Source: an uncultured Thermoplasmatales archaeon (GTDB lineage: Archaea > Thermoplasmatota > E2 > DHVEG-1). From it: DNA of 64,000 nucleotides. Positions 1 to 64,000 of this stretch are shown piece after piece. The translations under genes and the position numbers were made by a program. The stretch is taken from positions 105,206-169,205 of the forward strand of contig CAYGAC010000044.1 of NCBI GenBank assembly GCA_964347865.1. Direction: 5' to 3'. Numbering within the stretch: the stretch's first letter is position 1; the number at the start of each line of letters is the position of its first letter. The notes beneath the pieces are model-generated. The model saw only the letters and a program-made list of their open reading frames with translations. It searched no databases and was not told the DNA's origin.

Positions 1-1
1 A

Positions 2-274
2 ACAATAAAAGATTTTTTTAAGGATGAAGGGGAGCTATTGGTGGGAATGAAAGAAGCTCTTAGTGGAAAAGATTTTTCACAAGATATAGATTTTACAGAA
101 AAAGGTAGAGAGTTATACTTTAAAATCAAGATAATTCCTACAACGTTTGAAGATGGGAGATGTGGTGCAACTATTATTTTGAAGAATAATACAGACAGAA
201 AAATTGTTGAAATTGCTCTTCATGAAAGCGAAAAAAATTTTCAAAATCTTCTTAAAAAAATGAAGAAAAAGTAA
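2..274 (+). CDS. C-terminal fragment of a PAS-domain-like sensor protein (5' end lies outside the window)
   Basis: The reading frame is open from the window edge, ahead of the listed Met at 38. The sequence resembles the C-terminal beta-strands of a PAS fold. Stop at 272-274. Confidence 0.3.
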   Translation, partial: TIKDFFKDEGELLVGMKEALSGKDFSQDIDFTEKGRELYFKIKIIPTTFEDGRCGATIILKNNTDRKIVEIALHESEKNFQNLLKKMKKK

Positions 275-275
275 A

Positions 276-563
276 TTATAAGTTAGAGTTGGTTAATAAA
301 AAAATAGTTAAATTAATCATAAACGCTGTTAGTACAATCAGTGTTAGAATAGCATTTGTTTTTAGATCAAAAATATTGATCCATTCTAGTATAGCTATTA
401 TAACATATGCAAGGACAAGCATTACTATAAACAGTAATATAATAATTCCTATTGCATCTAAAATAATGGGATAATTTTTTACAAATTCATATAATAAAAT
501 CCAAACACTCGCAAAGAATGCCAGTAGCCCAACTGTTATTTGTGCTTTTGTTCTCTCCTGCAT
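276..563 (-). CDS. small hypothetical membrane protein (2-3 TM)
   Basis: 95-aa ORF that is strongly hydrophobic. The overlapping plus-strand ORF 289..474 is low-complexity and probably spurious. Confidence 0.3.
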   Translation of the reverse strand: MQERTKAQITVGLLAFFASVWILLYEFVKNYPIILDAIGIIILLFIVMLVLAYVIIAILEWINIFDLKTNAILTLIVLTAFMINLTIFLLTNSNL

Positions 564-636
564 AGTTTTTGGCAGTAGTTTTTTCTTTATAAAACTTTTT
601 AAAGGTAGTTAAATCTTAAATTAAAACAAGACATTA

Positions 637-1341
637 TTATAAACTTATTTTAATTGCTAATTTAACTGCCGAAATCATTGTTTCCAAATCCATACCATCA
701 GGATGCTGGGAAGATAAAAATGGAACGTGTATAAATCCTGCTTTTGTTGGTATTTTATTTTCTTTTATATAATCTAATGTACCATATAATACGGCGTTAC
801 AAACATAAAAACCCGCATGAAAACTTTGACGGGATGGGATTTCTACTTTTTTCAGTTCTAAAACTATCCTTTTTGTATGAAGTGGCGATATACGTATAAG
901 AGGACCACAAGGATTTAATCTTTTAGGTATGGGGAAACTATTATTATTTCGATACAACCATCTTAGATTTATTCCACATTTTTCTACATCGATTTTATGT
1001 GTAACTGGAGATAAACCTAAACTTATTACAAGTAATGGATTGTAATCAGTAATAGCTTGTATAACACATTCAATCGATGTGGTAAAATTTACCGGTAAAA
1101 CTATTCCAATAATTTCTGCACCTTCAATATTTTGTCCATTTAGTGTTTCGACAATCAACTGAGAAGGATTAATCTTATATCCATTAAAAGGTTCAAAACC
1201 TGTGATTAAAACAATTGGTATGCAGGAAACGAATTCATTATCGGTTTGTAAATCTAAAAAAGTAATATCATAGGCTATAGAGGATGAAATTGTAAGAAAA
1301 ATTGATACCAAGATAATTAAATTTTTAATTAACTTCATCAA
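637..1341 (-). CDS. pcp: pyroglutamyl-peptidase I (pyrrolidone-carboxylate peptidase)-like protein with an N-terminal signal peptide
   Basis: LITGFEPF motif near the N-terminus of the mature protein (PCP: VLVTGFEPF). Catalytic Cys context GFYVCNAVLY (PCP: GTFVCNHxxY). A hydrophobic N-terminal signal (MMKLIKNLIILVSIFLTISSSIA) precedes both. Confidence 0.55.
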   Translation of the reverse strand: MMKLIKNLIILVSIFLTISSSIAYDITFLDLQTDNEFVSCIPIVLITGFEPFNGYKINPSQLIVETLNGQNIEGAEIIGIVLPVNFTTSIECVIQAITDYNPLLVISLGLSPVTHKIDVEKCGINLRWLYRNNNSFPIPKRLNPCGPLIRISPLHTKRIVLELKKVEIPSRQSFHAGFYVCNAVLYGTLDYIKENKIPTKAGFIHVPFLSSQHPDGMDLETMISAVKLAIKISL

Positions 1342-1378
1342 TGTTTTTATATGCTTTAATAGTATAAAACTATTATTC

Positions 1379-1876
1379 TTAATACATATTAAATGTGACA
1401 GATATCCAAATTCCTACATAATGTGTAATAATTATTACTAATAATGCAATAACAAGATGTTCAAGAATTGCTTTCCAAGGTTTTGCTTTTCTTAATTTTG
1501 CAGTAGTGTAACTAAAAATCGTAATAAGAGAAAGACCCCAGATTAAGCTTATAATTATCGCTGTATTTAGCGGGAGTAATAAAATAGGGATAATAAATGA
1601 TATTGAAAAAATAAATTTTGATAAAAAAGTAGACGCTGTTGATTCCCATATCTCTTTATTATCATGTTTACATTCAGATTCTTCACTAATATGAATACCT
1701 ATTGAATCAGAAAATGCATCTGCTATTGCTATTGTAATTATTCCACCAATAATTGCAATCCTTGAGTTTGTTCCAGAATATAAACCTACAATAAGGCCAA
1801 GTGTTGTGATTATTCCTGAAGTAAGGCCAAAACTGAATCCTGTTTTTATAGAATGTCTCATAAAACAGATTAACAA
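1379..1876 (-). CDS. VIT1/CCC1-family (vacuolar iron transporter-like) membrane protein
   Basis: TM segments of the form GFSFGLTSGIITTLGLIVGL and IIGGIITIAIADAFSDSIG are typical of the VIT family. 165 aa. Confidence 0.45.
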   Translation of the reverse strand: MLICFMRHSIKTGFSFGLTSGIITTLGLIVGLYSGTNSRIAIIGGIITIAIADAFSDSIGIHISEESECKHDNKEIWESTASTFLSKFIFSISFIIPILLLPLNTAIIISLIWGLSLITIFSYTTAKLRKAKPWKAILEHLVIALLVIIITHYVGIWISVTFNMY

Positions 1877-2046
1877 AATTAAATTAAAAAAGCTTTGTTA
1901 ATAATTATATATAAAATTGAAAAGCAATTTTAATTTTTTTATTCTATTAGACAAAAGATTAACCAAGCTTATTAAATAATTAGATTATTAACGATTCGTA
2001 AATTTAGAAGGGAAAATACCAAAAAAATAGGATTGGCTGGAAAAAC

Positions 2047-3501
2047 TTGAATGAAGATAATGAAAAAAAAGATAAAGAATACAAATTAATTATAGGAAAG
2101 GTACCTACTCTTACAAAAAGAAATGTATTTTTTATTTTATTAGCATTTTTTTTGCTTGCATTACTTTATTTAATTCCTACTCCAGAAGGATTATCAAATA
2201 ATGGTAAGATTATGATTGGTATTTTATTTATGGGAGGGGTTTTGTGGGTTACTGAGCCAATTCCATTAGCTGTTACTGGTTTGTTAATAATAATCATTCA
2301 ACCTATATTAGGTGTTATTCCTGCAAAGGATGTTTTTTCATCATTTGGGAACCAAGCTGTTTTTTTCTTGATAGGTGCATTTATATTAGCTGGTGCAATA
2401 GAAAAACATGGGTTGCATAAAAGAATTGCATTGAGATTACTCAGTTATTTTGAAAAAAATCCAAAAATTTTTACTTTTGGAGTAATGGCATCCTGTGCAT
2501 TTTTATCTTTTATAATGCCTGAACATGGAGTAGCTGCTCTATTTTTACCTATTGTGGCATCAATTTTAATAGCCATGAAAATTACCCCAAGAAAAAGTAA
2601 TTTTGGAAAAATATGCATGTTATCCATTGCATATGGCTGTTCCATTGGTAGTTTGGGTACGCTTGTGGGTGGTGCTAGGAATCCATTGACAATTGGAGTG
2701 CTATCTGATTTAAATCCTCCAATAATAGTGACCTTTTTCGATTGGATGACCTATTCAATGCCTGTAGTTTTTTTTTCCTTACCCTTAGTTTGGCTTGTTC
2801 TCCAAATATCGTTCCCTATAGAAATAAAAAACATTACGACTGCAAAAAAGGAGATTAATAATCAAGTGAGCATGGCTGGAAAAATGAGCAATAATGAAAT
2901 AATTGTATCTTTAATTTTAATTTTAACAATTTTTCTATGGACTTTCTTTTCATCACCAGAGTATTTTGGACTAGCGGTTATTTCAATATTAGGAAGTATT
3001 TTATTGTTTCTTACAGGAAGTATTACATGGAAAGATGTTGAAAAAAGAGTTCCTTGGGGAATAATATTGCTATATGGAGGAGCAATAACACTTGGTGTTG
3101 GTATGCAAGAAACAGGGGCTGGTGCTTGGATGGTACATCGTATATTTGATGTAACAGGTGGAAATATGTTTTTAATAATTTTAGGATTAATTATTTTTAC
3201 AATTTTATTGACAAACATTATGTCAAATGTAGGAGCAGTAGCAATACTACTACCCATAGGACTTGCCGTAGCAACTGAAATTCCAGGATTAAGTCCTCTG
3301 CTCGCTTCATTAATAATTGCTCTAAGTGGGGGATTAGCATTTATGTTTATTATTGCTACACCAGGTAATGCAATTACCTATTCTTCTGGGTATTTTTCAA
3401 GCAGAGATTTGCTTAGAGCAGGAGTTGTCGCAAATATTATTTGTATTGGAATTATATTTTTAATAGCAATTTTTTATTGGAAGGGTGTATTAGGAATATG
3501 A
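2047..3501 (+). CDS. anion permease of the ArsB/NhaD superfamily (CitMHS / DASS-like)
   Basis: 484-aa polytopic membrane protein with two internal repeats. Re-entrant-loop-like motifs GGARNPLTIG and ATPGNAITYSSG. A tandem Usp gene follows, which is common for such transporters. Confidence 0.5.
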   Translation: MNEDNEKKDKEYKLIIGKVPTLTKRNVFFILLAFFLLALLYLIPTPEGLSNNGKIMIGILFMGGVLWVTEPIPLAVTGLLIIIIQPILGVIPAKDVFSSFGNQAVFFLIGAFILAGAIEKHGLHKRIALRLLSYFEKNPKIFTFGVMASCAFLSFIMPEHGVAALFLPIVASILIAMKITPRKSNFGKICMLSIAYGCSIGSLGTLVGGARNPLTIGVLSDLNPPIIVTFFDWMTYSMPVVFFSLPLVWLVLQISFPIEIKNITTAKKEINNQVSMAGKMSNNEIIVSLILILTIFLWTFFSSPEYFGLAVISILGSILLFLTGSITWKDVEKRVPWGIILLYGGAITLGVGMQETGAGAWMVHRIFDVTGGNMFLIILGLIIFTILLTNIMSNVGAVAILLPIGLAVATEIPGLSPLLASLIIALSGGLAFMFIIATPGNAITYSSGYFSSRDLLRAGVVANIICIGIIFLIAIFYWKGVLGI

Positions 3502-3543
3502 TAAGTACAATTAATTTTAGGAGAAGGGGGATGATTAATTACT

Positions 3544-4401
3544 ATGTTTAAAAATATTTTAATTCCAATCTCTTCGGAATTTTATCAGAAAGAAATATTT
3601 CAGATAGGAGCTTTTATTGCTGAAAAATTTGATAGCACGATAACATTACTATATATTATTGAAGAAAAAACCTTAAATCAAACAGATAAACTTACAGATG
3701 TTTATAGAACTACACATGAAATAGAAGAAACAAAGGAAGATATTATTAGAAAATATATAGAATCAGCAGATAAGATTGTTTTTCATGATGCGAATCTTTT
3801 TTTCAAGAGTAAGAATATTGCATTTAAAGAAGAAATAATTGAAGGGGAATTTAGTACAGTTATAAAAGGGCAGTTGAATAAAAATCAATACGATTTAATT
3901 CTAACTGGTTTTGAAAAAGAATGTTTGTTAAATTACCGATTATTGGATGAAGTAAATATTCCCGTATGGATAGAAGCGGGCCATAGAGATAAGTCCATAC
4001 TTGCAGTTTGTTCCAATCTCGCACCTAATCAAAAAGTTCCTGATTTTAGTATTAATATTTCTAAAACCTTAGGATGGGATTTAAATTTGTTATATGTAAT
4101 CGATGTTCAAGATAATGTAGTAGTAGATGAGATGGGCAAAAGATCAGGCAAAAAGTCAGAAAAAATATTGATTGAAAAAGGTGAACAATTTATTCAAACC
4201 ATGAAAAAAAAAGGAATAGATGGACAATTAGTACAAGGTAATTTGGAAAAAGAAATTGAAAGTGCTGCTGAAAATCTTGGTGCCAAACTTGTTATAATAG
4301 GGAGAGAACAAAAAAAGAAAAATATGCTAGGTTTTCCGATAAAAAGTGTTAAAAGGAAAATGGCAGAAAGATGTAAATATTCTTTATTATTCATTAATTA
4401 A
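3544..4401 (+). CDS. universal stress protein, tandem UspA domains
   Basis: Two Usp-like halves. An N-terminal Usp start (NILIPISSEFYQKEIFQIGAFIAEKFDSTITLLYIIEE) and a C-terminal half ending in GAKLVIIGREQKK. Confidence 0.55.
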   Translation: MFKNILIPISSEFYQKEIFQIGAFIAEKFDSTITLLYIIEEKTLNQTDKLTDVYRTTHEIEETKEDIIRKYIESADKIVFHDANLFFKSKNIAFKEEIIEGEFSTVIKGQLNKNQYDLILTGFEKECLLNYRLLDEVNIPVWIEAGHRDKSILAVCSNLAPNQKVPDFSINISKTLGWDLNLLYVIDVQDNVVVDEMGKRSGKKSEKILIEKGEQFIQTMKKKGIDGQLVQGNLEKEIESAAENLGAKLVIIGREQKKKNMLGFPIKSVKRKMAERCKYSLLFIN

Positions 4402-4430
4402 TTGTGATATTATAATGTTGTCAGAGGTTA

Positions 4431-5297
4431 TTAGTGTGTTACTGTTGTGGATATAAGTTCTCCTTGAACAATTCCATTTGGCATGGCTATATCCACCTTA
4501 ACGACATTTCCAACCGAAGGAGCATAATAGTATTCAAAGAAATCACCAATTATTGAGGTGATTCTCCATGCATCAAAAGTTCCTGCTTCGACAGTGATAC
4601 TTTCTGTACTCCAGCACCAAAAGGCCAGAGGTGTCCATGAATAATGTGTTTGGAAAGTGATAGGGATATTTATCAGGCCAAATATTCCACCTAACTGTGA
4701 ATTCATTTTAATATCGACTTCTGGTAATGACCAGGTTTTTAATGCATATAATGGGAAATCAAAAATGGGTAATTTGGTACTAAAATCACCGTCTATAGAC
4801 CATTTAAAAGGAATTGGTAATGCTATAGGTAAAGGAGAGATTTTTGCCATGGTAATACCTTTAATTTCTCCAAAAACATCCTCAATTTCCAAGTCGGATT
4901 TTGAAAAATGGATAGATCCTTTTAAACGAGTCAATGCAGGATTAAATGTACCCTCAACATCTAATGTCATAGAAGATGAGGAAAGATAAATATCATAATC
5001 TGCAGTAAGTTTACCTGAAAAGTCCACCTTATAACTACTGCCGCTAGTTTCATCAACTGTCAATTTAAAGTCATCAATTTTTCCACCCATAAACATCTTT
5101 TGTCCACCGACATCATAGTCTACATTAAAATTATTTAATGTAAAAGTCCAACTATCTCCAACAACCCAAGTGGGCACATCATCATCAAAAGAAGTTGAAT
5201 TTTTTGAAATTTGATTATCTTTGATAGCATTTACCATTACTGTAAAATTAAATATTATCATCGTACAAAACATTATTACTAAGATTTTATTCTTCAT
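4431..5297 (-). CDS. secreted hypothetical protein (signal peptide, beta-rich)
   Basis: N-terminal signal MKNKILVIMFCTMIIFNFTVMVNA. The remainder is hydrophilic and Ser/Thr/Asp-rich. No recognisable catalytic motif. Confidence 0.4.
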   Translation of the reverse strand: MKNKILVIMFCTMIIFNFTVMVNAIKDNQISKNSTSFDDDVPTWVVGDSWTFTLNNFNVDYDVGGQKMFMGGKIDDFKLTVDETSGSSYKVDFSGKLTADYDIYLSSSSMTLDVEGTFNPALTRLKGSIHFSKSDLEIEDVFGEIKGITMAKISPLPIALPIPFKWSIDGDFSTKLPIFDFPLYALKTWSLPEVDIKMNSQLGGIFGLINIPITFQTHYSWTPLAFWCWSTESITVEAGTFDAWRITSIIGDFFEYYYAPSVGNVVKVDIAMPNGIVQGELISTTVTH

Positions 5298-5423
5298 ATT
5301 TTTCCCCCATGTTATATTAATATAAAAATGTGTATTTAAATTTAACGTATTTATGATTGTATAATATTAAGTGCTATTAATTTTATAAGTCAGAAAATGT
5401 TATCAATTTGCATATGAAAAGAG

Positions 5424-5810
5424 ATGAGAGATATGAATAAATATATAAAAATAGGTTTGTTTGGTTTTTTAGTTTGGCTAATACCATTCTTAGTGTCGTT
5501 TCTAATATTTGGATTTCATGAAGAATATAGATCTTTATTTGAATCGATCATGGCAGTTACTGTAACATTAGTTGTTGTCATTTTTTCATTACTTTATTTT
5601 AAAACAGTTGATAAGGAGTATAGTAAAGAGGGTATAATCATTGGTATTATATGGATAATTATCTGCCTACTAATCGATCTGATAATTATGGTCCTGCTAG
5701 AAAGTCCCATGCAGATTTCAATAGGAGATTATATGATGGATATTGGATTAACATATTTGATTATTCCTATTATTACTATTAGTCTTGGATTGACTTTAGA
5801 AAAAAGATGA
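5424..5810 (+). CDS. hypothetical membrane protein (4 TM)
   Basis: 128-aa ORF with four hydrophobic segments. Confidence 0.4.
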   Translation: MRDMNKYIKIGLFGFLVWLIPFLVSFLIFGFHEEYRSLFESIMAVTVTLVVVIFSLLYFKTVDKEYSKEGIIIGIIWIIICLLIDLIIMVLLESPMQISIGDYMMDIGLTYLIIPIITISLGLTLEKR

Positions 5811-5878
5811 ATATATCTTTATAAAAACATTTATTCCTCCATAAATTTTATATCTATGAATTCCTATAATATAATGAA

Positions 5879-6445
5879 ATGGCTGCCATTAACAGAAAAA
5901 AATACCTTGATAAACAAAGAACTGAATGGAGAAAGAGTCATAGAACTCTAAATGGAAGAATTATAATCTATCCTGATAAACCACCTGAGCATATAAATGC
6001 TCGAGCAAGTAAATTATATAACTGGTTTTGGAAAAATATACTATTAGAAATCAAACCTCAAGAAATTCCGGCAATAATCTCTGGTATCAAAGGTAGAATT
6101 AAGTCTGAAAATGATATTAAAAAGTTTCAATTTTACAGAACAATGATTGGAATGGCAGAAGATGCATATCAATTCAAGACATTAGAAGATATTAAAGATT
6201 ATGACAGAGAATTACAATTAGGAACAAAATTAATATATAATTCTGGAGAAGGGATTATTTTTCGGTGTGGAAATATATACACCACCGACTATAATGAAGA
6301 TGAAAGTAAAATAATTTTACGAGACATCGAAGGAATAATTGTAGATGCTCTTTTTTCAGAAGATAAAAAACAAAAAGAAATAGTCAGAAATAACATTTAC
6401 AAAAAATGGAATTATATTAATAAAACTGGATTCGCCAATAAATAA
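5879..6445 (+). CDS. hypothetical protein
   Basis: 188-aa ORF with a basic N-terminus and no recognisable motif. Confidence 0.35.
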   Translation: MAAINRKKYLDKQRTEWRKSHRTLNGRIIIYPDKPPEHINARASKLYNWFWKNILLEIKPQEIPAIISGIKGRIKSENDIKKFQFYRTMIGMAEDAYQFKTLEDIKDYDRELQLGTKLIYNSGEGIIFRCGNIYTTDYNEDESKIILRDIEGIIVDALFSEDKKQKEIVRNNIYKKWNYINKTGFANK

Positions 6446-6478
6446 TATAATGAGGAGGAGTTTTTTTAGGTACTTTTT

Positions 6479-6913
6479 TTATTGATGTGAATTCTGTTGG
6501 ATAGACTTGGAATTTTCGATTTCTCTAGTTAAAGCAGTTGCGAAATTTGGTATTGCATTTGCAATATCAGTAATAGTCACAATTCCAAATATTTCGTTGT
6601 TTAATATAACTGGTAATTTTTTTATTTTATTTTCCCTCATCACTTCAACTGCTTTTTCTACACTTGTTGAAGCGTGTATTGTTTTAATATTTTTAGACAT
6701 TATGTCTTTAACCTTTGTTATATCTGGATTTTTTCCATCAATAATAACTCGTTCTATAATATCTCTCTCAGTGAGGATTCCTAGAACTAGTCCTTCCTTC
6801 ATTACAACAAGACAACCTACACCCTGTTCTTTATAAATTTTACATGCCTCTAAAACTGATTCTTCACTTTCCACTGTAACAACATTTTTGGACATTACTT
6901 CACTTACTAGCAT
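6479..6913 (-). CDS. CBS-domain pair protein
   Basis: Two CBS repeats (VMSKNVVTVESEESVLEACKIY..GVGCLVV and KDIMSKNIKTIHASTSVEKAVEVM..KKLPVI). Confidence 0.7.
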   Translation of the reverse strand: MLVSEVMSKNVVTVESEESVLEACKIYKEQGVGCLVVMKEGLVLGILTERDIIERVIIDGKNPDITKVKDIMSKNIKTIHASTSVEKAVEVMRENKIKKLPVILNNEIFGIVTITDIANAIPNFATALTREIENSKSIQQNSHQ

Positions 6914-7160
6914 ATAACTATCACTAAATTCAATAAACTGAAATTTATTTATAAATACCTCCTATTTACATTAAATTTAATATTCTTTTATGATATGTTG
7001 AAATAACAAAAAGCATTCACCAAAAAAGAAAAATTAAAGTATTAAATTACAAATGTTGTAAAAAGTAAGAATTAAGTTCAAAGTAATAGAATTTATAAGT
7101 AACATTTAAATCATTTGCGAAAACCTTATATTACCTTTACTTTTTGCTAACTTGGGGGCT

Positions 7161-7243
7161 GTAGAGCTTTAAAGAGAGTTGTTCATTTTTCATTCAATCT
7201 CACTTTACCATCCTTTCCTCCTCTCCTCATAGAAAAGCTCTAC
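7161..7243. repeat. stem-enclosed pyrimidine-core element, copy A (10-bp stem GTAGAGCTTT/AAAGCTCTAC enclosing CATCCTTTCCTCCTCTCC)
   Basis: A perfect inverted repeat at 7161-7170 and 7234-7243. The enclosed loop carries the core shared with copies at 9869-9930 and 51206-51266. Confidence 0.5.
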
Positions 7244-7320
7244 CACTCTAAAAATTTATTATTATTTCGTCTCTTATTAAAATTATAATAATGAGTTTTT
7301 AAAAATTGATATATAATGTA

Positions 7321-7385
7321 AATGGGGAAGAAGGGGGAGGTAAATAGAATGAGTATTCTAAAAAATTTAGTTCTTTCCCCATTCT
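7321..7385. other. hairpin with Shine-Dalgarno-like GGGGGAGG in the loop, followed by a 12-codon ORF
   Basis: Arms AATGGGGAAGAA and TTCTTTCCCCATT (about 11 bp, one mismatch) enclose GGGGGAGGTAAATAGAATG...TAA. Confidence 0.35.
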
Positions 7386-7451
7386 AACTTATTTAGTTTG
7401 ATAGTGCATATAGATTCATTATATAAATTTTTCCATATATATTTTATATAT

Positions 7452-7925
7452 TCAAAACTGAAAATCTTTATTAAAAATTTTATTCAAAATTATTTTTCTA
7501 ACAGTTTTTAGATCTGAATCTAAATAAATTGCTCCAATTAATGCCTCTAACGAATTAGCAAGATTTGTACGATTTTTCGCTCCATTTTGTTTTATTTCAC
7601 CTTTCCCCAGTAATATGAATTTTCCTATACCTAATTTCTTTGCTATATCAGCTAAAAAATTATTATTAACCCCAATAGATCTTCTACGAGTAAGTTCGCC
7701 CTCAGAAAAATATCTATTGCTTTTATATAATTGCTCTGCTACAATAAAATTAAGAATGCTATCCCCTAAAAATTCTAAACGTTCGTTATATTCGAGAGGC
7801 GTTTTTGCTTCAAAAGCATAGGTTTTATGCGTTAATGATTCTTCTAGCAATTTCTTATTTTCAAATTTGTAACCGATTTTTTCTTCAAGAATTTTAAAAT
7901 TATTAACTTTCATAATAAAACACAT
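7452..7925 (-). CDS. rnc: mini-ribonuclease III (RNase III catalytic domain only, no dsRBD)
   Basis: RNase III signature ERLEFLGDSILNFIVAEQLY plus the second acidic cluster (EALIGAIYLDSD). At 157 aa there is no room for a dsRBD. Confidence 0.7.
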   Translation of the reverse strand: MCFIMKVNNFKILEEKIGYKFENKKLLEESLTHKTYAFEAKTPLEYNERLEFLGDSILNFIVAEQLYKSNRYFSEGELTRRRSIGVNNNFLADIAKKLGIGKFILLGKGEIKQNGAKNRTNLANSLEALIGAIYLDSDLKTVRKIILNKIFNKDFQF

Positions 7926-7949
7926 ATATAATAATCCTAAATTAATGTA

Positions 7950-9665
7950 TCATAAAAAATTGATATATCTCAATAATTCTCTAGCGATTTCTTTATCATC
8001 AATCGAATTAATAAATCTCTCTTTTGTTTTATACGGTCTATTTGACAAAATTCTAGTAGCCCTTTTTTTACCAACACCGGGAATTGCCTCAAGAGTTGTT
8101 CTCGACACAGTGTTTATATGAATTGGAAATGGAATTGCTGTAATAGATCTGTACCCATAGTCTATCAATTTTACATTAAAAAATTTGTGTAAAGGGAAAA
8201 TACCTGGTATTCCAACAAGCAATGGATAGCTTCCGATTTGTCTACCAAAAGTTAATTTACCATCATAAATTTCTGTAAAAACATCTGTTAAAATTGTGCC
8301 TTTTGGAACGATTTTTTCAAGCATAGGTCGTTCAATATTTTCTCTTATTTTCTTTTTAAAACGGCGAAATTCAGTTTTATATTTTTTTACATTCTTATTT
8401 CCAAATGTAAATATTTTTGTACCTGGAATTGGTATAACCTGACGAAGATTGATTCTACGGATTTGAAGATTTTTATCACATATTTCCTTTAAAAAATTAT
8501 AATCAAATTCAAATGTTTTTTTTGTTTCTCCTTCTAATCCATAGACAAAATTCAAGCCGGGTAACAATTCAGGTAAACCATTGGCACCTCTTTTTGTGCC
8601 AATCTCATTTAAAAGTTTTATAGCTTTCATAACCTCGGCTGGTGATGCTTTGAGGTTATTTTTTTTAATAACTATAGGATCAGTACTTTCAACTCCTAAT
8701 GCAGCAACGTCACCAGAAGTGTGATACTTGATAATACTTTTGGCAATTTGTTTACATTCTTTTTGATATCTGGCAATTATTCCAGGGTTTGCATTATCAA
8801 TATGGAGAGTTTTTAAATTAGGAGCGTTATTTCTAATTCCCTTAAACAACTTTTCAATTGCAACAGGATTTGGTTTTGGAAATTCATTATCATCTGCATC
8901 TTTTGACATATATGAAAAAATACACGGTTGATTGCCAATTCGAAAATGTTGAATTGCCGATTTATAAAGTGAACTTATTTCATCTAGAATATCTTTAATA
9001 GCTCTAAATCTTGGTGGACCTTTACTCGGTTCACGACAAAAAGAGCAACCTCCAACAATACTTCTTGGACATCCTCTGTATGTTTCAATCTCTGCAATTA
9101 AATAATCAGGATAAAAGGGATGTTGATTTACTATATTTGAACCGAATATTGCATAATTCCTAATTGCATTGGGTTTCGATCTACATTTGGATGGATCTAT
9201 ATCACTAATTTTAAGATTGTTTCTTAATAAATCCACTATTACAATTTCCCCATCGCCATTTGCAATTATGTCAAAAACGTGCTTAACAACTTTCGTTTCT
9301 CTAACTTGCTTACCCCCAGATATTCCAAACCCGTATCGTGCAGCAGGTCCGGTTAATACCTTAATTGGTTTATTTAAACCATGTAAAATCGATATAATCT
9401 CATTAGGGCTTATTGGATAACCAGATAAGTATCTCCCAGGTACAGACATACCAGCAATCACAATAAGTAAATTAGAGTTAGACAGAATTTTTGAAAGAGA
9501 AATGTCTTTGCGAATTTGATCTATTGTATAGTAAAAAATCTGAGCATTTTTATAATGTTTCCAAATTGCACCGGCAATATAACGCGGATATGGACTAATA
9601 TAAGGTGGAACGCCAAGACATGTGGGCTCATCTACATATCCATCAATTATTATTGCTTTTAACAT
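7950..9665 (-). CDS. radical-SAM-superfamily Fe-S enzyme with C-terminal helix-hairpin-helix (COG1031-like)
   Basis: Cys cluster ETYRGCPRSIVGGCSFC, which is a non-canonical Cx7Cx2C spacing. TIM-barrel-like middle region. C-terminal HhH LEAIPGVGKKRATRIL. Confidence 0.5.
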   Translation of the reverse strand: MLKAIIIDGYVDEPTCLGVPPYISPYPRYIAGAIWKHYKNAQIFYYTIDQIRKDISLSKILSNSNLLIVIAGMSVPGRYLSGYPISPNEIISILHGLNKPIKVLTGPAARYGFGISGGKQVRETKVVKHVFDIIANGDGEIVIVDLLRNNLKISDIDPSKCRSKPNAIRNYAIFGSNIVNQHPFYPDYLIAEIETYRGCPRSIVGGCSFCREPSKGPPRFRAIKDILDEISSLYKSAIQHFRIGNQPCIFSYMSKDADDNEFPKPNPVAIEKLFKGIRNNAPNLKTLHIDNANPGIIARYQKECKQIAKSIIKYHTSGDVAALGVESTDPIVIKKNNLKASPAEVMKAIKLLNEIGTKRGANGLPELLPGLNFVYGLEGETKKTFEFDYNFLKEICDKNLQIRRINLRQVIPIPGTKIFTFGNKNVKKYKTEFRRFKKKIRENIERPMLEKIVPKGTILTDVFTEIYDGKLTFGRQIGSYPLLVGIPGIFPLHKFFNVKLIDYGYRSITAIPFPIHINTVSRTTLEAIPGVGKKRATRILSNRPYKTKERFINSIDDKEIARELLRYINFL

Positions 9666-9868
9666 TTTTTATTATAACATATCATTCACTAAAAAATTTA
9701 TTGTTTTAATACCTTCGATGAAATAATTAAAATTAAAAAGTTAATAAATATAATTTAACTTAATAATATAATTAATGGAATTTCTCCATGATATTAAAGA
9801 ATTTTTATCAGTTATAAATAACGAATGTTGCAAAAAATTTATATACTATTTATGTATATTTTCATAAT

Positions 9869-9930
9869 AAGGGGGTCAATTTTTTTGAAAATGATTCCTA
9901 TTACATCATTTTCCTCCCTTCTGACCCCTT
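9869..9930. repeat. stem-enclosed pyrimidine-core element, copy B (AAGGGGGTCA ... TGACCCCTT enclosing CATCATTTTCCTCCCTTC)
   Basis: Inverted repeat with a one-base bulge. Same loop core as copies A and C. Lies in a divergent intergenic region. Confidence 0.45.
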
Positions 9931-10126
9931 TATATATTCAAATTTTTTTAATATAAAAAAGGATTTAACAGATTTTTAAGAACAATATATTCACACATTT
10001 TAAATTTCGCTATTTTGTTAATTAGAATAATTTACCTTTTACTAATTAAACGAACTCTGATTTGCTCTTTGACCATGGTATTTAAATAGATAACTTTATA
10101 ACAGGGACTCTGATACGGCGTGAGAA

Positions 10127-10378
10127 TTGGGTGTAAATATGATTAACGCGTACATTTTATTAATGATGCAAACAGGAAGTTCGGAAAAAGCTATATCGGA
10201 GATGAGAAAAATTGAAAATGTAGAAAAAATCTCGGTTGTTGCAGGAGAATATGATATAGTTGTAAGGGTACGTGTAAAAAGTCTAGAAAAACTATTGAAG
10301 GTAACAAATAAGCTTCAAATGATAAATGGTGTGAAAAAAACAACAACTCAAGTAATAGAAAAAGAAATATCACTATGA
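10127..10378 (+). CDS. stand-alone Lrp/AsnC-type ligand-binding (RAM) domain protein
   Basis: 83 aa, INAYILLMMQTGSSEKAISEMRKIENVEKISVVAGEYDIVVRVRVKS, which is a typical RAM fold. Its stop overlaps the next start, implying translational coupling. Confidence 0.6.
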   Translation: MGVNMINAYILLMMQTGSSEKAISEMRKIENVEKISVVAGEYDIVVRVRVKSLEKLLKVTNKLQMINGVKKTTTQVIEKEISL

Positions 10379-11616
10379 AAATAAGAAGAAAATATCTCTT
10401 TTATGTATTAGCATTTTCATCCTCAATAATTATTGCCTTAGTTTCGACAATAGATGCAGGAATTAGTCAACTTTACATACCAGATGCATTAGCATTTGGT
10501 TTTTCATCTTTTCTAGTTGGAATAATTATTACCTTAGTCCTTGTATGTGCATTTTCAATACCTGTTAAGGGGAGAAGTCTTGGCTCTAGACTTATCGATC
10601 CATCTTTCAAAAGATTACGTTTCGTAAGAAAGGAAGAATTAAAGTATCATATAATAGCATCCTTAGGAAATTCTATACTAACCATTGGTTATCTCTTCTT
10701 ACTATCTATGTTCAAAGATCCTTCTACTGTGCTCCCCTTTTCACAAATTGTTATTTTGTATCTTATTCTCATTGAATCAATTACTGAAAAAAATATACCG
10801 ACACTTTCAGAAATTCAGTCATCTCTAATTGTTACGTTTGGAGCTATACTTGGCTCAATATCCTTAACAGGAACTATTAAACTTGAATCACTAGCAATAG
10901 TGTTTCTAGTAATAAATCCTGCATGGATTTTATTTTCCATTTATCAAAGAAAATTAAAAATTATGAAAATCAATAATAGGCCAAATGATTCTCTAAATAT
11001 TCGTTTTTGGAATGTTGTATTTGCATGTATGTTTACCGTATTAATTGTAATTATTTATGACATCATTTATAGAACGAATCATTTTTTAGGGGGTATAACG
11101 GCATCAATAGAATATTTTAATTGGGTCGCATTATCAATGGGAATTACCTTTTTTTCATATGTATTTTATATTCGCGCATTAGGGATTGGAAAAGCAAGTG
11201 TAACACAAGCAGTTAGAGCATCAACTGTTTTCTTCGCTATTCCTTTTTCCATTATATTATCATACTTCAATATCATTCCGCCATTTTCAACAGATCCGAC
11301 AATGATTTTAATAAAAATTATTGGAACGATTTTAGTCATTCTTGGTATAACTTCATTTGCACTAACTCTAGTAAAAGCATATATTTTCATTAATGTCAAA
11401 CCCGGATACTCTATAGATGAAACAATGAAAAAATTATGGAATATCAATGGTGTAACACGAGTAACTGCGATTGCAGGTTCTTATGATTTTATTGTGAAGA
11501 TTAGAATACGTACCTTAGTAAAAGGATATGAAAGAATAATCCGCAAATTAGAACAAATTGAAGCAATAAAAAAATACAAATGGGAGTCAGTTCTTAAAGA
11601 ATGGGAAAACATATAA
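10375..11616 (+). CDS. polytopic membrane protein (about 10 TM, DMT/EamA-like topology) fused to a C-terminal RAM domain
   Basis: The first roughly 330 aa are TM-rich. The last roughly 80 aa (NINGVTRVTAIAGSYDFIVKIRIRTLVKGYERIIRKLEQIE) resemble an Lrp-type ligand-binding domain. Confidence 0.5.
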   Translation: MKIRRKYLFYVLAFSSSIIIALVSTIDAGISQLYIPDALAFGFSSFLVGIIITLVLVCAFSIPVKGRSLGSRLIDPSFKRLRFVRKEELKYHIIASLGNSILTIGYLFLLSMFKDPSTVLPFSQIVILYLILIESITEKNIPTLSEIQSSLIVTFGAILGSISLTGTIKLESLAIVFLVINPAWILFSIYQRKLKIMKINNRPNDSLNIRFWNVVFACMFTVLIVIIYDIIYRTNHFLGGITASIEYFNWVALSMGITFFSYVFYIRALGIGKASVTQAVRASTVFFAIPFSIILSYFNIIPPFSTDPTMILIKIIGTILVILGITSFALTLVKAYIFINVKPGYSIDETMKKLWNINGVTRVTAIAGSYDFIVKIRIRTLVKGYERIIRKLEQIEAIKKYKWESVLKEWENI

Positions 11617-11676
11617 TTCAACACTTAGGAAAACTATTTCATTATTTTCTTTATTCTTCCTCTCTAAGGTTTAAAT

Positions 11677-12783
11677 ATGATTGATAAAAGATTGGAAAAA
11701 TTAGCATATATATTGGTAAATCATTCATTGAAACTAAAGAAAGATGATTTGTTTGTTATATCAGGTGGTATTATTGCAGCTCCTCTTATAAAAGAAGTAT
11801 ATAAGCAAGCGATAAAAGCTGGTGCACATCCATATATCAGAATAGGAATTGATGGTCTAGCTGAGATATATTATAAAAATGCTTCAGAGAGACAACTCAA
11901 ATTCATGTCACCTATAGATAAGTTTGAAACAGAACGTATTGATGCGCGACTTGGTATAATAAGTTCAGAAAATACAAGAAGTCTTACAAATATTGATCCT
12001 GAAAAACAGGCAATGGCTAGTGTTGCCCATAAGGAAATTCATGAAATATTTCTTGAGCGAGCGGCTAAAAAAGAGTTACGATGGTGTGTTACGCAATATC
12101 CAACCAACGCAGCTGCTCAAGATTCTGATATGTCACTTGAAGAATATGAAGATTTTATATTTAAAGCAGCTCATGTAGGGAAAAAAGATCCTATACGCTA
12201 TTGGAAAAATGTATTCAAAGAACAAGAAAAAATTAGAAAGCTACTTGAACCTAAGAAAAAATTGCATATATTAGCTAAAGATACTGATTTAACAATTACT
12301 GTTACAGGTAGAAAATGGATTAACTGTTATGGAAAAGAGAATTTTCCTGATGGTGAAATATTTACTGGTCCCATAGAAGATTCAGCAGAAGGACAGATCA
12401 GCTATTCTTTCCCTGCTTCTCATGGTGGAAGAGAGGTTAATGACATTCAGCTATGGTTCAAAAAGGGCAAGGCTGTCAAAGCAAAAGCTTCTAAAGGTGA
12501 GAAATTTCTAAATTCTATGCTTAATATGGACAAAGGATCAAGAAAAATTGGAGAATTTTCCTTTGGTACAAATTATGGTATTAAAAAGTATACAAAAAAT
12601 ACGTTATTTGATGAAAAAATCGGAGGTACAATTCACGTTGCAGTTGGTAGTGGATATCCTGAAACTGGAGGTAAAAATAAATCAAGTTTACATTGGGATA
12701 TGATGTGTGATTTACGGAAAAACGGCGAAGTTTATGCAGATGGCAAACTTATTTATAAAAATGGTAAGTTTTTAAATTTGTAG
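11677..12783 (+). CDS. aminopeptidase, M29 family (aminopeptidase T/S-like)
   Basis: Overall architecture and N-terminal region (EKLAYILVNHSLKLKKDDLFVISG) resemble AmpS/PepS thermophilic metallo-aminopeptidases. 368 aa. Confidence 0.55.
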   Translation: MIDKRLEKLAYILVNHSLKLKKDDLFVISGGIIAAPLIKEVYKQAIKAGAHPYIRIGIDGLAEIYYKNASERQLKFMSPIDKFETERIDARLGIISSENTRSLTNIDPEKQAMASVAHKEIHEIFLERAAKKELRWCVTQYPTNAAAQDSDMSLEEYEDFIFKAAHVGKKDPIRYWKNVFKEQEKIRKLLEPKKKLHILAKDTDLTITVTGRKWINCYGKENFPDGEIFTGPIEDSAEGQISYSFPASHGGREVNDIQLWFKKGKAVKAKASKGEKFLNSMLNMDKGSRKIGEFSFGTNYGIKKYTKNTLFDEKIGGTIHVAVGSGYPETGGKNKSSLHWDMMCDLRKNGEVYADGKLIYKNGKFLNL

Positions 12784-12866
12784 CTTAAAATCAAAATTTT
12801 ATCAAATTAACTCAGATTTGATTATAAAAAATCTATAAATAAGATATCTTCATTCCTTGTTTTACA

Positions 12867-14300
12867 ATGTGCGGAATAATTGGTATTATTGGGGGAAAAC
12901 CAGTTTCTCGTCTTATCTATCATGGTTTATTTTCTGTACAGCATCGTGGCCAGTCTTCTGCTGGAAAATTAACGTATGATGGAAATATCCATGTAACAAA
13001 AGAGGTGGGATTAGTACGGGATGTTTTTAATGACGAAAAAAAGATAGATACTCCAGGTAATATCGGAATTGGTCATACCCGATATTCTACTGCAGGAATG
13101 GACGATATTGAATCATTAAAAACAAATGCACAGCCCGAATATTTAGTAAATCCTTTTTTAGCAGTAGTCCATAATGGCAATATTTACAATTGTTCTGAAA
13201 TGGCAAAAAAAACAAAGAGAAAACCACGAACAGATTGTGATATTCAGTGGTTATTATTAACTATGGCAGACTATCTATACAAAAAAGAGTTAGATGCAAA
13301 TGTAATTTTTGATGCTTGTGAAAAACTCATGCATCAACTGAAAGGAAGTTACTCTGCATTATATGTCGCCGATTCTGGAGATAACCCTTTTCTTTTTGCC
13401 ATGACTGATCCTCGAAAAATTAGACCATTAGTCTTAGGTAAATCAGATGATTTATATTGTCTTACTTCAGAAACACGAGTTTTTAAAAAAATTAATTTTG
13501 AATATATAAAAGATATTGCTGGAGGTTCAGTAGTTGTAATTGATAAGTTTGGAAATGTTCATGAAAAACAAATAATAAAAAAACAAGAGCTGCCATGTAT
13601 GTTTGAATTTGTTTATTTTGCAAAACCTGATTCACGGATTAATAAAAAATCAATACACTTAGTACGTGATGAGATTGGTAAATTACTTGCTAAAGAACAT
13701 CCTGTTGAAGCTGATATTGTAGTTCCAGTTCCAGAATCTGGAAGAAGATATGCTCATGGTTTTTCCAGAGAATCAGGAATATCCATAGATGAGGGAATAA
13801 TGAAGGATAAGGATGAACGTTCTTTTATACATCAAACCCAGGAAACTAGAGATAAAGTAGTTGAAGAAGGATTATCATTTCTTCGTTCGGTTGTGAAAGG
13901 AAAACGAGTTGTTTTGTTGGATGATTCGATTGTCAGGGGAACGAATATTAGGAAAATTGTTCGCGGGATAAAAAATGCCGGTGCAACAGATGTTCATGTG
14001 AGAATTGGTTGCCCACCTCTCGTTGCTCCATGTTTTCTTGGAATAGATATGAGAAGTAAAAAGGAATTTATTGCTCGTGATAAAAATGGTGAAATTAGAA
14101 AATTAAATGATATTGCTAAAGAAATTGGTGCTGATTCTTTGGCTTATATAAGTATACCTAATTTAGAGAAGGCCATTGGATCCCATATTTGTAAAGGTTG
14201 CATAGACTTTCCTGATGGATACCCTCCAGAAATGCAAAATGATGTAAAAAATCTTATTAAAAATGATGCTATATTTGGAAGAGCATATGAATGTATCTAG
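12867..14300 (+). CDS. purF: amidophosphoribosyltransferase
   Basis: MCGIIGIIG N-terminal nucleophile Cys (class II glutamine amidotransferase). PRTase motif VVLLDDSIVRGTN. Phosphoribosyl-binding VVPVPESGRRYAHGFS. Confidence 0.85.
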   Translation: MCGIIGIIGGKPVSRLIYHGLFSVQHRGQSSAGKLTYDGNIHVTKEVGLVRDVFNDEKKIDTPGNIGIGHTRYSTAGMDDIESLKTNAQPEYLVNPFLAVVHNGNIYNCSEMAKKTKRKPRTDCDIQWLLLTMADYLYKKELDANVIFDACEKLMHQLKGSYSALYVADSGDNPFLFAMTDPRKIRPLVLGKSDDLYCLTSETRVFKKINFEYIKDIAGGSVVVIDKFGNVHEKQIIKKQELPCMFEFVYFAKPDSRINKKSIHLVRDEIGKLLAKEHPVEADIVVPVPESGRRYAHGFSRESGISIDEGIMKDKDERSFIHQTQETRDKVVEEGLSFLRSVVKGKRVVLLDDSIVRGTNIRKIVRGIKNAGATDVHVRIGCPPLVAPCFLGIDMRSKKEFIARDKNGEIRKLNDIAKEIGADSLAYISIPNLEKAIGSHICKGCIDFPDGYPPEMQNDVKNLIKNDAIFGRAYECI

Positions 14301-14327
14301 GAGTTAAACATTTATATCGGTAATATT

Positions 14328-14636
14328 ATGATTGAAATTGTTAATGGTACCCTAGAAGAACAGATTATAAAAATTTTACAAAAATTATATCCAATAACTG
14401 TGCAGGACATTGAAGAAAAACTTCATGTGTCAAGAAGAATGATTTTAAGAGTTTTACAAAAATTACAAGTTAAAGGTATAGTACAGCTTGAGCCCCTCAG
14501 TGATAAAACATATATTAGATTATTACGAAACGATTTTAGTTTTGTAGGAAAAAGAAGACAACGGAAATTTATAAAGCATTATAAAGGGAAGAAAAAACAA
14601 GAACCAGAAGAATATGAAGGCATAATGTATTCTTAG
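14328..14636 (+). CDS. small winged-helix DNA-binding protein
   Basis: 102 aa. A wHTH-like segment (QDIEEKLHVSRRMILRVLQKLQVKGIVQ) and a basic C-terminal tail. Confidence 0.35.
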   Translation: MIEIVNGTLEEQIIKILQKLYPITVQDIEEKLHVSRRMILRVLQKLQVKGIVQLEPLSDKTYIRLLRNDFSFVGKRRQRKFIKHYKGKKKQEPEEYEGIMYS

Positions 14637-14745
14637 ATTGTTATAATTAAAAAATAGGAAAAAAGATAAACTAATATATTGTTTTGCAATGCAACTGAAT
14701 TAAACAATTTTTTAAACGAATTTCATATTACTGTGGAGTAGAGAG

Positions 14746-16461
14746 ATGGAAGCGTCAGTTATTGAACTTAAAGAAAAAATAGATAGTGAAAAGTATCTTA
14801 ATACAATTGGAAAACCAAAAATTGCATATTTTTCAATGGAGATTGGTTTAGATAAACGCATCCCAACGTATAGTGGCGGACTTGGCATTTTAGCTGGCGA
14901 TACATTAAAATCTTGTGCAGATCTAAATGTACCTATAGTTGGTGTTACACTGCTTTGTGAAAATGGATATTTCTATCAAAAAATTGATGAAGAGGGAAAC
15001 CAAATCGAGTTGCCAATTAATTTTAATATCAATGATTTTCTTACTCTTCTCCCTAGTAAAACAAATGTGACAATCGAGGATAGAATTGTTGGTATACGAA
15101 TTTGGCTTTACTTAATTAAAGGATTAACAGGATATTTAGTTCCAGTTTTTTACCTTGACACCAATGTTAAAAGTAACAATGAAGTGGATAGAGAAATAAC
15201 AAAACAACTTTATGGCGGAGATGATAAATATCGTCTTGCTCAAGAGATTGTTTTAGGTATTGGTGGAATTAGAGCATTGCGGGCGCTTGGTTATAAAACA
15301 ATTGACAAATATCATATGAATGAAGGTCATGCCGCACTTGGTACATTAGAACTTTATCGAGAATTAGAAAATATTGAAAAGGTAAGAGAACAATGTGTAT
15401 TTACAACACATACCCCCGTTGCCGCAGGTCATGATCAATTTGATCTTACTTTTGTAAAACCTATGGTAGGAGCGATTTTACCGGAATCTATTATCAACGA
15501 GATTACATTTGAAAATAAACTAAATATGACTAGACTTGCTCTTTTTTTCAGTCATTATGTTAATGGTGTTGCAAAAAAACATGGCGAGATTTCGAGATCG
15601 ATGTTTCCAGGTTATTCAATTGACTCTATTACAAATGGTGTTCATACGCCTACATGGGTTTCTGAACCATTTCAAAATTTATTTGACAAGCATATGCCTG
15701 GTTGGCGATCTGATCCATATATTCTTAGATCGACATTTAGTATAGATAAAAGTGAGATTTGGGCTGCCCATGTAGAAGCTAAGAAAAAACTTATAGATTT
15801 TGTCAACACAAGATATAATGTTGGTATGAACTATGATGATTTCACTATCGGTTTTGCTCGAAGACAAACTGCATACAAAAGACCTGATCTTTTACTATCT
15901 GATCCAGAAAGACTCGGAAAAATTGCTGAAAAAATAGGATCAATACAAATCATTTATGCTGGAAAAGCACATCCAAAGGATGGGTCTGGTAAAGAAGCCA
16001 TAAAAAAAATTTATAATGTTATGCATACAATAAATGGAAAAATAAAAATTGTCTATATACACAATTATGATATATCTATTGGAAAATTAATGACTGCAGG
16101 TGTGGATCTATGGTTGAATACTCCTCGTAGACCAAAGGAAGCCTCAGGAACTTCTGGGATGAAAGCTGCACATAATGGAGTTCCACAATTCAGTACATTA
16201 GATGGTTGGTGGCTAGAAGGATGTGTTGAAAACATCACAGGATGGGCTATAGGCCCAGAAAAAACACATGAAAAAGAATCTGATGATGAAGTCGATAGAA
16301 ATGATCTTTATAATAAACTTGAAAATTGGATAATTCCAAAGTTTTACAACGATAGGGACAACTGGATAAGAACAATGAGAAGTTGTATTGCTATAAATGC
16401 ATCGTTCTTTAATACAAACAGAATGATTCAACAATATGTTTTAAATGCCTATTTTATGTAG
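14746..16461 (+). CDS. glgP: alpha-glucan (glycogen/maltodextrin) phosphorylase, GT35
   Basis: PLP-lysine region EASGTSGMKAAHNG (consensus EASGTSNMK). N-terminal GGLGILAGD. 571 aa, short-type phosphorylase. Confidence 0.75.
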   Translation: MEASVIELKEKIDSEKYLNTIGKPKIAYFSMEIGLDKRIPTYSGGLGILAGDTLKSCADLNVPIVGVTLLCENGYFYQKIDEEGNQIELPINFNINDFLTLLPSKTNVTIEDRIVGIRIWLYLIKGLTGYLVPVFYLDTNVKSNNEVDREITKQLYGGDDKYRLAQEIVLGIGGIRALRALGYKTIDKYHMNEGHAALGTLELYRELENIEKVREQCVFTTHTPVAAGHDQFDLTFVKPMVGAILPESIINEITFENKLNMTRLALFFSHYVNGVAKKHGEISRSMFPGYSIDSITNGVHTPTWVSEPFQNLFDKHMPGWRSDPYILRSTFSIDKSEIWAAHVEAKKKLIDFVNTRYNVGMNYDDFTIGFARRQTAYKRPDLLLSDPERLGKIAEKIGSIQIIYAGKAHPKDGSGKEAIKKIYNVMHTINGKIKIVYIHNYDISIGKLMTAGVDLWLNTPRRPKEASGTSGMKAAHNGVPQFSTLDGWWLEGCVENITGWAIGPEKTHEKESDDEVDRNDLYNKLENWIIPKFYNDRDNWIRTMRSCIAINASFFNTNRMIQQYVLNAYFM

Positions 16462-18309
16462 TAAAATATTCTCATATTTTGGAGTTATGTTTTCAATATC
16501 TTCTACCCATGAACGGAGTATTTCTGCTACGCTCCAAGCTTGTGTAATACAACCGCGAGGAAGGTATGGAGAATCTCCATCAAATATTTCATAAATAGAA
16601 CCATCCCAATTATCACCAAAAATATCAAACATAGGTTTTAAAAAATTCTGAAATGCATATTCTCTCCATATTGGTTCGTGGTTCTTTATTTTAATGAATG
16701 CTTTAATAAATGGGCCTAAAAGCCAGGGCCATATCGTACCGTTATGATATGCAATATCCTTATTGTAATCACCAATATATGTTCCTATATATCTTGAATC
16801 GTCTTTTGATAGGGTTCGTAAACCAAATAATGTAAGTAAATTTTTTTGAACATCATTTACTATCTTTTCTTTTCGATCTTTATCTAACATAGAAAAATCA
16901 AGGGAAACAAGAAAAATTTGATTAGGTCTAAACGACAGATCTTTTGAATCTATGACATCATATTGCTGTACAAATTGTATATTAAAACTTTCTTTTACTT
17001 TTTCTGCTAAATCAGAATAGATGTCTTCCTTATTCAATAATCCAGCAAAATTACTCATTATTTTTAGGGCGTTAAACCACAAAGCCTGAATCTCAACTGC
17101 TTTTTGTGAGCGGGGTGTTGGGTAATAATCTCCAATTTTTACATCCATCCAAGTTAGTCCTTCTTTATGACTAATTAAGTAATCTTCATCCATATGAATG
17201 TTGTAGTCTGTTCCATTTCTATAATTATCAATTATAGAATGTAATACCTCCCATACCTTTTCTATAAAATTTAGATCATTTGTGTATTTCATATATTGAT
17301 ATATTCTATCTATATACCATAATGAAGCATCAGCTGTATTATATACAGCTTTGGAATCTCTATCCATAAATGCATTTGGAATTAAACCCTTTCTACAATA
17401 CCTGCTAAAACTTAAAAGTATATTTTTTCCATCATCAAACCTTTTTGTAATAAAAGCAATTCCTGGAAGAGATATCAGTGTGTCTCTTCCCCAATCACTA
17501 AACCAATGATAACCAGCTATAATCGATTTATTATTATCTTTTTTTACAATGAAATTATCAGTTGACAAAACAAGTTTGTAAAATTTTTTAGGAAGTTCTG
17601 TTCGTTCTAGTAATCTTTTCTTTCTTTGAATTTCCTGTAAATATATATCTAAAGGATTTTCATATAAATTATTTTCAAGTGTGAAAATGACATGGTATTC
17701 ACAAGAACTTTTGATAGTTTTATAGAAATTTCCAATATGAACACAATTATCTATCCACGAATCATTTCTTTCGCGATCCTTTTCGTAATGATATTCTATC
17801 CAATTTTCTTTTGGTTTATACAAACAATCTCTCAATATAATTTTAAGCGTTATGTCTACGTTACTAGGTTTTATACTGACTCCATGTTTGAATAAATTTT
17901 GATCATAAGTAACATTGTGTTGTTCATTTGTATCATAAAAATGTCGGGAGTTTATTACAGGTTCATGTGTAATTAAAATTGGTTTATCTGTTTGAATTTC
18001 ATATTTTATAACTGTCGTATTTTTTTGATATTCCATAAAAATTGTTTTTTTTAATTTTACATCTTCAATCTCATAGAGAAATGATGGATATATATTAAAA
18101 TTAAAATTACTTTTATAATCCCGTAAAAAATAAACTTTACCCTTTATATTGATAATATCATACATATTTGATACAAACATCCACCTATTTGTTGGTGGAT
18201 TCAAACTTGCCACTAATAAACCATTATATTTTCTGACGTTATCATTAGAATAAGCTAAAGAAGCATAGCTTCCAAGACCATTTGTAACTATCCATTCTCT
18301 CATAATCAA
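16441..18309 (-). CDS. glycogen debranching enzyme (amylo-alpha-1,6-glucosidase, GDE-type)
   Basis: GDE C-terminal catalytic motif GYHWFSDWGRDTLISLPG. 622 aa with an N-terminal GDE_N-like region. Convergently overlaps the glgP 3' end by 21 nt. Confidence 0.7.
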   Translation of the reverse strand: MIMREWIVTNGLGSYASLAYSNDNVRKYNGLLVASLNPPTNRWMFVSNMYDIINIKGKVYFLRDYKSNFNFNIYPSFLYEIEDVKLKKTIFMEYQKNTTVIKYEIQTDKPILITHEPVINSRHFYDTNEQHNVTYDQNLFKHGVSIKPSNVDITLKIILRDCLYKPKENWIEYHYEKDRERNDSWIDNCVHIGNFYKTIKSSCEYHVIFTLENNLYENPLDIYLQEIQRKKRLLERTELPKKFYKLVLSTDNFIVKKDNNKSIIAGYHWFSDWGRDTLISLPGIAFITKRFDDGKNILLSFSRYCRKGLIPNAFMDRDSKAVYNTADASLWYIDRIYQYMKYTNDLNFIEKVWEVLHSIIDNYRNGTDYNIHMDEDYLISHKEGLTWMDVKIGDYYPTPRSQKAVEIQALWFNALKIMSNFAGLLNKEDIYSDLAEKVKESFNIQFVQQYDVIDSKDLSFRPNQIFLVSLDFSMLDKDRKEKIVNDVQKNLLTLFGLRTLSKDDSRYIGTYIGDYNKDIAYHNGTIWPWLLGPFIKAFIKIKNHEPIWREYAFQNFLKPMFDIFGDNWDGSIYEIFDGDSPYLPRGCITQAWSVAEILRSWVEDIENITPKYENILLHKIGI

Positions 18310-18327
18310 CTTAAGAATTCCAGTTTA

Positions 18328-19512
18328 TCACATTACTTTATGTTTAAAATCTTGTAGAATATTCATAAAATTTATAAATCCATCATAAGGAGCGTCATAG
18401 GGGCTAAAATATGCATGAACATTACCATCTTCATATCCTTTAGTAGAAACATAATATAGATGGTCAGACGTTTGAAGTAACCGCCAAGCATGTAATAAAT
18501 CCTCATTGCCATGGTCTCTTAATTTTTGTCCAATATTTTTTAATTCATTGAAGCATGCAATTTGCATATCATTGCCAAGCCAAGTAGATACATCACGATC
18601 TTCATCGGCCCATGAAATTGCCCAAGGGACATCAATATCACCGACTGTTTCATGTCTTTCAATTGCTTCATCCACAGTGACAAAATCAAGATTTCCTTGA
18701 CGTAAAACTTCCTTAGGGAGATTCTTGATAAAATCAAAAATACCTGTTTCAGTCCATTGATGTTCTCCAAATGTTTCATAATCCATAAATAAATTGATTA
18801 TTTCTCCTTCACAATGGGACATCCAATGAGCATATTTATCAGCTGTTAATGGGAATCCTGGCCAATCACGTGCTGAAAATCTGAATCCTACGTCATCACT
18901 TAATTTATAATTTCGTAATAGAACCTTAAGGTCAGCATTAATTGGTTTGTATAAAAAATTTGGTGAACGCCATCCTAAAATCTTTTCTGTTCCCTCAGTA
19001 ATAATTCCCTTATATCCTAAATCTTCTATTTTTTTTGCAATACGATTATCGTAAATTGCTTCAGTGTTTCTAAAAACTTTAGGTTTACAACCAAATATTC
19101 TTTTAATCATTCGGTTATGCATTTTTACCTGATCTTCAAATTCATCTAAACTTTCAAATAATGAAGATAATGAATGAAAGTAAGTTTCTTCAATTAAATC
19201 AACAGCACCTGTGTTATGCAAGTCTTTAAAACTATCAAGAACTTCTGGTACAAATCGTTCACAATATTCAACAAATGTTCCAGTTATACTAAAAGATATT
19301 CTAAATTTACCATCAAATTCACGTATCAAATCAAGTAATAAATTGTTTGTAGGAAGGTAGCATTTCTTTGCTACTTTTTCAAAAATCTGCTGGTTTAGTT
19401 TGTCATTAAAATAGGTAGAAAAAGATTCGTTTTTTTCTCCAATATTAAAAACAGAAAAACGGTTTAATCTCATCGGTTGATGAACTTCAAAATAGAAACA
19501 TACTGATGTCAT
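18328..19512 (-). CDS. GH57-family alpha-glucan-active enzyme (alpha-amylase / branching-like)
   Basis: GH57 N-terminal signature CFYFEVHQP. Short form at 394 aa. Sits within the glycogen locus. Confidence 0.65.
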   Translation of the reverse strand: MTSVCFYFEVHQPMRLNRFSVFNIGEKNESFSTYFNDKLNQQIFEKVAKKCYLPTNNLLLDLIREFDGKFRISFSITGTFVEYCERFVPEVLDSFKDLHNTGAVDLIEETYFHSLSSLFESLDEFEDQVKMHNRMIKRIFGCKPKVFRNTEAIYDNRIAKKIEDLGYKGIITEGTEKILGWRSPNFLYKPINADLKVLLRNYKLSDDVGFRFSARDWPGFPLTADKYAHWMSHCEGEIINLFMDYETFGEHQWTETGIFDFIKNLPKEVLRQGNLDFVTVDEAIERHETVGDIDVPWAISWADEDRDVSTWLGNDMQIACFNELKNIGQKLRDHGNEDLLHAWRLLQTSDHLYYVSTKGYEDGNVHAYFSPYDAPYDGFINFMNILQDFKHKVM

Positions 19513-20621
19513 TATGTAATTCCTCTATAAACATCAATTGTCTTTTCTGCAACTCGATCCCATGTAAATAATTCAATCTCTTGTTTTGATTGTTTACTCA
19601 TTGTTTTTCTCAATGAATCATATCTTAACAAAGCTATAACCTTATTTGCCATTTCATCTGTATCCCAAAAATCAACTTTTAAACAATTACGAAATACCTC
19701 AGATACACCTGCAGTTTTTGAAACGATCGTTGGAGTACCAGCAGAAATAGCTTCTAGTGCCGTTATCCCAAATGGTTCACTCACAGATGGCATAATATAG
19801 ACACTTGAAATTTTGTATATATGCTTGACTTCTTCTTCAGTAAGTTTGCCAGTAAAAATAACTTTATTCGAGATTCCAAGGTTAATTGCTTGACTTATTA
19901 GATCTGGGAGCATATCTCCGATTCCTGCAACAACAAATCGAGTGTCCTCATGTTCTAAAATTTTTTTTGCTGCTTTTAGGAAAAATTCTGGTCCTTTTTG
20001 AATAGTTAGTCTGCCTAAAAATAAAACAAGATTCTTTTTTTCACTTTCTCCAATTGGATATACAGCGTTATGTACAACAGTAATTTTATTAGGATTTATA
20101 CCATATTTTTCAATGATTACTCTTTCTGTGAAATGACTGACTGCAATTATTTTATCAGCTTTTTTCATACCTTCTTTTTCAATGTTTATAAACCAATCAT
20201 TTGGATACAACCAACCGGATCTATCATATTCAGTTGAATGTACGGTAAGAACAAGAGGGATGCCCATTTTTTCTTTAAGTGCAACTCCTGCTTTCATTGT
20301 TAACCAATCATGGCAATGTATAAGATCATACTTTCCTTTTACCTTTTGTACCAGAAGATCGTTATATCTGTAAACACTTTCAAAAAATTGACCTGCTAAT
20401 TCTTTATTTCCTGGACGATCGTAAGGGAATATTTCAGTTTCTCCAACTTCTTTGATTACTAAATTATCCTTATCACTACTTGGTTTATGTTTAGTTTTAG
20501 GCATGTAGAAATCTATAGATATGTTTTTATCTGCAAGACTTCGGGTAAGTCCATAACAATGGGTTCCCAAGCCACCCACTTTAAAAGGTGGGTATTCCCA
20601 TCCAATCATCGCGATTTTCAT
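19512..20621 (-). CDS. glgA: glycogen synthase-like glycosyltransferase (GT5/GT4)
   Basis: N-terminal MKIAMIGWEYPPFKVGGLG (K-x-GGL motif of starch/glycogen synthases). GT-B C-terminal domain. Upstream SD TTGGTGAGGAAAT. Confidence 0.6.
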   Translation of the reverse strand: MKIAMIGWEYPPFKVGGLGTHCYGLTRSLADKNISIDFYMPKTKHKPSSDKDNLVIKEVGETEIFPYDRPGNKELAGQFFESVYRYNDLLVQKVKGKYDLIHCHDWLTMKAGVALKEKMGIPLVLTVHSTEYDRSGWLYPNDWFINIEKEGMKKADKIIAVSHFTERVIIEKYGINPNKITVVHNAVYPIGESEKKNLVLFLGRLTIQKGPEFFLKAAKKILEHEDTRFVVAGIGDMLPDLISQAINLGISNKVIFTGKLTEEEVKHIYKISSVYIMPSVSEPFGITALEAISAGTPTIVSKTAGVSEVFRNCLKVDFWDTDEMANKVIALLRYDSLRKTMSKQSKQEIELFTWDRVAEKTIDVYRGIT

Positions 20622-20939
20622 TATTTTATTTCCTCACCAATTATCAGAGATTTTAACTGATACTTCGAATTATTATGCTAATATCATCTCTCCTTTTTAT
20701 TCTAATTCAAACTAGCATCAATTTTATTGCTATAGTTAGGCAACCCATTACGGGTAAAGCTTACTTCAATCTATAAGCTTTTCGTTTTTTTATACTATTA
20801 ACTCTAAATAACTAGGTCAAAGTTCACTTGAATGTATATTTTATAATTATGGAATATTTTTACTTATTATTTATGATATACTTTTTTAGAATATAATTTT
20901 ATCTCAAAACTAATACATAACTATCTAGTTATAAAAAAT

Positions 20940-21200
20940 TATATGTCGCTGTCACCCAACAAGATAACTTGGTTGGGTGTGATTACAAAACCATTCTAAC
21001 AATGCAGCAGTAGAGTAGTAATGTAATTCATATCGCGACAGGTGTTTGATACCGTGGTTGTCCTCTTTTTCATTTCTTGACATTTCGTCTATTTGATCTG
21101 AGAGGGACCCTAACCGATATCAATTGTCGCCTTGACCTTGCTTCTCCAATCACAAATCATGGAGCTCTTCGAATCAAGGCAATTAAAATCATGATATTAG
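20940..21200. ncRNA. candidate structured non-coding RNA (unclassified)
   Basis: Lies in a 600-nt ORF-free gap. Local GC is about 40-45% against a genome background of about 30%. Inverted repeats CACCCAAC/GTTGGGTG and GCCTTGA/TCAAGGC. No protein-like frame on either strand. Confidence 0.25.
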
Positions 21201-21225
21201 TTCTTAATTAAAGTTTCGCTCTTTT

Positions 21226-22038
21226 TTATTTATACTTGTTTATTTCGTTTCGAAGTAATAATGCTTCTTCCCTGGATTTTTCTGAAAAATTCTCTTCTTT
21301 ACCAGCATAGATTATTCCACGAGAGGAATTAATAATTGCCATTTCACCTTTGGCATTAGTCCCATTTTTTACAGTTTTTTCAACATCTCCACCTTGTTTA
21401 CCTATACCTGGAATGAGTAGAGGAATTTCTTCTCCTAAAATATTACGAATTATTTTTAATTCAGAAGGATATGTTGCACCGACGACTGCCCCACAATTAT
21501 TGTTTTTATTCCATTCTTTAATTTTTTTCGCGACAATTTGATAAAGTGGAGTTGATGATACAATTAGATCTTGAAAATCACTTGCTGAATCATTGGATGT
21601 TCTACAAAGAATAAAAGTACATTTATCTTTATATGATAGAAATGGAGTTACTCCATCTATACCTAAATAAGGATTAATAGTTACTGCGTCAGCATTAAAT
21701 GTTTCGTATAAAGTTTGAGCATATTTGTTTGCAGTATTACCGATATCATTACGTTTTCCATCTAGCACCACAATGATATCCTTTGGGATATATTCAATTG
21801 TTTTTTCTAAAAGAATTAAACCATCCGATCCAAAAACTTCATAAAACGCCATATTCAACTTATAAGCACAAACAATATCTTTTGTAGCGTCGATAATCGA
21901 TTTGTTAAAATCTAAATATGGTTGCTTACTTGATTCAATTAAAAATTGAGGCATTTTTTCTTTATCAATATCTAGACCAACGCAAAGTAAGCTACTGTTT
22001 TTATGGGAGATACCTAATAATCTTTCTTTAAAGTTCAT
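21226..22038 (-). CDS. pyrF: orotidine-5'-phosphate decarboxylase, type 2
   Basis: LCVGLDID, DGKRNDIGNT and LLIPGIGKQGGD motifs. The start was moved to the internal Met (MNFKERLLG). The longer ORF reaching 22113 would leave only 7 nt before the divergent neighbour, and its extra 25 aa are hydrophobic junk. Confidence 0.65.
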   Translation of the reverse strand: MNFKERLLGISHKNSSLLCVGLDIDKEKMPQFLIESSKQPYLDFNKSIIDATKDIVCAYKLNMAFYEVFGSDGLILLEKTIEYIPKDIIVVLDGKRNDIGNTANKYAQTLYETFNADAVTINPYLGIDGVTPFLSYKDKCTFILCRTSNDSASDFQDLIVSSTPLYQIVAKKIKEWNKNNNCGAVVGATYPSELKIIRNILGEEIPLLIPGIGKQGGDVEKTVKNGTNAKGEMAIINSSRGIIYAGKEENFSEKSREEALLLRNEINKYK

Positions 22039-22120
22039 ACAATAAAGACAAATATAAATTCCAATATAAAAAGATGCCATCCAGTTAGTTATATAATGTC
22101 TTTTCAAATACAAAATCTAA

Positions 22121-23194
22121 ATGGAAATTATTTATGGCATTTGCTCTTGGGGACTTGGTCATTCAACTAGATCTTTACCAATATTAAGAAAACTAATAAA
22201 AGAAAACAACAATCTGACTATTGTATCCCATGGGAGATCCTTAGAATTATTGAAAAAAGAATTAGGGAAAACTGCTAACTACAAGGACATACCTGATTAT
22301 CCGATGTTACTTTCAGAGAATTCTAGACAGTTTATGGCGAAAAGCGTAATTTACTGGCCTTTATTTATTAAAAGGATAGAATCAGGTTTAGTTCAACTCT
22401 CGAAAATACTTAATAAAAAAAAATATAACCTAATTATTTCTGATGCTCGATACGATATATATAGCAAGGAAATTCCTTCTTTTTTTATCTCTCATCAAAT
22501 GCGAATTATGAATCCTCTTCGTATAAAAATGTTTGAAACTGGAAGCGAGCTATTTAATCTCTTTTTTTTCAAAAGATTCTCAGGTATTATCATACCAGAT
22601 TATAGAGAAAATAGTTTATCGGGAGATTTATCACATAATTTAAAAAAAATTGATGAAAATAAACTTCATTATGTTGGTGTTCTTTCTGATTTTAAAAAGA
22701 GAAGAAAAAAGAAAGATATCGATTATTTTGTATCAATTTCTGGTCCCGAACCTCAGAGAAGTATTTTAGAAGAAAGATTAGCGGGGCAAATTCAAGATTT
22801 AGATGGAAATATTGTAATGACTCTGGGAAAAGTTGAAAAGTACTCAAAAATAAAGAATGAAAATATAACTACCTATTCATTTCTAACAAAAGAAAAAAGA
22901 GAGGGACTTTTAAATAAAGCGAAAATTGTTGTTTCAAGATCGGGATATTCGACAATAATGGATTTAGGAATTATTGAAACAAAAGCTTTGATGATCCCAA
23001 CACCTGGTCAAATAGAACAAGAATATCTGGGAACTTATCATAATGAGTTAGGTACTTTTTATTCTGTAAATCAAAGTAAAATTAAGCTGAGAAGAGATAT
23101 TGAAATTGCGAAAAAAACTACAGGAATAAAAAGAAAATACGATGTAAATAAAACTGTTGATAATGTTATTGATGTGATTTATTCTAATATGTAA
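22121..23194 (+). CDS. glycosyltransferase, GT1/GT28 (MurG/MGT-like) family
   Basis: N-terminal G-x-GHxxR motif (ICSWGLGHSTRSLPI). GT-B C-terminal half. Confidence 0.45.
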   Translation: MEIIYGICSWGLGHSTRSLPILRKLIKENNNLTIVSHGRSLELLKKELGKTANYKDIPDYPMLLSENSRQFMAKSVIYWPLFIKRIESGLVQLSKILNKKKYNLIISDARYDIYSKEIPSFFISHQMRIMNPLRIKMFETGSELFNLFFFKRFSGIIIPDYRENSLSGDLSHNLKKIDENKLHYVGVLSDFKKRRKKKDIDYFVSISGPEPQRSILEERLAGQIQDLDGNIVMTLGKVEKYSKIKNENITTYSFLTKEKREGLLNKAKIVVSRSGYSTIMDLGIIETKALMIPTPGQIEQEYLGTYHNELGTFYSVNQSKIKLRRDIEIAKKTTGIKRKYDVNKTVDNVIDVIYSNM

Positions 23195-23237
23195 CTCCTA
23201 ATGACTTTATATATCATAACTAATATACACAAGAGAG

Positions 23238-25097
23238 ATGCTGTTGATGACTATGCCAAAATCCAACGAGCTAACAAAAAACTGGTTTTTCTGGTTGATT
23301 GTAATAACAATAATAGCTATTATTTTAAGATCAATACCTGCTTGGACAAACGCTGCTTGGGGATGTGATTTCGGAATTTATTATGGTCTTACAAACTCTT
23401 TTGTGAAGAATCAGGAATTGTTTAATCCATATTACGGTTGGGGTGGATCATATCAATATTTCCCTGTTCTATATGCAGTAACAGGTGCTGCCCATTGGAT
23501 TACAGGTATCGATGTTTTAACTATTATGCCAAAAATCGCACCGATTTTTGGTGGTCTTTCGGTATTGTTGTTTTATTTTGTTGTGTATAAATTATTGGGG
23601 GATAGAAAGAAGGCTCTTCTGTCTAGTCTTTTCCTAGCAGTCATGCCATTTCATGTGTATCAAACAAGCCATGCCTCTCCATTAACTCTCGGTCACTTTT
23701 TTATGATGTTTTCCATTTATCTTTTCATAAAATTTAGAGAGGATATAAGATTCATAATTCCTCTTTTTATCTCAACAATTCTACTAATTATGTCTCATCA
23801 CCTTACAACATATATTTACTTGATTTCCTTAATATTCATTGTATTTGTTGAAAATACAAGCCAAAAGGATTGGACACCTTTTCTAAAAAAGGATATTAGT
23901 TATATATTGGTTACAAGTAGTCTGATTTTTTCATATTGGATATTAATTGCCACACCAGTCTATACTAATTTTATGAGTGGGGGATTAAAAATAGGAATCA
24001 TTAGTGTAAGTTCCAATTACACCATTATTTTGTTTTATCTACTGTTTTTTTTAATGTTTGGAATTGTTTGGTTAAAGAGAAAATTAAATATTTTCATTAT
24101 AAGAGAAAAGCCTACTTCAAAGTCAGTCTTAGCAAAATTTTCTATTACAATGATTATAATTTTAATTGTTATGAGCATCTTTTCTGTAATAAAAATACCT
24201 TGGACAAACTTTAGTTTTACACCATTATCGATTATTTATTCAATACCATTAATTCTTATCTTTGCATTTGGTTTGGCAGGTTTTAGATATACTCGATTCA
24301 TAAAAAATGGAAGTTTTATTCGAGGATGGTTATTAGCAATATTTGTCTCTTTTGGATTTGGAATTATCACCAACAGTTCAACAATACTGCCACATAGACA
24401 TTTTGAATATTTGATGGCTCCCCTTAGTATTATTTCTATATTCGGAATAAGGGGAATTTTCCTCAAACTGAATTATGAAAAATTATCTAAGATAACTGAA
24501 AAGTTAAGTTATATGAAAAAACCATCATTTTATTTCTCTAATAAACCAAATATATTACAAAAGAGGCAATTTCTATATATTGCTATAATCTTATCTCTCG
24601 TTACTGCAAATGCCGTATCTGTTTATCCGTCTCATGTAGCTTTAAATGCATCATATGAAGCTATATCAAACGAAGATTTTGCAGTCATAGAATGGATGAA
24701 CGGTAACTGTACAAAAAACGGAACTGTAATAGCTTCAGATCATCGTCTTGCAAGAGTTACAGAAGCTATAGGATTTAATACAACTTTAGACGATGCAAGC
24801 ATTATCTGGATATCTGAAAATGTTACTGATTATTTGGATGAATTGAAAGGAATTGGTAAAAATTATAGCAAAATCACTCATATAATAATTGACGATGTAA
24901 TGAAGGATATAGTAGTCCACGTTGGTTTTGGTAAAATATTCTATATGACGAATGAATCGTATGAAAAATTTTCTTATCAACCTTTTGAACTTGCCTATAG
25001 AAATGCGACTTTAAACCAAGATATGGAGGAAGTGCAATGGACGGAGGTTTATCTTGTTAACTGGACATATATAGAAGAATTTTTGGATGGCCCCTAA
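23238..25097 (+). CDS. large polytopic membrane protein, GT-C-like glycosyltransferase candidate
   Basis: 619 aa with 12 or more TM segments, followed by a C-terminal soluble domain of about 200 aa. This is the GT-C/ArnT-like topology. No WWDYG motif. Confidence 0.3.
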   Translation: MLLMTMPKSNELTKNWFFWLIVITIIAIILRSIPAWTNAAWGCDFGIYYGLTNSFVKNQELFNPYYGWGGSYQYFPVLYAVTGAAHWITGIDVLTIMPKIAPIFGGLSVLLFYFVVYKLLGDRKKALLSSLFLAVMPFHVYQTSHASPLTLGHFFMMFSIYLFIKFREDIRFIIPLFISTILLIMSHHLTTYIYLISLIFIVFVENTSQKDWTPFLKKDISYILVTSSLIFSYWILIATPVYTNFMSGGLKIGIISVSSNYTIILFYLLFFLMFGIVWLKRKLNIFIIREKPTSKSVLAKFSITMIIILIVMSIFSVIKIPWTNFSFTPLSIIYSIPLILIFAFGLAGFRYTRFIKNGSFIRGWLLAIFVSFGFGIITNSSTILPHRHFEYLMAPLSIISIFGIRGIFLKLNYEKLSKITEKLSYMKKPSFYFSNKPNILQKRQFLYIAIILSLVTANAVSVYPSHVALNASYEAISNEDFAVIEWMNGNCTKNGTVIASDHRLARVTEAIGFNTTLDDASIIWISENVTDYLDELKGIGKNYSKITHIIIDDVMKDIVVHVGFGKIFYMTNESYEKFSYQPFELAYRNATLNQDMEEVQWTEVYLVNWTYIEEFLDGP

Positions 25098-26275
25098 ATT
25101 AATTTGTTTTTATGAAGTTCGATTACCTTTTTGTATACTTTTTCATATTGACTGCCTACATAGTTCATTGAATGCTTTTGGATGAGCTTTAAACTATTTT
25201 TACTCATCTTATTTTTAAGTTTTGTATCTGATAGTATATTTACAATGTTTTTTGCTAATTGTTTACTGTTTCTTGGATCAAATAAAAGACCATTTTCTGA
25301 ACTTACAAGTTCATGTACTGCACCTATATTTACAACAACGGCTGGCAATCCTGAAGCAATTGCTTCCATTGTCACGATACTTTGAAGTTCAGCTTCTGCA
25401 GGCATCACAAATAAATCAGCCAACGAATAAATGTTGATATAATCCTCCCATGCTAAAAAATCTATGAATGTTGTTTTATCAGATATGTGCAATGTTTCTG
25501 TTAATTTTTTCATTTTTTGTTTATATCCGCCCCCTGACCCACATAAAAGAAAATGAGCGTCTATTTTTTTCAACACGTGAGGTATTGCTTCTATAAGAAC
25601 ATCTAGATTCTTCTCACTGCTCATTCTTCCTGTATATAAAACAACATTTTCTTTTGGTATATTGAATTTTTTTCTCAGATATTCACCATCGTTATTCGGA
25701 TTGAAAATCTCTATATTTACTCCATTTGATATAGGAGTTATTTTTGTCTGGAGTCCTTTTTCAATATACATGTCTGCTCCTGTTTGTGTGGGTACTGTTG
25801 CCCAATTTACTAAATTGAAAAAATAAACGAGATATGCCCAAGAATATTTTTTAATAAGATTATAATATCTGGAGTTTATAAAAGGAGAGAGCATATTTTC
25901 TGGTAAAATATGAATGGATCCAACCACAGGTATACCAAACTTTTTGGCATAAAGGAGGGTACTTATACCAATCGGATATGGTGAGCAAATATTTACAATA
26001 TCAGGTTTGAAAGATTTAATGATTCTATTTAATTGAAATAGTGGAAATGGTGAAAAATGATACTTATTGTTCATATAAAATGGTAATATTAATCCCCGTG
26101 TTCTGAATATTGTTGATCCTTTATCTTGTTCAATATTTTTTTTATAGGAAAGACCTGGTGCTATGACGCCAACTTCATTTCCATGTTTTACTAGTTCATG
26201 CACGAGACGATGCTGTGCAATTGCTCCACCATCAATATTGGGATAATATGATTCAGTTGCAAATAATATTCTCAT
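25094..26275 (-). CDS. glycosyltransferase family 4
   Basis: MRILFATESYYPNIDGGA N-terminus. E-x7-E motif region EAELQSIVTMEAIASGLPAVV. Confidence 0.7.
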   Translation of the reverse strand: MRILFATESYYPNIDGGAIAQHRLVHELVKHGNEVGVIAPGLSYKKNIEQDKGSTIFRTRGLILPFYMNNKYHFSPFPLFQLNRIIKSFKPDIVNICSPYPIGISTLLYAKKFGIPVVGSIHILPENMLSPFINSRYYNLIKKYSWAYLVYFFNLVNWATVPTQTGADMYIEKGLQTKITPISNGVNIEIFNPNNDGEYLRKKFNIPKENVVLYTGRMSSEKNLDVLIEAIPHVLKKIDAHFLLCGSGGGYKQKMKKLTETLHISDKTTFIDFLAWEDYINIYSLADLFVMPAEAELQSIVTMEAIASGLPAVVVNIGAVHELVSSENGLLFDPRNSKQLAKNIVNILSDTKLKNKMSKNSLKLIQKHSMNYVGSQYEKVYKKVIELHKNKLI

Positions 26276-26348
26276 AACAATCTATATTCCACTTTAATTT
26301 GTAATCACACAGTTAATAAATAACAATTACTAAAAGGAAATTAGTGGA

Positions 26349-27395
26349 CTATTTAAAAATATAAGGACTCAGCGAAGATGCAATTGAGGGGGGAGATGCA
26401 AAAACATCAGTTGCAAAATACTGATACCAACCACACATTCGTTCGCATTTTTTCATATCATGTCTCGCTTGTTTAGCCCCTGGTGTTTTTAAAAACTCCA
26501 TAAAAGATCCGTCAGTAAAATTATAGATTCTTTCACCAACAGTTCTGCATGGGTAAAAAAGACCCCCATCAGAATCGATTATTATTGAGGATGTTGAACA
26601 TCCATGTGGTTTATTGATATTATTTAAAAATCCATTTGGGGTAGTAATGGTATTTTTATATATTTTTTTTAAACGGATAATTTCACTCCTGAATTTCTCA
26701 GGATCGGGATAATAATCATCTGTTCCATCTAGATGACATGCTGGCATAATCACAGTTCTTGCTCCCGCTTCATATATTCTTTTTACTTTCTCCTCAATAG
26801 ACATTATTGTGTCTTTTGTTACCACAATCTGTATACATATTTCTGGTCCATAGCTTTGAAATTCTTCTAATCTATCAAAAAATTCTAGATTCGCATGCCC
26901 TTCGTCGATACTTATGTGAAGATAGTCAATATGTTTACCGTATTCTTCCATTGGTCTTTTATCGAGTAAATGTCCATTTGTTGTGAAAAATAAATAATAA
27001 GGTTTTTTGTACGCATATTCTAGAATCTCGCCAAGATCTTTTCTTACTAGAGGATCTCCTCCTTCAATGCTTAAGACTATGATACTAGAATTGCCAATAT
27101 TGTCTAATAAGTTAAAAACTTCTTCTTTAGGAAGATCCGGGGTTTTTTCCATCCATACATTACAGAAATGGCATTTTAATGAACACTTATGAGTAACCTT
27201 AAATGAAGCGTAAAATGGATAAATATTTTCTCCAGATAAAAAGTTTGTAAAGGCATATCTCATTGTTTTTAGATATTTATCAAATGGTAATTTTTTCATA
27301 ATTACACAATAACCGTGTAGTAATATCTTATCGCACATAAGTTTTTTTATTAAGACTTCAATTTCAGAACCACAAGAATCATAAACTGTTTTCAA
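26349..27395 (-). CDS. radical SAM enzyme with SPASM/twitch-type auxiliary Cys cluster
   Basis: Canonical CSLKCHFCNVW (Cx3Cx2C). Additional C-terminal cysteines: CHLDG, CSTSS..YPCRTVG, CERMCGWY. Confidence 0.6.
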   Translation of the reverse strand: MKTVYDSCGSEIEVLIKKLMCDKILLHGYCVIMKKLPFDKYLKTMRYAFTNFLSGENIYPFYASFKVTHKCSLKCHFCNVWMEKTPDLPKEEVFNLLDNIGNSSIIVLSIEGGDPLVRKDLGEILEYAYKKPYYLFFTTNGHLLDKRPMEEYGKHIDYLHISIDEGHANLEFFDRLEEFQSYGPEICIQIVVTKDTIMSIEEKVKRIYEAGARTVIMPACHLDGTDDYYPDPEKFRSEIIRLKKIYKNTITTPNGFLNNINKPHGCSTSSIIIDSDGGLFYPCRTVGERIYNFTDGSFMEFLKTPGAKQARHDMKKCERMCGWYQYFATDVFASPPSIASSLSPYIFK

Positions 27396-27406
27396 AATAA
27401 AGGCTT

Positions 27407-28474
27407 GTGAATCTTAAAGAGAATAAGCCAAAAACAATGAAACTTTCAATAATAATTAGTCTTGTTTTAAGTATTGCAATCATTATACTAATTTTGTACT
27501 TAACAATTGATACAAACACTTTGACATATTTATCAACTCATCAGATACGTTATGAATTCTTTTTTGCCGCAATAGTGGTAAATATTATTTATTGGATATT
27601 GTGGGGTGTCAGATTAAGAATTCTGAGCAATGCCATCGATGAAAATGTTAATATTAGCATCTGGGAATCAACAAAAATAATTATTGCAAATCTCTTTTTA
27701 GCTAACATTACACCTTCAATGGCAGGAGGAGAACCAGTACGAATTTATCTTTTAAACAAGAATGGTTTAAGCGTTGGCAGTGCTACTGCATCAGTCCTGA
27801 GTGAGCGATTGCTCGATGCAATATTTCTTCTCTTATGTGTCCCATTTGCATTTTTAATTTTTAGAGGGCGCATAGAGATAGGGGTTTTGAGAATTGGACT
27901 TACAATAGCAGTAGTTATTTTTATAATGGCACTAGTGGTTTTTGCTTATGCATTAAAAAACCCAAATAAAACTAAATCCTTTTTAATTTTTTTAAGTGAT
28001 AAAATAAGTAGATTTTCTAAAAAAAAGGATAGTAAAAATGTACGTATAGAGAGGATAAAAAATGAGGTAGATAACTTTCATAACAGTATGATATTTTTCA
28101 TTTCTACAGGAAAAAAAGCTTTTATGAAAGCTGGTATATTTACCGCGATATTTTGGATTACGGGGTGGATGATTCCTCCGCTAATTCTTATGGGTTTAGG
28201 ATTAAAACCGTTTATTATTGAATCGACAGCAGCTCAAGTACTATTAATAATAATTGTAATGATGCCCACAACACCAGGAGGTGCAGGTGTTACCGAAGGT
28301 AGTGCTGCAGTTTTATACAGTGTATTTATCAGTTCATCTCTTGTTGGTATATTCATTATTTTGTTTAGATTTATAACTTACCACATGGGCCTTATAGCCG
28401 GAGCTATATTTCAGTATAGAATATTCAAATCTGTTGCATCATTTTCATTAGATGCGATAAAAAAACAAACATAA
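27407..28474 (+). CDS. flippase-like membrane protein (lysyl-phosphatidylglycerol synthase TM-region family, UPF0104)
   Basis: 8 TM. Conserved motif ANITPSMAGGEPVRIYLL. Confidence 0.55.
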   Translation: MNLKENKPKTMKLSIIISLVLSIAIIILILYLTIDTNTLTYLSTHQIRYEFFFAAIVVNIIYWILWGVRLRILSNAIDENVNISIWESTKIIIANLFLANITPSMAGGEPVRIYLLNKNGLSVGSATASVLSERLLDAIFLLLCVPFAFLIFRGRIEIGVLRIGLTIAVVIFIMALVVFAYALKNPNKTKSFLIFLSDKISRFSKKKDSKNVRIERIKNEVDNFHNSMIFFISTGKKAFMKAGIFTAIFWITGWMIPPLILMGLGLKPFIIESTAAQVLLIIIVMMPTTPGGAGVTEGSAAVLYSVFISSSLVGIFIILFRFITYHMGLIAGAIFQYRIFKSVASFSLDAIKKQT

Positions 28475-28537
28475 AGAGTTATAATCAGATATAGCGACGT
28501 CACATTTTAATAATAGAGATGATATTCAGCTCATCCT

Positions 28538-28702
28538 ATGAAAAAAGCTGAGAAATGCATAACTTGCGGTAAAGGACTTCTTGAACGGGGAAGTACAACA
28601 TTTCAATGCCCAACGTGTGATTTAATTATAGGGAGATGCAATAGTTGTAGAGAGCAAAGCATAGAATATGTCTGTCCAAAGTGCGGATTCAAAGGTCCAT
28701 AG
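28538..28702 (+). CDS. Zn-ribbon protein (COG2888-like), the usual upstream partner of aEF-1beta
   Basis: 54 aa and not in the ORF track. MKKAEKCITCGKGLLERGSTTFQCPTCDLIIGRCNSCREQSIEYVCPKCGFKGP*, which has four CxxC pairs. Confidence 0.6.
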   Translation: MKKAEKCITCGKGLLERGSTTFQCPTCDLIIGRCNSCREQSIEYVCPKCGFKGP

Positions 28703-28711
28703 GGGGTTTAT

Positions 28712-28984
28712 ATGGGGGAAGTAATAGCACTCATTCGTCTTATGCCAGAGGGAGTATTAAGCGATGATGAAATACAATCAATTATTGATGAAGTAAAAAA
28801 TGTAATTAAAGAACCTATAAAACTAGGAAAGGTTGAAGTTAAAGATATTGCTTTTGGTTTGAGAGGTTTGAATGTGACCGTGTCTGTCCCGGATTCAGAG
28901 GGTGGACTAGACCCAGTAGTTGAGATTTTTTCAAAAATTAATAAGGTTGATAATGTTGAAGTAGTTGATGTAGGTAGGATCTAG
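28712..28984 (+). CDS. ef1b: translation elongation factor aEF-1 beta
   Basis: 90 aa. IALIRLMPEGVLSDDEIQSII...IAFGLRGLNVTVSVPDSEGG...VEVVDVGRI matches the archaeal EF-1beta fold and length. Confidence 0.8.
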   Translation: MGEVIALIRLMPEGVLSDDEIQSIIDEVKNVIKEPIKLGKVEVKDIAFGLRGLNVTVSVPDSEGGLDPVVEIFSKINKVDNVEVVDVGRI

Positions 28985-29664
28985 GTTGCTGGTTTATTAG
29001 TATAATCGATAAAATTATCTAAAGCTGCTTCGCCAATTTCTGTTGGGTAGTAAACAGGGTATGCAGAATTACTAGTGTCCCCATCAATTAATTCTGCCAT
29101 AAACATTTTATTAATATGCCATTTTACTACGTGATGATTTAGTTTTAGTGCATGTGCAATTTCAAGGAGATGTTTTCCTGGATTTTCCTGAAGGTATCGC
29201 ATTATTTCTAAAGCGTTTTTATTTCTAAGTATTGCTTCTGCAATTGCTTGTTTTCTTGATTCTATACCACCCTCAACAAGATAATAAACCTTTTTTCCCC
29301 CTATGTATCTACTACGAACTAGATTTGTCTGCTCCAATTTACGTAGATGCCATGCAGCGTTACTTGGTTTTAAATCAAGTTCTCTAGCAATTTCTCTAAG
29401 ATGTGAACCTGGACACTCATCAATATATTCATAGAGATTTTTTCTAATCTCCGTGTCAAGTACGTTTTCAGGTGTTACATATTTTACTCCACTTGCTAAG
29501 AAAAAGAAACCAGCAATAATTGCAATAGCAGCTATAATAACAGCTAATGTAATCATAATTGAGCTGCTACCATCTGGTCTTAGTAGTGAAGCATTAACAC
29601 TTTCTACCGCAATAAAGAGAGATAAAATAAATAAAACTGAAATAAATTTATTTTTAAAACACAT
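28981..29664 (-). CDS. membrane-anchored transcriptional regulator with two ArsR/wHTH-like domains
   Basis: N-terminal signal/TM segments. The first wHTH-like segment is LYEYIDECPGSHLREIARELDLKPSNAAWHLRKLEQTNLV. The second is LEIMRYLQENPGKHLLEIAHALKL. Confidence 0.45.
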   Translation of the reverse strand: MCFKNKFISVLFILSLFIAVESVNASLLRPDGSSSIMITLAVIIAAIAIIAGFFFLASGVKYVTPENVLDTEIRKNLYEYIDECPGSHLREIARELDLKPSNAAWHLRKLEQTNLVRSRYIGGKKVYYLVEGGIESRKQAIAEAILRNKNALEIMRYLQENPGKHLLEIAHALKLNHHVVKWHINKMFMAELIDGDTSNSAYPVYYPTEIGEAALDNFIDYTNKPAT

Positions 29665-29726
29665 TGATTATCCCATCCTTTTTTTGCACCCTAACTTTTA
29701 TATAAATATTAAAAAGCTTAAAAAGT

Positions 29727-31442
29727 TTACTTATGAGTAAAATAACCAATTATAGCATTTTTTTGTTTTTCGATTCTTACAAAACCAAATCGTTCAAACT
29801 GTACAATTTCACCTGTTTTTAATTTTGCAATCGCTTCTTCTGCAAAACCTTCAATTTTTTCAAGACTATCTTTGTTATAATTGCCATTCAAATAAAGGAG
29901 TCCCGGGATAAAAATACTCATTTTTACAAAGTTTTCAGTTGTCCATTGAATCTTTGCTGAATCAGTTAATAGCTCATCACCAGCAAATTCCGTTAAAATT
30001 TTATCTTTTTTTTCTTTTATTTTAACATTATACAGATCTTTTAATCTAAAGGTATCTCCTATGTTTATTTTTTCGATATCTTCTTTTGGAACATAAAAGT
30101 TGGATCTGGTTTTAATTGTTCTGCTTCCAAGTTTTTCATTAGTAGGATGTAATCGTATTTTTCTCACACCAACTTGTGCACCTTCAACATTGAGTTTGAT
30201 GGGATTTTTTACAAAGAAATATCTTTTAGCAATAGGATCAATTATCTTTCTATTGAATGCTTCTAAAATACCAAATGTTACAGATGATTCAACTTTTGAG
30301 ATCCCTTGAGATAGGATAAATTGTTTGATTGCTTCTGGCAAGATACCTCTTTTTTTTAATCCTCTTAATGTAGGTAATCTAATATCATCAAATCCTGAAA
30401 CCATTCCTTTATCAATCAATGGTTTTATTTTCCGTTTGGAAACTGGCATACCTTCGATAGAAAGACGAGAGAATTCCATGAGATGTGGTTTTCTTAGATT
30501 AAGAAGTTCAAGTAGACGAAAATAACATTCGTCTCGGAGTTCATATTCCTTTGTTCGGAAGGGATGGGTTACTCCACTTAAACTATCCTCAACTGCTCCA
30601 GTGAAATCATATGTGGGCCAAACTCGATATTTATCCCCATGTAATGGATGCTTTTTTTCAATAATTCGAAACAAAGTTGGATCGCGCATTGCAGTATTTG
30701 TAGAACTTAAATCTCCTTTAAATCTAAGAATTACACCATCTATATTGGAATTAATCATACTTCTCCAACGTTCAATATTTTTCCCACTAGTGTTAGTTCT
30801 ACAGTTACATTCTTTACCAAGAAAGCGATTATTTTTAATAATATCAGGAGCGCAGTTACAAACATATGCATCCCCTTGATTAATTAATTGCTTTGCTAAT
30901 TTATAGTGTTTTTCAAGATGATCTGATGTGTGATATTCTTCATCCCATTCTAAATCTAGCCATTTTAGATCTTCTTTTTGTGCATTATAAAATTCAATCT
31001 CAGCATTCTCTGGATTTGTATCATCAAAACGTAGGATAAATTTTCCATCATACATGTGTGCATATTCATAATCAACTATAGCCGCTTTAGCATGACCAAT
31101 ATGAAGATATCCGTTTGGTTCTGGTGGAAACCGAGTAACAACCTTTCCCATTTTTGCATCTGGGAGCTTAGGTAATGAGAAATCTCTTTCTTTTCTTTCT
31201 TTCTTTAAAAGTTCGGGAGCAAGTTTTTCTAGCTCAGTTATCTGCTGTTCAATAGGTACCTTATTAATTTCCGAGCAAATCATACTTGAAATCTTATAAA
31301 TTTCATTTGGAGAGAGATCTTTATCTTTAAAATCAGCAATTACTTTTCCTGCAACAGCTTTGGGATTTGCCGTTCCATTAAATTGTACAGCATTTTGAAG
31401 AGCGTATTTTCGTGCGGATTTTCTTATTTTCTCAACTGACAT
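29727..31442 (-). CDS. gltX: glutamyl-tRNA synthetase, archaeal/eukaryal class I type
   Basis: RFPPEPNGYLHIGHAKAA (HIGH motif). VSKRK (KMSKS-like). Length 571 aa is typical. Confidence 0.85.
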   Translation of the reverse strand: MSVEKIRKSARKYALQNAVQFNGTANPKAVAGKVIADFKDKDLSPNEIYKISSMICSEINKVPIEQQITELEKLAPELLKKERKERDFSLPKLPDAKMGKVVTRFPPEPNGYLHIGHAKAAIVDYEYAHMYDGKFILRFDDTNPENAEIEFYNAQKEDLKWLDLEWDEEYHTSDHLEKHYKLAKQLINQGDAYVCNCAPDIIKNNRFLGKECNCRTNTSGKNIERWRSMINSNIDGVILRFKGDLSSTNTAMRDPTLFRIIEKKHPLHGDKYRVWPTYDFTGAVEDSLSGVTHPFRTKEYELRDECYFRLLELLNLRKPHLMEFSRLSIEGMPVSKRKIKPLIDKGMVSGFDDIRLPTLRGLKKRGILPEAIKQFILSQGISKVESSVTFGILEAFNRKIIDPIAKRYFFVKNPIKLNVEGAQVGVRKIRLHPTNEKLGSRTIKTRSNFYVPKEDIEKINIGDTFRLKDLYNVKIKEKKDKILTEFAGDELLTDSAKIQWTTENFVKMSIFIPGLLYLNGNYNKDSLEKIEGFAEEAIAKLKTGEIVQFERFGFVRIEKQKNAIIGYFTHK

Positions 31443-31443
31443 A

Positions 31444-32460
31444 CTATTTTTCTCTTTGTATCGAATAATCAGCTAACCTCTCCAAAATATTTTTAGCTTC
31501 TGAATCTTCAAGAAGCTCTAAAGCATCTTTTGCTTTTTTATTATAATTTAGTGCAGTATTCCGTGCATAATCTATAGATCCCATCTCTTTAAAAAGAGTG
31601 AAAATTCGTGTTATATCATCATCCGAGGCTTTTTTATTTCCAAACACTTCATCCAATAGTTTCCTGTTTTCGGCAGTTGCATTTTGTAACGTATGGACTG
31701 CTATGAGGGTTTTTTTACCATTTCTAATATCATTTCCAATATCTTTTCCTAAAGTTTTTTCATCACTACTGATATCAAGATAATCATCCCATATTTGAAA
31801 TGATAAACCTAATTGCAATCCATATTCTGTTAAAGCATTGATCTCTCTCTGGTTTCCCCCACCAATTATTGCCCCTCCTCTTGCTGAAAGTTCGAATAAT
31901 ACTGCTGTTTTTTTCTGAACCATATTAAAATATTCTTCTTCTGAAATCATTTTTCTTTTTTCAAATTGTATATCAAGTTGTTGTCCTTCACATATATCTA
32001 ATACGCATTTAACAAGGCTATAATCAAGCTCTTTAAACATGGATAAATCTACTGACAAGTCATGAATAGCCTCAAAAGATTTGGCAAAAAGAAAATCTCC
32101 AGTGAGTATTGCTGTAGGTTCTCCAAATTTAACATGAACTGTTGGTAGATTTCTTCTCATATCTGATTTATCCATTATGTCATCATGTACCAACGTAAAA
32201 TTATGAATTATTTCTAACGCTGATGCGAATGGTAGGACATTTTCTACATCTCCAGAGACACTTTCACATGCAAGCATAGCTATACATGGTCTAAGTCTCT
32301 TTCCACTACCTAATGCAATATGTCTAGCTGCATCATAAAGCTCTGCTGGTATGCCCTCTGGCAGATATTTTTTCCAATGCTTGTTAAAAGCCATACATCT
32401 TTTTTCTATTTCAGCATTAAAGTCCATACTCCACTTCCGCATCAGATAATTTTTCAACAT
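31444..32460 (-). CDS. idsA: geranylgeranyl diphosphate synthase (trans-polyprenyl synthase)
   Basis: FARM LVHDDIMD and SARM QIWDDYLD motifs. The true start is probably an internal Met (MDFNAEIEK), which removes the 44-nt overlap with fni. Confidence 0.75.
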   Translation of the reverse strand: MLKNYLMRKWSMDFNAEIEKRCMAFNKHWKKYLPEGIPAELYDAARHIALGSGKRLRPCIAMLACESVSGDVENVLPFASALEIIHNFTLVHDDIMDKSDMRRNLPTVHVKFGEPTAILTGDFLFAKSFEAIHDLSVDLSMFKELDYSLVKCVLDICEGQQLDIQFEKRKMISEEEYFNMVQKKTAVLFELSARGGAIIGGGNQREINALTEYGLQLGLSFQIWDDYLDISSDEKTLGKDIGNDIRNGKKTLIAVHTLQNATAENRKLLDEVFGNKKASDDDITRIFTLFKEMGSIDYARNTALNYNKKAKDALELLEDSEAKNILERLADYSIQREK

Positions 32461-33457
32461 TTTCCGCTCCTATTAAAAACATAGCAGTTCTCAACTCTTT
32501 AATGATTACTTCTAGTTCAAAAATTGTAGATTGTTGATCTTGGGTTGCTGGTTTTAAAAGAGAATGAGCAATACCTGCGGCATTTGCTCCTAATGCTAGG
32601 GCTTTTGTTACATCCAGTCCATTTCGAATACCGCCAGTTGCAATAATTGGTAGCTCCCAATTAGTAGCTTCTCCAACCTCAAGGATTGATGTTGGTGTTG
32701 GTATTCCCCAATCCCAAAAGGTTTGTCCTTCTCTCATATTATGCTTATCTCCTTTAATTTTAGCACGATAATATTCTACTGCTGAGAAAGAAGTACCACC
32801 GGCACCACCTACATCAATACCTGCAATATTTGTTTTTTTAAGGCGTTCAGCGACGTTATACGAAATACCTGCTCCACTCTCTTTTACTAATATTGGTATA
32901 CCTAATTCTTTCGAAAGCATACCTATAGTTTTTAAACAATCCTTCGCATGAGCTTCTCCTTCAGGTTGAATGACCTCCTGTAAAAAATTTAGACAGACTG
33001 CAAGAATATCTGCATTTATCATATCAACTATTTTACCAGCATTTTCTAAAATTTTTTTCTTATCCCATAACACTATCTGAGATGCTCCAATGTTTGCGAT
33101 TTTTAAAGGAATATTATAATTGTTTATTATGCTATAAGTATCTTTTAATTCATAATTTTCAAGAGCGGCTCTTTGGGAACCAACTCCCATTGCAATGTGA
33201 AATTTTTCTGCAGCGGCAGCAAGATTTTCATTAATTTTTTTACCCTCTGAATAACCACCCGTCATTGCAGATATTACCAAGGGTGCTCCCAGCTTTTTTC
33301 CAAATAATTCAATTGATAAATCAATTTCATCCTCGTTTATTTCAGGTAATGCATTATGAATGAGTATAACATCATCCCAGTAATTATGATGCGCGGATAC
33401 ATTTTCTTTTAATGATATATCGATATGCTCACGTTTCCTCTCTTCTGTTTGGTTCAT
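32417..33457 (-). CDS. fni: isopentenyl-diphosphate delta-isomerase, type 2 (FMN-dependent)
   Basis: N-terminal RKREHIDISL. FMN/TIM-barrel motifs IIATGGIRNGLD and GGAGGTSFSAVE. Confidence 0.8.
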   Translation of the reverse strand: MNQTEERKREHIDISLKENVSAHHNYWDDVILIHNALPEINEDEIDLSIELFGKKLGAPLVISAMTGGYSEGKKINENLAAAAEKFHIAMGVGSQRAALENYELKDTYSIINNYNIPLKIANIGASQIVLWDKKKILENAGKIVDMINADILAVCLNFLQEVIQPEGEAHAKDCLKTIGMLSKELGIPILVKESGAGISYNVAERLKKTNIAGIDVGGAGGTSFSAVEYYRAKIKGDKHNMREGQTFWDWGIPTPTSILEVGEATNWELPIIATGGIRNGLDVTKALALGANAAGIAHSLLKPATQDQQSTIFELEVIIKELRTAMFLIGAENVEKLSDAEVEYGL

Positions 33458-34236
33458 TTCTTTTCACCTAAAATTAACGTGTGTTTTGTTCCTTTTCCAA
33501 TCAATGTATAATATAATCTGTTATCTATATTGCCATTCAACATAACAACATCAATTCCTAAATTAGCAATGTTTTTAATAGTTGCAATTTTACCTTCCAT
33601 TCCTTTGGTTACATCAGCATGACTATCAGAAGAGGTAATTAGGTTTTCTAATTCATCTATTGTAGATTTTTCAATAAATTCTGCATTTTTATTTATCTTT
33701 GGATTTGAGTTATATAATCCATCTTCATCTAAAACGAAGATTACTTTTTCAGGTTTAAAATGTTCTGCAAGCATTTGTATCAAAAGATCACCTGAACAGA
33801 TAGAAAAACCTAGTTTCTCATCTAATACTACATCTCCAAAGGTTACTGGAGTGAAACCCTTTTCTAGATATTCTCTGAATACATAATAATCCATCTTCAC
33901 TGGTTTATGATTATTGAGTTTTAATATAACATGTGGAGGTATTGATACAGCTATAATACCATTTTCATGTAATGAGTTTAGTACCAATGAATTTAATTTT
34001 TGAACCATAGCATGGGTAAGTGAAAAACCTTTTAGCTGATCTTCGTTTTTGTGTCCCTCGTTCAACATATACTCTTTTGCAAGAATATGTCCGAATGATC
34101 CTGCTCCATGAACTAATATAACTTCCTTATTTGCCTTATTTACTTCGAGAGATAGTTTATCCATTATTTCTTTCTTGAACTCGGATTTCTTCGATTTGTC
34201 CGTTATTACACTACCACCAAGTTTTACAACAAACAT
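33454..34236 (-). CDS. ipk: isopentenyl phosphate kinase
   Basis: Amino-acid-kinase fold. VKLGGSVITDK and ILVHGAGSFGH (IPK: VHGGGSFGH). Confidence 0.7.
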   Translation of the reverse strand: MFVVKLGGSVITDKSKKSEFKKEIMDKLSLEVNKANKEVILVHGAGSFGHILAKEYMLNEGHKNEDQLKGFSLTHAMVQKLNSLVLNSLHENGIIAVSIPPHVILKLNNHKPVKMDYYVFREYLEKGFTPVTFGDVVLDEKLGFSICSGDLLIQMLAEHFKPEKVIFVLDEDGLYNSNPKINKNAEFIEKSTIDELENLITSSDSHADVTKGMEGKIATIKNIANLGIDVVMLNGNIDNRLYYTLIGKGTKHTLILGEKK

Positions 34237-34285
34237 CTTCTCCTACATTCAACTAGCAATAAAAAAGGATTTTGATATAGTATTA

Positions 34286-37200
34286 TTATTTTTCCTCTTT
34301 ATTCATTGCTTTTTTCTTTAAAACAGCAATAGCACCTATAATGATAATTAATATGATTAATACCAGTAATAACCAAGATATTCTTTCTGTAAAGGTGATT
34401 TGGACTATTTTGTGTGGATAATTAGTCGCTCCAAAGGGCATATGGCCATCAAGTTCAATATCAGCATCATATCTTAATGTTTGTGGTTTTTCCCAAGTAT
34501 TGGCTTTACTGAAATCGTTATTTGGTACATACATTCTTAGATTGGGATCCCCAAAGTAAACAACATTTTCAGCTGAATCCCACCACCACTGTGGAGGGCC
34601 TCCGTTGTCTCCAATATATAAGATGCCAGTATGCTTCATCCCCTTAACGTATGCCTCACCTACCGTATTACCCAAAATAATATCTCTAGGTATCGATTGG
34701 CGCCATATTGCTCCATACCACGAGGTCGGCCAGGGATCTTGGACTTGAAATACAGAACCATGTCGTATCATCATCAGATGTAAGTAAGTAGTTGATGTTT
34801 GACAAATACTTGTAATGAAACCTACTGAATGAAGATTATCCATTAAAATTTCCATGTCTGATGCATTTTTATCAGCAAGGGGGTATTTTGAAAAGGCAAT
34901 TGTTCCAGTTAGACCATCGTATAAATTTTCAGTGTTTAATCTGAAGGGTATTATTCTAATAATATCTAATAATGTGTTAATTCTTTCTCTAATCGGTTTT
35001 CGAGCAAGTACATAGTCCATTCCAGTTGCCGGGAAAAATAATCCATTAATATTTGTAAAGGGCAAAATTCCTTCGAAGTCCATAGACATAGTATCTGGTT
35101 CTTTTGTTGAATCAAGAAGCCAATCATATCCTCTCCAGGGATTATCTTCTTTTGTTGCCCCGGCAAATATTCCTAAAATTCTGTTTTTCTTAAATCCTTC
35201 CTTAGGGTCCCAAAAAAGAGTAGAGCCACATTGATACTGCATACCATGTGATGCATGTATCCAAAGTATAACCCCCTGATTTAGATTATCCATAACTGAT
35301 TCAAGTTTTGTAGAAAAAACAGCATCAAAACCTCCTTTATTAAGATAAAAAGGGATGACTTCTGATTCTGTCATATCTGGAAAATAACTGCCATCTTGAT
35401 TGTAATACTTTTTATTTATTCCTTGATCAATAGAATTCATGGTAGTATCCACTCCAGGAGTTAAACCGTCAGCACATTGATACTTTGAACCATAATACTT
35501 ACTAGCTCTTTCATTAAATCGATATTTATGAGTTACAAATGAACACAAAACTGGGTACTCAAAATTTTCTTTTTTTGATTCACGCTGTATGCCAAGTGTA
35601 TTAAAAAGTGGATTTCTCAATAATCCTCTAATACCGGATCTAACACTGATACTTCCATTAATTAGCTCTACTGTATGATCAGACCCAACTGCTGGATTTA
35701 CAAAAATTAATCCCGGGTAAAAAACGGAACGGCTGATCCAATATGCTGCATCAATTGGGGTACCCCATATCCTACCAGTTTTTGCTTCTCCTACAAAAAC
35801 ACGATCCCATGGTATACCAATATCATATTGACCTGCTATTGTAATAATTGTTTCTCTTCCTTCCTTATCGAAACCATAATCCTTTAAAAAATTATATGCT
35901 CTTCTTCCAGTCAATACCATATCAGCAACAGAAGGAATATGAGCGTAACGCCCAGCTACATAATTTCTCCAAAATTCAGTATGTCATACCACCGCTGATG
36001 AAAGCTCTGGATGCGTATCAACAATTAAGATTGGGCAACAATGGTGAGCAGCTAGATATGCAGCAGGTCCTAAAAATAGTGCAGCTTCAGTTTCACCTGA
36101 AGGTTGTAATTCTCCCATGTACCAATAAGTCCATGGATCAATAGTTGCAAAAATTAAATCATTACTTTCATTAATAGAATCGTCAACGTTCATTTTTTTT
36201 ATCGAGCGGATATAATCATAAATTTGTCTTAAATCAACAAAATGCTCTGTTATTTTAAATGAATTTTTTATCTTTTTAATTACTTGAGTTGATAATTCTT
36301 TTCCTATGTCTATTAAATGGATATTTTTGATTCCTAATTTTAACAATGCTTGTTCAGTTATTTTTGGAAAATTATCATGGGAAATATAAAGCAGCGGAGC
36401 ATTCATGGTGCTAGCAAGTATTGCTCCTTCAGTTGCTGAAGTAAGTGCATTTCCTTCGGTTTCGGAAAATTTCTGTTTCCATTCATATTCAATTTCAAAA
36501 TCAATAGAACTTCTTACTTCATCCAAAGTAAAAACGGATATAGAATAATTTTCTCCTGGATTACATTCTCCAAGTTGATTTATGTGCATTTCTTGCATCT
36601 TCGTCCTGCTTTTATTTATTGAGGTAAAAATTACTTCTCCGCATGGACCAATTAGTGAAAAACCGAGGCATACATCAGGATTATCCCACATTAGTTTAAA
36701 GGTGGCATCCCTGCAACCAAATGGTGGGGTATCTGGTATAATAAATTCTACACCAGAATATAAAGTGACATCTACATGATAATTTACCTTTGGACTTAGT
36801 GCTTTCAATATTGATCCTTGGACAACAAATATTCCTCCCAATCTACTTTTTCTTGGAGCTTCACCTTCTGTTGGAAAATCTGTTATGCCAATTCTCCATG
36901 AACCAGAATTATAAACATGACCATACGTATATTCATGACCTTTTGGAGAGTATATATTCCAATTAGCGATTGCTGCAGATTGCATCCATTCTCCTTTCTC
37001 TTGACAGAATAATTGTATATCCGGATCTCCTGTGGGAATCATTACTAAATCTCCAAAAAATATTCCATCCCACCACACTTCTGCCTTGATATATTTATAT
37101 TTACTATCTACAGTAAAATCATGATAAATAGGATTTAAAGAATTTGTTTGTTTTAACTCAAAGGTGGGAAGATCGTATACATTTTCCGTTGGGAATTTTC

Positions 37201-37795
37201 CTTTTAAAGTATTTGAAAAAATATAATCAGGTTCTTCAAATTCTTCTTCAATTACTGCAATGACTGCGTTATCTGAATATGACCAATCATGGAGAGCGAT
37301 TTAAGAGGCAATCTCAAAGGGAGTTTTACCTTCAATTGTAATATATTCTGCGGCTGACCATTCTTTTAATTTTTCGTTTTCAACATTTATACAAATTATT
37401 TGATCTAGATTACCACCACAGAAAGAAGACCAATCCACCATAAAATAATCAATTCCAAGATTTGCATTCAATATCTTCTTCTTTTGTTCTTTGAATGTCA
37501 CGTCTTCTTGATAAAATAAAAAAGTGCTTGATAACAATTGGTTTCCATCATTAAAAACAGTAGTCGGAACAGATGCAAGGTATGCATAATCATCTAAATA
37601 GTTTTTATCTTCATAGTTCACAAACGTTGCTTTTTTTAAAGGAACTACTGATTTATAGGAAACACCTTTGGAGTAACCTTCTGTACGAATACTTTCTCGT
37701 AGGGTACTGCTTGCAGGAATAACTAAACTTGCAAGGATGATAAATAAAATAAAAATAATAAAAAATATATTAAGCTTTGAAATCACCGTATTCAC
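34286..37795 (-). pseudogene. large exported, C-terminally membrane-anchored protein (about 1170 codons) interrupted by two in-frame stops
   Basis: ORFs 37301..37795, 35984..37078 and 34286..35920 share one frame, checked codon by codon. An in-frame TAA sits at 37301-37303 and an in-frame TGA at 35984-35986. There are no frameshifts. Signal peptide at the N-terminus, TM anchor at the C-terminus. Confidence 0.5.
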
Positions 37796-37913
37796 AATGT
37801 ATTCCTCCCGAATATTTAGCAGATAATTAAATAAAAATATAAATTTATTATAAATAATTTTTTATGATAAAATATCATCAGATAATAAGAGAATAAAATA
37901 ACGTCTTAGAAGA

Positions 37914-38153
37914 TTATTTTCGTTTTGAAAATAGTGGTTTATCTTTATTTTGTTCGTGTATTAACCAAAGAGCTATAGGCATACCAAATCCAGGATCTTG
38001 CATGACACTTCTTGACCATTCCATCATGTCATTTTCTGATGTATTTTTAGAGCAATCTTCACAAACAAAAACTTTATTATCAAATACAAATCCTGATTGA
38101 TGTTCGTGTAAATGAAATTTATTTCGGCATATTCCACAAATTTTTTCAGGCAT
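37914..38153 (-). CDS. small Zn-ribbon protein
   Basis: 79 aa. CGICRNK...H.HEH...CEDC cysteine/histidine pairs. Confidence 0.35.
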   Translation of the reverse strand: MPEKICGICRNKFHLHEHQSGFVFDNKVFVCEDCSKNTSENDMMEWSRSVMQDPGFGMPIALWLIHEQNKDKPLFSKRK

Positions 38154-38283
38154 ATAAACTCCTCGTTAACACGCTCTAAATATTGCTTATTTAAATCTTC
38201 AATGAATTTAGAGATTAAAATCTTTTGGATGAATAAAAAAAGAAAGAGAGGATGGGATGAATCTGAAAGTTTAATTGGCAGAA

Positions 38284-38309
38284 ATGCCAGCTTAGGAGGA
38301 GGCTGGCAT
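38284..38309. other. perfect 8-bp hairpin ATGCCAGC/GCTGGCAT with loop TTAGGAGGAG, followed by an ATG and an 11-codon ORF
   Basis: Seen directly in the sequence. The SD-like GGAGGAGG sits in the loop. Confidence 0.3.
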
Positions 38310-38484
38310 GTCCCCCGTATCTTACGTCTTATTGAATCCGTAAAGTCTTTTCTTGTTTATATATATGAGAAGGGGTTAACTGAAAGTATTTACTGGCATG
38401 GATTGCATATTATAGAATAAATTTAACAGATTTTAACCAAATAGAATTAATTTCTTAAAACTAAGAAATAACATATAGTTTATA

Positions 38485-40086
38485 TTAACTAATCAAAGAA
38501 AAGATGAATATTTGAATACCCTTAGCATAATCTATTTCGTATAATCCTTCATCACATTCTACTGTCACTGTTATAGCTATTGGTCCCAACCCAAGTATCA
38601 ATCCATAATTTGCATAAATTTTACAATTAATAGCAAGAGTTTCTACTGTACCGGTCGAATTTTTATTTATTTTACTCAAGATTCCACCAATTACAGTCAT
38701 TGTCCATTTTACATTTGTCGCTTCAGCATTTCCAATATTTTCAATAGTTGCAATAATACCAACTGGACGACCTTTTATCGATATTATATCAATTTCTGGT
38801 TTTGTTTCATCATATGCTTGTCCGAAGTAGATATCTCTATCATCACCTCGGTTGTCTTCCCAAACTGCATATATTCCATCTTTTCCTTTTCCAAGATCAT
38901 GAGAACCAAATTCAGAAACTGCTTGACTGTCTTGCACTTTTTGTTCTTCTATCCAATTAGCACCGCCATTTTCAGATTTTTTACAATAAACAGCACCATC
39001 TTTCACATAAGAACAAACAAATACATTTCCATCAAATGTAACCTTTACCTCTGGAAATTTGGCTGAATTAACTACTGTATTTTTTTGAATAGATGAAAAT
39101 CCGTTATCTGAATAGAAACAAACAATGTTATCTTCTTCCTCGCAAACAATGATAATAGCATTATTATGTGCTTCAATCGATGGATTTGAGAGGTTCGTAA
39201 TACCATCACCAATAGACCAACTTCCAATATGTGGATGATGATTTTGGGCATCCCATTCTCCAAAATTATCCTTTCTCACCAGTAGGTTTGCATCCACTTC
39301 ATTGTCCCACACAGCATAAGACATTTCTGTTACTTCATTAATTGCTATATCTGAATTAAGAAAATTATCACTCCATATATATGTCAACACACCACCATAT
39401 TCCCCATTCTCATAATAAATACATGGACAGGTAGGTGAATACCAGGGAGATAATATATCACATACAAAGGATATACCTCCAAAATTCCATGATTCACCTA
39501 CTCTAGTATAACATGAAATAGCAGGAATCAAAAAATTCTCACATTCACGAAAAGGATACCATTCATCCAAAATTCCCCTATAATCTATATAATGAGGTAG
39601 ATCATCTGAATATATAAGCCATATCTCATTATCCCATTGTCCATAATCTTTTAAAACTGTAGCGTAGAAACCATTATCATTTGAATCTGCATCCGGAAAT
39701 TCACATCCTACTGATTCAGAGAAATATCCAATTTCTTCCCAACTCACGCCATTATCTAGTGAACACCAAAAATCTGGATAATAGTCAACACCATCCCATG
39801 TACGCTCAAAACATGTAAAAAATCTACCTCTATTGTCTCCAGCTAGGATTGGGTGAAAATCATCATATTCCGAATCATTTATAATAGTGCTATCGCTTTG
39901 AGTGCCAGAAGTTTTTAAAGCTTTCTCTAAAGTATCTGATCTTGATTTCTCACAATACAAAAAATATACCTTTGTATCAATTTCTCTAGTCTGTAATGAG
40001 GTTTCTTCTATATCATTTGAAACTCCTACGAAAGATGATAATAAAAAAATCAAAAGTACAATTATCGGAATGAAGTTTATTTTCAA
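38485..40086 (-). CDS. secreted Asp-box/BNR-repeat protein (sialidase-like beta-propeller) with a C-terminal Ig/CARDB-like domain
   Basis: Signal peptide. Asp-box motifs SLDNGVSW and SENGGANW. Trp/Asp-rich. C-terminal beta-sandwich-like region. Confidence 0.45.
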   Translation of the reverse strand: MKINFIPIIVLLIFLLSSFVGVSNDIEETSLQTREIDTKVYFLYCEKSRSDTLEKALKTSGTQSDSTIINDSEYDDFHPILAGDNRGRFFTCFERTWDGVDYYPDFWCSLDNGVSWEEIGYFSESVGCEFPDADSNDNGFYATVLKDYGQWDNEIWLIYSDDLPHYIDYRGILDEWYPFRECENFLIPAISCYTRVGESWNFGGISFVCDILSPWYSPTCPCIYYENGEYGGVLTYIWSDNFLNSDIAINEVTEMSYAVWDNEVDANLLVRKDNFGEWDAQNHHPHIGSWSIGDGITNLSNPSIEAHNNAIIIVCEEEDNIVCFYSDNGFSSIQKNTVVNSAKFPEVKVTFDGNVFVCSYVKDGAVYCKKSENGGANWIEEQKVQDSQAVSEFGSHDLGKGKDGIYAVWEDNRGDDRDIYFGQAYDETKPEIDIISIKGRPVGIIATIENIGNAEATNVKWTMTVIGGILSKINKNSTGTVETLAINCKIYANYGLILGLGPIAITVTVECDEGLYEIDYAKGIQIFIFSLIS

Positions 40087-40234
40087 TTTTAATTCCTCCC
40101 TTCCATTTCTATAGGTCCTTTACTATATAAAACTTCGTAATATCTTTTATCTTTTTAAATAAGTAAGAAAATAAAACGTTTATAAAAAACAATCTGATTT
40201 AATATCATTATAATCAGTAAAATAAGTGAAATAG

Positions 40235-40999
40235 ATGAAAATTCTATCATGGAATGTAAATGGAATAAGGGCCGCTGAAAAAAAAGGTTTATTTGACTGG
40301 TTTAAAAAAGAGACACCAGATATTATGTGTTTACAAGAAATAAAAGCTATACCAAATCAAGTACCTTTACATCTACGTAATACTCCTGGTTATTATTCTT
40401 ATTGGAATCCCGCTGCTAGGAAAGGATACAGTGGTGTAGTGACATATACAAAAGAAAAACCAAAAGGGGTAATAAATGGATTTGGCTTTGAAAAATTTGA
40501 TACTGAGGGGCGTATTGTCATAACAATATATTCCTCATTCATATTATTCAATATCTATTTCCCTAATGGAAAAAAGAATCAAGAAAGATTAGATTTCAAA
40601 CTAGACTTTTATGATACATTTCTTGCTTTCACTGACAATCTAAAAGCAAAAGGAAATAATATCGTAGTTTGTGGTGATTTTAATACAGCACATAATGAAA
40701 TTGATCTTGCCAGGCCTAAAGAGAATTCAAAAATCTCGGGCTTTCTACCCATTGAACGTGCTTGGATAGACACTTTTATTGACCACGGTTATATTGATAC
40801 TTTTAGACATTTCAATAAGGAACCTGATCAATATACGTGGTGGGATTTTAAAACTCGAGCTCGAGATAGAAATATCGGATGGAGAATTGACTATTTTTTT
40901 GTCAATAAGGAATTTTTACCACATGTGAAAAAAGCATTTATCCAACAGGATGTTTTAGGTTCTGATCATTGTCCAATTGGTATTGAAATTTCAATTTAA
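40235..40999 (+). CDS. xthA: exodeoxyribonuclease III (AP endonuclease, Xth family)
   Basis: [20 protein letters not shown], and C-terminal SDHCPI. Confidence 0.85.
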
Positions 41000-41014
41000 A
41001 ATGCTGGAGATAAT

Positions 41015-42523
41015 ATGAAAGAGTCGCTTGATTTTATTTACAAAATTCAAAAAGAACTTTCAATTTTTGGTGGCATTGGGGCATTACTTGGATGGGATCA
41101 AATGACCTATATGCCGCAAAAGGGATTCGCCGAACGATCAGATCAATTATCTCTTATCTCAAGATTAGTACACGAACGTGTAATTTCTGATAAATTATGG
41201 AATCACATACAAATTCTAACAAAACCAAATAATTTTTCTATGCTTAAAATCAATGATCAAATTGTTGTAAAACGGTTAAAAAAAGACGTTGAAAAAGCTC
41301 GTAAAATTCCATCTACTTTCATCAAAAAAATGGCTAAGACTACCAGTCTTGCATATGAAGCTTGGGAAAAAGCTAGAAAACAAAACAAGTTTAGTATTTT
41401 TTCTTCTCATCTTGAAAAGATATTGAATTTAGAAAAGCAATATTGTAATTATATTAATTTACCTGGTCATCCCTATAAAAATCTTCTTAATGACTACGAA
41501 GAAGGCATGACGGTAAAAAAACTCAAACGAGAATTTTTACATTTAAAGTCTCAATTAAACAATATCCTTTCAAAAATAAAAGTAAGTGATCAATTTGTAA
41601 AACAACAAGAATTTAATATCAGGTTTGATCAAGAAAACCAAGAGAAACTTTCAGGATTTATTATTAAAAAAATGTTGCTTCCAAAAAATAAAACAAGAAT
41701 TGATGTATCAACACATCCCTTTACAACCTCTATGAGTAATAATGATGTTCGCATTACGACTAATTTTAGTCGAAAACAACCATTATTTGCATTTTTATCA
41801 ACAGTTCATGAAACTGGTCATGCATTGTATGAACTAGGAATGCCTAAAGGCATTTACAAAGATACAGTTATATCAGATTCACCCTCATTAGGACTACATG
41901 AATCGCAATCTCGATTTTGGGAGAATATGATTGCAAAAAATATCCATTTTTGGAAATATTTCTATCCGATTTTCAAACGAACTTTTCCTAAACAATTCAA
42001 GCACATTAATTTTGATGCTTGGTATTTCTATATAAATCAAGTTAGACCATCCTTGATTAGAATCGAAGCTGATGAGCTAACCTATTGTTTGCATATAATT
42101 CTGCGTTTTGAACTAGAACTGGATTTAATAGATGAAAAAATAACTGTTGAAGAGCTGCCAGAAATATGGAATGATAAGATGAATGAACTACTTGGAATTA
42201 CTCCAAAAAATGATAAGGATGGAGTACTACAAGATATGCATTGGAGTGGTGGTGAAATTGGTTATTTTCCAACCTATGCAATTGGTACCATATATGCATC
42301 CCAAATATTTAATCAACTTATAAAAGACCATCCGGAAACGATTGAAAATATTGAACGAAGTAATTTTAAACATATTCTAGTATGGTTAAGAAAAAATATA
42401 CATAACTATGGTCGAAGTTTAAATGCTGATGATATCATCAAAAAAGCATGTGGAACAGGTTTAAATTCAAAAGTTTTTGTAGAATATCTAAAAAATAAAT
42501 ATTTTACTCTATACGAAATATAA
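41015..42523 (+). CDS. carboxypeptidase Taq-type metallocarboxypeptidase (M32)
   Basis: HETGHALYE (HExxH), HESQSRFWEN and DVRITT motifs of M32. 502 aa. Confidence 0.8.
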   Translation: MKESLDFIYKIQKELSIFGGIGALLGWDQMTYMPQKGFAERSDQLSLISRLVHERVISDKLWNHIQILTKPNNFSMLKINDQIVVKRLKKDVEKARKIPSTFIKKMAKTTSLAYEAWEKARKQNKFSIFSSHLEKILNLEKQYCNYINLPGHPYKNLLNDYEEGMTVKKLKREFLHLKSQLNNILSKIKVSDQFVKQQEFNIRFDQENQEKLSGFIIKKMLLPKNKTRIDVSTHPFTTSMSNNDVRITTNFSRKQPLFAFLSTVHETGHALYELGMPKGIYKDTVISDSPSLGLHESQSRFWENMIAKNIHFWKYFYPIFKRTFPKQFKHINFDAWYFYINQVRPSLIRIEADELTYCLHIILRFELELDLIDEKITVEELPEIWNDKMNELLGITPKNDKDGVLQDMHWSGGEIGYFPTYAIGTIYASQIFNQLIKDHPETIENIERSNFKHILVWLRKNIHNYGRSLNADDIIKKACGTGLNSKVFVEYLKNKYFTLYEI

Positions 42524-42532
42524 TTTTCTCCT

Positions 42533-43738
42533 TTATGCTCCGAATTTTTTCAAACGCATAGCATTTGCTAATGCAACAGGCATAATATCCACTGCTGGGA
42601 ACCGTGGTCCGAGTCCACCAGTCATGCATGCGCGCTCACCAAACTGATCCACATTATCAGTCCGACAAAATTTAGACCAAAGTAAAATAGGTACAGGGTG
42701 CCAACTGTGTGATTTTAATAGAGATGGTGTTGAATGATCACCAGTTACAACAATAACATCGGGATTTAAGTCTATTAATTTCGATATCTGAACATCTATC
42801 TCCTCGATTGTTGCTACTTTACGATTAAAATCACCATCCTCTCCTGCACTATCACTTCTTTTTACATGCAAATAGAAGAAATCAAATTTATTCCAATTGT
42901 CAATCAAGGTATTAAATTCATCTTCTACTGTTTGACCCGTTTGTAATATTTGCAATCCTAATAATTTTGCAATACCTCGATACATAGGATAAGATGCGAT
43001 TGCTGCACCTTTAATGCCAAAAACATCTTTTATTGAGGGAAAATCTGGTTTTTTAGAAAAACCTCGTAATAATATCATATTAGCTGGATGATGATCTGAT
43101 AAAATTTCTTCTGCTTTATTTAAAAATTGATTAATTAGGCTAACTGTCTTTTCTGCATCTGGTGATAAAGATATAGGTACCAGAGGTTTTTTCCCGATCC
43201 TCTGAGGATCGGTATCAATAATGTGATCAGAAAGCCCTTCTCCTCTCAATATTAATAGTAAACGATATTCTTTAACTGTTTCAACAAATATTTCAACATC
43301 TGGTAACTCAATATCCCGTAATAATTCACATAATTCTTTGTTTTTTTCAGTTGGAATTCTTCCTGCTCGTCGATCTGTTACTAAACCATTCATATCAAGA
43401 GTGCAAAAATTACCACGAGCTGCAATATCTTGAGGTTTAAGTTCGAAGTCTATTCCTAACGCGGACAATACTCCTCTTCCAACTTGGTATTTAATCGGAT
43501 CATAACCAAATAATGAAAGGTGTCCAGGTCCACTTCCTGGAGTGATTCCAGATTTTACAGGTTGTTGTAATCCACATATTCCTTTTGATGCTAATATGTC
43601 TAAATTTGGTGTATTAGCTGTTTCTAATTCTGTTAGATTATCTGTTTCTCTTGGAAGTCCACCTAATCCGTCAATAACTAATAATACAATCTTTGTTTCG
43701 GATGGTTTTATTAAGTTTTGAATAAAATCTAAATCCAT
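42533..43738 (-). CDS. apgM: 2,3-bisphosphoglycerate-independent phosphoglycerate mutase, archaeal type
   Basis: N-terminal IVLLVIDGLGGLP. Alkaline-phosphatase superfamily core. 401 aa. Confidence 0.75.
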   Translation of the reverse strand: MDLDFIQNLIKPSETKIVLLVIDGLGGLPRETDNLTELETANTPNLDILASKGICGLQQPVKSGITPGSGPGHLSLFGYDPIKYQVGRGVLSALGIDFELKPQDIAARGNFCTLDMNGLVTDRRAGRIPTEKNKELCELLRDIELPDVEIFVETVKEYRLLLILRGEGLSDHIIDTDPQRIGKKPLVPISLSPDAEKTVSLINQFLNKAEEILSDHHPANMILLRGFSKKPDFPSIKDVFGIKGAAIASYPMYRGIAKLLGLQILQTGQTVEDEFNTLIDNWNKFDFFYLHVKRSDSAGEDGDFNRKVATIEEIDVQISKLIDLNPDVIVVTGDHSTPSLLKSHSWHPVPILLWSKFCRTDNVDQFGERACMTGGLGPRFPAVDIMPVALANAMRLKKFGA

Positions 43739-43957
43739 ATCAGAGTCACTTCTCTCCTCAAAATTAATCTGTTTTTTTTATTATTGAATACTTGTGCTCA
43801 ATCATTAATTTTCTTAATAAATGTTATCATAATTATTTAAAACTGATTAACGGTGGTGTTATTTCTATTTTTGATAAGAAACAAAAATTTTTGAAACCTG
43901 GTAAACCATAAATACTATTTTTTATATTAGCCTATTTATTTTAAGAGATTTGATAAT

Positions 43958-45034
43958 GTGATCGAGAAGAACGTTCGTTGTCCAAAGTGTCATGAAATTG
44001 TTTCAATTTCTGGTGAACCTGGAGTTATTCTTTCAGTTATTTGCCCAAAATGTGGCAGTCATGGAAAAGTCACTTTTAAAAAACCAAGCATGTATCGAGA
44101 CTATGCAATAGAAGTATCAAATCTAAAAAAGGTTTATAGTGACCTAATTGCAGTTAATAATATATCATTTTCAGTAAAAAAAGGTGAAATCTTTGCGTTT
44201 CTTGGTCCTAATGGTGCTGGTAAGACAACAACTGTAGAAATTATTGAATCAATACGTGAACCCACTGCAGGTAATATAAAGATATTTGGTAAAGATATAA
44301 AGACATCATTTGATCAAGTTAAAGAAATAATTGGTGTTCTTCCCCAAGAATTTTATTCTTTTGAAAGACTTACTGTTCGTGAGACACTTATATATTTTTC
44401 ATCCCTCTATATGAAGCATGCAGATATTGATGAAATAATTAAATCCATGGATCTTAAATCTAGCGAAAAAATGTTATATAAAAATTTATCAGGTGGATTG
44501 AAACAAAGAGTTGGTGTGGCTATTGCACTTGTAAATGATCCTGATATTGTATTTCTTGATGAGCCCACCACAGGTCTAGATCCAAAAGCTCGTAGAGAAG
44601 TTTGGAAGGTTATTGCGGGATTAAGAAATCGAGGAAAAACTGTATTTCTTACCACACATTACATGGAAGAAGCAGAGTATCTTGCAGATCATATTGGAAT
44701 AATTCACAAAGGGATAATAATAGCTGAGGGATCTTTGGAAGAACTTGTTAATAAATATGGAAATGAAAGCATTTTAAGGATAAAAAATTGCAAATCTAAA
44801 GATATTATTGATGTTTTAAAAGGTCATAGATTTGAAGTTAAAACTGAAGGAAATGGTGATATATCTATAAAAATAGAGTATAAAGAACGTATTGTTGAGA
44901 TTCTATCTATTTTAAAACATGAATGCATAGAATATGATACCATCGATATTCAACGATCTAACCTTGAAGAGATATTTTTAAAACTTACTGGTGCAAAACT
45001 ATCGGAGGGAGGGAATGAATCTAAAATTCATTAA
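43958..45034 (+). CDS. ABC transporter ATP-binding protein (ABC-2 type) with an N-terminal Zn-ribbon extension
   Basis: Walker A GPNGAGKTTT. Signature LSGGLKQR. Walker B IVFLDEPTTGLD. N-terminal CPKCH...CPKCG. Confidence 0.85.
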   Translation: MIEKNVRCPKCHEIVSISGEPGVILSVICPKCGSHGKVTFKKPSMYRDYAIEVSNLKKVYSDLIAVNNISFSVKKGEIFAFLGPNGAGKTTTVEIIESIREPTAGNIKIFGKDIKTSFDQVKEIIGVLPQEFYSFERLTVRETLIYFSSLYMKHADIDEIIKSMDLKSSEKMLYKNLSGGLKQRVGVAIALVNDPDIVFLDEPTTGLDPKARREVWKVIAGLRNRGKTVFLTTHYMEEAEYLADHIGIIHKGIIIAEGSLEELVNKYGNESILRIKNCKSKDIIDVLKGHRFEVKTEGNGDISIKIEYKERIVEILSILKHECIEYDTIDIQRSNLEEIFLKLTGAKLSEGGNESKIH

Positions 45035-46126
45035 AACGGATTTAATATTAGGGATTAGATCATGGCTTAGAAGTATTGGAACTGTCTTTTGGACCATATT
45101 ATTTCCAGTTCTTCTGATAATGATGTTTGGTGCAATATTTTCTGGTGTAGATGATGTTGAATATGATTTAATTATCCAAAATCTTGATGAAACTGATTAT
45201 TCAAAAGAGTTTGTTAATTTGTTAAAAAATAATATAACTATTTTTAAAATTGACGAAATAAGTAAAAATAAGGATTTAGCACAATACATGCGTGATAATG
45301 ATAATCTGTCGCTTTACAAATACCAAATGATTTTGGAATAGTTTTGCAACAATATTTTATTGATAAAAATGTGACCGTTAATCTAACATTCTATTTTGAT
45401 CCCACTGATACCAGTACTGTTCCTATTATACGAAGCATTATAACTGGTGTACTTAATGAATTTAACGATGCAATCACGGGAAGTAATAGTTTTATTGGAT
45501 TAGATGAAAAAAGTACAATTGGTGAAGATTATGATTTTATCGATTTCTTTGTACCAGGAATGATTGGTTTTACTATTATGACATCTATGATTTATGGAAG
45601 TATTGAACGAAATACGAAATATCGAAAAGATGGGATTCTAAGGAAACTTTTAACTATGCCGGTGACAAGGGTAGAATGGATTATCTCAAAGATGCTTTTC
45701 ATGCTTTTTTTATCCTTCATATCAACCTTAATAATTATTTTAGTTGGCATTTTAGTTTGGGGTCTTCATATTCATATAAATATCTTTTTCTTTATAATTA
45801 TTATATCTACAAGCTTTATGTTTTCAGGACTAGGAATGATTATTGGTAGGTTTGTAAAGGAGGAAGAAACTGCTGATATGGCTGGGGGTGCTATCACTTT
45901 TCCTATGATGTTTCTTGCTGGAACATTTTTTCCACTCGATCAAATGCCAACATTTTTACAATCATTTGCACAAATTCTACCATTGTATTATGTGAATGAA
46001 GGATTAAGAAATGCAATGATTTATGCTGATTTAGAAAAAACCCTTTACTTCACAGCTTTTGTTGTAACATTTGCCTTAATATTTTTTATTGTGGGTGTTT
46101 TTCTTACAAAATGGAGAGAAGACTGA
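45015..46126 (+). pseudogene. ABC-2 family permease split by a frameshift near 45330
   Basis: ORFs 44991..45341 and 45344..46126 lie in different frames. The first carries TM1 plus the start of the extracellular loop. The second continues the loop and carries five TMs. The downstream frame is open back to about 45310. Confidence 0.5.
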
Positions 46127-46131
46127 TTTAT

Positions 46132-47079
46132 TCAAGGTAATTCAAAATGGGTGTTTTTAAAAAAAGAAAAGTCTAGATTGCTCCAATCATCGAAATCGCC
46201 TTTACCATGGTTGCCATCGGAAAAATCAATAATTGTGTATGTATATTGATAGTTCATACAGCTCTTATAGTTTTTATATTTCCACCATTGCACTGAAAAT
46301 AATCTTGTTGCAATCATATTATCATTTCCCCCATGATCATCAACATTTAATCCAAAAGTATGTCCCAACTCATGTAATGCGCCTCCAATAATATATCGCT
46401 CTCTACTATATATTGATGGATTTGATTGGATCATTTCTGCTGAAATTTGGAAAGAATCAAGATGATTCCATCCAATAAATGCAAAGCCTGGACCTGCTCC
46501 ATAATCGCACACTAAACAATAATGAAAAATTCCTTTTCTTGGATTATTGAGATCATTATGTAAAAAGTATTCCCAGTAAAGATCGCGAAGATCTGCATAT
46601 GAAAAATTCGAAATATATGGAATCTCCTCTCCACCCTCAAGATTACTCCTATCAACGTGGAGTGAAATATTATGTTTTGTAAAAATATCAATAATTTTAT
46701 TCACATAATTCTCTGAAGGTTTATTAGAGGGATTATCTGGATTTTTAACTTCCACCCAATCAAATTCTAAAAATACATCTTTAAAATATGGATTTGAATC
46801 CCATTTATCGGTGTAACATTCTTCGATATTATTCAATCCATCTGCATCAGGATCGAGGATTTTATGATCATTCCAAGAGTTTTTATCATATCCCCATTTT
46901 TCCTCCCACCAATCTGGAACATAATCATTATCACTATCTATTCCAGGAAGTTCAATTTCAACATATCGAGAATGATTAATTTCAATGTTTGCTAGTTCAT
47001 AATCTATTTCCCAATCAGTGCCTGCATTCCCAACTTTATGAAAGAGCCAGGGAAAAAAAGTTATTCGACTAAATTTCAT
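46132..47079 (-). CDS. zinc metalloprotease (HExxH zincin) with Asp-rich Ca-binding repeats
   Basis: GGALHELGHTFGLNVDDH. Upstream TSP3/dockerin-like DxDxDG motifs (DSDNDYVPD, DPDADGLNNIEE). Confidence 0.5.
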   Translation of the reverse strand: MKFSRITFFPWLFHKVGNAGTDWEIDYELANIEINHSRYVEIELPGIDSDNDYVPDWWEEKWGYDKNSWNDHKILDPDADGLNNIEECYTDKWDSNPYFKDVFLEFDWVEVKNPDNPSNKPSENYVNKIIDIFTKHNISLHVDRSNLEGGEEIPYISNFSYADLRDLYWEYFLHNDLNNPRKGIFHYCLVCDYGAGPGFAFIGWNHLDSFQISAEMIQSNPSIYSRERYIIGGALHELGHTFGLNVDDHGGNDNMIATRLFSVQWWKYKNYKSCMNYQYTYTIIDFSDGNHGKGDFDDWSNLDFSFFKNTHFELP

Positions 47080-47210
47080 AATTATTCTATCTTTTGATTG
47101 CCGTTCAAATAATGCTGGTCCAAAACGCGAACCCCACCAGTTATACCTGGCATTACATTGTGAATATTCAGAGTATAATCCGCAAATAGAATTATGAATA
47201 TTGTTGTTTA

Positions 47211-48194
47211 TTAATTGAAAATTGCTTTTTTTGATTGTATTCCATATCTTAAATTTTCAAAAAGTTCACATTTTTCAATAATCACATTTTTCGAATCTTT
47301 ATTTAGATTAACACCAAAGTGTGTATTCCAAAATAAGTTACAATTCAAAATGTAGATATTTGTACTGTTGGAGATTTTTGTACCGACACCATTGTGATAA
47401 ATATTACAATTTGAAATATAGATATCACCACAATTACTCATGAAAAAACCACCTTGATTGTCATTATTGTTGTAAGCAGCACATTTTATTGATTCAATAT
47501 TTGTGGAGTCGCCGAAAAAGAATGCTATACCGTTTGTGTGTGCATAACAACCAATTATTTTTATTGCATCAGAACTTTGAATATTTAGTCCAAGTCCATT
47601 ATTACAAAAATAACAATCTCTTATCTGATTGTCTTGGGATGATTGTATATAGATTCCTTCTCCATTATTGTAAAAAGTGCAGTTATTTATTTCATTATAA
47701 GAACTCCCATTAATATAAATACCAGTTCTTGTCCTATAAAATATACATTTTGCTATTTGATTAAGTTCAGAGTCGATTATTATACCCGCGTTATGCATAT
47801 ATCCCCCAGAATTCATTATTGTAAAATTAATTAAAAATGTAAAATCAGCGGTTATACGCACAACAAATTCTTTATACATTCCATCAATAATTGTTGAGCT
47901 TTTATTTTCACCAATAATTGTAAGAGGTTTGTAAACTTCAATATTTTCATAATATATTCCTTCGAAAACATAGATAATATCTCTCTCAGTTGCATTTTCA
48001 ATTGCATCTTGAATATATCGAAAAGGAAATTCTATGGTTCCATTCCAAGGTCCCTCTTTATTATCATCATCAACGTAAATATTTCCTTTATTTGTATTCT
48101 GCAATTCAACATATCCATCTACACTATCAATAATTAAATAATTAGAGAGAATAAATAAGATTGTTATTAACAATGATACGAATTTTTTTTTCAT
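47211..48194 (-). CDS. secreted right-handed parallel beta-helix (PbH1-repeat, NosD/pectate-lyase-like) protein
   Basis: Signal peptide. Repeated NxxGI(Y)IxxSxxNxIxxCxFxNN units. Paralogous to 57633..58785. Confidence 0.55.
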   Translation of the reverse strand: MKKKFVSLLITILFILSNYLIIDSVDGYVELQNTNKGNIYVDDDNKEGPWNGTIEFPFRYIQDAIENATERDIIYVFEGIYYENIEVYKPLTIIGENKSSTIIDGMYKEFVVRITADFTFLINFTIMNSGGYMHNAGIIIDSELNQIAKCIFYRTRTGIYINGSSYNEINNCTFYNNGEGIYIQSSQDNQIRDCYFCNNGLGLNIQSSDAIKIIGCYAHTNGIAFFFGDSTNIESIKCAAYNNNDNQGGFFMSNCGDIYISNCNIYHNGVGTKISNSTNIYILNCNLFWNTHFGVNLNKDSKNVIIEKCELFENLRYGIQSKKAIFN

Positions 48195-48332
48195 ATTTTT
48201 AGTGATAAATTAAAGTATATTTATTATACATAAATTTATCTATATAAAATTAGAATATCTATAACTCTAACAAGAATATAGAAGGTAAAAGTTATTTTTG
48301 TTAGTAAGAATTATTGAGTATAATCGCTTATA

Positions 48333-48605
48333 TCAAGAATAGCTATCGGTGCTCGTATTTATTTCACCCTTTAAACTATTGGTTCCAATAAGAGTTTTTG
48401 TATCAACTACACCCTTTGTTGCCCGAATTTTATTGATAACTATACTTCCAATTTCATCTATATCATTGCAATTTATTTTCACGAGGATATCATATTCTCC
48501 AAATAGCGGATGTACTTCAACTACTTCTGTTATTGTATTGAGTTTTTCGAATACCTCTTTTTCATTTAAGGGACTTATACTCAATAATGCAAATCCGATT
48601 GCCAT
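48333..48605 (-). CDS. stand-alone Lrp/AsnC-type RAM domain protein
   Basis: 90 aa. VEVHPLFGEYDILVKINCNDIDEIGSIVINKIRATKGVVDTKT. Confidence 0.5.
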   Translation of the reverse strand: MAIGFALLSISPLNEKEVFEKLNTITEVVEVHPLFGEYDILVKINCNDIDEIGSIVINKIRATKGVVDTKTLIGTNSLKGEINTSTDSYS

Positions 48606-48725
48606 GATTCACCTGAATAACATTTCTATATCATATATTTTTCTTTGTTTTTTTACCAAATTATATTTTATAATAAAATTTTAGGATAATTTTAATTTAG
48701 AAAATAAATCTAAATATTAAATTTT

Positions 48726-49526
48726 TTAACCGTACATTGACGATGGAATTGGTGGCATTGAAGGAGCTGTTGGTTTTGATTGTTCTAGGAATTTTCTGAT
48801 ATTGTTTTCTATTTCTTCAGCTTCTTTATATAACGGTTTAGGATCAATTTTTATTCCAGGAAGCATGACATCTAATTTCTCTAATAAATTACCAGCAGCT
48901 CTAGAATCTGGATATGCTGAATGAGCCTCTGCTAAAAGACAGAGTACATCACGATTCATAAGTACGCCTTCATACAATAAAACACCTGAGACTCCTGTAA
49001 TCATTCCTTCTTGAGTTTCCTCGATTTTGTGCATTTTTAAAATATTTTTCATTTTTTGGTTGCTTGCGACTCCAAATACCTTTAATTTTTGTTTTTTAAT
49101 ATCACCTACTGCATGTGTTCCTTCTAGTACAACTACAGTCTCGCATCCTTTTTCACTCGACCATTCAAGAATGGTATCACCTAACAGTTTTATTGTTTCC
49201 ATTGGTGGCATAAATTCAGAAATAATTACGGTAAGTTGTTCACAGGTGCCATCAGGACCACATATCTTTTTTCCAGTGTAAATTCTAACTGGAGGAGAGG
49301 GAATAGATTTGTGAATTACTGTTGCTGGCATAAAATTATTTGAAATAATTGCTCCTATCTCATTGAGTTTTAATGAATCAATAATAAAACGTCCAGCAAT
49401 TGAACTTACCAATCCAACCGTTGGAAATGCAACCACAAGCATTGAATTTGAAAGATCAGCTTCTTTATATTCTACAATAGATATTTCTTCCATGGGTTCA
49501 AAATCTGATATTTTGTATTTAAACAT
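48726..49526 (-). CDS. PAC2-family (proteasome assembly chaperone-like, COG1938) protein
   Basis: MLVVAFPTVGLVSSIAGRFII N-terminal region, and the size, fit the PAC2 family. The call is weak. Confidence 0.4.
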   Translation of the reverse strand: MFKYKISDFEPMEEISIVEYKEADLSNSMLVVAFPTVGLVSSIAGRFIIDSLKLNEIGAIISNNFMPATVIHKSIPSPPVRIYTGKKICGPDGTCEQLTVIISEFMPPMETIKLLGDTILEWSSEKGCETVVVLEGTHAVGDIKKQKLKVFGVASNQKMKNILKMHKIEETQEGMITGVSGVLLYEGVLMNRDVLCLLAEAHSAYPDSRAAGNLLEKLDVMLPGIKIDPKPLYKEAEEIENNIRKFLEQSKPTAPSMPPIPSSMYG

Positions 49527-49594
49527 TGTTTGAAATTTTTGTATTAATATGAAAATAATAACTTTATTCTAAAAATTGTAACTATGATACTGTC

Positions 49595-50230
49595 TTATTC
49601 TACAAGTTCTATTAATTCTGACAATCTTTCAATGGTATAATCTGATTCTATTTTAATACCGACAACAGTACAACCTGCTGCTTTTCCTGCTTGAACATCA
49701 CTTTCTGTATCCCCTATTAAAAGTACATTTTCAGGAGAAGTATGCAAACGTTCACAAGCCGCATAGATAATTTCTGGATCTGGTTTCGCTTTTTGTACTT
49801 CATCACTAGTTATTACAAGGGAAAAATATGTTTCGATATCAAATTTCTTTAATATTTGTTTAGTGCAATCTTTTGGAGTGTTTGTAATTATTGCTTTTAT
49901 ATATTTATTTAATTTTAGTAAAGTGTCTTTAGTATCATTATAGATGTTAACTCTATCTAAATGTTCGCTATATACAAGGTTACAAAAATTGCCAATATTC
50001 GGATTAAGTTTCATTTTTCTTAGATTATCTCTAAGATCGTGTCCCCAATATTTTTTAATAAACTCATTTTTACTAATTTCTTTGTGATTAAAGGCTTTAA
50101 GAGCTTGATTTAGAGCATTCCACCACGAATCTAATGAATCTATTAGAACTCCATCCATATCAAAAAAGATTGCACTTGGTTTTATCTTCATAATATTGCT
50201 TCCAGAAAGAAGTATTATAGAATATAACAA
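49595..50230 (-). CDS. HAD-superfamily hydrolase (phosphatase/beta-PGM subfamily)
   Basis: Motif I IFFDMDGVLIDS. Motif IV LLIGDTESDVQAGKAAG. Confidence 0.75.
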   Translation of the reverse strand: MLYSIILLSGSNIMKIKPSAIFFDMDGVLIDSLDSWWNALNQALKAFNHKEISKNEFIKKYWGHDLRDNLRKMKLNPNIGNFCNLVYSEHLDRVNIYNDTKDTLLKLNKYIKAIITNTPKDCTKQILKKFDIETYFSLVITSDEVQKAKPDPEIIYAACERLHTSPENVLLIGDTESDVQAGKAAGCTVVGIKIESDYTIERLSELIELVE

Positions 50231-50271
50231 AAATCTTTCTTATAGAATATTGTTTAAATATTGTAATTATT

Positions 50272-50685
50272 ATGATTTTTATGCACGAGTTGAACATCCG
50301 CTCTAACGCAAGAAATGAGATGATAGATATAACAGACAATATACAAATGGAAATAGAAAAAGAGGAAATCAAAGACGGTTATGTCATTATTTATGTACCC
50401 CATACAACTGCAGGTATAACAATAAACGAAGGCGCAGATCCTAATGTTCAGCGTGATTTAATTAATCAATTAAAAAAGATTGTACCTGAAACAGGTGATT
50501 ACTCTCATATGGAAGGTAATAGCGATGCACATATAAAGGCGAGTATATTAGGTTCTTCTGCCATAGTTTTAGTTAGAAATAGAAAACTTGTCTTGGGCAC
50601 TTGGCAGCATATATTTTTTTATGAAGGAGATGGACCTCGAAATAGGAAAGTCAACCTAGATATAATATCATATAAACAATCCTGA
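50272..50685 (+). CDS. YjbQ/UPF0047 family protein (secondary thiamine-phosphate synthase-like)
   Basis: GYVIIYVPHTTAGITINEGADPNV and LVLGTWQHIFFYEGDGPRNR are characteristic. 137 aa. Confidence 0.65.
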   Translation: MIFMHELNIRSNARNEMIDITDNIQMEIEKEEIKDGYVIIYVPHTTAGITINEGADPNVQRDLINQLKKIVPETGDYSHMEGNSDAHIKASILGSSAIVLVRNRKLVLGTWQHIFFYEGDGPRNRKVNLDIISYKQS

Positions 50686-50707
50686 GTGAGATGCATATTC
50701 ATCAAAA

Positions 50708-51046
50708 TTATTCCTCATCTGAACATGAATCACATTCGAGTGGAAAAACTCCTCTAGATATAAAAATTTTACAAATTCTGCATGTTTCAGGTACTACAGA
50801 CGATCCTCCATTTTTAATAATTAATTCTGCAGATTTATTGATTTCCGCTAGTATGGATTCATCGACAATCTTTATTTTACCTCGTTTTTTTGATAAATAC
50901 TGACACACTGCTGCCGGAGTTAATCCGAGTTTTATTGCAGTTTCCTTTTGGTTCAATCCATAATTTTTAATCATACTTTCGGCGATTTCTTTTCTGATCA
51001 CCGGTAATCCATTCCACATCATGTATTCGCAAGGGGTATTTTTCAT
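50708..51046 (-). CDS. putative transcriptional regulator (HTH plus C-terminal Cys4 Zn-ribbon)
   Basis: HTH-like QKETAIKLGLTPAAVCQYLSKKRG. C-terminal CRICK...CDSC. Confidence 0.4.
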   Translation of the reverse strand: MKNTPCEYMMWNGLPVIRKEIAESMIKNYGLNQKETAIKLGLTPAAVCQYLSKKRGKIKIVDESILAEINKSAELIIKNGGSSVVPETCRICKIFISRGVFPLECDSCSDEE

Positions 51047-51197
51047 AAGCTTAAAACAATCTTTATATACTTATAATTAACGGCCGTTAATAAACTATAT
51101 ATAATCTATAAAATTTTGATTTAATTAAAGTAAAATTTTGAAAAAAAATACAATAGAAAAGTTTAAATATTGAAGCTGTATTAACAATTGTTAATTG

Positions 51198-51229
51198 GAG
51201 ATGTAAAACAGGGGATTTTTTTACATCTC
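51198..51229. other. perfect 11-bp hairpin GAGATGTAAAA/TTTTACATCTC nested in element copy C
   Basis: Seen directly. The loop is CAGGGGATTT. Confidence 0.4.
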
Positions 51230-51266
51230 ATCCTTTCCTCCCTTCCTCACCAACCTTTACCCCTGT
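51206..51266. repeat. stem-enclosed pyrimidine-core element, copy C (ACAGGGG ... CCCCTGT enclosing CATCTCATCCTTTCCTCCCTTCCTCACC)
   Basis: Inverted repeat at 51208-51214 and 51260-51266. Loop core shared with copies A and B. Lies in a divergent intergenic region. Confidence 0.45.
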
Positions 51267-51378
51267 ATAATTTACGTCTCCATTTATCCAATTTTTGGAT
51301 TGAATTTTAGAATCAGAAAAAACATATTCAAAAATAATTTAATATTTAATATAATATCAAAGTTAGATTTAATACAAG

Positions 51379-52011
51379 TTGATATTTATGGATGATCTGA
51401 TACATAAAATCGAATCTTTAAAAAATAATGAAATAGGAGAATTAGTCAATAAAAGGATAATAGATTTTAAAAATGTAAATAAAGAATCAATGTATGAATT
51501 ATTTAATGAATTGTGTTTTTGTATTCTCATAGCAAATTTTAATGCTGAAAAGAGTATAAATATTCAAAATGAAATTGGGGATTCTTTTTTTACTCTATCT
51601 GAAGGAGATTTAGCAAAAAAGCTTAAAAATCTTGGTTATCGCTTTCCAAACACAAGAGCAAAATATATTTCAGAATCATCATTATATAAAGAGTTGGTGC
51701 AAAAAAATGTTACATCGCTTGAAGGTGAGCGTTTACGAACATGGTTAGTTAACAATATTAAGGGATTTGGCTACAAAGAGGCAAGTCATTTTCTGAGAAA
51801 TATTGGGTTTGATGATTATGCTATAATCGATTTTCACATTATAGATATTCTAGTTAGATATGATTTAATTAAAAAACCAAAAACAATAACCGGAAAAAAA
51901 TATTTAGAGATTGAAAAAATATTAAAAAAAATCGCTAAAAAATCAGATCTAAATTTAGCTGAACTTGACCTTTATTTATGGTATATGAAAACAGGCAAAA
52001 TATTGAAATAA
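51379..52011 (+). CDS. ogg: N-glycosylase/DNA lyase, archaeal Ogg2-type 8-oxoguanine DNA glycosylase (HhH-GPD)
   Basis: HhH motif IKGFGYKEASHFLRNIGFDDYAIID with catalytic Lys/Asp spacing. The size, about 210 aa, matches Ogg2. Confidence 0.6.
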   Translation: MIFMDDLIHKIESLKNNEIGELVNKRIIDFKNVNKESMYELFNELCFCILIANFNAEKSINIQNEIGDSFFTLSEGDLAKKLKNLGYRFPNTRAKYISESSLYKELVQKNVTSLEGERLRTWLVNNIKGFGYKEASHFLRNIGFDDYAIIDFHIIDILVRYDLIKKPKTITGKKYLEIEKILKKIAKKSDLNLAELDLYLWYMKTGKILK

Positions 52012-52033
52012 TCAATTTCTATAAGCCCACTAA

Positions 52034-53197
52034 ATGAATAAAATCGATCCAATTTGCGGGATGAAGGGGACCATCCCAGCACACGGTCATTATTTTTGCA
52101 GTGAGCATTGCATCAGGAAATATGAGGAGCAACACGAAATTCCAGATGAAAAAAAGTATTGCCCAAGTTGTGCAGTAAAAGCAGGTATACCTTGGTATAA
52201 AGAAAAATTATTTATTGTAATATCAATAGCTATAATATTTCTTATATTTGGATATTTTTTAGATCCTGAAAAAAGATATTTCAATGCATTTATTGACTAT
52301 CTTGAATTGATCTGGTGGGCTATTTTAATCGGTTTTTTAATAGGTGGTACTATTGATTACTTTATTCCTAGACAATATATTGAAAAGTACCTATCAAGAC
52401 ACAGAAAACGAACAATCATCTATTCAATCGTATTTGGATTTTTAATGAGTGCATGCTCTCATGGAATTTTAGCTATAGCTATAGAATTGTATAAAAAGGG
52501 AGCAAATACGTCATCAGTGATTGCTTTCCTTCTTGCATCACCGTGGGCAAATCTTCCGATAACGATACTTTTATTCGGATTTTTTGGTGCTAAAGCAGCT
52601 TATATTGTGGTATCATCTCTTATAATTGCTACAATAACTGGTTTAATTTATCAACGACTTGAACGACACGGAATGGTGGAATGTGAACAATGTAAACTAG
52701 GAGAAGATAAACCAGTATTAACTGATTTTTCTATAATAAAAGATATCAAGAAACGTTGGAAGAACTACAAGTTTAATGCGAAAAACAATATTGCTGCACT
52801 AAAAGGGGTTGGAATAGGATCATGGTCTTTATCAAAAATGGTACTCTGGTGGCTTCTTATTGGAATGATAATGGCCTCATTCGCACGTGCATTTATTCCA
52901 CAACATCTTTTTGAACAATATATGGGACCAACAATAATTGGATTACTAGTAACACTATTATTTGCAACGATTATTGAAGTTTGTTCAGAAGGCAGTTCCC
53001 CACTTGCTTTTGAAATATTCAATAAAACGGGTGCGTTTGGGAACAGCTTTACTTTTTTAATGGCTGGAGTTGCCACAGATTATACTGAAATCGGATTAAT
53101 ATGGCACAATATAGGGAGAAAAGCTGCACTCTGGCTTCCAATTATTACAGTACCTCAGATCTTAATTTTAGGTTTTATATTTAATGTACTCCTATAA
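52034..53197 (+). CDS. permease (DUF318/UPF0718-like, two 4-TM halves) with an N-terminal YHS/TRASH metal-binding domain
   Basis: N-terminal DPICGMKGTIPAHGHYFCSEHC (YHS consensus DPVCGM...C..C), then a second CPSC, then 8 TM with an internal CEQCK loop. Confidence 0.5.
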   Translation: MNKIDPICGMKGTIPAHGHYFCSEHCIRKYEEQHEIPDEKKYCPSCAVKAGIPWYKEKLFIVISIAIIFLIFGYFLDPEKRYFNAFIDYLELIWWAILIGFLIGGTIDYFIPRQYIEKYLSRHRKRTIIYSIVFGFLMSACSHGILAIAIELYKKGANTSSVIAFLLASPWANLPITILLFGFFGAKAAYIVVSSLIIATITGLIYQRLERHGMVECEQCKLGEDKPVLTDFSIIKDIKKRWKNYKFNAKNNIAALKGVGIGSWSLSKMVLWWLLIGMIMASFARAFIPQHLFEQYMGPTIIGLLVTLLFATIIEVCSEGSSPLAFEIFNKTGAFGNSFTFLMAGVATDYTEIGLIWHNIGRKAALWLPIITVPQILILGFIFNVLL

Positions 53198-53217
53198 GTT
53201 ATGTTTTAAGGATATAA

Positions 53218-53922
53218 ATGAAATATATAGAGATTATTAATAAACTAAAATCCAAGTCAAATCCTGATGCAGTTGCTGGTATGGCGCGTTATGGTATCAG
53301 TTCTAAAAATAATCTGGGGATATCAATTTATTGGTTTAGAAACTATGCAAAAGACATTGGAATAGATCACAAACTGGCATTGAAACTCTGGGATTCTGGT
53401 ATCCATGACGCTCGATTACTAGCTTGTTTTGTCGACGATCCTACGAAGGTTACTGATGAGCAAATGGATAGTTGGGCAAAAGATTTTGATTCGTGGGATA
53501 TTTGTGATCAAGCATGTACAAGTCTTTTTGACAAAAATTCTCTTTCATGGAAAAAAGTCTTTGAGTGGGCAGAACGTGATGAAGAGTTTGTTAAACGTGG
53601 TGCTTTTTCATTAATTGCTGGTTTATCCGTTCATGATAAAAAAGCTAGTAATGTAAAATTTGAGCAATTTTTTCCACTAATAAAAAAGCATTCAATTGAT
53701 GATCGTAATTACGTTAAGAAAGCTGTTAACTGGGCACTAAGAAATATTGGTAAGCGCAATTTAATACTAAATAAACTGACAATAAAATTATCTCAAGAGA
53801 TTCTTAAAATTGATTCAAAATCTGCTAAGTGGATTGCTTCTGATGCAATGAAAGAATTGAGGAGCGAAAAAATACAGGTTAGACTTCAAAATAAAAATAA
53901 AAAAATAAGGAATTTTTCTTAG
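53218..53922 (+). CDS. DNA alkylation repair protein (AlkD/AlkC-like HEAT-repeat glycosylase family)
   Basis: 234 aa and helical. N-terminal region (KSKSNPDAVAGMARYGI...WFRNYAKDIG) and Trp/Asp spacing resemble the AlkD family. Confidence 0.5.
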   Translation: MKYIEIINKLKSKSNPDAVAGMARYGISSKNNLGISIYWFRNYAKDIGIDHKLALKLWDSGIHDARLLACFVDDPTKVTDEQMDSWAKDFDSWDICDQACTSLFDKNSLSWKKVFEWAERDEEFVKRGAFSLIAGLSVHDKKASNVKFEQFFPLIKKHSIDDRNYVKKAVNWALRNIGKRNLILNKLTIKLSQEILKIDSKSAKWIASDAMKELRSEKIQVRLQNKNKKIRNFS

Positions 53923-53937
53923 ATTAAAATTTTTAAA

Positions 53938-54105
53938 TTATTCGCTTATAGCTTCAGCAGGGCATTCCTCAATACATGTGCCACAGTCAATGCAATTTTC
54001 TTCATCGACTGCTGCTGTTTCATCAACTTTTATTGCTTCGACTGGACAAGCTTCTTCACATGCTCCACATGCTGTACATTTTTCTTTATCTATTGTTACT
54101 GCCAT
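53938..54105 (-). CDS. fdx: 2x[4Fe-4S] ferredoxin (55 aa, absent from the ORF track)
   Basis: Minus-strand translation MAVTIDKEKCTACGACEEACPVEAIKVDETAAVDEENCIDCGTCIEECPAEAISE*. Two CxxCxxCxxxCP motifs. Confidence 0.75.
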   Translation of the reverse strand: MAVTIDKEKCTACGACEEACPVEAIKVDETAAVDEENCIDCGTCIEECPAEAISE

Positions 54106-54184
54106 TTATTATGACCTCTTGGGACCGGATTATGGTTTTCATATTTATTTTTTATTGTTATTGAAAACAAATATACTAATTTAT

Positions 54185-55459
54185 TTACTGTTTTGAAGCA
54201 ATTGCTGACTGAAATGACGGTGTTAACATCTTAAAAGACGCGATAAAAGCTATAAAAATACAACCAGCTGACACTACAAAAGCCAAAACACCAACACTTT
54301 CATATAAAATACCACCTATAACCAACCCAATTATACTCGAAAGACTTCCAAAACTCCCAGCAAATCCTTGAACCGAACCTTGATAACGACGATCTGCAAT
54401 CTTCGAAAGTACCGAAAGTACCGAGGGCCACATCAATCCATTACCTATTGCAAATAGTGTTGCTGCAAAATACAGCAAACGATAATCAAAAAAGATAAAC
54501 AAAAGAAAATTAAACCCTAGAATAAAATTTCCAATTAAAATCAGATAAGGTTCAGATACAAACTTCGATACACGAGATAATACTGGACCCTGAACAATCA
54601 CCATTATAAAACTTAAAACCGCAAAAAAAATTCCTAATTCTGCAATCGACCATCGTAAGGTAAGTGCAGAATGAATTGGAAATGATGTATAGAAAATATT
54701 AAAGGCCAGATAGATAATAAAATATAACATCAAAAAATATGGGATATATTTAAGTGTCAGAATAGTTTTAAATTGGATTTTCTGAACACTTTGATTAATT
54801 GCACAGTCTTTTATTTCCTGACCAAAAATCCTCCGTATTGATCGTCCATTAAATATTCTTTGTTCTACACATGGACGAGACTCTTTTAACCATAAAGCAA
54901 TAACAAGCAATGCTGAAAATGAAATTAAAAAAGCTGCAATAACTGGAATCACTTCTCCATATCTAGTTCCTCCTAATAATCCAGCTAGAGCAGGTCCTAA
55001 AATAAATCCAAGATTTGCTGATACGGCCATCTTTCCATAATTTGCATTTCGATCTGCATCAGAGGTAATATCCGCAATATAAGCATTAGCAACTGAAATA
55101 TTTCCCCCCGTAATACCATCCAATGCACGGGCAATAAATAAAATCAACAATGGAATGGTGATGATAAACATCCCAAATACACTTGAGTTTACCTCGAAAA
55201 GGGCAATAATTGGAATATATAAAGCAATAAGAAAAAGAATCCATGCTGCAGTAGTTCCTGCTTGACTGAGAAATAGTATCTTTTTTCTCCCATATATATC
55301 AGACCATCGGCCAAGAACCGGTGAACCTATTAACTGAAAAAGCGGGTACATTGCTCCCATTAATCCAAAAATGAGAGCGTTTCCACCAAACCGAGTCACT
55401 AGAAATACCAAAAAAGGTAAAACTATGCTGAATCCAAGAGTACCTATGAAATTTATCAA
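54185..55459 (-). CDS. MFS transporter
   Basis: 12 TM. The MFS loop motif is GRWSDIYGRKKIL, after TM2. Confidence 0.75.
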   Translation of the reverse strand: MINFIGTLGFSIVLPFLVFLVTRFGGNALIFGLMGAMYPLFQLIGSPVLGRWSDIYGRKKILFLSQAGTTAAWILFLIALYIPIIALFEVNSSVFGMFIITIPLLILFIARALDGITGGNISVANAYIADITSDADRNANYGKMAVSANLGFILGPALAGLLGGTRYGEVIPVIAAFLISFSALLVIALWLKESRPCVEQRIFNGRSIRRIFGQEIKDCAINQSVQKIQFKTILTLKYIPYFLMLYFIIYLAFNIFYTSFPIHSALTLRWSIAELGIFFAVLSFIMVIVQGPVLSRVSKFVSEPYLILIGNFILGFNFLLFIFFDYRLLYFAATLFAIGNGLMWPSVLSVLSKIADRRYQGSVQGFAGSFGSLSSIIGLVIGGILYESVGVLAFVVSAGCIFIAFIASFKMLTPSFQSAIASKQ

Positions 55460-55916
55460 AAGGATGGGAAATATTGAAATTGACTTCTTTCCACTATCAG
55501 AAATATCTGATAAAACCGTTGGTTTTCACCTGAATTGTATTATAATACAACCCATTATTAAAACTTCGATTTATTGAAGTATCCATTCTACTATTGATTC
55601 TGTCATATCCAACTTATAGAAATTTTATATCGTCGATTGGTAAAAGTATATATAATTATATATATTTGAAGGATTTATTGGTTATGTTTTACATAAGTAC
55701 ATTACTAAGAAAATTATCAGCACGTATAGAAATCATTCCACATAATATTGGCTTTACAACTATTACAAATATCTATTTCATCTGGTTGTAATTCATCACT
55801 ACAAATAACACAGAATCTAGTCATTTTTCTTTTTCTTAATATTTTGAAACCACTCTGTTTCATCCCAAATTTTATATGGAGTTCAAATCTTATTATTCAT
55901 ATCTATCTAAGTTTTT

Positions 55917-57533
55917 TCATGTACTATATAACATCAAAATATCTAGGATCTTTGGTAGTATTTGAAAATTCTTCAATTGCCTTAAGAATAACATATTATA
56001 ACTTTTAACATATGGATAAGGTTCAATAATAGAACCATTTAGTGAGGCAATTGCTACATTTCCTGCTTTGTCAAAATGATAGAACCAAAACGTATGTTTC
56101 CTAAAAGCTTCAGACCATTGAAGTGTAAAAACATAGTCTGGACCTGAACCATTTATGATTTGATGTAATCCATTGTTGAGATACATCTCAACTCGATCCA
56201 TTCCCGATGTTGCATCAGTTGCTGAGGTAGTGAAATCTACATACCAGAATCCTCCCTTCTTATAAGTATCCCATTGAATCTCAGCTATTACCGGTGGTGT
56301 TAAATCTAAATCAAAGAAGAATTCGTTGGTTGATTCTACATTTCCGACATTGTCAACCGCAAGGTATTGAATTATAAGACTTTCAACTAATTCAAATATT
56401 ACTGTCACGTAGTCTCCTAGAATAAAATGTGGACCACCATTTATTCCGTATTGTATCTCCTTTACATCAGATAAAAAATCAATTGCCACAATTGTAATAT
56501 TGATGTAGCTTCCGATACCATAGTTTATCCATTCAGACATGGGGGGATCAAAAAAATGTATGGTAATCGGAGGAGTGTCATCAACTCCAATAAACATAGA
56601 TTTTATATTGTTATTAGGATACTCATCAGTATCAAGTGACACATTAATCTCCAACAGATAAACACTTTCATAAGCAAAATTCCAGTTGTTAAAATAAACA
56701 GTAGTTTCATTGCCAGAATTAAGTTGATTTATGGTGACATTATCATGATAAACTATAGTTTCGTTGTAAAAAATCTTAGCTGTTACAGAAAGATTTGTTT
56801 CATTATATGAACCATAGTTTTTGACAATAGCTTCAACTGCTTGAACTCCAGATTGTAAAAATAAAATATCTTGGTCCTGTGGTTTAATTCCTGCCTTTAT
56901 ACACCAGTTTCGATCTATACCAAGGTCAGTAAGTTCTTTCCAAGATTCCGAAATATTGATCCAATCGCCTTTCCCTTTAATAGCTGATTTTTCATCATTA
57001 CCAACAGGTAATTCAAATATTGAACAATTAGCCTCTACTGAGATCCATACATCTTGTTCTCCATCGAGTGTGATTGGGTTTGACAAGTTTATTTTAAACC
57101 ATCCTTCACCTGTGACATTAAAAGGTTCTAAAGTAATTAATGGCCCAGGTGATGTTGGTTTTCCAGGACCGTAGATTTTAATAAAACCAGTATGTGTCTC
57201 TGAATAGTTAGTATCATGGAAGAATTTTACTGTGGAGAGATTCCAACCCCCGTAATCACCTATTTCCGATTTTGTAATTCTTATTGCTGCTTCAAATTGA
57301 TTTTCATATGTAATACTCCAATTACGCGGATGATAATGACGGTGAAAAAAAACCCAAATATTATCTCCAAAATAACCAGAAGGTTTAGTAATATTTTTGA
57401 TACCAACATCATGATTATATGACATATAATCTAATGCGAAATTATTGTAACTCAACATCATTCCTGTACAAGGAATAACACTTAGTCCTATACACAACAG
57501 CATTATAACAAAGGTTATGATTTTTTTTATCAT
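55917..57533 (-). CDS. secreted protein with CARDB/Ig-like beta-sandwich domains
   Basis: Signal peptide. N-glycosylation-sequon-rich (NxS/T). Repeated beta-sandwich-like segments. Confidence 0.35.
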   Translation of the reverse strand: MIKKIITFVIMLLCIGLSVIPCTGMMLSYNNFALDYMSYNHDVGIKNITKPSGYFGDNIWVFFHRHYHPRNWSITYENQFEAAIRITKSEIGDYGGWNLSTVKFFHDTNYSETHTGFIKIYGPGKPTSPGPLITLEPFNVTGEGWFKINLSNPITLDGEQDVWISVEANCSIFELPVGNDEKSAIKGKGDWINISESWKELTDLGIDRNWCIKAGIKPQDQDILFLQSGVQAVEAIVKNYGSYNETNLSVTAKIFYNETIVYHDNVTINQLNSGNETTVYFNNWNFAYESVYLLEINVSLDTDEYPNNNIKSMFIGVDDTPPITIHFFDPPMSEWINYGIGSYINITIVAIDFLSDVKEIQYGINGGPHFILGDYVTVIFELVESLIIQYLAVDNVGNVESTNEFFFDLDLTPPVIAEIQWDTYKKGGFWYVDFTTSATDATSGMDRVEMYLNNGLHQIINGSGPDYVFTLQWSEAFRKHTFWFYHFDKAGNVAIASLNGSIIEPYPYVKSYNMLFLRQLKNFQILPKILDILMLYST

Positions 57534-57632
57534 CTTTTGCCTCCCTACATTTTCACATATACGTTATAATATATAAATTTTCGTAACAGATAAACAAATA
57601 TATCAGTTCTGCATTATAATTGATGGGGGAAA

Positions 57633-58785
57633 ATGAAAAGAATCCTTGCTATCGGCGTAATCCTTCTGTTTATTGGAATGAGTCTATCGTCATCCACTGG
57701 GTTTAATGTTGTAGAGCAGTCTAATACTACATCTTCTAATGGTAAAACGCTCTATGTTGGTGGTTCAGGTCCAGGGAATTATTCCAAGATACAGGATGCG
57801 ATAGACAATGCATCTTATTGGGATACGGTGTTTGTGTATAATGGAACGTATTATGAGAATATTGAAGTGTATAAATCAATAAACCTTGTTGGAGAAAATA
57901 ATAATAAAACGATTATTGATGGCAGTGATGGTGGACCTGTTGTTAAACTATCATTTGACAAGGTAAATATCAGTGGATACTATCCAGCAATCTTTTTTAG
58001 ATGCAACTTATGGTACAGGGATTGATATTTACTCAAATTATAACACCGTCTTCGGTAATATCATCTCAGAAAATAATGCTGGCATATATTTAGGAGCAGC
58101 TCATCACAACATCATCTCAGGTAATACCATATGCTCAAACAACCACGAAGGTATTCTTGTAGGGAATTCCAATAACAACATTATCACAGGTAACAAAATA
58201 TACTCAAATAAATATTGGGGCATTACCGTTGGATATGGTAGTAAAAACAATACTATAATTGATAACCACATCTCCAACAGCAGTTGTGGTATATATCTAT
58301 TTTCTACATTATATAATAATATTAAGAGTAACACCATTCAACAAAATGGTCATAACGTAGATTATCCCAATTCTGCTCTTTATCTACGCTACGCTAAATA
58401 TAATTACATATCAAAAAATATCATTTGTAATAATAACATTGGAATTTTGCTGGTGGAGAAATGTAAATTCAACATAATTTCTCGTAATCATATTAATAAT
58501 AGTAATTCTAGTATTGATTACGGTTCTGGGTTTATGTTTATTTGGGAATCAATATTCAATATTATTAAAGAAAATAATTTCATTGAAAATAACCATAAAC
58601 CTACCTTTTATTCTGCATTAATGACCTGTTTTATTGCTGTTCTTTGGCGTAATAATTATTGGGATGACTGGAGAGGATATGGACCTTATGTTATAACAGA
58701 AAAAATGTTGATTGGATCCATTCCAATATCTTGGTTTAATTTCGATTGGCATCCTGCATCAGAACCCTATGACATAGAGGTGTGA
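57633..58785 (+). pseudogene. secreted parallel beta-helix protein split by a +1 frameshift near 57975 (paralogue of 47211..48194)
   Basis: ORFs 57633..58025 and 57973..58785 are in different frames. The join KVNISGY|TIQQSF aligns with the paralogue's FLINFTIMNS. PbH1 repeats continue throughout. Confidence 0.5.
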
Positions 58786-58786
58786 T

Positions 58787-59707
58787 ATGAAGAAAGAAAT
58801 CCTTATTGCAATTGGAATAACAATCCTGTTTATTGGTGTAGGTATTCAACCAGCTTGTGCAAATGTTTCATTAGATTTGGATAATTCTGAATTTAAAGAA
58901 ATTATTTTTCAAATATGTAAAACTGATTCTATTACAAATCATTCTATTATGATATCACAGCAACAATCAGATGAATTAGAGTTTCTTATTTATAATTTTA
59001 AAGAAAAAATTGATTCTGCTGATACATTTGAACAAACTATTGAAATTTATCAAGATATGATTGAATCATTAGACAGGATTGATTTATTACCAAAGGACTT
59101 AAGTGTAAAAAAAGCAGAAGAAATAGTAATTGATGGAAATAAAAAGACATTTGATACAATTTTAACTCCTTTAATTCTAAAAGGATTAGATCTTGGTATA
59201 GATAATAATTCGCTTTGTTTACTTTCAGGTGATACGACTGAAACAACAATACTTGGTCCATCAACAATTACATCCGCAATACTCTTTTTTCTTATTGTTG
59301 GATTACTTATCGAAATGGGTTTTAAATTCAAATTATTATTCTTTTTACATTGGTTGGTTGAACCAACAATGGCTATTGGATTAATTATTACAGTTCTTAC
59401 AGTTTTTTTCCCTTTAAAATCGTTTAATTTAATTGGATATGGTCGTTACATAGAACATCCATGGGGCAGTAGTGCTTATTATCCAGCTAAAGGATGGCTT
59501 AATACGTTTGGGATATTAGGAAAAAAAACTTGGAATGGACCCTTTTATGGTCAATATCAACCCTTTCCCTATCCTTTTGAAAATCTGTTTTATACAGGAA
59601 CAATTGGTTTTACAGGATTCAACATACTTAGATTTATTGATGATGATATAAGATGTTTCTCTATTGGAACAGCTATAAGTGTAAAAATTGGAGAACAACA
59701 TCCTTAG
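58787..59707 (+). CDS. signal-anchored membrane protein, tandem paralogue 1 of 4
   Basis: N-terminus MKKEILIAIGITILFIGV. A helical acidic region paralogous to 59717..60553. C-terminal KTWNGP module. Confidence 0.45.
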   Translation: MKKEILIAIGITILFIGVGIQPACANVSLDLDNSEFKEIIFQICKTDSITNHSIMISQQQSDELEFLIYNFKEKIDSADTFEQTIEIYQDMIESLDRIDLLPKDLSVKKAEEIVIDGNKKTFDTILTPLILKGLDLGIDNNSLCLLSGDTTETTILGPSTITSAILFFLIVGLLIEMGFKFKLLFFLHWLVEPTMAIGLIITVLTVFFPLKSFNLIGYGRYIEHPWGSSAYYPAKGWLNTFGILGKKTWNGPFYGQYQPFPYPFENLFYTGTIGFTGFNILRFIDDDIRCFSIGTAISVKIGEQHP

Positions 59708-59716
59708 GAAATTAAA

Positions 59717-60553
59717 ATGAATAAGAAAATCCTAATAAGCATTGGAATATCAATCCTATTTTTTAGTGCTGCTATTGCGCCTTCTATAAATGCCAATATC
59801 AGTAAAGAGAGTGAACTGGTTGAAATTACCACCGAGATATGCGGACTTGATGGTGAAAAGCATAACGTTCAATTAACACAGGAAGAAGCAGAGGAAGTTG
59901 ATAGGTTATTTGATAATATTAAAGAAAAATTAGATAGAGCAGAGACAAGGGAAGAAGCAGATAGAATATTTGAGAAAGCCGTAGTGGAACTGGATAAATA
60001 TGGACTTCTTGGCGGTTTAAGTGTTGAAAAAGCACAAAAATTAGTCACTGGGAAATTAATAGAATCTAAAATAAATGAAAAAATACCACGATTCCTCAAT
60101 AAGAATAATCTTAGTGAGGGGGAAAATATGTATTCCCTTGTTTATGGATGCAGTAGGCCTATGATATTCATAGCTCCTCATATGTGGATTCCTGCTTTTT
60201 TTATTATGAACCATCCAATATTATTGGCGATATTTGACACATTTATTGATATTATACCGTTAATATTACTTGATTCTTTTTGGGGAATTATAATGTTAGC
60301 TGTATTACTTTCAATTGCTGCTACGGCTTTTATCCCTTCATTTAGCCCAATTAACCTTTTTTCATATATACAAGTAGGTAGGCCATTCCCTGCATCTGGT
60401 ACTTTAATTATTTATGGTATAAATGGAAAACAAAATTTTTCTAAGGATTATCATGGATTTATCTGTGGATTCATGGGGATCAAGATATATAATCCTTATT
60501 TCATTGATGTCCCGCTCTTAGGTGTTTCATATTGGTCTAAAATTATAACTTAA
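59717..60553 (+). CDS. signal-anchored membrane protein, tandem paralogue 2 of 4
   Basis: MNKKILISIGISILFFSA. Its region ICGLDGEKHNVQLTQEEAEEVDRLFDNIKEKLD aligns with paralogue 1. Confidence 0.45.
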   Translation: MNKKILISIGISILFFSAAIAPSINANISKESELVEITTEICGLDGEKHNVQLTQEEAEEVDRLFDNIKEKLDRAETREEADRIFEKAVVELDKYGLLGGLSVEKAQKLVTGKLIESKINEKIPRFLNKNNLSEGENMYSLVYGCSRPMIFIAPHMWIPAFFIMNHPILLAIFDTFIDIIPLILLDSFWGIIMLAVLLSIAATAFIPSFSPINLFSYIQVGRPFPASGTLIIYGINGKQNFSKDYHGFICGFMGIKIYNPYFIDVPLLGVSYWSKIIT

Positions 60554-60575
60554 ATTAATTATATGGAGATGTAGA

Positions 60576-61004
60576 ATGAATAAAAAAATACTCATCGGCT
60601 GTGTAATAGCAGTTGTTCTCCTGATAATATTAAATTTTCCAACTGTTATTAGTGAATCTGATGATATTATTAATGGTAAAATAAATATCTATAGGAATGC
60701 GAGAATTCAAACTAAAGGACGGACTAATGGAATGGTTTTTTGTTTTCCTGGAATCGTTAGGTCATTTGTTAGCTCAACTATTTTTCCTAATAGGATATTT
60801 ATCTTTCGACCATTCGTATATTATAGTTATATTTTTGGTTGGATAGGGTGGAATCTTCATATTAATAGCGAATATATCCCAAAAGGACATGGTTTTATAT
60901 TTGGATTTTCTGGTAAAATATGGAATGGTCCTAGGGAACTAATGGAATTTATAGAATTTAATATAGATGGTATTGGTAGACTTATCATACATATATCTGA
61001 ATGA
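60576..61004 (+). CDS. signal-anchored protein, tandem paralogue 3 of 4 (short)
   Basis: MNKKILIGCVIAVVLLIIL. C-terminal GKIWNGP module shared with paralogue 1. Confidence 0.4.
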   Translation: MNKKILIGCVIAVVLLIILNFPTVISESDDIINGKINIYRNARIQTKGRTNGMVFCFPGIVRSFVSSTIFPNRIFIFRPFVYYSYIFGWIGWNLHINSEYIPKGHGFIFGFSGKIWNGPRELMEFIEFNIDGIGRLIIHISE

Positions 61005-61036
61005 TAACTAAGTTGTATTTGATTTGGTAAGATAAA

Positions 61037-61597
61037 ATGAAGAAATATACTTACATCAGCAGTATCATAGTAGTCACTGTGCTTATTGGTATATTATTTA
61101 CCTCTGTTGTTGGACATAGAAGTATAGAATCTGATGTGAAGGCATCACCATTATTCAATATCAGAAGTAGCAGGGCGATAGATGAAGAAAGAAAGGATTT
61201 TAGGCGTGAGTATATTGGGAAGGGAATACCAACTCTGATAACAATTCCTACTAGAGATAGTATTATAGTATTGATTCGGAAGATTTTAGATGGTATAAGT
61301 AAGATGGATGAAGAAACATCCAATAGGTTTGTTAATTTCTTAATAAATCGTCATGGCAAAATGATTAAAGAAGAAAATATACCTATAATATTAAACGTAC
61401 TTCATCACTTAAAGATTAATCCAGATGAGATAAAGATCCATAATATTAATAAGATAGACAATGAACTTTATACCGAAGAAGGATTTTGTGAAACTGTAGG
61501 TTTTATTTGGGTGCCTGGGTGTATAATTGCGTTTATAATTGGTAATTTAATATGGCTGATTCTCTCTTTTGTAACAATACTTTGGGATTGTCTCTAG
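61037..61597 (+). CDS. signal-anchored protein with C-terminal TM, tandem paralogue 4 of 4 (divergent)
   Basis: MKKYTYISSIIVVTVLIGILF N-terminus like the neighbours. C-terminal TM. Confidence 0.35.
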   Translation: MKKYTYISSIIVVTVLIGILFTSVVGHRSIESDVKASPLFNIRSSRAIDEERKDFRREYIGKGIPTLITIPTRDSIIVLIRKILDGISKMDEETSNRFVNFLINRHGKMIKEENIPIILNVLHHLKINPDEIKIHNINKIDNELYTEEGFCETVGFIWVPGCIIAFIIGNLIWLILSFVTILWDCL

Positions 61598-61635
61598 TCA
61601 TGAATTCTTCTGGTTAAAAACAACATTGGTAGGAA

Positions 61636-61884
61636 TTATTTTGGTTTATGCTTCTCTATTTTTTTATTTGCATTCCAATTGATTATGGTAAAATAAAGAT
61701 ACACAATCGCTAGTTCTATTGCAAATATAAGAAGGAAATATCCAAAGGTTCTCCCTATTCTTATTAAATCTTCAAAATCTGAGATGTTTAATCCAAAGGT
61801 TATAAGTATAGATCCTAAAAATGGTATAAACATACCAATCAAAACAAGTATTATCATTTGAATTAAATCTCTATTTTTTCCCAT
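61636..61884 (-). CDS. small membrane protein (2 TM)
   Basis: 82 aa with two hydrophobic segments. Confidence 0.35.
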   Translation of the reverse strand: MGKNRDLIQMIILVLIGMFIPFLGSILITFGLNISDFEDLIRIGRTFGYFLLIFAIELAIVYLYFTIINWNANKKIEKHKPK

Positions 61885-61930
61885 GTCAAATCATCGATAA
61901 ATAATTCATTATTAAAATTATCCTAATAAT

Positions 61931-64000
61931 TTAAGAATTTAGTTTATAGCCAATTATTGCATTTTGACCTACGGAAATTCCACCATCACCATTTGGAACA
62001 CTGTTATGAACAATAAGTTTCAATCCTGCTTTTTTTACTTGATTTTGGATCATTTCTGTTATTGGTATATTATACGAGACTCCTCCCGTCATGCCAATTG
62101 TTTTAATATTTTGATCTAAAGCAGTTTTAATTGCTATATCAGATAAACTATTCATGATCACTTTGACAATTGAAAACGCAATATCTGCCTTTTCTTGTTC
62201 ACTAAAAGGTGGTTTTATCAATTCATCAATTTGATTAAATAAATCTGTTACTTGAACAATATTATTTTTCAGATTAATATCTAAATTATATCTATTTTTA
62301 CCTATTGTCAAATATTTTTCAAGCTTCATAGCAGGTTCACCACTATAAGTCATGGTAGAACAAATATCAAGATAACTTGAAATCGCATCTAAATACCTTC
62401 CCAGACTACATGAAAGAGGAGATTTATCCATTAATTTTGTTAATATTGATGCTTCTTTTCCAGTGAAGAATTTTTCCTTTCCATATTTTTTAAATATTGC
62501 ATAAACTAACCTTTGTGGATTCATTGTTGCCATATCTCCACCTAATAAAGGGATATATTCAAGATGTCCTATTCTATCAAAACTATGAAAATCTGATAGT
62601 AACACTTCTCCACCCCAAAAAGTTCCATCAGTACCATACCCAAGTCCCTCGATTGAAATAACAACTGAATTATCTATATTATTATCAACAAGAAGTGAGG
62701 CAGCATGTGCCCAATCGTGTTGAACGTCGAAAATTGGAACAAAAAATTCAGTTGCAAATTTTTCAGCAATCTTTCTTGAATCATAACCTGGATGAAGATC
62801 TCGTACAACCGCATCAATTGTAGGTTTTTTCATAGTAAGTTTAATCAAATGACGTAAACTATCCTCTAAAAATTCTAAGGATGCATAATACTTGGAATTA
62901 CCGATATATTGTGTGGTAAAAATATTCTTATCATGAGAAATTGCACCCGTTATATTTTCATCAGCACCAACACTCAAAACACGATTATTGTATGAAACTG
63001 GAATTGGTTCGGGAACAAAACCTCGAGATTTTCTGATAAAAAATGTATTACCATTCCACAATCTTACAACTGAATCATCAATCCTGTTTGGGATTTCTCT
63101 ATTATGCAAAAGATAAACATCTGCATTCAAAGAAAAAACTTCTTCATTTTTAATCATCATTGGTTCGCCAGGTATGTTTGCTGATGTCATAACTAGCGTA
63201 TCGGATTTCAAATAGGAAAATAGAATATAATGCAAACCAGTGTATGGTAGAAAAAGACCAATTGTATTTAAACCAGGTGATGCCTCCTCTGCGTCAATCT
63301 TGTTGATAAGTACAATTGGTTTACTTTTCGACAATAATAATTTCCTTTCATCCTCTGTTATTGTGCCATATTTTTCAGCAATTTCAATAGATCTAACCAT
63401 TACGGCAAATGCTTTTTCAGGGCGTCCATACCATTCTCTAAATCTTTCAATTTCATCAATTTTACAGCATAAATGCATCCCACCCCAAGATTTAATAACC
63501 CCAATTTTTCCCTCTTCAATGTATTCTGCAAATTTTTTAACTGCATCTTTTTCACCCAAGTTGTGGTTATTTTTATCATACAATCGGAAATGTGGACCAC
63601 AAATTGGGCATGATATTGTCTGTGCATGGTATCGACGATTCAATGGATCTTTGAACTCTTTTTCGCATTTATCACATAGAGTAAATGCATCCATGGCAGT
63701 GCGATTTCTATCATAGGGAACATCATTTATGAGACTGTACCTTGCTCCACATACTGTACAATTAGTAAATGGAAAGTGATATCTTCTATTTTTTTTATCA
63801 AAAATCTCATTGTAACAGTCGTCGCACATCCCGATATCAGCTGGGATTAGTGATTGTTTCTCCCCTTTTTTGCTATGAAGTATTCGGAAATCATCAAATG
63901 TTCTGTTATCAGGTCTATAATTAATTTCAGAAATCTGAGCTATAGATGGTAAATTTTGCTTAATAAGCTGAATAAACGTATCAACGTTTTTATCGATAAC
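61931..64000 (-). CDS. hypF: [NiFe]-hydrogenase maturation carbamoyltransferase HypF (N-terminal acylphosphatase domain runs past the window end)
   Basis: Two Zn-finger motifs CxxC-x18-CxxC (CDDCYNEI...CTVCGARYS and CDKCEKEF...CPICGPHF). YrdC-like and Kae1/carbamoyltransferase C-terminal domains. The frame is open upstream of 63829 to the window edge. Confidence 0.8.
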   Translation of the reverse strand, partial: VIDKNVDTFIQLIKQNLPSIAQISEINYRPDNRTFDDFRILHSKKGEKQSLIPADIGMCDDCYNEIFDKKNRRYHFPFTNCTVCGARYSLINDVPYDRNRTAMDAFTLCDKCEKEFKDPLNRRYHAQTISCPICGPHFRLYDKNNHNLGEKDAVKKFAEYIEEGKIGVIKSWGGMHLCCKIDEIERFREWYGRPEKAFAVMVRSIEIAEKYGTITEDERKLLLSKSKPIVLINKIDAEEASPGLNTIGLFLPYTGLHYILFSYLKSDTLVMTSANIPGEPMMIKNEEVFSLNADVYLLHNREIPNRIDDSVVRLWNGNTFFIRKSRGFVPEPIPVSYNNRVLSVGADENITGAISHDKNIFTTQYIGNSKYYASLEFLEDSLRHLIKLTMKKPTIDAVVRDLHPGYDSRKIAEKFATEFFVPIFDVQHDWAHAASLLVDNNIDNSVVISIEGLGYGTDGTFWGGEVLLSDFHSFDRIGHLEYIPLLGGDMATMNPQRLVYAIFKKYGKEKFFTGKEASILTKLMDKSPLSCSLGRYLDAISSYLDICSTMTYSGEPAMKLEKYLTIGKNRYNLDINLKNNIVQVTDLFNQIDELIKPPFSEQEKADIAFSIVKVIMNSLSDIAIKTALDQNIKTIGMTGGVSYNIPITEMIQNQVKKAGLKLIVHNSVPNGDGGISVGQNAIIGYKLNS

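Follow-up and report, generated by a model that had tools for sequence, protein, structure and literature searches.

A conserved set of stem-enclosed intergenic elements in an uncultured Thermoplasmatota clade: candidate anti-RBS small RNAs

Several bacterial small RNAs carry C/U-rich seeds directed against Shine–Dalgarno (SD) sequences, including LhrC1-5 of Listeria (which use UCCC motifs), RsaE/RoxS of Staphylococcus and Bacillus, and the hairpins of S. aureus RNAIII; in S. aureus, the resulting duplexes are cleaved by RNase III. The elements described here resemble the LhrC and RsaE/RoxS siblings in the presence of several paralogues per genome and of unpaired C- or CU-rich motifs complementary to SD sequences of the GGAGG type. 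They are not homologous to them, however, and those RNAs are bacterial, possess Rho-independent terminators and present their motifs in hairpin loops. In the archaeon Methanosarcina mazei, the independently transcribed sRNA154 and sRNA41 mask ribosome-binding sites, repressing translation by pairing of loop-borne anti-RBS sequences with SD regions (PMC5867862). Those two RNAs and the candidate elements reported here are alike in being intergenic and structured, in their similar size, and in a loop capable of anti-RBS pairing with the SD. The two groups come from different phyla and display no sequence relationship, and the elements here differ in forming a set of four siblings with one shared CU segment and a helix that joins the 5′ and 3′ ends.

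We analyzed a 64,000-nucleotide stretch of DNA (‘the window’; GC content ∼30%) from a Thermoplasmatota archaeon, whose COG1031-type radical SAM protein is 66–85% identical to proteins from ‘Thermoplasmatales/Thermoplasmatota archaeon’ MAGs and from two complete relative genomes (CP070724.1 and CP070798.1). Loci and contigs used for comparison are numbered L001–L041. An earlier note on this DNA had described three intergenic loci (here A, B and C) with a shared stem-loop architecture; all three are as described, but a fourth copy (D) had been missed. In each element an inverted repeat of 7–12 bp, with a G/C-rich outer end (GGGG...CCCC in B, C and D), surrounds an AT-rich stretch of 43–63 nt whose final part consists solely of pyrimidines and includes CCTCC. 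The features of the four elements are as follows:

A, P1 helix: 7161–7170 (GTAGAGCTTT) with 7234–7243 (AAAGCTCTAC), plus strand; 10 bp around 63 nt
A, core: 7209–7228, plus strand; CATCCTTTCCTCCTCTCCTC, unpaired CU
A, candidate sRNA: 7150–7253, plus strand; outer GGGG/CUCU pairing, inner hairpin at 7171–7206, T5 at 7186–7190
A, predicted promoter: 7117–7133, plus strand; BRE-like GCGAAAA at 7117–7123, TATA-like CTTATATTA at 7125–7133
Between A and D: 7296–7305, no strand assigned; TTTTTAAAAA, an oligo-T run on both strands
D, candidate sRNA (fourth copy): 7316–7388, minus strand; P1 formed by 7375–7383 with 7321–7329, T6 at 7360–7365
D, CU core: complement of 7330–7341, minus strand; ACCTCCCCCTTC
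D, predicted promoter: 7420–7434, minus strand; GGAAAAA-TTTATATA, 35 nt before GAATGGGG
B, candidate sRNA: 9867–9933, plus strand; core at 9904–9921, T7 at 9880–9886, folding z = −5.5
B, P1 helix: 9867–9878 (ATAAGGGGGTCA) with 9922–9933 (TGACCCCTTTAT), plus strand; 12 bp with one G·U
B, P2 helix: 9887–9895 with 9905–9913, plus strand, leaving CTCCCTTC (9914–9921) unpaired
B, predicted promoter: 9830–9845, plus strand; GCAAAAAA at 9830–9837 and TTTATATA at 9838–9845, 25 nt before GGGGG
B, possible terminator: 9943–9949, plus strand; T7 run 10 nt after the element
C, candidate sRNA: 51193–51287, plus strand; T7 at 51216–51222, CU core at 51229–51249, folding z = −5.1
C, P1 helix: ACAGGGG (51208–51214) with CCCCTGT (51260–51266), plus strand
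C, outer helix: 51197–51207 (GGAGATGTAAA) with 51271–51281 (TTTACGTCTCC), plus strand; holds a conserved U·G
C, predicted promoter: 51156–51194, plus strand; GAAAAG at 51156–51161, TTTAAATA at 51162–51169, palindrome TTAACAATTGTTAA at 51181–51194 over the predicted start

The stem of D is formed by AATGGGGAA (7321–7329) and TTCCCCATT (7375–7383), and its plus strand carries GGGGGAGG. Because D is opposite in orientation to A and only 80 nt from it, the two elements converge on TTTTTAAAAA (7296–7305), a possible bidirectional terminator as judged from its composition. Elements A, B and C lie 248, 204 and 160 nt, respectively, upstream of genes on the minus strand, in agreement with the 160–250 nt given previously. 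The gene beyond C (50708–51046, minus strand) had been called an HTH regulator; a Pfam search at E ≤ 0.01 found nothing for it, and no domain is recorded for its L013 orthologue, so that this label lacks Pfam support.

The pattern of a pyrimidine-rich CCTCC core inside a stem of at least 7 bp was scanned for across 194 kb, comprising the window and related loci. The scan returned 13 elements, four of them in the window and the remainder their orthologues in related loci; block shuffles (n = 20) gave a mean of ∼0.5. The short core by itself is unremarkable (TTTCCTCC occurs 4 times against 2.15 expected), and the excess over chance lies in the architecture and in its conservation among relatives. 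A covariance model built from the B orthologues and run over ∼235 kb scored 65–90 bits on copies of B and reached copies of D weakly (E = 0.35–1.6), with no further copies in that sequence; its matches in L003 and L004 proved to be the ribosome-binding site (RBS) of a real gene. The search for extra copies called for in the earlier note thus yielded D and the syntenic copies in relatives, which conserve the elements, but no dispersed copies in ∼235 kb. The Rfam comparison that it also called for did not provide a family: Rfam 15 produced nothing at gathering thresholds over the whole window, and with permissive filters on three regions all matches fell at 8–23 bits against thresholds of 35–109. 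When the A/C core was compared with viral contigs, the sole match was the RBS of a real gene in a contig of 52% GC.

A pattern modeled on the outline of B also matched L019 (3855–3919) and ∼18 related IMG/VR phage contigs (among L020–L041; GC ∼0.42), which contain GGGGTCAC..T6..ACTCCCTTAC..CCTCCCAGTGACCCC followed by a C-run. This look-alike sits in the spacer upstream of genes interpreted as encoding terminases, lacks a significant match in Rfam, and displays compensatory changes in its stem (CAC/GTG versus CATC/GATG). It has the same outline as B, but relatedness is unsupported and we judged it to be unrelated.

Syntenic elements were found across L005–L014 and L017, in relatives whose neighboring proteins are 72–85% identical to those of the window. 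The order of the AsnC-type, radical SAM, RNase III and CBS genes is retained in L005–L012 and L017, and the Ogg locus is retained in L013 and L014. Orthologues of A are present in L007 and L008 (84–85% identical), L010 and L017; of B in L005, L008, L006 and L012; of C in L013 (99% identical) and L014 (85%); and of D in L006, L012, L007 and L010 (74–85%). In A of L010 and L017 the core is invariant, and the GUAGAGCUUU/AAAGCUCUAC closing helix is replaced by GGGGGCC/GGCCCCC. The elements are 74–85% identical among relatives, versus 48–54% at fourfold-degenerate sites of the adjacent radical SAM gene, a difference that indicates purifying selection. They are absent from the more distant relatives L001 (67% identity), L003/L004 (66%) and L016 (70%). 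Within the closer group, D has been lost from L005 and L008 and is decayed in L017, whereas A is degraded in L005 and deleted together with the CBS gene in L006 and L012. Frequent loss and decay (L005, L008, L016 and L017) imply that any function of the elements is dispensable.

A remnant of the CBS 3′ end is visible in L012 (8390–8500) and a remnant of the A 3′ arm (AAAAGCTCTACGATTCCCCCC) in both L006 (12400–12425) and L012, which indicates that A and CBS were removed jointly by a deletion in that lineage. D survives there, B is inverted relative to its neighbors and to the radical SAM gene in the same two loci, and C remains beside Ogg in L014, where its upstream neighbor has been replaced by a transposase. 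The inversion of B and the persistence of D and C without their usual neighbors argue that the elements are autonomous units rather than leaders of the named genes. The AsnC/radical SAM spacer of L006 and L012, which is enlarged and contains the inverted B and a called ORF of 47 aa, also holds an SD-like unit (L006 9185–9245; L012 ∼4765–4825) in which AGGAGGTACATTTGAG is followed by a perfect 10-bp hairpin (TCTGACCAAT..ATTGGTCAGA). Next to D and A, and adjoining the radical SAM gene throughout the clade, is a gene for an RNase III-domain protein of 157 aa (7452–7925, minus strand; PF14622/PF00636). RNase III is uncommon among archaea.

Most genes lack an SD, and a few of those have a TATA box ∼30 nt before the ATG, matching, as expected, the pattern for leaderless mRNAs. 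Where the TATA box is clear it starts 29–32 nt before the ATG; such cases are too few among the window genes for a weight matrix of leaderless-gene promoters. A minority of genes possess a strong purine-rich RBS (such as GGGAGGAAAA..ATG), for which GGGAGG(A)n..ATG is the usual form, and the SD-led cases that we saw include several secreted peptidases and an ABC-transporter component. The minus-strand reading of the core is therefore simply the organism's best RBS. The radical SAM gene has its own conserved promoter ∼30–40 nt before its ATG, and the AsnC and Ogg genes have TATA-like boxes of their own nearer to their ATGs than the elements are; Ogg has no SD. Two long apparent gaps in the window (37043–37913 and 39325–40234) each end at a strong minus-strand SD, after which a TTG or GTG start is likely (GGGAGGAATACAATTGTG and GGAAGGGAGGAATTAAAATTG, the latter with a signal-peptide-like N-terminus). 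They probably represent genes for secreted proteins, real or decaying, that were missed by ATG-first ORF calling.

Inspection of the flanking sequences indicated which strand is likely to be transcribed. In every family, a purine/A-rich BRE-like box with a TATA box immediately after it is found on the pyrimidine strand 20–27 nt (in D, 35 nt) upstream of the GGGG 5′ arm. In the window the box of A lies 20 nt before GGGGG (7154–7158); GCGAAAA and the TATA-like box are retained in L007 and L008 at 21–22 nt, and in L010 and L017 CCAAAAG-TTTATTAA lies 26 nt before GGGGG. For B, GCAAAAAA-TTTATATA is located 24–25 nt before GGGG and is retained in L005 and L008, and the inverted copies of L006 and L012 have the TATA box TTTATTAA, likewise 25 nt before GGGG. 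For C, GAAAAG-TTTAAATA precedes the outer helix by 27 nt; in L014 the palindrome is exact and a TATA-like TTTTAATA is found at the same 27-nt spacing, despite a different upstream gene. For D, AGAAAGA-TTTATATA is near-invariant in L006, L007, L010 and L012 at the 35-nt spacing, and this block cannot serve any protein gene in the opposite direction. Given the distance of 29–32 nt from TATA box to ATG in the few genes with a clear box, transcription of the elements would start at the foot of the helix. On the purine strand, inspection of the upstream sequence across copies revealed no box at conserved spacing. Furthermore, a conserved flank of 55–65 nt is present only upstream in the pyrimidine orientation, and the 3′ flank is conserved between the closest relatives only.

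Several palindromes lie close to these boxes. The 14-bp perfect palindrome TTAACAATTGTTAA is positioned between the TATA box and the predicted start of C and is kept in L014; TAACA(W)(W)TGTTA palindromes are found just upstream of the BRE of A in L010 (∼12637–12648) and L017 (∼4305–4316); and AACGAATGTTGC (9820–9831) is found upstream of the BRE of B. They could represent a shared operator for a common regulator. The palindrome AACAWWTGTT is not enriched across the window (44 matches versus 33 expected, with one mismatch allowed).

The pattern of base pairing points to the same strand. By our count, helix positions with G·U on the pyrimidine strand, where the opposite strand would have an A·C mismatch, make up ∼9 independent cases, versus 2–3 for the opposite strand, the latter mainly in the decaying B of L005 and twice in D of L010. 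In B, columns 5–66 (G·U/A-U) and 10–61 (U-A/U·G) alternate with Watson–Crick pairs among orthologues; in D, column 5–70 alternates between G·U and G-C; the U·G of the C outer helix is kept in three genomes; and A has a G·U in L008 and U·G pairs at different positions in L010 and L017. In 10 of 14 copies the pyrimidine strand gives the lower folding z-score (mean of −3.2, versus −1.9 for the purine strand). Most folds of the pyrimidine strand leave the CU segment free; in A of L008 and L010 it is partly paired. The suggestion that each stem is kept while its sequence differs applies among the paralogues A–D and between the window copy of A and those of L010 and L017, but orthologous stems are for the most part simply conserved, with sparse covariation within orthologous sets (1 of 19, 3 of 17 and 0 of 13 pairs). 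The P2 helix of B pairs GAAAAUGAU with AUCAUUUUC in the window and GAAAGAU with AUCUUUC in the fold of L008, and in L006 and L012 one of its pairs is changed on both sides (AU to GC, columns 23–49). Taken together, the promoter boxes, the flank, the G·U pairs, the z-scores and the unpaired CU segment favor the earlier proposal of an sRNA presenting CCUCC.

Oligo-T is an archaeal termination signal, and runs of it occur both within and after the elements. Every copy has a T5–T7 run on the proposed sense strand 10–35 nt after the predicted start, which is an objection to transcription of the full element. The 55.8 kb of sense coding sequence contains 233 runs of T5 or longer, so that T5+ alone would not be an efficient terminator; the objection is thereby mitigated, not removed. 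Beyond the 3′ arm, B is followed by T7 or T8 (T8 in L005) or, in L006 and L012, by T5 directly after CCCC; C is followed by T5 and D by T5–T6. After the 3′ arm of A such runs are weak or absent, and L007 and the window have no clear terminator. A reading of the elements themselves as intrinsic terminators was rejected by eye against the sequences and their orthologues.

Known classes of RNA and mobile DNA were also compared. For archaeal C/D box sRNAs (RUGAUGA and CUGA boxes with a short terminal stem), no strand has both boxes in register and the models scored 10–14 bits; B has AUGAUGU on one strand and CUGA on the other, and L008 and L006 do not retain them. For archaeal H/ACA sRNAs, an ACA after the stem appears in single copies only (B of L008, on the purine strand), the models scored at most 17 bits, and a K-turn check revealed no tandem G·A motif in the elements. 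A MITE or IS remnant was rejected since the arms differ among A–D and the elements occupy syntenic sites only, with no others in ∼235 kb. An integron attC site was rejected as well: the R″/R′ cores (RYYYAAC...GTTRRRY) are absent from the arms, a cassette array is lacking, and the sole integrase gene observed was that of L005, ∼3 kb away. The ORFs of 2–18 codons are neither hydrophobic nor conserved, as would be needed for a type I toxin–antitoxin system. Scans of the window for tRNA and tmRNA found none, and a scan for GC spikes marking high-GC ncRNA islands indicated that the elements are not GC islands. A separate ORF-free and GC-richer region of ∼230 nt (20935–21165), part of the 604 nt that separate two genes of the minus strand, has a more stable fold than its shuffled versions (z = −2.9 for the minus strand and −2.2 for the plus strand) and no Rfam match; it may be a hitherto unrecognized ncRNA or a gene remnant.

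The explanation that we favor, tentatively and at somewhat less than an even chance, is that A–D are sibling sRNA genes transcribed from the CCUCC strand and equipped with an anti-RBS seed. The main rival, itself unlikely, is that the purine-strand (GGAGG) RNA is functional, in which an RBS and a start–stop mini-ORF of 2–18 codons would be clamped by the terminal helix and act as a decoy for ribosomes or 30S subunits, as a standby site, or as an upstream mini-ORF for CBS and the radical SAM gene. The RBS geometry is complete: 13 of 18 copies have an SD, a spacing of 5–8 nt and an ATG, the very arrangement with which real genes begin translation and one beyond the strict need of an anti-SD seed, and a real gene in L018 uses the same A/C 20-mer as its RBS. 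On that strand the oligo-T objection vanishes, the runs being A-runs; A is always upstream of CBS and the two were lost together in L006 and L012; and the mutated B stem of L005 is slightly better there. The elements share with known upstream start–stop or leader mini-ORFs a strong SD, an ATG and an early stop, but differ from them in having no fixed downstream gene, variable orientation, an ATG that is missing from B of L006 and L012 and from D of L007, and no promoter-like box at conserved spacing, the conserved flank lying downstream. As stated in the earlier note, the mini-ORFs are not conserved: after GGAGG..ATG, A encodes MVK*, MIK*, MVKRD* or 18 aa, B encodes MM* or 13 aa or has no ATG, and the frame of D differs among copies. 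The ORF of C (16 or 18 codons) retains its C-terminus, whose codons fall in the outer helix and promoter palindrome, and regains its frame only after three separate 2-nt indels. The elements are therefore neither small genes nor leader peptides, and the idea that they are leader peptides or uORFs of CBS, the radical SAM gene and the ‘HTH’ gene is also unsupported in view of the inversion of B relative to the radical SAM gene, the lack of a gene downstream of D on the GGAGG strand, and the radical SAM gene's own promoter close to its ATG. The G·U pattern and z-scores also weigh against a purine-strand RNA.

The same promoter evidence that supports sRNA genes would suit cis-acting 5′ leaders of pyrimidine-strand mRNAs (B for the AsnC-type genes, C for an Ogg-ArsP operon and D for CBS), acting by attenuation or by sequestration through the anti-SD. 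B, C and D each have a gene 120–400 nt downstream on that strand, C is linked to Ogg in L014, and the internal T5–T7 could be an attenuator. We nevertheless consider such leaders rather improbable: A is directed into sequence antisense to D and RNase III (in L008, the 3′ end of the RNase III gene), B is reversed in L006 and L012, D persists after deletion of CBS, oligo-T runs follow B, C and D, and the AsnC and Ogg genes have nearer boxes of their own, Ogg offering no SD to sequester. It is very improbable that the elements act purely as DNA, whether as protein-binding inverted repeats, insulators, bidirectional terminators or relics of mobile DNA. GGGG/CCCC-armed inverted repeats in AT-rich intergenic DNA, palindromic TAACAnnTGTTA motifs nearby and frequent loss would fit, but the loop core is shared by copies whose arms differ, only one orientation tolerates substitutions of the G·U type, target-site duplications and identical repeated copies are lacking, covariance-model and pattern scans find syntenic copies only, and attC cores are absent by eye. 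Chance resemblance, or the ordinary RBSs of unannotated small protein genes, was already disfavored and is hardly credible; the core is indeed the organism's normal RBS motif and its 8-mer count is not significant, but 13 elements were found where ∼0.5 were expected, conservation is well above that of neutral sites, and the ORFs are not conserved.

Under the favored sRNA model, A–D would be four paralogous non-coding RNA genes acting as independent units, with A, B and C on the plus strand and D on the minus strand. Each would have its own BRE/TATA promoter, initiating at the foot of the closing helix (in D, 10–14 nt before the helix), and would produce an RNA of 70–100 nt with its 5′ and 3′ ends joined by P1, a U5–U7 tract and, in most cases, a small internal hairpin. 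Beside the 3′ arm, a segment of 8–27 nt made up of C and U alone (for example CAUCCUUUCCUCCUCUCCUC or CUCCCUUC) would remain single-stranded. This segment matches the anti-SD tail sequence of 16S rRNA and in most copies includes an anti-AUG; the anti-AUG of B falls inside the P2 helix. In most of the predicted pyrimidine-strand folds, the elements have the accessible segment complementary to SD/start regions that marks an anti-RBS sRNA. The segment would pair in trans with the purine-rich SD/start region of the minority of mRNAs with a strong GGGAGG and block initiation. More speculatively, the U tract might serve as a site for an Sm-like (Lsm) protein, and long duplexes might be substrates of the RNase III encoded beside A and D.

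We infer transcription, its strand, the targets and the effect of A–D from these sequence features, whereas the conservation, the architecture and the position and orientation of the promoter-like boxes are observed directly. CU segments and SD-led start regions of the window gave predicted duplexes of −18 to −25 kcal/mol, against a median of ∼−7, the best predicted partners including 45015, 3544, 55917, 57633, 42533 and 47–274. Shuffled CU cores pair equally well with the same start regions, so that the duplexes reflect generic complementarity (capacity, not specificity) and identify no specific target. Through G·U pairing, a sequence made up of C and U alone can bind promiscuously to runs of purines. 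The invariance of the core (20–27 nt) in A and C suggests that a specific partner lies beyond the window.

D of L007 contains AUCACCUCC, which we take to be the 16S rRNA 3′ tail sequence. In a further reading, again an unlikely one, A–D would mimic that tail as co-regulated siblings, titrate SD-led mRNAs globally in an archaeon whose mRNAs are mostly leaderless, and deliver purine-pyrimidine duplexes of 15–20 bp to RNase III. If so, sRNAs and RNase III would form an archaeal circuit for switching translation between its leaderless and SD-dependent modes.

The elements constitute a real and conserved set of non-coding elements in an uncultured Thermoplasmatota clade, previously undescribed: searches of the literature found no description of such elements in Thermoplasmatota. 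Uncultured Thermoplasmatota are essentially uncharted with respect to regulatory RNAs, and the mechanism of action is known for few sRNAs of archaea. A family of siblings with an obvious seed (anti-SD plus anti-AUG), recognizable promoters and relatives with complete genomes provides a directly testable hypothesis, one that bears on how SD-led mRNAs may be regulated as a group in an archaeon that mixes leaderless and SD-led mRNAs. Should activity instead reside in the purine strand, the elements would be RBS decoys or start–stop units of an unusual kind, which would likewise be new for archaea. If the sRNA reading is true, it would suggest a possible use for archaeal RNase III and Sm-like proteins.

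Follow-up and report, generated by a model that had tools for sequence, protein, structure and literature searches.

A probable two-motif box H/ACA guide RNA with an unusual third domain next to pyrF in uncultured Thermoplasmatota

Introduction

The window analyzed here is a whole stretch of 64,000 nucleotides from an uncultured Thermoplasmatales archaeon, and the question raised by one of its loci is what is encoded in a gap without genes between pyrF and a glycogen-synthase-like gene, where a GC-rich island stands out (Table 1). A sequence-only reading had proposed a structured non-coding RNA at this place and had named SRP RNA, RNase P RNA and a decayed gene among the identities to be considered. 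Here we report that the island is a conserved minus-strand gene for an RNA of about 240 nt, and we argue that its product is, with a probability of about 0.78, an archaeal box H/ACA guide RNA having two motifs, predicted 23S rRNA targets and a putative promoter of its own.

Catalogues of H/ACA guides cover a small number of cultivated archaea, namely Pyrococcus, Methanocaldococcus, Archaeoglobus, Haloferax, Sulfolobus and Pyrobaculum. No description of such guides was found for the group of the window, the uncultured Thermoplasmatota that live in sediments, and the RNA reported here is missed by Rfam. An archaeal H/ACA motif is defined by a lower stem H1 of at least 7 bp, pocket strands of 5-11 nt, an upper stem H2 of 5-6 bp, a K-turn or K-loop, and an ANA box placed 14-15 nt from the target U (Muller 2008, PMC2377435).

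Data and methods

Homologues were collected with nhmmer and BLAST, and 25 related loci were aligned with the window's own copy to give 26 sequences. The pairing and covariation measures of the alignment were compared with those obtained when the partners were slid and with 500 shuffles. Known families were searched for with Rfam (4227 families, H/ACA families included). For the targets of motifs 1 and 2, every U of full-length archaeal LSU rRNAs was scanned with the guide of the window and with the consensus guide, against shuffled guides. These rRNAs are metagenomic, their affiliation is unknown and they come from lineages other than that of the window; they are referred to as proxy rRNAs, and for the window's lineage the rRNA sequence is itself a prediction.

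Table 1. Positions of the features of the locus, counted from the first letter of the window
Feature	Position	Strand	Sequence or remark
GT4/GT5 glycogen-synthase-like gene	19512-20621	minus	start borders gap
Gap	20622-21225		604 nt, between glycogen-synthase-like gene start and pyrF stop
pyrF	21226-22113	minus	stop borders gap
Putative archaeal promoter	21204-21219	minus	BRE-like GCGAAAC, then TATA-like UUUAAUUAA
Whole predicted sRNA	20940-21180	minus	about 240 nt
H/ACA motif 1	21125-21180	minus	from covariation and motif anatomy
Motif 1 H1	21180-21174 with 21135-21129	minus	GCCUUGA with UCAAGGC
Motif 1 5' pocket strand	21173-21165	minus	UUCGAAGAG
Motif 1 H2	21164-21160 with 21148-21144	minus	CUCCA with UGGAG
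Motif 1 K-loop	21159-21149	minus	UGA-UUUG-UGA-U, putative L7Ae site by sequence and geometry
Motif 1 3' pocket strand	21143-21136	minus	AAGCAAGG
Motif 1 ACA box	21127-21125	minus
H/ACA motif 2	21043-21123	minus	from covariation and motif anatomy
Motif 2 H1	21123-21115 with 21054-21046	minus	UUGAUAUCG with CGGUAUCAA
Motif 2 5' pocket strand	21114-21106	minus	GUUAGGGUC
Motif 2 H2	21105-21101 with 21066-21062	minus	CCUCU with AGAGG
Motif 2 K-turn	21098-21097 facing 21071, 21070	minus	GA facing nnU-GA (G 21071, A 21070)
Motif 2 K-turn C-stem	21096-21095 with 21076-21075	minus	UC / GA
Motif 2 apical hairpin		minus	GAC/GUC
Motif 2 3' pocket strand	21061-21055	minus	ACAACCA
Motif 2 ANA box	21045-21043	minus
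Domain 3	20944-21040	minus	three-way junction, about 40% of the RNA
Domain 3 P1	21040-21035 with 20949-20944	minus	UGUCGC with GCGACA
Domain 3 P2	about 21030-20980	minus	long hairpin; invariant loop CUGCUGC 21010-21004
Domain 3 P3	20979-20972 with 20960-20953	minus	CACCCAAC with GUUGGGUG, variable loop
Domain 3 ACA	20952-20950	minus
Oligo-U tract	20933-20943	minus	UAUAAUUUUUU, read from sequence
Candidate ORF	21083-20952	minus	43 codons
Candidate ORF	21077-21211	plus	44 codons

The locus and its conservation

When open reading frames of at least 90 aa are counted, the gap is formally the second-longest in the window, after 9666-10374; the longer gap holds a plausible small gene, so that the present one is in practice the longest gene-free stretch, and the earlier claim to that rank stands in this practical sense only. 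The rise in GC that had drawn attention to the locus is real. In 100-nt windows the GC content is 0.38-0.43 over 20950-21199 with a maximum of 0.45, against 0.17-0.29 in the remainder of the gap and 0.31 in the window as a whole, and the resulting island extends over 20944-21225 at 38-45% GC.

Homologues of a region of about 280 nt were found in 25 related Thermoplasmatota genomes, together with one copy which is cut by a contig end. All of these copies lie directly 3' of pyrF, with the RNA abutting the pyrF stop codon. The island has 69-88% nucleotide identity across the 25 related loci, and the remaining sequence of the gap is not conserved. Wherever pyrF is absent, no RNA is present next to glgA, an observation which carries no information on essentiality. 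No copy of the RNA was found in any of 120 metagenomic loci screened for the rRNA of this lineage, and no gene is common to those loci and the window or its related loci. Among viral contigs an invariant 16-mer gave 10 matches, all of them chance matches, and the archaeal 16S signature gave none.

Structure, strand and extent of the RNA

In the 26-sequence alignment the structure of 46 pairs has standard pairs in 94.7% of the cells, against 34-43% with slid partners, and double-sided changes occur at 14 pairs, against 1-5 with slid partners; none of the 500 shuffles attains any of the observed pairing or covariation measures. The RNA is assigned to the minus strand because it folds better there (z = -3.9, against -2.35 for the plus strand), because 32 G-U cells in the stems fit this strand only and would be A-C mismatches on the other, and because a promoter-like block is conserved on the minus strand. 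The proposal of a structured non-coding RNA is supported by conservation, covariation and loss of the reading frame.

The helices that had been pointed out by eye fared differently. The one at 20952-20985 exists and is P3 of the third domain (CACCCAAC 20953-20960 with GTTGGGTG 20972-20979, in plus-strand coordinates), and GCCTTGA 21129-21135 with TCAAGGC 21174-21180 is the lower stem of hairpin 1. GCAGCAG at 21004-21010 turned out to be no helix arm; on the minus strand it reads CUGCUGC and makes up the invariant apical loop of P2.

The 5' end is placed near 21180 from the promoter spacing and the 3' end near 20940 from the end of conservation and a run of six U, both as predictions. The upstream block CGAAA(C)nTTAATTAA is conserved in the 26 sequences with invariant positions and a constant spacing to hairpin 1, its centre lying about 28 nt upstream of the first base of the hairpin, and from the archaeal BRE/TATA consensus we take it to be a putative promoter. 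At the other end the oligo-U tract UAUAAUUUUUU could act as an archaeal terminator; a run of at least four T within 60 nt downstream is present in 18/27 homologues, window included, and is not universal. A scan for sigma-70 promoters and intrinsic terminators gave no excess over shuffles, the models being bacterial and not applicable to archaea.

Anatomy of the two motifs

Both hairpins were compared with the published definition (PMC2377435). Their pockets (9 and 8 nt in motif 1, 9 and 7 nt in motif 2), upper stems, K-loop or K-turn and ANA boxes are of the defined kind. H1 has 8-9 bp in motif 2 and is borderline in motif 1, with 7 bp in the window; most homologues have 6 bp there and a seventh pair that varies. 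The G of GCAAG in the motif 1 pocket sits 14 nt 5' of the ACA, as read from the sequence, and for motif 2 the spacing agrees in some registers only: 14 nt for a target at E. coli 2586, 15 nt for U2554 with UNN unpaired, and 16 nt for U2555.

In the upper stem of motif 1 (5-6 bp) compensatory changes occur at 6/6 of the listed pairs (for example CUUCA/UGAAG and CACUC/GAGUG), the sixth being a flanking pair that is U-A in most sequences and G.A in the window. The K-loop UGA-n4-5-UGA and the A and C of the ACA box are invariant or nearly so in the alignment, as are the core guide bases GAAG/GCAAG. Motif 2 covaries in H1 and in H2 (for example CCUGU/ACAGG and CCUCA/UGAGG), and its H2 of 5 bp might instead take a register of 7 bp with a bulged C. 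The K-turn of motif 2 is canonical, with sheared-pair and C-stem bases that are invariant or nearly so, and by sequence and geometry it is a putative L7Ae site; the core guide bases UAGGGU/AACC are similarly constant, and of the A-N-A box only the middle base varies, the two A being invariant.

Predicted targets in 23S rRNA

For motif 1 the window and consensus guides give the same top site, GGCUUGC-UA-CUUCGA, with 5 + 5-6 Watson-Crick pairs and a score that shuffled guides reach in 1-6/300 trials. The complementarity, found in proxy rRNAs of other lineages, is bipartite and leaves a 5'-UN-3' unpaired (CUUGC-UA-CUUCGA). The site corresponds to E. coli 23S position 2496. P. abyssi 2549/2588/2603 minus 92 and yeast 2826/2865/2880 minus 369 both give E. 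coli 2457/2496/2511, and from these matching offsets the site is equated with P. abyssi Psi2588 and yeast Psi2865. The former is the target of motif 1 of Pab40/Pf7, verified in vitro and in vivo, and the latter is guided by snR46. On this complementarity motif 1 would most likely target the uridine that corresponds to E. coli 23S 2496, which lies in the peptidyl-transferase ring where helix 89 has its 3' end.

With 9-11 bp the duplexes formed by the guide are short, and in five homologues the 5' guide is UAAGAAG, which leaves only 4 bp on that side. One homologue, L074, is alone in having GCAAA instead of GCAAG, which would pair with a UUUGC variant of the site present in some archaea. The rRNAs of E. 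coli and haloarchaea were also scanned and gave nothing convincing, since position 2496 is a C in E. coli and halobacterial-type rRNA has CCUCGA, which makes an A-C mismatch with the motif 1 guide.

Motif 2 probably targets a second uridine of domain V, which would lie either in the A loop (E. coli 2554/2555) or at position 2586. Its best sites are not significant alone, shuffled guides reaching them in 24-81/300 trials. The candidate at 2586, GGUU-UA-GACC, is conserved among the sampled archaeal rRNAs, and the A-loop model predicts that GGUUGUUCGCCCU would be found in the 23S rRNA of the lineage. No recurrent 16S target was found for motif 2. Helix 69 was considered by eye and rejected, as the 5' guide fits with 5 bp beside U1917 and the 3' guide misfits.

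The third domain

Domain 3 lacks a K-turn, a pocket and an ANA at the right spacing, and is not an H/ACA guide motif. In P1 and P3 the paired bases hardly vary, the eight listed pairs of P3 forming in 26/26 sequences, and the P2 hairpin is formed by most homologues when folded singly, from quite different stem sequences. A reading of this domain as a third bipartite guide was tried, in which UGGGUG-UG-CAGCAG of L113 scores highly; it was rejected because the 5' element lies in the apical loop of the covarying P2 and the 3' element at its base, and because no ANA follows 14-15 nt downstream.

In 22/30 sampled archaeal LSU rRNAs the loop of 23S helix 91 (E. coli 2529-2535) carries GCAGCAG, to which the invariant loop CUGCUGC is antisense. 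In L113, the best proxy rRNA, each strand of the helix 91 stem also has an antisense partner in P3, the P3 strands being CACACCCA and UUGGGUG. If motif 2 is read as directed to the A loop, helix 91 lies between the candidate sites of the two motifs, E. coli 2496 and the A loop. The antisense matches of five single-stranded segments cluster along LSU rRNA significantly for some proxy rRNAs only, a weak result, and not significantly for the consensus sequence; the guide assignment makes no use of this test. By eye, the conserved single-stranded segments of domain 3 have no complementarity to helix 69.

From these matches it is conceivable, though rather unlikely, that domain 3 is an accessory rRNA-binding module fused to the two-motif guide, whose CUGCUGC would pair with GCAGCAG of helix 91; such pairing predicts that the helix 91 of the lineage would contain UGGGUGUGCAGCAGCACCCAA. 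With the A loop as the second target, a single RNA would clamp about 75 contiguous nt of the nascent peptidyl-transferase centre and carry out modification on either side of this stretch, serving as a tether or folding chaperone as well as a guide. We know of no archaeal H/ACA RNA with an accessory antisense domain.

Alternative identities

No Rfam family reached gathering score in the window, scanned as a whole, or in 13 homologous loci; with the cut-off relaxed to E <= 10 on the region, a chance match to an insect lncRNA was the sole result. A tRNA/tmRNA scan found none. The alternative that survives best is a structured RNA which binds L7Ae without being a guide, that is, a regulatory or scaffold RNA, or a processed element of the pyrF 3'-UTR, with K-turns and ACA triplets that do no more than look like H/ACA motifs. 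The constant position against the pyrF stop codon, the large domain 3 that lacks any H/ACA feature, the non-significant target evidence of motif 2 with the weak generic clustering test, and the silence of the Rfam H/ACA families would all agree with it. We nevertheless consider it improbable, since two hairpins independently combine a pocket, a 5-bp upper stem, a K-loop or K-turn and, at a spacing of 14-16 nt, an invariant ANA, since the stretch from the pyrF stop to the RNA contains a conserved BRE/TATA-like block, and since the top rRNA site of motif 1 is a known H/ACA-guided pseudouridine.

A divergent SRP or RNase P RNA, as the sequence-only reading had suggested, is effectively refuted. 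In its size of about 240-280 nt and in its GC contrast the RNA is like those of AT-rich archaea, and archaeal RNase P RNA also carries K-turns; yet neither family nor any other is matched in Rfam, nothing relevant appears at E <= 10, three successive domains are present with no long-range closing helix of the P1/P4-like or helix 5-like kind, and, judged by the consensus motifs, no conserved RNase P CR-I/CR-V sequence or SRP helix-8 motif can be made out in the alignment. A small protein-coding gene or decayed pseudogene is rejected as very improbable: several homologues do have open frames of 43-53 codons, and the GC content is as high as in coding sequence, but the 43-codon ORF is not conserved across the 26 homologues (start codon in only 11/26, stops after 5-13 codons in four), the conserved blocks GTCGCGA, CTGCTGC and CACCCAA are spread over two or three reading frames, indel lengths do not keep to multiples of three, and conservation tracks the helices with compensatory changes.

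Proposed mechanism

The assignment to the H/ACA guides rests on conservation, structure, covariation, the non-coding nature, the anatomy of the motifs and complementarity to the archaeal 23S rRNA of other lineages. From these we infer a small RNA of about 240 nt that would be transcribed on the minus strand, with the BRE/TATA block immediately following pyrF as a promoter of its own. If it works like the archaeal H/ACA sRNPs that have been characterised, the K-loop of motif 1 and the K-turn of motif 2 would be binding sites of L7Ae. In each motif the pocket strands would base-pair with the stretches of 23S rRNA that flank a uridine, and Cbf5 would turn this uridine into pseudouridine; the conserved loop of domain 3 may pair with the loop of helix 91.

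Comparison with known guide RNAs

The RNA family is new within a well-known class, and its third domain is unusual. The nearest counterparts are Pab40/Pf7/HgcG (RF00064) and Afu-4, the three-motif box H/ACA sRNAs of Thermococcales, Methanococcales and Archaeoglobus. The RNA is similar in length to Pab40 (HgcG; 234 nt, three motifs), both being, on the guide reading, multi-motif archaeal H/ACA RNAs. The P. abyssi site guided by motif 1 of Pab40 is also the best match of motif 1 here, and motif 2 of Afu-4/Pf7 has been assigned to P. abyssi 2678, which is E. coli 2586 and one of the two candidates for motif 2 here. Motif 3 of Pab40 targets helix 69, whereas domain 3 has neither an H/ACA motif nor complementarity to that helix. 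There is no detectable similarity to HgcG/Pab40 in sequence or by covariance model, the RF00064 model giving no match in the window at gathering score or at E <= 10, nor in the 13 homologues at gathering score. The relation is therefore a likeness in presumed working and not a demonstrated orthology.

In yeast, snR46 (25S Psi2865) guides the equivalent of the motif 1 site, and snR10 (25S Psi2923) that of the A-loop site (E. coli 2554) on one reading of motif 2. Both are eukaryotic snoRNAs of the hairpin-hinge-hairpin-tail form, which have H and ACA boxes, lack a K-turn and bind Nhp2 instead of L7Ae; neither is related in sequence to the RNA described here. Among Euryarchaeota, sR-h45 of Haloferax volcanii is likened by description only; its targets presumably lie, by our own reckoning, in helix 69 and at roughly E. 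coli 2580. It is an H/ACA RNA whose two stem-loops guide pseudouridines in functionally central parts of 23S rRNA (1940, 1942 and 2605 in H. volcanii numbering; PMC7075261, PMC5029457), and it has no third domain, unlike the RNA of the window. The atypical H/ACA RNAs of Sulfolobus and Pyrobaculum (sR109, sR136, sR148 and sR563) are examples of archaeal Cbf5 guides that deviate from the canonical design, and they show that duplexes down to 6 bp can work. Domain 3 is the opposite case, with stems and ACA triplets but no K-turn and no pocket.

Significance

If the guide reading is confirmed, the pseudouridine at E. coli 2496, which is common to Pyrococcus (Psi2588) and yeast (Psi2865), would reach another archaeal lineage, and this would favour an ancient origin for the modification of that site in the peptidyl-transferase centre. 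Confirmation would also provide an annotation model for a gene which is currently missed in about two dozen genomes. Because the loop of the non-canonical domain 3 is antisense to helix 91, it can be tested here whether an H/ACA RNA carries an extra element for contact with rRNA.

Genomic context and conservation

The gap between glgA (a GT4/GT5 glycogen-synthase-like glycosyltransferase gene) and pyrF is 604 nt long (20622-21225), with the glgA start on one side and the pyrF stop on the other, both genes lying on the minus strand. The glycosyltransferase (369 aa) is the first gene of a glycogen cluster (GH57, debranching enzyme) and is 72-90% identical to genes of 80 MAGs or genomes labelled Thermoplasmatota, Thermoplasmatales or Thermoplasmata, such as SG8-52-3 and SM1-50, which places the window in this lineage. 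The sequence-only reading had called this the longest gene-free stretch, which is essentially right, since it ranks second (ORFs of at least 90 aa counted) and the longer gap holds a small Lrp-like ORF. The raised GC and the inverted repeats which it described were both found: 100-nt windows over 20950-21199 have a GC of 0.38-0.43 (maximum 0.45) against 0.17-0.29 in the gap remainder, the whole window being at 31%, and repeats lie at 20953-20960/20972-20979 and 21129-21135/21174-21180. Three other GC-raised gaps are not additional RNA candidates because ORFs shorter than 90 aa lie in them (see table).

Conservation in relatives, which the same reading had proposed to look for, is present: BLASTN and an nhmmer profile matched 20942-21220 in 25 of the 80 related loci and in a further copy truncated at the end of its contig, and the copies of the GC-rich part are 69-88% identical. 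Wherever upstream DNA exists in these loci pyrF stands upstream, the element starting some 10-160 nt (usually less than 20 nt) past the end of the pyrF match, and no element was found at related loci whose glgA has no upstream pyrF; the linkage is therefore to pyrF and not to glgA. The AT-rich remainder of the gap could be aligned in the three closest relatives only, except one 36-nt block.

This block (20754-20789; UAGUAUAAAAAAACGAAAAGCUUAUAGAUUGAAGUA on the minus strand), situated between the sRNA and glgA, is 81-89% conserved in seven more distant loci where the adjacent AT-rich spacer is not conserved; it probably represents the promoter or 5' leader of glgA. One 2.2-kb contig (JAUVXD010000032.1) with a glgA 88% identical to that of the window is binned as 'Acholeplasmataceae bacterium', most likely a binning error.

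Evidence for an RNA gene

The alignment of the window with its homologues (26 sequences) has invariant blocks interspersed with variable loops, and the length differences of these loops are not multiples of three. A 43-codon minus-strand ORF was rejected as protein coding: its start codon is kept in 11 of 26 sequences, four have an early stop after 5-13 codons, and the conserved blocks GTCGCGA, CTGCTGC and CACCCAA are read in 2-3 different frames. RNAalifold gave three successive domains, and in the refined structure of 46 pairs 94.7% of cells are standard pairs (34-43% with slid partners), fourteen pairs have double-sided changes (1-5 with slid partners) and none of 500 shuffles matched any of the measures. 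This covariation, with the ORF not being kept, bears out the proposal of a structured ncRNA. The P2 hairpin of domain 3 could not be scored on the MAFFT alignment and the sequences were folded one by one; most of them formed it, from quite different stem sequences.

The predicted RNA lies on the minus strand, where the fold z-score is -3.9 (plus strand -2.35) and 32 stem cells hold G-U pairs that are A-C on the plus strand. A block GCGAAAC-nUUAAUUAA, which we take to match the BRE and TATA consensus of archaea, is kept at constant spacing from hairpin 1; the centre of its TATA part lies about 28 nt before the hairpin's first base. Conservation stops at GCGACA (20944), followed by U6 in the window and by comparable U runs in 18 of 27 homologues (window counted). 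From this spacing and this end, the predicted RNA therefore spans some 240 nt, from about 21180 to about 20940. The island is a genuine, conserved sRNA gene with its own putative promoter.

SRP RNA and RNase P RNA, which had been suggested, are excluded by architecture and because neither the window nor 13 homologous loci matched any Rfam family at gathering score; at E <= 10 only a chance hit appeared, and no tRNA or tmRNA was found.

Predicted structure of the sRNA and other features

Archaeal H/ACA motifs are defined by a stem H1, a pocket whose two strands have 5-11 nt each, a stem H2 of 5-6 bp, an L7Ae-binding K-turn or K-loop, and an ANA box at a distance of 14-15 nt from the uridine that is modified, with one to three motifs per sRNA (Muller et al. 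2008, PMC2377435). By their predicted folds, hairpins 1 and 2 fit this structural definition. The K-loop of hairpin 1 and the K-turn of hairpin 2 are presumed from the consensus geometry of such motifs, and the bases required for them are invariant or nearly so. Domain 3 has neither K-turn nor pocket.

Positions and anatomy of the predicted RNA domains, short ORFs and repeated stem-loops
Feature	Position	Strand	Description
Hairpin 1	21180-21125	-	from alignment and covariation
Hairpin 1 lower stem			GCCUUGA/UCAAGGC
Hairpin 1 pocket strands			UUCGAAGAG, AAGCAAGG
Hairpin 1 upper stem			CUCCA/UGGAG; each pair compensated in at least one homologue
Hairpin 1 apex			UGA-n4-5-UGA-U; G-ACA follows 3' of the lower stem
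Hairpin 2	21123-21043	-	from alignment and covariation
Hairpin 2 lower stem			UUGAUAUCG/CGGUAUCAA; 3' of it A-N-A, both A invariant, middle base free
Hairpin 2 pocket strands			GUUAGGGUC, ACAACCA
Hairpin 2 upper stem			CCUCU/AGAGG; variants CCUGU/ACAGG, CCUCA/UGAGG
Hairpin 2 upper part			5'-strand GA opposite 3-nt bulge and GA on 3' strand, beyond UC/GA stem; small apical hairpin on top
Domain 3	21040-20944	-	three-way junction
Domain 3 P1			UGUCGC/GCGACA
Domain 3 P2			invariant loop CUGCUGC; stems in homologues AUUACA/UGUAAU, GCAGCAUUCUCC/GGAGAGUGUUGU, CAUCAUCUCU/AGAGAUGAU
Domain 3 P3			CACCCAAY/GUUGGGUG, variable loop, then ACA-GCG-ACA
Short ORF	28475-28711	+	zinc-ribbon-like protein, four CxxC pairs (by eye)
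Short ORF	53923-54184	-	2x[4Fe-4S] ferredoxin-like protein (by eye)
Short ORF	~10137-10374	+	Lrp/AsnC-like fragment (by eye)
CU-rich stem-loop gaps	7150-7265, 9865-9945, 51175-51295	+ (coordinates)

In three other intergenic gaps a strong stem closes a large loop with a common CU-rich motif. CAUCCUUUCCUCCYCU with at most 3 mismatches occurs in two of them and at two weaker sites (0.74 matches expected by chance), and the third has a looser form of it, CAUCAUUUUCCUCCCUU. For two of the folds the z-scores are -5.3 and -6.1, and none of these stem-loops matched Rfam at gathering score. On the minus strand the motif reads GGAGGAAAGGAUG, a strong Shine-Dalgarno with an AUG, and the ORFs behind it have just 2-16 codons; it may be a repeated element that encodes a small RNA or a leader peptide.

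Candidate targets

The window and related loci contain no rRNA, and targets were searched in proxy rRNAs: E. coli rrnH, a haloarchaeal plasmid rRNA operon and 120 metagenomic LSU loci recovered by the archaeal/eukaryal sarcin-ricin-loop signature, about 30 of them with archaeal 23S rRNA, most near full length. Across the whole LSU rRNA, motif 1 scores best, with the window guide and the consensus guide alike, at (GG)CUUGC-UA-CUUCGA. Here GCAAG pairs with CUUGC and UCGAAG with CUUCGA, U-A is left unpaired and 14 nt separate the ACA from the first guide base; shuffled guide strands reached this score in 1-6 of 300 trials. The uridine of this site lies opposite E. coli C2496 in the alignment. Subtracting 92 from P. 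abyssi 2549/2588/2603, or 369 from yeast 2826/2865/2880, yields the E. coli numbers 2457/2496/2511 in each case, and the site is therefore that of P. abyssi Psi2588 and yeast Psi2865. The former was seen in vivo, and the sRNA Pab40 (Pf7, HgcG), which has three motifs, makes it in vitro with its motif 1; the guide of the latter is snR46. Early searches in E. coli and haloarchaeal rRNA were negative because E. coli has no U at this position and halobacterial-type rRNAs have CCUCGA, with one A-C mismatch.

Two candidate sites were obtained for motif 2, and no 16S site was found. Neither of the two is significant by itself, as shuffled guides score as high in 24-81 of 300 trials. The first is the A loop, GGUUGU-UC-GCCC(U), with 5-6 + 4-5 bp and U2555, or U2554 (yeast Psi2923) with three unpaired bases, as the uridine. 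The second is GGUU-UA-GACC at E. coli 2586 (4 + 4 bp, ANA at exactly 14 nt), a position assigned to Afu-4/Pf7 motif 2 and modified in Haloarcula.

In 22 of 30 archaeal LSU rRNAs the loop of helix 91 (E. coli 2529-2535) is GCAGCAG, the complement of the P2 loop, and in one low-GC metagenome contig (L113, PVBE010868000.1) the helix 91 stem (UGGGUGUG...CACCCAA) is complementary to both P3 strands. If motif 2 addresses the A loop, E. coli 2489-2503, 2522-2542 and 2549-2561 would be the stretches covered by the three modules. This is only a lead, since the P3 matches are mutually dependent and come from one proxy rRNA, the generic clustering test is weak, and the topology rules out a canonical pocket in domain 3. 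The 23S rRNA domain V of L113, about 100-165 nt upstream of the sarcin-ricin loop, holds the best three-module match of the 120 LSU loci (CUUGC-UA-CUUCGA, UGGGUGUGCAGCAGCACCCAA, GGUUGUUCGCCC). The flanks on this contig have 32% GC, and it has no protein gene in common with the window or related loci; it may belong to an organism related to that of the window.

Motif 1 would work like that of Pab40/Pf7, but the sRNA cannot be placed in that Rfam family because it does not match the covariance model and its third domain differs. We consider the sRNA to be an archaeal H/ACA guide RNA with a probability of nearly four in five (0.78). Judged from base pairing, its motif 1 would have a target in the peptidyl-transferase ring that is both specific and biologically sensible.

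What the first reader, a model, noticed from the sequence alone, without database searches (positions are those of the whole stretch)
34286..37795. 3.5-kb exported-protein gene interrupted by two in-frame stops (TAA and TGA) with the frame preserved
Codon-by-codon reading shows that ORFs 37301..37795, 35984..37078 and 34286..35920 are one frame. The only breaks are a TAA at 37301-37303 and a TGA at 35984-35986. 74 sense codons bridge the first gap and 21 bridge the second. The product would be about 1170 aa, with an N-terminal signal peptide and a C-terminal TM anchor. Two nonsense codons and zero indels over 3.5 kb is an odd decay pattern. The alternatives are a recent pseudogene, base-call errors, or programmed read-through or selenocysteine at the TGA. 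TAA, TGA and TAG all end other genes here, so a recoded genetic code is unlikely.
Basis: seen in the sequence. Interest (0 to 1): 0.55.

Follow-up and report, generated by a model that had tools for sequence, protein, structure and literature searches.

The report
Recently inactivated archaeal surface-protein gene
This is an ordinary, recently killed gene: two single-letter mutations put stop signals into a large cell-surface (probably protease) gene of an uncultured sediment archaeon, while its closest relatives keep the same gene intact at the same spot.

Summary
Window 34286..37795 (minus strand) is one 1169-codon frame. It is broken only by TAA (37301-37303, codon 165) and TGA (35984-35986, codon 604), with no indels.

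Homologues are single 1130-1235 aa proteins of uncultured Thermoplasmatota. The nearest is P0124 (1169 aa, 92.6% identical, same gene neighbourhood). It has Gln and Trp at the two sites. The next relatives, for which DNA is held, use CAA/GAT and TGG there. Both stops are therefore single G:C>A:T transitions, specific to this lineage.

Three assemblies of Illumina sediment data carry the same bases, so base-call error is unlikely. There is no SECIS element or stable hairpin. The residue opposite TGA is Trp, not Cys. All three stop codons end validated genes nearby, so recoding is not supported.

Over most of its history the gene was under strong purifying selection (dN/dS 0.08). However, this lineage's replacements fall at more conserved sites than its sister's (P91T, L92F and G895D hit invariant columns; p=0.016).

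Three other exported or membrane protein genes in the same 64 kb carry 1-nt frameshifts. The "no indels" pattern is therefore a small-sample accident.

Verdict: a recent, ordinary pseudogene. Low interest.

The parts
34286..37795 (-). Whole interrupted gene: 1169 codons plus terminal TAA. It is the positional orthologue of intact ~1150-1170 aa Thermoplasmatota surface-protein genes.
37301..37303 (-). In-frame TAA (codon 165). It aligns to Gln in P0124 and to CAA in L015/L016 (GAT in L013), so the inferred change is CAA>TAA (C>T).
35984..35986 (-). In-frame TGA (codon 604). It aligns to Trp in 24 of 28 homologues (Tyr in 4) and to TGG in L013/L015/L016, so the inferred change is TGG>TGA (G>A).
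37793..37809 (-). GTG start codon (37793-37795), where P0124 has Met, preceded by GGGAGG (37804-37809) 8 nt upstream.
37706..37795 (-). N-terminal hydrophobic signal peptide/anchor (residues 1-30). Only the first 164-codon fragment would carry it.
   Evidence: helix 2-28
37520..37525 (-). Codons 91-92: Pro>Thr and Leu>Phe, at columns invariant in the 28 other homologues compared and in P0124. Both are derived in this lineage.
35111..35113 (-). Codon 895: Gly>Asp (GGT>GAT) at a column invariant in the 28 other homologues compared. P0124 and P0125 both keep Gly.
34802..35248 (-). Putative clan-CD-like catalytic region. The invariant His850-Gly851 (35243-35248) and the invariant Cys998 (34802-34804) each follow a hydrophobic stretch. 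N1002T, near the Cys, is derived here.
   Evidence: weak, sub-threshold Peptidase_C25 match at residues 992-1088
34316..34390 (-). C-terminal transmembrane anchor followed by a Lys-rich tail.
   Evidence: helix 1135-1168

Best explanation
The locus is a recently inactivated gene, that is, a pseudogene or a high-frequency loss-of-function allele. The intact gene is a conserved, syntenic gene of an uncultured marine-sediment Thermoplasmatota archaeon. It encodes a ~1170 aa exported protein anchored by a C-terminal TM helix, with CWB2-like and beta-sandwich domains and a C-terminal domain with faint similarity to C25 (gingipain-type) cysteine peptidases.

Two independent G:C>A:T transitions created the stops: CAA(Gln165)>TAA and TGG(Trp604)>TGA. 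Translation should end at codon 165. That would release at most a 164-residue N-terminal fragment with the signal peptide, and no functional full-length protein.

Shown:
- The stops and the preserved frame.
- The ancestral codons in relatives.
- Intact orthologues in the same neighbourhood.
- Agreement between independent assemblers.
- The standard genetic code.
- The lack of recoding signals.
- A modest shift of this lineage's replacements toward conserved sites.

Inferred:
- That no full-length product is made.
- That inactivation is recent, roughly the last tenth of the branch since the split from the 92%-nt relative.
- That the second stop accrued neutrally after the first.
For: 1. Homologues are single polypeptides of 1130-1235 aa. 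The closest, P0124, is 1169 aa and 92.6% identical, with no indel and with Gln165 and Trp604.

2. In relatives with DNA, the homologous codons are CAA/CAA/GAT and TGG/TGG/TGG. Trp is present in 24/28 homologues at the TGA column.

3. Synteny is conserved around the intact genes of L013/L026, L015 and the P0124 contig, and it matches the window. The order is Exo_endo_phos, a 79-aa ORF, this gene, then AA_kinase, FMN_dh, polyprenyl_synt and GluRS.

4. The stops are reproduced at 100% identity in other assemblies. Logan contigs of run ERR2564001 cover them (L001 covers TGA, L003 covers TAA). So does the CLC pooled assembly GCA_012974985.1, where L004 carries both. The data are Illumina HiSeq 4000 (PMC8319310).

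5. Constraint appears relaxed. Derived replacements in the window lineage fall at more conserved columns than those in the P0124 lineage (mean conservation 0.52 vs 0.38, one-sided MWU p=0.016). P91T, L92F and G895D hit invariant columns, against none for P0124. In the C-terminal 362 aa, G895D, N1002T and Y1095F are unique to the window, while P0124 and P0125 have no change at conserved sites.

6. Inactivation is recent. dN/dS against L024 is 0.076 at dS 0.19. Polarised counts are 8N/15S for the window and 5N/20S for L024.

7. Stops are easy to make here. 5.5% of all single-nt changes and 7.9% of G:C>A:T transitions give a stop. The gene has 29 TGG and 27 CAA codons.

8. Context: three other genes in the window carry 1-nt frameshifts. 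An independent orthologue (L019) carries its own in-frame TAA at Gln132.
Against: - Overall amino-acid change is not accelerated: 45 vs 38 derived changes (p=0.51). The N/S difference against L024 is not significant (p=0.33). The relaxed-constraint signal therefore rests on where the changes fall, not on how many there are.
- The catalytic-like His-Gly and Cys, the start codon and the Shine-Dalgarno sequence are all intact.
- I could not examine read-level allele frequencies or expression data.
- The three assemblies probably share the same samples, so they are independent as assemblers but not as DNA.
Confidence: 0.88

Rival explanations
1. Sequencing or assembly error: the real genome has CAA and TGG, and the gene is intact.
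For: The source is a metagenome assembly. Logan contigs in this region are short, and one breaks inside the gene at 36498-36520. The CLC scaffold has an N-gap at 35057-35193. Both features suggest modest coverage or strain heterogeneity.
Against: Three different assemblers give identical bases at both sites: the window contig, Logan on a single run, and the CLC pooled assembly. Illumina HiSeq consensus substitution errors are rare (platform from PMC8319310). From my own knowledge, not checked here, Logan unitigs require each k-mer at least twice. Two errors that both happen to create stops in one gene, plus non-homopolymer 1-nt deletions in other genes that Logan also reproduces, are not an error signature.
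Confidence: 0.04
2. Programmed recoding keeps the gene functional. TGA would be read as selenocysteine or as Trp, and TAA would be read through as Gln by near-cognate tRNAs.
For: Near-cognate decoding of UGA by tRNA-Trp and of UAA by tRNA-Gln would restore exactly the ancestral residues. The frame, start signals and catalytic-like residues are intact. UGA followed by C is a comparatively leaky context in other organisms (my knowledge, not tested for archaea).
Against: - The stops are absent from the closest orthologues, so they are not conserved features.
- Trp or Tyr, never Cys, aligns to TGA.
- There is no Rfam match above threshold in 33000-39000 (one sub-threshold hit, most likely chance: SAM-II, E=0.64, 22.8 bits vs 44 gathering, at 33553-33606 inside the AA_kinase gene).
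- Folds downstream of each stop and across the 49-nt 3' spacer and the adjoining start of the next gene are no more stable than shuffles, with z between -0.7 and +1.1.
- Two different stop codons would need two mechanisms. UAA is normally the tightest terminator, so the combined yield would be negligible.
- TAA and TGA end 16 and 6 validated genes here, including the gene immediately downstream.
- There is no tRNA gene in the window.
- Radical changes at invariant residues argue against maintained function.
Confidence: 0.03
3. The gene is genuinely split. The three ORFs, or the 164-aa N-terminal fragment alone, are separately expressed functional products.
For: ORF callers list three ORFs with start codons (GTG 37078, ATG 35920).
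Against: - No homologue is split at these points. More than 100 are single chains.
- The internal starts lie 74 and 21 codons downstream of the stops, inside conserved domains.
- Only the first fragment has a signal peptide, so the later fragments of an extracellular protein would stay in the cytoplasm.
- The stops fall within well-conserved sequence blocks (IAS-Q-IALHDWSYSD and LSSAVV-W-HNEFW).
Confidence: 0.03
4. Nested variant of the main explanation: the loss of function was selected, not merely tolerated. Possible drivers are shedding a costly secreted 'public-good' enzyme or escaping a virus that uses a surface protein as receptor.
For: All four disrupted genes in the window encode exported or membrane proteins, while housekeeping genes are intact. 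An independent orthologue (L019) carries its own nonsense codon. L024 keeps only the last ~375 codons. The family often occurs as 2-3 tandem paralogues (L006, L011, L020), which implies turnover.
Against: Accessory surface genes are simply the ones whose loss is tolerated. Four of about 55-60 genes is at the high end of ordinary pseudogene loads. One of ~24 other copies with a stop is not above background. L024 may be a chimeric scaffold. No population-frequency data are available.
Confidence: 0.15

Closest known systems
Ordinary prokaryotic pseudogene created by nonsense mutations
   Same: Premature in-frame stops in an otherwise homologous frame. Intact orthologues at the same locus. The stops are lineage-specific, each one point change from the ancestral codon, and in the G:C>A:T direction expected in an AT-rich genome. 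There are early signs of relaxed constraint.
   Different: Nothing essential. It is very young: dN/dS is still 0.08 against a 92%-nt relative, there are no indels, and the start signals are intact.
Archaeal selenoprotein genes (UGA = Sec, SECIS in the 3' UTR)
   Same: An in-frame TGA in an archaeal gene.
   Different: Homologues have Trp/Tyr, not Cys/Sec. No SECIS-like structure was found. The 3' spacer is only 49 nt. The stop is not conserved. A second in-frame stop (TAA) cannot be Sec.
Peptidase family C25 (gingipain-like, clan CD) extracellular peptidases reported for Thermoprofundales/MBG-D (PMC6461988)
   Same: A large exported protein from sediment Thermoplasmatota. Weak Pfam PF01364 similarity over the last ~100 residues of the domain. 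An invariant His-Gly and an invariant Cys each follow a hydrophobic stretch, as in clan CD.
   Different: The Pfam score is below the gathering threshold (19.2 vs 23), and only 3 of 31 family members reach E<=0.01. The profile of the C-terminal domain finds no solved structure. The AlphaFold model of that domain is unreliable. Anchoring is by a C-terminal TM helix rather than a bacterial Por/T9SS signal.
CWB2 cell-wall-binding domains (Clostridioides difficile Cwp6/Cwp8)
   Same: The family profile matches CWB2 repeats of 5j72/5j6q over residues ~450-520. One source annotates a homologue as 'cell wall-binding repeat-containing protein'.
   Different: The matches are marginal (E 3.5e-4 and 1.3e-3; 8/31 members sub-threshold in Pfam). 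Archaea lack the bacterial wall polymer that these domains bind.

Membership tests
Nonsense-type pseudogene | Premature in-frame stop(s) inside a frame that is homologous over its full length to intact proteins | tested here: met
Nonsense-type pseudogene | Intact orthologue at the same genomic position in close relatives, with sense codons at the stop sites | tested here: met
   P0124 (92.6% id) has Gln165/Trp604. L015/L016 have CAA and TGG. Synteny is shared.
Nonsense-type pseudogene | Evidence of relaxed selective constraint | tested here: inconclusive
   The position of replacements is shifted to conserved columns (p=0.016; 3 invariant columns hit vs 0). The total rate (45 vs 38) and the N/S ratio (8/15 vs 5/20) are not significantly raised.
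Nonsense-type pseudogene | No full-length product made | not testable with these tools
   Needs proteomics or ribosome profiling of the sediment population.
Archaeal selenoprotein gene | UGA aligns with Cys or Sec in homologues | tested here: not met
   Trp 24/28 and Tyr 4/28
Archaeal selenoprotein gene | SECIS hairpin in the untranslated region | tested here: not met
   No Rfam match above threshold in 33000-39000 (one chance-level hit: SAM-II, E=0.64, inside the AA_kinase gene). The 3' spacer is 49 nt. The folded 34200-34290 stretch (spacer plus gene flanks) scores z=0.03.
Archaeal selenoprotein gene | Sec machinery (tRNA-Sec, SelB, PSTK, SepSecS, SPS) in the genome | not testable with these tools
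   Only 64 kb is available. There is no tRNA in the window.
Programmed stop-codon read-through | The stop codon is conserved at the same position in orthologues | tested here: not met
Programmed stop-codon read-through | Stimulatory downstream RNA structure | tested here: not met
   z-scores 0.68 and 1.10 for the 83 nt after each stop
Reassigned genetic code (TGA=Trp and/or TAA=Gln) | The codon no longer terminates genes and appears in-frame in many genes | tested here: not met
   TAA ends 16 and TGA ends 6 Pfam-annotated genes. Apart from pairs of adjacent same-frame genes, where the stop ends the upstream gene, no other pair of long same-frame stretches is joined by a single stop. The gene itself uses 29 TGG and 27 CAA codons.
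Peptidase family C25 (MEROPS C25 / Pfam PF01364) | Profile match above the curated threshold | tested here: not met
   19.2 bits vs a cutoff of 23, covering only profile positions 296-374. 3/31 members reach E<=0.01. One database homologue (P0079) has a precomputed PF01364 hit.
Peptidase family C25 (MEROPS C25 / Pfam PF01364) | Clan CD catalytic His(-Gly) and Cys, each after a hydrophobic strand | tested here: inconclusive
   His850-Gly851 (GVILWIHASHG) and Cys998 (GFITSICQ) are invariant. Equivalence to the gingipain dyad could not be shown.
Peptidase family C25 (MEROPS C25 / Pfam PF01364) | Caspase-like alpha/beta fold of the catalytic domain | tested here: inconclusive
   The AlphaFold model has pLDDT <50 over most of 645-1138. 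Foldseek hits concern only the beta-sandwich region and have low TM. The C-domain profile finds no PDB relative.

The most novel reading that the evidence does not exclude
The stops could be one visible piece of selected, recurrent shedding of surface and secreted functions in a sediment Thermoplasmatota population. The functions affected here are the C25-like anchored protein, two NosD-like beta-helix proteins and an ABC-2 exporter. The driver could be 'cheating' on public-good exoenzymes or escape from viruses that use these proteins as receptors. Independent nonsense or truncation events in orthologues from other sites (L019, L024) would fit this picture.
Probability: 0.12. Interest if true: 0.45.

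Novelty: already known. Interest (0 to 1): 0.1.

Why it matters
It matters mainly as a clean negative. An in-frame TGA plus TAA in an archaeal gene is not evidence of selenocysteine, read-through or a new code here. Annotation should mark 34286..37795 as one pseudogene rather than as three hypothetical proteins.

There is a minor positive value. The locus documents a large, widespread and still uncharacterised surface-protein family of sediment Thermoplasmatota, possibly the 'C25' exopeptidases invoked in protein degradation in marine sediments. It also shows that natural populations carry dead alleles of that family. This is relevant when metabolic potential is inferred from gene presence in MAGs.

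Tried and rejected
- Selenocysteine, SECIS or a read-through structure. The Rfam scan at E<=1 over 33000-39000 returned only one chance-level hit (SAM-II, E=0.64). Folding five segments around and after the stops and in the 3' spacer gave nothing beyond shuffles.
- Suppressor tRNA. No tRNA gene was found in the window.
- Recoded genetic code. Rejected on stop usage at validated gene ends and on the absence of other stop-bridged frames.
- Finding the source genome or a closer DNA relative. The genome-contig scan found nothing above 74% identity. The metagenome-contig scan found at best 81%. DNA for P0124 was not retrievable because the sample file is too large, so full-length dN/dS against the closest orthologue could not be computed. 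Only the C-terminal 375 codons could be compared, against L024.
- Structure-based family assignment. The AlphaFold2 model from 29 sequences is good for residues ~50-535 but poor for the C-terminal half. Foldseek against the PDB gave only low-TM jelly-roll-like matches. The profile of the C-terminal domain found nothing in the PDB. NCBIfam found nothing.
- Paralogue in the window as a functional backup. None was found.
- Look-up of the 130-aa fragment of the second beta-helix gene in other assemblies. It is not on record.
Full report
**1. The observation**

Translating the minus strand of 34200-37900 gives a single long frame. Codon bookkeeping shows 1169 codons from the GTG at 37795 to the terminal TAA at 34286-34288. 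There are exactly two internal stops:
- TAA at 37301-37303 (codon 165; context GCC TCT TAA ATC).
- TGA at 35984-35986 (codon 604; context GTG GTA TGA CAT).

The bridging stretches of 74 and 21 codons are as stated. The open stretches of 186, 438 and 565 codons lie side by side in a ~31% GC sequence. A GGGAGG lies 8 nt upstream of the start.

**2. What the frame encodes**

The concatenated translation matches 362 database proteins. The top 120 listed have reported E-values of 0.0, and nearly all are single chains of 1130-1235 aa. They come from uncultured Thermoplasmatota, including the MBG-D single-cell genome SCGC AB-539-N05, and from sediment metagenomes.

The family has no Pfam domain above threshold.
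- A weak Peptidase_C25 match covers residues 992-1088 (19.2 bits against a cutoff of 23). Only 3 of 31 members reach E<=0.01 for C25, and 8 of 31 for CWB2.
- A family profile hits CWB2 repeats of C. difficile Cwp6/Cwp8 at residues ~450-520.
- An invariant His850-Gly851 and an invariant Cys998 each follow a hydrophobic stretch, as in clan CD peptidases.
- A profile of the C-terminal domain finds no solved structure.
- The AlphaFold model is reliable only for residues ~50-535, where it shows alpha/beta modules flanking beta-sandwiches.
- Foldseek returns only low-TM jelly-roll-like matches.

I therefore describe the intact protein as a membrane-anchored, exported, possibly C25-like protein. This is in line with the many 'C25 extracellular peptidases' reported for Thermoprofundales (PMC6461988). 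I do not file it as a proven C25 member.

**3. What aligns to the stops**

At the TGA column, 24 of 28 homologues have Trp and 4 have Tyr. At the TAA column they have Gln (8), Glu (8), Lys (5), Asp (3) and others.

A cluster look-up of the C-terminal ORF uncovered two closer relatives hidden behind the fragment.
- P0124 is 1169 aa, exactly the same length. It is 92.6% identical with no indel, and it reads ...EIASQIALHD... and ...SAVVWHTEFW....
- P0125 is a 362-aa fragment, 97% identical to the C-terminal part of the window gene.

In the relatives whose DNA I could fetch, the homologous codons are CAA, CAA and GAT, and TGG, TGG and TGG. Both stops are therefore one-step G:C>A:T transitions, CAA>TAA and TGG>TGA. 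They are specific to the window's lineage.

**4. Orthology**

The intact genes of L013/L026, L015 and the P0124 contig sit in the same neighbourhood as the window gene. The order is Exo_endo_phos, a conserved 79-aa Cys-rich ORF, this gene, then AA_kinase, FMN_dh, polyprenyl synthase and GluRS. The window gene is thus the positional orthologue of intact genes, not a decaying spare copy. No paralogue exists in the window.

**5. Are the stops real?**

- The 544-aa and 164-aa fragments are found, at 100% nucleotide identity, on Logan contigs of run ERR2564001. L001 covers the TGA and L003 covers the TAA.
- The 164-aa and 364-aa fragments are on scaffold JABAOH010011423.1 of GCA_012974985.1. This scaffold carries both stops and differs from the window only by N-gaps.
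- That assembly is a CLC pooled assembly of Illumina HiSeq 4000 reads from Gulf of Khambhat/Arabian Sea sediment cores (PMC8319310).

Three assemblers therefore agree. The underlying samples are probably the same, so this excludes assembler or polishing artefacts and makes random read error very unlikely. It is not an independent biological replicate.

**6. Recoding tests**

- There is no Rfam match above threshold in 33000-39000 (one sub-threshold hit, most likely chance: SAM-II, E=0.64, 22.8 bits vs 44 gathering, at 33553-33606 inside the AA_kinase gene).
- The 83 nt after each stop, the stretches centred on each stop, and a 91-nt stretch spanning the 49-nt 3' spacer fold no better than shuffles, with z from -0.7 to +1.1.
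- There is no tRNA gene in the window.
- TAA, TGA and TAG end 16, 6 and 6 Pfam-annotated genes. The AA_kinase gene immediately downstream ends in TGA.
- The only other adjacent long same-frame stretches in the window are pairs of neighbouring genes; no other gene shows an internal stop of this kind.
- Trp rather than Cys lies opposite TGA, the stops are not conserved, and two different stop codons are involved.

Together these argue against selenocysteine, programmed read-through and code reassignment.

**7. Selection history**

Against L024, a 91.7%-nt relative that covers the last 375 codons, dN/dS is 0.076 at dS 0.19. This is as low as, or lower than, the flanking housekeeping genes. Polarised with three outgroups, the window branch has 8 nonsynonymous and 15 synonymous changes, against 5 and 20 on the L024 branch (p=0.33).

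Against P0124 over the full length, 45 changes are derived in the window lineage (including the two stops) and 38 in P0124 (p=0.51). The gene was therefore under purifying selection for most of its history.

The location of the changes differs, however.
- Window-derived replacements fall at more conserved columns (mean 0.52 vs 0.38, one-sided Mann-Whitney p=0.016).
- They include P91T, L92F and G895D at columns invariant in the 28 other homologues compared and in P0124, plus P347S, Y1095F and N1002T next to the putative catalytic Cys.
- P0124's changes at conserved columns are mostly conservative: V>I, D>E and L>M; the exception is G199E.

This is the signature expected of a short recent period without constraint.

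**8. Is 'two stops, no indel' odd?**

In the restored gene, 5.5% of all single-base changes and 7.9% of G:C>A:T transitions create a stop. The gene has 29 TGG and 27 CAA codons.

A rough inference runs as follows.
- There are about four excess nonsynonymous changes in 1125 nt.
- That implies roughly 0.5% neutral divergence, or about 17 neutral substitutions over 3.5 kb.
- About one further stop is then expected after the first.

The uncertainty is wide, but one extra stop is what would be expected. Zero indels is at most mildly lucky.

The same 64 kb contains three other genes broken by 1-nt deletions.
- The ABC-2 permease, at ~45300. Logan confirms it.
- The adjacent 687-aa NosD-like beta-helix protein, at an A-run near 47225. 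Logan confirms it.
- A beta-helix paralogue, at ~57980.

Housekeeping genes across the window look full-length.

**9. Related observations**

- An orthologue from another lineage (L019, 68% identical, same synteny) has its own in-frame TAA at a conserved Gln132.
- L024 retains only the last ~375 codons, next to an unrelated gene. This could be a real truncation or a chimeric scaffold.
- The family often occurs as two or three tandem paralogues (L006, L011, L020).

These points make loss of individual copies unsurprising. They leave open, at low probability, that such losses are selected.

**10. Verdict**

The locus is a young nonsense-type pseudogene, or a high-frequency null allele, of a conserved Thermoplasmatota surface-protein gene. 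It is ordinary in kind. It should be annotated as one pseudogene rather than as three hypothetical ORFs.

My confidence estimates are:
- About 0.88 for the pseudogene explanation.
- About 0.04 for error.
- About 0.03 for functional recoding.
- About 0.03 for a functional split or truncated product.

Noticed in passing
window 44991..46126 (+): The ABC-2 transporter permease is split into 116-aa and 260-aa ORFs by a 1-nt deletion near 45300-45305 (gataatgataa^tctgtcgct; not a homopolymer). The orthologue in L013/L026 is a single 335-aa protein. The same split appears in Logan contig ERR2564001_44338 (L025).
   Followed up: yes
window 46132..48194 (-): The NosD/Pel9A-like beta-helix protein is 687 aa in L026 (286..2349). 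In the window it is split into 327-aa and 315-aa ORFs by a 1-nt deletion at an A-run (~47225). The 327-aa fragment is also on Logan contig ERR2564001_323324 (L027). It lies next to the broken ABC-2 permease, so a whole exporter/beta-helix module may be decaying.
   Followed up: yes
window 57633..58785 (+): A second secreted beta-helix/NosD-like gene appears frameshifted near 57975-57985. It is split into a 130-aa N-terminal ORF with a signal peptide and a 270-aa ORF in another frame. The expected motif ISG[FY]TIQQS is broken. No other assembly could be checked, because the fragment is not on record.
   Followed up: partly
L019 5397..5399 (JGI Ga0114922_10005660): An orthologue from another lineage (68% identical, same synteny) has its own in-frame TAA at the conserved Gln132 (HLD*IVGINV). 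The frame is otherwise open to the contig end.
   Followed up: partly
L024 1..1892 (ENA ERZ23498360 scaffold_71505): This closest DNA relative (91.7% nt) holds only the last ~375 codons of the gene. At nt ~764 it joins an unrelated upstream gene, AIR-synthase/PurL-like by eye. This is either a real truncation in that strain or a chimeric scaffold.
   Followed up: partly
window 32447..33457 (-) vs L024: The FMN_dh (type-2 IPP isomerase-like) gene has dS 0.81 against L024. The two adjacent genes have dS 0.17-0.19. This sharp jump suggests a recombination boundary.
   Followed up: no
window 38485..40086 (-): A 533-aa ORF with a signal peptide and Asp-box/BNR-like motifs (SLDNGVSW, SENGGANW) has no Pfam or NCBIfam hit. 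It sits between Exo_endo_phos and the pseudogene, and is absent from that position in L013/L026 and L015. It is a lineage-specific insertion.
   Followed up: partly
window 37914..38153 (-): A 79-aa Cys-rich ORF (CGIC...CEDC) lies directly upstream of the surface-protein gene. It is conserved there in the window, L015, the P0124 contig and apparently L019. It has no family match.
   Followed up: no
window 36498..36520 and 35057..35193: The Logan assembly breaks inside the gene, with L001 and L003 overlapping by only 23 nt. The CLC scaffold has an N-gap inside the gene. Both hint at strain heterogeneity or low coverage at this locus.
   Followed up: no
L006, L011, L020: The family occurs as 2-3 tandem paralogues (35-56% identical to P0124) in several Thermoplasmatales MAG contigs, as in SCGC AB-539-N05 (P0099/P0102 on one contig).
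   Followed up: partly
window 55917..57533 (-): A 538-aa ORF has no Pfam hit but contains OmpL47-type beta-barrel domains (NCBIfam NF047446, E=4e-14). This domain was described from Leptospira, yet here it is in an archaeal genome.
   Followed up: no

What the first reader, a model, noticed from the sequence alone, without database searches (positions are those of the whole stretch)
51198..51266. Copy C of the element, with a nested perfect 11-bp hairpin
The stem ACAGGGG/CCCCTGT encloses CATCTCATCCTTTCCTCCCTTCCTCACC. Its 5' arm overlaps a second, perfect hairpin GAGATGTAAAA-CAGGGGATTT-TTTTACATCTC at 51198-51229. The two helices are mutually exclusive, which is the hallmark of a switch such as a riboswitch or attenuator. 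The motif TTCCTCACCAA also appears as the genuine RBS context of glgA at 20628-20640. The core therefore mimics a real local SD partner.
Basis: seen in the sequence. Interest (0 to 1): 0.55.

Follow-up and report, generated by a model that had tools for sequence, protein, structure and literature searches.

The report
New archaeal small RNA family
The flagged hairpins are part of a roughly 100-base structured RNA gene, conserved in more than 150 uncultivated Thermoplasmatota sequences, that displays an invariant, almost guanine-free pyrimidine loop complementary to ribosome-binding sites and sits beside a conserved small regulator gene and a DNA-repair operon.

Summary
The sequence features are real.

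**Mature fold.** It is one long hairpin:
- A 45-nt G-free loop carrying AUCUCAUCCUUUCCUCCCUUCCUCACCAA.
- A short tail and a T-run at 51292-51296.

**Conservation.** A covariance model finds one copy in each of about 30 genome and about 110 metagenome loci of MBG-D-like Thermoplasmatota. All 17 base pairs show compensatory changes, and 94% of cells are paired against 52-63% in slid controls. G·U outnumbers A·C 33 to 5, which fixes the strand. Rfam 15 has no match.

It is the predicted nascent fold and is possible in 24 of 27 orthologues. It has no covariation support and loses to P1+P2 by about 13 kcal/mol. A riboswitch or attenuator is not supported.

**Neighbourhood.** The RNA is linked to a divergent 112-aa Cys-rich HTH protein and a TTAAC-N4-GTTAA palindrome (123 of 137 loci), usually upstream of ogg. 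Paralogues occur elsewhere, including window 7172-7265.

**Most likely function.** A regulator-controlled small RNA whose loop (anti-AUG plus anti-Shine-Dalgarno) masks translation start sites. Evidence for specific targets is weak.

The parts
51196..51207 (+). P1 5' arm (UGGAGAUGUAAA)
   Evidence: MFE and centroid of the 98-nt RNA. Eight modelled P1 pairs all show compensatory changes in 27 orthologues, with 96% of cells paired.
51271..51282 (+).
   Evidence: It is conserved as GATTTACGTCTCCAT in L002 and L005 while the flanks diverge.
51208..51214 (+).
   Evidence: Nine modelled P2 pairs all show compensatory changes, for example G-C to A-U in L033, L047 and L048.
51260..51266 (+). P2 3' arm (CCCCUGU)
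51215..51259 (+). 45-nt apical loop with no G. It contains the conserved core 51224-51256 (CAUCUCAUCCUUUCCUCCCUUCCUCACCAACCU).
   Evidence: The loop is unpaired in the MFE and centroid folds. The 13-mer CATCCTTTCCTCC is present, with at most 1 mismatch, upstream of ogg in about 30 genome loci. The 21-mer core is exact in at least 119 metagenome contigs.
51198..51229 (+). It is an alternative, nascent pairing of the P1 5' arm with the segment just 5' of the core.
   Evidence: -11.8 kcal/mol, z = -4.73. It is the MFE of prefixes up to about 80 nt only. It has no covariation support.
51283..51296 (+). 3' tail (UUUAUCCAA) and T5 run 51292-51296, the probable archaeal termination signal
   Evidence: A T-run of at least 4 begins 5-12 nt after P1 in 23 of 27 orthologues, and at +20 in a 24th.
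51158..51169 (+). AAAG-TTTAAATA, a BRE/TATA-like box about 27 nt upstream of P1
   Evidence: Conserved in L001, L005, L206 and L208, and as AAAGTTTTTAATA in L002. Other lineages carry GAGGTGGTATAAAA or GGGGTATATTGG at a comparable position. Calling it a promoter is an inference.
51181..51194 (+). Palindrome TTAACAATTGTTAA between the TATA-like box and P1. Putative operator.
   Evidence: TTAAC-N4-GTTAA lies within 360 nt upstream of the core in 123 of 137 loci, against 0.08 per kb overall. Only two sites exist in the 64-kb window, against 0.17 expected.
51077..51090 (+). Second palindrome TTAACGGCCGTTAA, near the start of the divergent regulator gene
   Evidence: Equivalent sites are TTAACGGTTGTTAA in L206 and TTAACTAGCGTTAA in L208.
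50708..51046 (-). 112-aa Cys-rich HTH-like protein ('HTH112'), transcribed divergently from the RNA. Putative regulator.
   Evidence: It lies upstream of the RNA in most metagenome loci. The family has 754 members, 67-100% identical among the best 120 listed, and JGI names some 'predicted transcriptional regulator'. C6, C89, C92, C104 and C107 are invariant. The AF2 model has pLDDT 79.6; Foldseek hits are weak and mostly XRE/Cro-type.
51388..52011 (+). ogg (8-oxoguanine DNA glycosylase), the first gene downstream and co-oriented, followed by ArsP-type permease and a DNA-alkylation-repair gene
   Evidence: Pfam Ogg-HhH 2e-58, ArsP_1 and DNA_alkylation. ogg follows the core at +91 to +190 in 89 of 112 metagenome loci with enough sequence.
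7172..7265 (+). Paralogue A. It has the same core (CCAUCCUUUCCUCCUCUCCUCA) in a different hairpin (GUAGAGCUUU/AAAGCUCUAC).
   Evidence: CM hit of 23.6 bits, E = 0.03. Fold z = -2.34. Orthologues L134 and L193 keep the core and context but have another stem.
7305..7386 (-). Related element B, convergent with A. It has an outer stem, an inner hairpin and ACCUCCCCC.
   Evidence: CM hit of 16.9 bits, E = 1.7. Fold z = -3.39. It is conserved in L134 with compensating stem changes.
9866..9936 (+). Related element D. It has the same architecture as B, with CCUCCCUUC in an internal loop.
   Evidence: Found as a strong duplex partner on the opposite strand. Fold -24.9 kcal/mol, z = -6.06.

Best explanation
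Window 51196-51296 (+) encodes a small non-coding RNA of about 100 nt.

**Transcription (inferred).** It starts from its own BRE/TATA-like promoter at 51158-51169. It ends at a T-run at 51292-51296, with possible read-through into the ogg-arsP-alkylation-repair genes.

**Fold (shown by covariation).** The RNA forms one long bipartite hairpin, P1+P2. The only job of the hairpin appears to be to hold out a 45-nt G-free loop that cannot pair with itself. The loop carries an almost invariant sequence, AUC(C/U)CAUCCUUUCCUCC(UC/CU)UCCUCACCAA.

**Action (inferred).** The loop is the reverse complement of a canonical translation initiation region: CAU is anti-AUG, CCUUU is the spacer, and CCUCC and CUCACC are anti-Shine-Dalgarno. 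The most likely action is base pairing with the SD/start-codon regions of the SD-led subset of mRNAs, which blocks 30S binding. It would be an archaeal counterpart of the bacterial anti-TIR 'sibling' sRNAs.

**Regulation (inferred).** Expression is probably controlled by the divergently encoded 112-aa Cys-rich HTH protein acting through the conserved TTAAC-N4-GTTAA palindrome. This is a regulator/sRNA pair of the oxyR-oxyS type, and perhaps a redox or metal stress module, given the neighbouring DNA-repair genes and the invariant cysteines.

The 11-bp hairpin is the first structure the nascent chain can form. It is displaced once the 3' arm of P1 is made.

**What is shown and what is inferred.** Shown: conservation, fold, strand, loop composition, synteny and the palindrome. 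Inferred: promoter and terminator use, the trans-acting mechanism, the targets, and the regulator-operator link.
For: - **Conservation.** There is one full-length CM hit per locus: 27 genome loci at E < 1e-5 and nearly all of the first 100 metagenome loci.
- **Fold.** All 17 pairs show compensatory changes. 93.9% of cells are paired against 52-63% in slid controls. The covariation score is 0.556 against 0.25 for shuffles, with 0 of 500 shuffles as high. The window RNA folds at -25.4 kcal/mol, z = -5.15. The reverse strand gives only z = -1.79.
- **Strand.** 33 G·U against 5 A·C in the helices.
- **Loop.** It is unpaired in the MFE of nearly all orthologues. G is 4.4% against 15.2% in the genome, and C is 32.5%.
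- **3' end.** A T-run begins 5-12 nt after P1 in 23 of 27, and at +20 in one more.
- **Upstream signals.** The upstream box and the palindrome are conserved.
- **Link to the regulator gene.** HTH112 synteny is seen. The RNA stays with HTH112 when ogg is deleted (L206, L208).
- **Independence from a downstream gene.** Paralogues have an identical loop but unrelated stems and contexts, several of them without a co-oriented downstream gene.
- **SD use in this genome.** SD-like words lie upstream of 14 of 59 window genes, against 6% of internal control windows.
- **Exact complements at real TIRs.**
  - UUGGUGAGGAA (11 nt) at the glgA-like gene.
  - GGAAGGGAGGAA (12 nt) at the 533-aa gene starting at 40086.
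  - AAAGGAUGGGAU (12 nt, to the consensus core) at the wHTH gene starting at 29664.
- **Precedents.** Streptococcal csRNAs carry anti-SD plus CAU in an unpaired region (PMC3091779). M. mazei sRNA162 masks an RBS with a single-stranded linker (PMC3510493).
Against: - No transcript data exist for these uncultivated organisms.
- Target evidence is weak. TIR windows pair with the core only slightly better than internal windows (Mann-Whitney p about 0.03). They do not clearly beat composition-matched shuffled cores (9 of 60 shuffles for the window core, 1 of 60 for the consensus).
- Exact complements of 10-12 nt in 1.86 Mb of related DNA are no more frequent than for shuffled cores.
- Only about a quarter of genes here look SD-led.
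- Near-invariance over 25-29 nt is more than a typical sRNA seed needs. It hints at a protein or another conserved partner.
- In the main locus type a co-oriented gene always follows within about 30-100 nt of the T-run. In one lineage that gene has an SD but little room for its own promoter, so a cis role is not excluded.
Confidence: 0.45

Rival explanations
1. It is a cis-acting 5' leader or attenuator of the ogg-arsP-alkylation-repair operon. The hairpin plus T-run terminates most transcripts. Read-through, or sequestration of the downstream SD by the anti-SD loop, sets operon expression. Any free small RNA is a by-product.
For: - The RNA is co-oriented with, and 91-190 nt upstream of, ogg in 89 of 112 loci.
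- When ogg is lost, the RNA sits directly before ArsP (L151, L163, L171, L181, L206, L208) or before the alkylation-repair gene (L122-type).
- In group-1 loci the T-run is only about 30-35 nt from an ogg ATG that has its own SD, which leaves little room for a separate promoter.
- Some paralogues also precede co-oriented genes, such as FUR plus flavin-reductase/rubredoxin, or a rhodanese protein.
Against: - Copy A and its orthologues L134 and L193, and also L192 and L194, have no co-oriented downstream gene.
- ogg in the window lineage shows no SD to sequester, by eye.
- No alternative helix is supported by covariation.
- The downstream genes are functionally heterogeneous.
- In a genome that is 88% coding, co-orientation in 5 of 8 distinct contexts is about what chance gives.
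Confidence: 0.2
2. It is a protein-binding or decoy RNA. The G-free loop carries repeated YCC units (AUCC-CAUCC-UUUCC-UCC-UCUCC) and is a platform for a single-strand pyrimidine-binding protein. Candidates are a KH-type or rRNA-3'-end-binding factor, or HTH112 itself. The RNA would titrate or deliver that protein, in the manner of CsrB/RsmZ.
For: - 25-29 nt are almost invariant across hosts whose Ogg proteins are only 55-70% identical. That is more than base-pairing seeds usually require.
- The short motifs repeat (sequence).
- No enriched complementary targets were found.
- Several copies per genome share the loop but not the stems.
Against: - No candidate protein has been identified.
- The CAU-N5-CCUCC register matches an SD-AUG spacing exactly, which a protein site need not do.
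- HTH112 looks like a DNA-binding HTH.
Confidence: 0.15
3. It is a ligand-sensing riboswitch or a two-state switch. The 11-bp hairpin and the long hairpin would be the two states.
For: - The alternative pairing of the P1 5' arm is perfect in the window.
- It is predicted for the nascent chain in 24 of 27 orthologues.
- The conserved loop, covarying stems and T-run superficially resemble an aptamer plus terminator.
Against: - The alternative helix equals the shuffle expectation, and its pair 6/65 is broken in 14 of 27 sequences.
- The energy gap to the mature fold is 13 kcal/mol.
- A G-free loop cannot build a compact aptamer.
- Archaeal termination needs only the T-run (established knowledge).
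- No Rfam riboswitch matches.
- Some paralogues have no downstream gene.
Confidence: 0.05
4. The purine-rich opposite strand is the functional one. It would be a strong SD (GGAGG) plus AUG opening a tiny ORF, that is, a leader peptide or start-stop element.
For: All four window copies read GGAGG-N3-8-ATG on the purine strand, with ORFs of 2-16 codons.
Against: - The ORF is not conserved in length or frame (16 codons in the window, 18 in L002, 5 in L005).
- G·U against A·C is 33 to 5 in favour of the pyrimidine strand.
- The reverse strand folds poorly (z = -1.79).
- The T-run and the TATA-like box are placed for the pyrimidine strand.
Confidence: 0.03

Closest known systems
csRNAs (cia-dependent small RNAs) of Streptococcus
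   Same: Both are several sibling copies per genome of about 90-150 nt. Both share a nearly identical unpaired segment containing an anti-Shine-Dalgarno sequence and CAU (anti-AUG). Both are under one transcription factor and are proposed or shown to block translation initiation (PMC3091779).
   Different: The csRNAs are bacterial, and no sequence or structure homology was found (no Rfam hit). Their unpaired segment lies between two stem-loops. Here it is the closed apical loop of a single long hairpin. Here the conserved stretch is much longer (25-29 nt) and G-free, and the regulator is a small Cys-rich HTH protein rather than CiaR.
Divergent regulator/sRNA gene pairs (oxyR-oxyS, gcvA-gcvB, sgrR-sgrS in E. 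coli; from my own knowledge)
   Same: The sRNA gene lies head-to-head with a small transcription-factor gene, and a conserved palindromic site sits in the shared intergenic region. Like OxyS, it is genomically tied to oxidative-damage functions (ogg).
   Different: The organisms are archaeal, with a TATA/BRE-type promoter. The regulator family is uncharacterised, and binding and induction are untested.
Methanosarcina mazei sRNA162 (archaeal RBS-masking sRNA)
   Same: It is an archaeal trans-acting sRNA whose single-stranded region pairs with an mRNA and masks the ribosome binding site (PMC3510493).
   Different: There is no sequence or structural similarity. sRNA162 is a single-copy gene with a linker between domains and specific targets. 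It is not a generic anti-SD/anti-AUG loop.
C-rich-loop sRNAs of Firmicutes (RsaE/RoxS, LhrC; from my own knowledge)
   Same: C/U-rich motifs are exposed in hairpin loops and pair with G-rich SD regions. LhrC exists in multiple copies.
   Different: Those use short UCCC/CCCC motifs in small loops, not a 45-nt loop with a 25-nt invariant sequence. They are bacterial. Rfam models for these families do not match.
Riboswitch / transcription attenuator
   Same: Covarying stems flank conserved unpaired nucleotides. The element lies upstream of a co-oriented operon in most loci, is followed by a T-run, and an alternative pairing of the 5' arm is possible.
   Different: The alternative helix lacks covariation and is 13 kcal/mol weaker. 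The loop is G-free and unstructured. Paralogues exist without a downstream gene.

Membership tests
Any described RNA family (Rfam 15) | Score at or above a family's gathering threshold | tested here: not met
   There were 0 hits in the whole window at gathering thresholds. Permissive scans of 51100-51400 and 7050-7460 gave only chance-level hits, the best at 22.7 bits against a gathering score of 109.
   P1+P2 show compensatory changes at 17 of 17 pairs, with 0 of 500 shuffles as good. The alternative helix shows 78.9% paired cells, equal to the shuffle mean, and a covariation score of 0.149 against 0.166 for shuffles.
   This holds for the main locus type (89 of 112). It does not hold for copy A and its orthologues L134 and L193, nor for L192 and L194, where the next gene is convergent.
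   The conserved part is a 45-nt loop with no G in the window and 4.4% G family-wide, predicted to be unpaired. Ligand binding itself cannot be tested with these tools.
Trans-acting anti-TIR sRNA (functional kind; csRNA-like) | Independent transcription unit (own promoter, own terminator) | tested here: inconclusive
   A conserved TATA/BRE-like box lies upstream. A T-run begins 5-12 nt after P1 in 23 of 27, and at +20 in one more. No transcript data are available.
Trans-acting anti-TIR sRNA (functional kind; csRNA-like) | Accessible single-stranded region complementary to the SD and start codon | tested here: met
   CAUCCUUUCCUCC is the reverse complement of GGAGG-AAAGG-AUG. It lies in the unpaired loop in the MFE and centroid folds.
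Trans-acting anti-TIR sRNA (functional kind; csRNA-like) | Identifiable mRNA targets with complementarity beyond chance | tested here: inconclusive
   Enrichment at TIRs is weak (p about 0.03; 9 of 60 and 1 of 60 shuffled cores did as well). The k-mer complement counts equal the shuffled-core controls. Individual exact complements of 11-12 nt exist at three TIRs.
csRNA family proper (Streptococcus) | Sequence/structure homology and a CiaR-dependent promoter | tested here: not met
   There is no Rfam match. The host is archaeal and the promoter is TATA-type. The resemblance is functional only.
Regulator/sRNA divergent pair (oxyR-oxyS type) | A transcription-factor gene head-to-head with the sRNA gene, conserved across genomes | tested here: met
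   HTH112 lies divergently upstream in most metagenome loci. The two stay together when ogg is lost.
Regulator/sRNA divergent pair (oxyR-oxyS type) | The regulator binds an operator at the sRNA promoter and controls it | not testable with these tools
   The palindrome TTAAC-N4-GTTAA is conserved in 123 of 137 loci and unique to this intergenic region in the window. Binding is inferred only.
Archaeal C/D-box or H/ACA guide RNA | C (RUGAUGA) and D (CUGA) boxes, or an ACA box with a pseudouridylation pocket and a K-turn | tested here: not met
   No such boxes were seen on either strand on reading the sequence. The best C/D-box Rfam hit, sR33, scored 10.6 bits against a gathering score of 37.
Plain transcription terminator of a neighbouring gene | Lies downstream of, and co-oriented with, a gene whose transcript it ends | tested here: not met
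   The upstream gene (50708-51046) is on the opposite strand and points away. The loop sequence is conserved far beyond what a terminator needs.

The most novel reading that the evidence does not exclude
Uncultivated sediment Thermoplasmatota (MBG-D-like) would carry a dedicated stress module. A Cys-cluster HTH sensor would switch on a family of hairpin RNAs whose invariant G-free loop imitates the ribosome's anti-Shine-Dalgarno tail plus an anti-start codon. These RNAs would act as a global competitor of the 30S subunit for SD-led mRNAs, or as a decoy for a factor that recognises the 16S 3' end. The effect would be to reprogramme translation towards leaderless and SD-less messages while DNA-repair genes are co-induced. 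That would be a mode of global translational control not described in archaea.
Probability: 0.15. Interest if true: 0.8.

Novelty: new member of a known kind. Interest (0 to 1): 0.6.

Why it matters
Very few archaeal regulatory RNAs have a defined structure, a phylogenetic spread and a plausible mechanism. Almost none come from uncultivated lineages. This family offers several things at once:
- It has more than 150 members, strong covariation and an unmistakable functional face: a G-free loop that mirrors the SD plus AUG.
- It has several paralogues per genome.
- It has a conserved partner regulator with its operator.

That makes several ideas directly testable:
- RBS-masking sRNAs and regulator/sRNA pairs, which are standard in bacteria, may also exist in Thermoplasmatota.
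- SD-led and leaderless translation may be regulated separately.
- There may be an archaeal oxidative or alkylation damage response (ogg, the alkylation-repair gene, and a FUR/rubredoxin paralogue context).

The family also supplies a ready covariance model for annotating these genomes. Even if the trans-acting mechanism proves wrong, the RNA is a real and undescribed conserved element.

Tried and rejected
- **Simple repeats.** Direct-repeat search in the window found no copy of the element, because the copies share only the loop core. The 28-nt core is unique in the window at up to 3 mismatches.
- **Known RNAs.** There are no tRNA or tmRNA genes. Rfam gave nothing.
- **First alignment.** A plain MAFFT alignment of 28 orthologues gave no RNAalifold structure because the 3' arms were misaligned. 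This was solved by modelling the well-aligned subgroup and re-aligning with the CM.
- **Small ORF on the purine strand.** Rejected: it is not conserved, and the G·U/A·C count points to the other strand.
- **C/D-box or H/ACA guide.** No boxes are present.
- **Cis pairing with neighbouring TIRs.** By eye the HTH112 and ogg TIRs in the window have no purine-rich SD, so pairing with the loop looked unlikely. This was not computed.
- **Conserved trans targets.** Searches in 1.86 Mb of related loci gave counts equal to shuffled-core controls.
- **HTH112 identity.**
  - Pfam and NCBIfam hits were sub-threshold only.
  - The PDB sequence search found nothing.
  - The single-sequence AF2 model was poor (pLDDT 51.6).
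  - The alignment-based model was usable (pLDDT 79.6), but Foldseek hits were weak (E >= 0.36).
- **Literature.** Full-text searches for the core sequence and for Thermoplasmatota anti-SD sRNAs found nothing relevant.
- **rRNA complementarity.** This could not be tested.
Full report
**The observation.** GAGATGTAAAA (51198-51208) pairs perfectly with TTTTACATCTC (51219-51229). ACAGGGG (51208-51214) pairs with CCCCTGT (51260-51266). TTCCTCACCAA recurs exactly at 20630-20640. There it is antisense to the translation start region of a minus-strand glycosyltransferase (glgA-like) gene, UUGGUGAGGAA-N9-AUG. The 11-bp hairpin on its own is far better than chance (-11.8 kcal/mol, z = -4.73). The 7-bp stem on its own is not (z = -1.41). 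The 11-mer recurrence is also unremarkable: 3 matches at up to 1 mismatch against 1.2 expected. CAGGGG sits in the loop of the hairpin.

**What surrounds it.**
- The window is 31% G+C and archaeal. The adjacent Ogg protein has its closest named relatives in 'Thermoplasmatales archaeon' MAGs such as SG8-52-3.
- The element lies in a divergent intergenic region. On one side is a 112-aa gene on the minus strand (50708-51046). On the other is ogg (51388-52011, +), followed by an ArsP-type permease and a DNA-alkylation-repair gene.
- The element is a G+C island (38% against 15% in the flanks).
GGAGAUGUAAA (51197-51207) pairs with UUUACGUCUCC (51271-51281).
- Folding 51194-51291 gives P1+P2 enclosing a 45-nt loop: -25.4 kcal/mol, 57% of the ensemble, z = -5.15. 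The opposite strand folds poorly (z = -1.79).

**Orthologues.**
- Loci fetched through Ogg homologues showed the element conserved while its flanks diverge (L001, L002, L005).
- A scan of species-representative genomes returned 80 ogg loci. The 13-mer CATCCTTTCCTCC, with at most one mismatch, lies about 92-170 nt upstream of ogg and co-oriented with it. This holds in about 30 of the roughly 40 Thermoplasmatota-type loci and in none of the more distant archaea.
- MAFFT alone misaligned the 3' arms. A subgroup alignment gave a clean P1+P2 consensus, from which I built covariance model R1.
- R1 finds exactly one strong hit per locus: 27 at E < 1e-5, with the window at 97.8 bits.
- On the 27-sequence alignment all 17 pairs carry compensatory changes. 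93.9% of cells are paired against 52-63% when the partners are slid. The covariation score is 0.556 against 0.25 for shuffles, with 0 of 500 as high. The alignment is fitted to the model, which inflates these numbers somewhat, but the margin is large.
- G·U pairs outnumber A·C 33 to 5, so the pyrimidine-rich strand is the RNA.
- A T-run of at least 4 begins 5-12 nt after P1 in 23 of 27, and at +20 in one more.
- A TATA/BRE-like box lies upstream. It is AAAGTTTAAATA in the window lineage and GAGGTGGTATAAAA or GGGGTATATTGG elsewhere.

**The loop.**
- AUC(C/U)CAUCCUUUCCUCC(UC/CU)UCCUCA(CCAA) is almost invariant, although the hosts' Ogg proteins are only 55-70% identical to the window's.
- The loop has no G in the window. 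Family-wide it has 4.4% G against 15.2% in the genome, and 32.5% C.
- It is unpaired in nearly every MFE fold.
- CAU-CCUUU-CCUCC is the exact reverse complement of GGAGG-AAAGG-AUG, that is, an SD, a 5-nt spacer and a start codon.

- On the same alignment the 11-bp alternative helix has 78.9% paired cells, identical to the shuffle mean. It has no covariation, and one pair is broken in 14 of 27 sequences.
- Forcing it in the full RNA costs about 13 kcal/mol.
- It is the MFE of the nascent chain until about nt 80.
- A comparable nascent pairing of the P1 5' arm with ...UUUUU-xxAUCCCAU is predicted in 24 of 27 orthologues, with modest z-scores (median -1.67).
- I read it as a co-transcriptional intermediate. 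It may also be a by-product of the fact that both the core's 5' edge and the P1 3' arm are 'CAUCC-like'. I do not read it as a regulatory switch.

**Wider distribution and context.**
R1 confirms full-length hairpins in nearly all of the first 100 of these, the ones searched.
- In 89 of 112 loci with enough sequence, ogg follows at +91 to +190. In most, the 112-aa gene lies divergently upstream.
- Where ogg is missing, the RNA stays with the 112-aa gene and precedes ArsP or the alkylation-repair gene.
- In two chromosomes a 3' remnant of ogg is still visible downstream of an intact RNA and promoter (L206, L208).
- A 14-bp palindrome, TTAAC-N4-GTTAA (mostly TTAACAATTGTTAA), lies within 360 nt upstream of the core in 123 of 137 loci, against 0.08 per kb overall. 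It usually sits just upstream of the TATA-like box.
- In the window the palindrome occurs exactly twice in 64 kb, against 0.17 expected, and both sites are in this intergenic region (51077-51090 and 51181-51194).
- The 112-aa protein belongs to a 754-member family. The best 120 listed are all at least 67% identical, and the few with a named source are Thermoplasmatales MAGs. JGI calls some 'predicted transcriptional regulator', and members have occasional Cro/HTH_3 Pfam hits.
- Five cysteines in that protein are invariant: C6, C89, C92, C104 and C107.
- Its alignment-based AF2 model (pLDDT 79.6) is all-helical. It gives only weak Foldseek hits, mostly XRE/Cro-type regulators.
- Together this looks like a regulator/operator/sRNA module.

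**Paralogues.**
- Window 7172-7265 (+) carries the consensus core in an unrelated hairpin (R1 E = 0.03). L134 and L193 keep the same core and neighbours (a CBS protein and a mini-RNase III) but have a different stem.
- Other contexts exist. One paralogue sits upstream of a FUR-family gene plus a flavin-reductase/rubredoxin fusion. Another sits upstream of a rhodanese protein. Others sit before convergent genes.
- Two further window elements have a different architecture but again expose CCUCC-type sequence: 7305-7386 (-) and 9866-9936 (+).
- None of the paralogues in the window has the palindrome.

**Mechanism.** The best-supported reading is a stand-alone, or 5'-terminal, small RNA whose hairpin presents an accessible anti-SD/anti-AUG loop that pairs with translation initiation regions.
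- SD-like words precede 14 of 59 window genes against 6% of internal controls, so an SD-led subset exists.
- Exact complements of 11-12 nt occur at three real TIRs.
- Statistically, however, TIR complementarity is only marginally above internal sites and above shuffled cores. No long complements are enriched in 1.86 Mb of related DNA.
- The mechanism therefore rests on anatomy and analogy. Streptococcal csRNAs have the same anti-SD plus CAU logic (PMC3091779). M. mazei sRNA162 shows RBS masking in archaea (PMC3510493).
- The main rivals are a cis-acting leader of the repair operon and a protein-binding platform. The length of the invariant stretch gives the protein-binding idea some weight.

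**Novelty.** There is no Rfam match at any threshold, and no literature hit for the sequence or for such sRNAs in Thermoplasmatota. It appears to be an undescribed RNA family that probably works like a known kind of regulator.

**Verdict.**
- The switch interpretation is not supported, but the 'SD partner' intuition is right.
- The element is a genuine, conserved and apparently new archaeal sRNA with a linked candidate regulator.
- Confidence that it is a real structured RNA is above 0.9.
- Confidence in the anti-TIR trans mechanism is about 0.45.

Noticed in passing
window 7172-7265 (+): Paralogue 'A' of the RNA. It has the consensus core CCAUCCUUUCCUCCUCUCCUCA in a different hairpin (GUAGAGCUUU/AAAGCUCUAC), between a CBS-domain gene and a mini-RNase III gene. 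Orthologues L134 5015-5105 and L193 keep the core and neighbours but have the stem GGGGGUCUA/UAGACCCCC.
   Followed up: partly
window 7305-7386 (-); L134 about 5185-5250: Element 'B' is convergent with A and about 40 nt away. It has an outer stem, a 5' inner hairpin and UACUCAUUCU..ACCUCCCCC (anti-AUG plus anti-SD with about 8-10 nt spacing). It is conserved in L134 with compensating stem changes. Its tiny purine-strand ORF is not conserved (12 codons against 4).
   Followed up: partly
window 9866-9936 (+): Element 'D' has B-type architecture: GGGGGUCA ... [GAAAAUGAU-loop-AUCAUUUUC] CUCCCUUC UGACCCC, followed by a T-rich stretch. It folds at -24.9 kcal/mol with z = -6.06. It lies upstream of the radical-SAM gene on the opposite strand. 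It was not looked for in relatives.
   Followed up: no
window 7452-7925 (-): A mini-RNase III gene (RNase III domain only, 157 aa) lies directly beside the convergent A/B RNA pair, in the window and in L134 and L193. A double-strand-specific nuclease next to two facing small RNA genes may be coincidence, or may be functionally linked.
   Followed up: no
window 50708-51046 (-): This 112-aa protein has no Pfam family. It has an HTH-like centre (LTPAAVCQYLSKKRG) and invariant cysteines C6, C89, C92, C104 and C107. Its family has 754 members (67-100% identity among the best 120 listed) and appears confined to this clade. This looks like a metal, Fe-S or redox-sensing XRE-like regulator.
   Followed up: partly
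window 51077-51090 and 51181-51194: These are the only two TTAAC-N4-GTTAA palindromes in 64 kb. Both lie between the 112-aa gene and the RNA. One is near the regulator's start. The other is between the TATA-like box and the RNA's first base. In most other lineages there is a single site just upstream of the TATA-like box.
   Followed up: yes
L206 3600-3720 and L208 3600-3720 (minus strand): In two near-complete chromosomes (CP070724.1, CP070798.1) ogg has been deleted from this locus. It leaves a recognisable 3' remnant (…SDLSLAELDIYL…), while the RNA, its promoter and the palindrome are intact. In CP070724.1 a functional ogg sits elsewhere (L010) without the RNA.
   Followed up: partly
L094 674-784 and downstream: A paralogue of the RNA sits upstream of a FUR-family regulator gene and a flavin-reductase/rubredoxin fusion (Pfam). 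This is an oxidative-stress-type context, consistent with the ogg linkage. L092, L154, L156 and L200 carry another paralogue upstream of a secreted rhodanese-domain protein and a fasciclin protein.
   Followed up: partly
window about 29665-29695 (-), TIR of the gene starting at 29664: The upstream region of a winged-helix (HVO_0163-like) regulator gene reads GGGTGCAAAAAAAGGATGGGATAATCAATG. It contains a 12-nt perfect complement to the consensus core's 5' part (AUCCCAUCCUUU). That is preceded by a string resembling the P1 5' arm of other lineages (GGGGUGCAAAA). It may be a target or a relic.
   Followed up: no
L002 981-2555; L003, L004: In one lineage a DDE-transposase gene occupies the place of the 112-aa regulator gene upstream of the RNA. 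The RNA, TATA-like box and palindrome are unchanged.
   Followed up: no
window, whole: Only about 24% of 59 roughly called genes have an SD-like word at -20 to -3, against 6% of internal control windows. Most genes in this organism therefore probably start translation without an SD (leaderless or SD-independent).
   Followed up: partly
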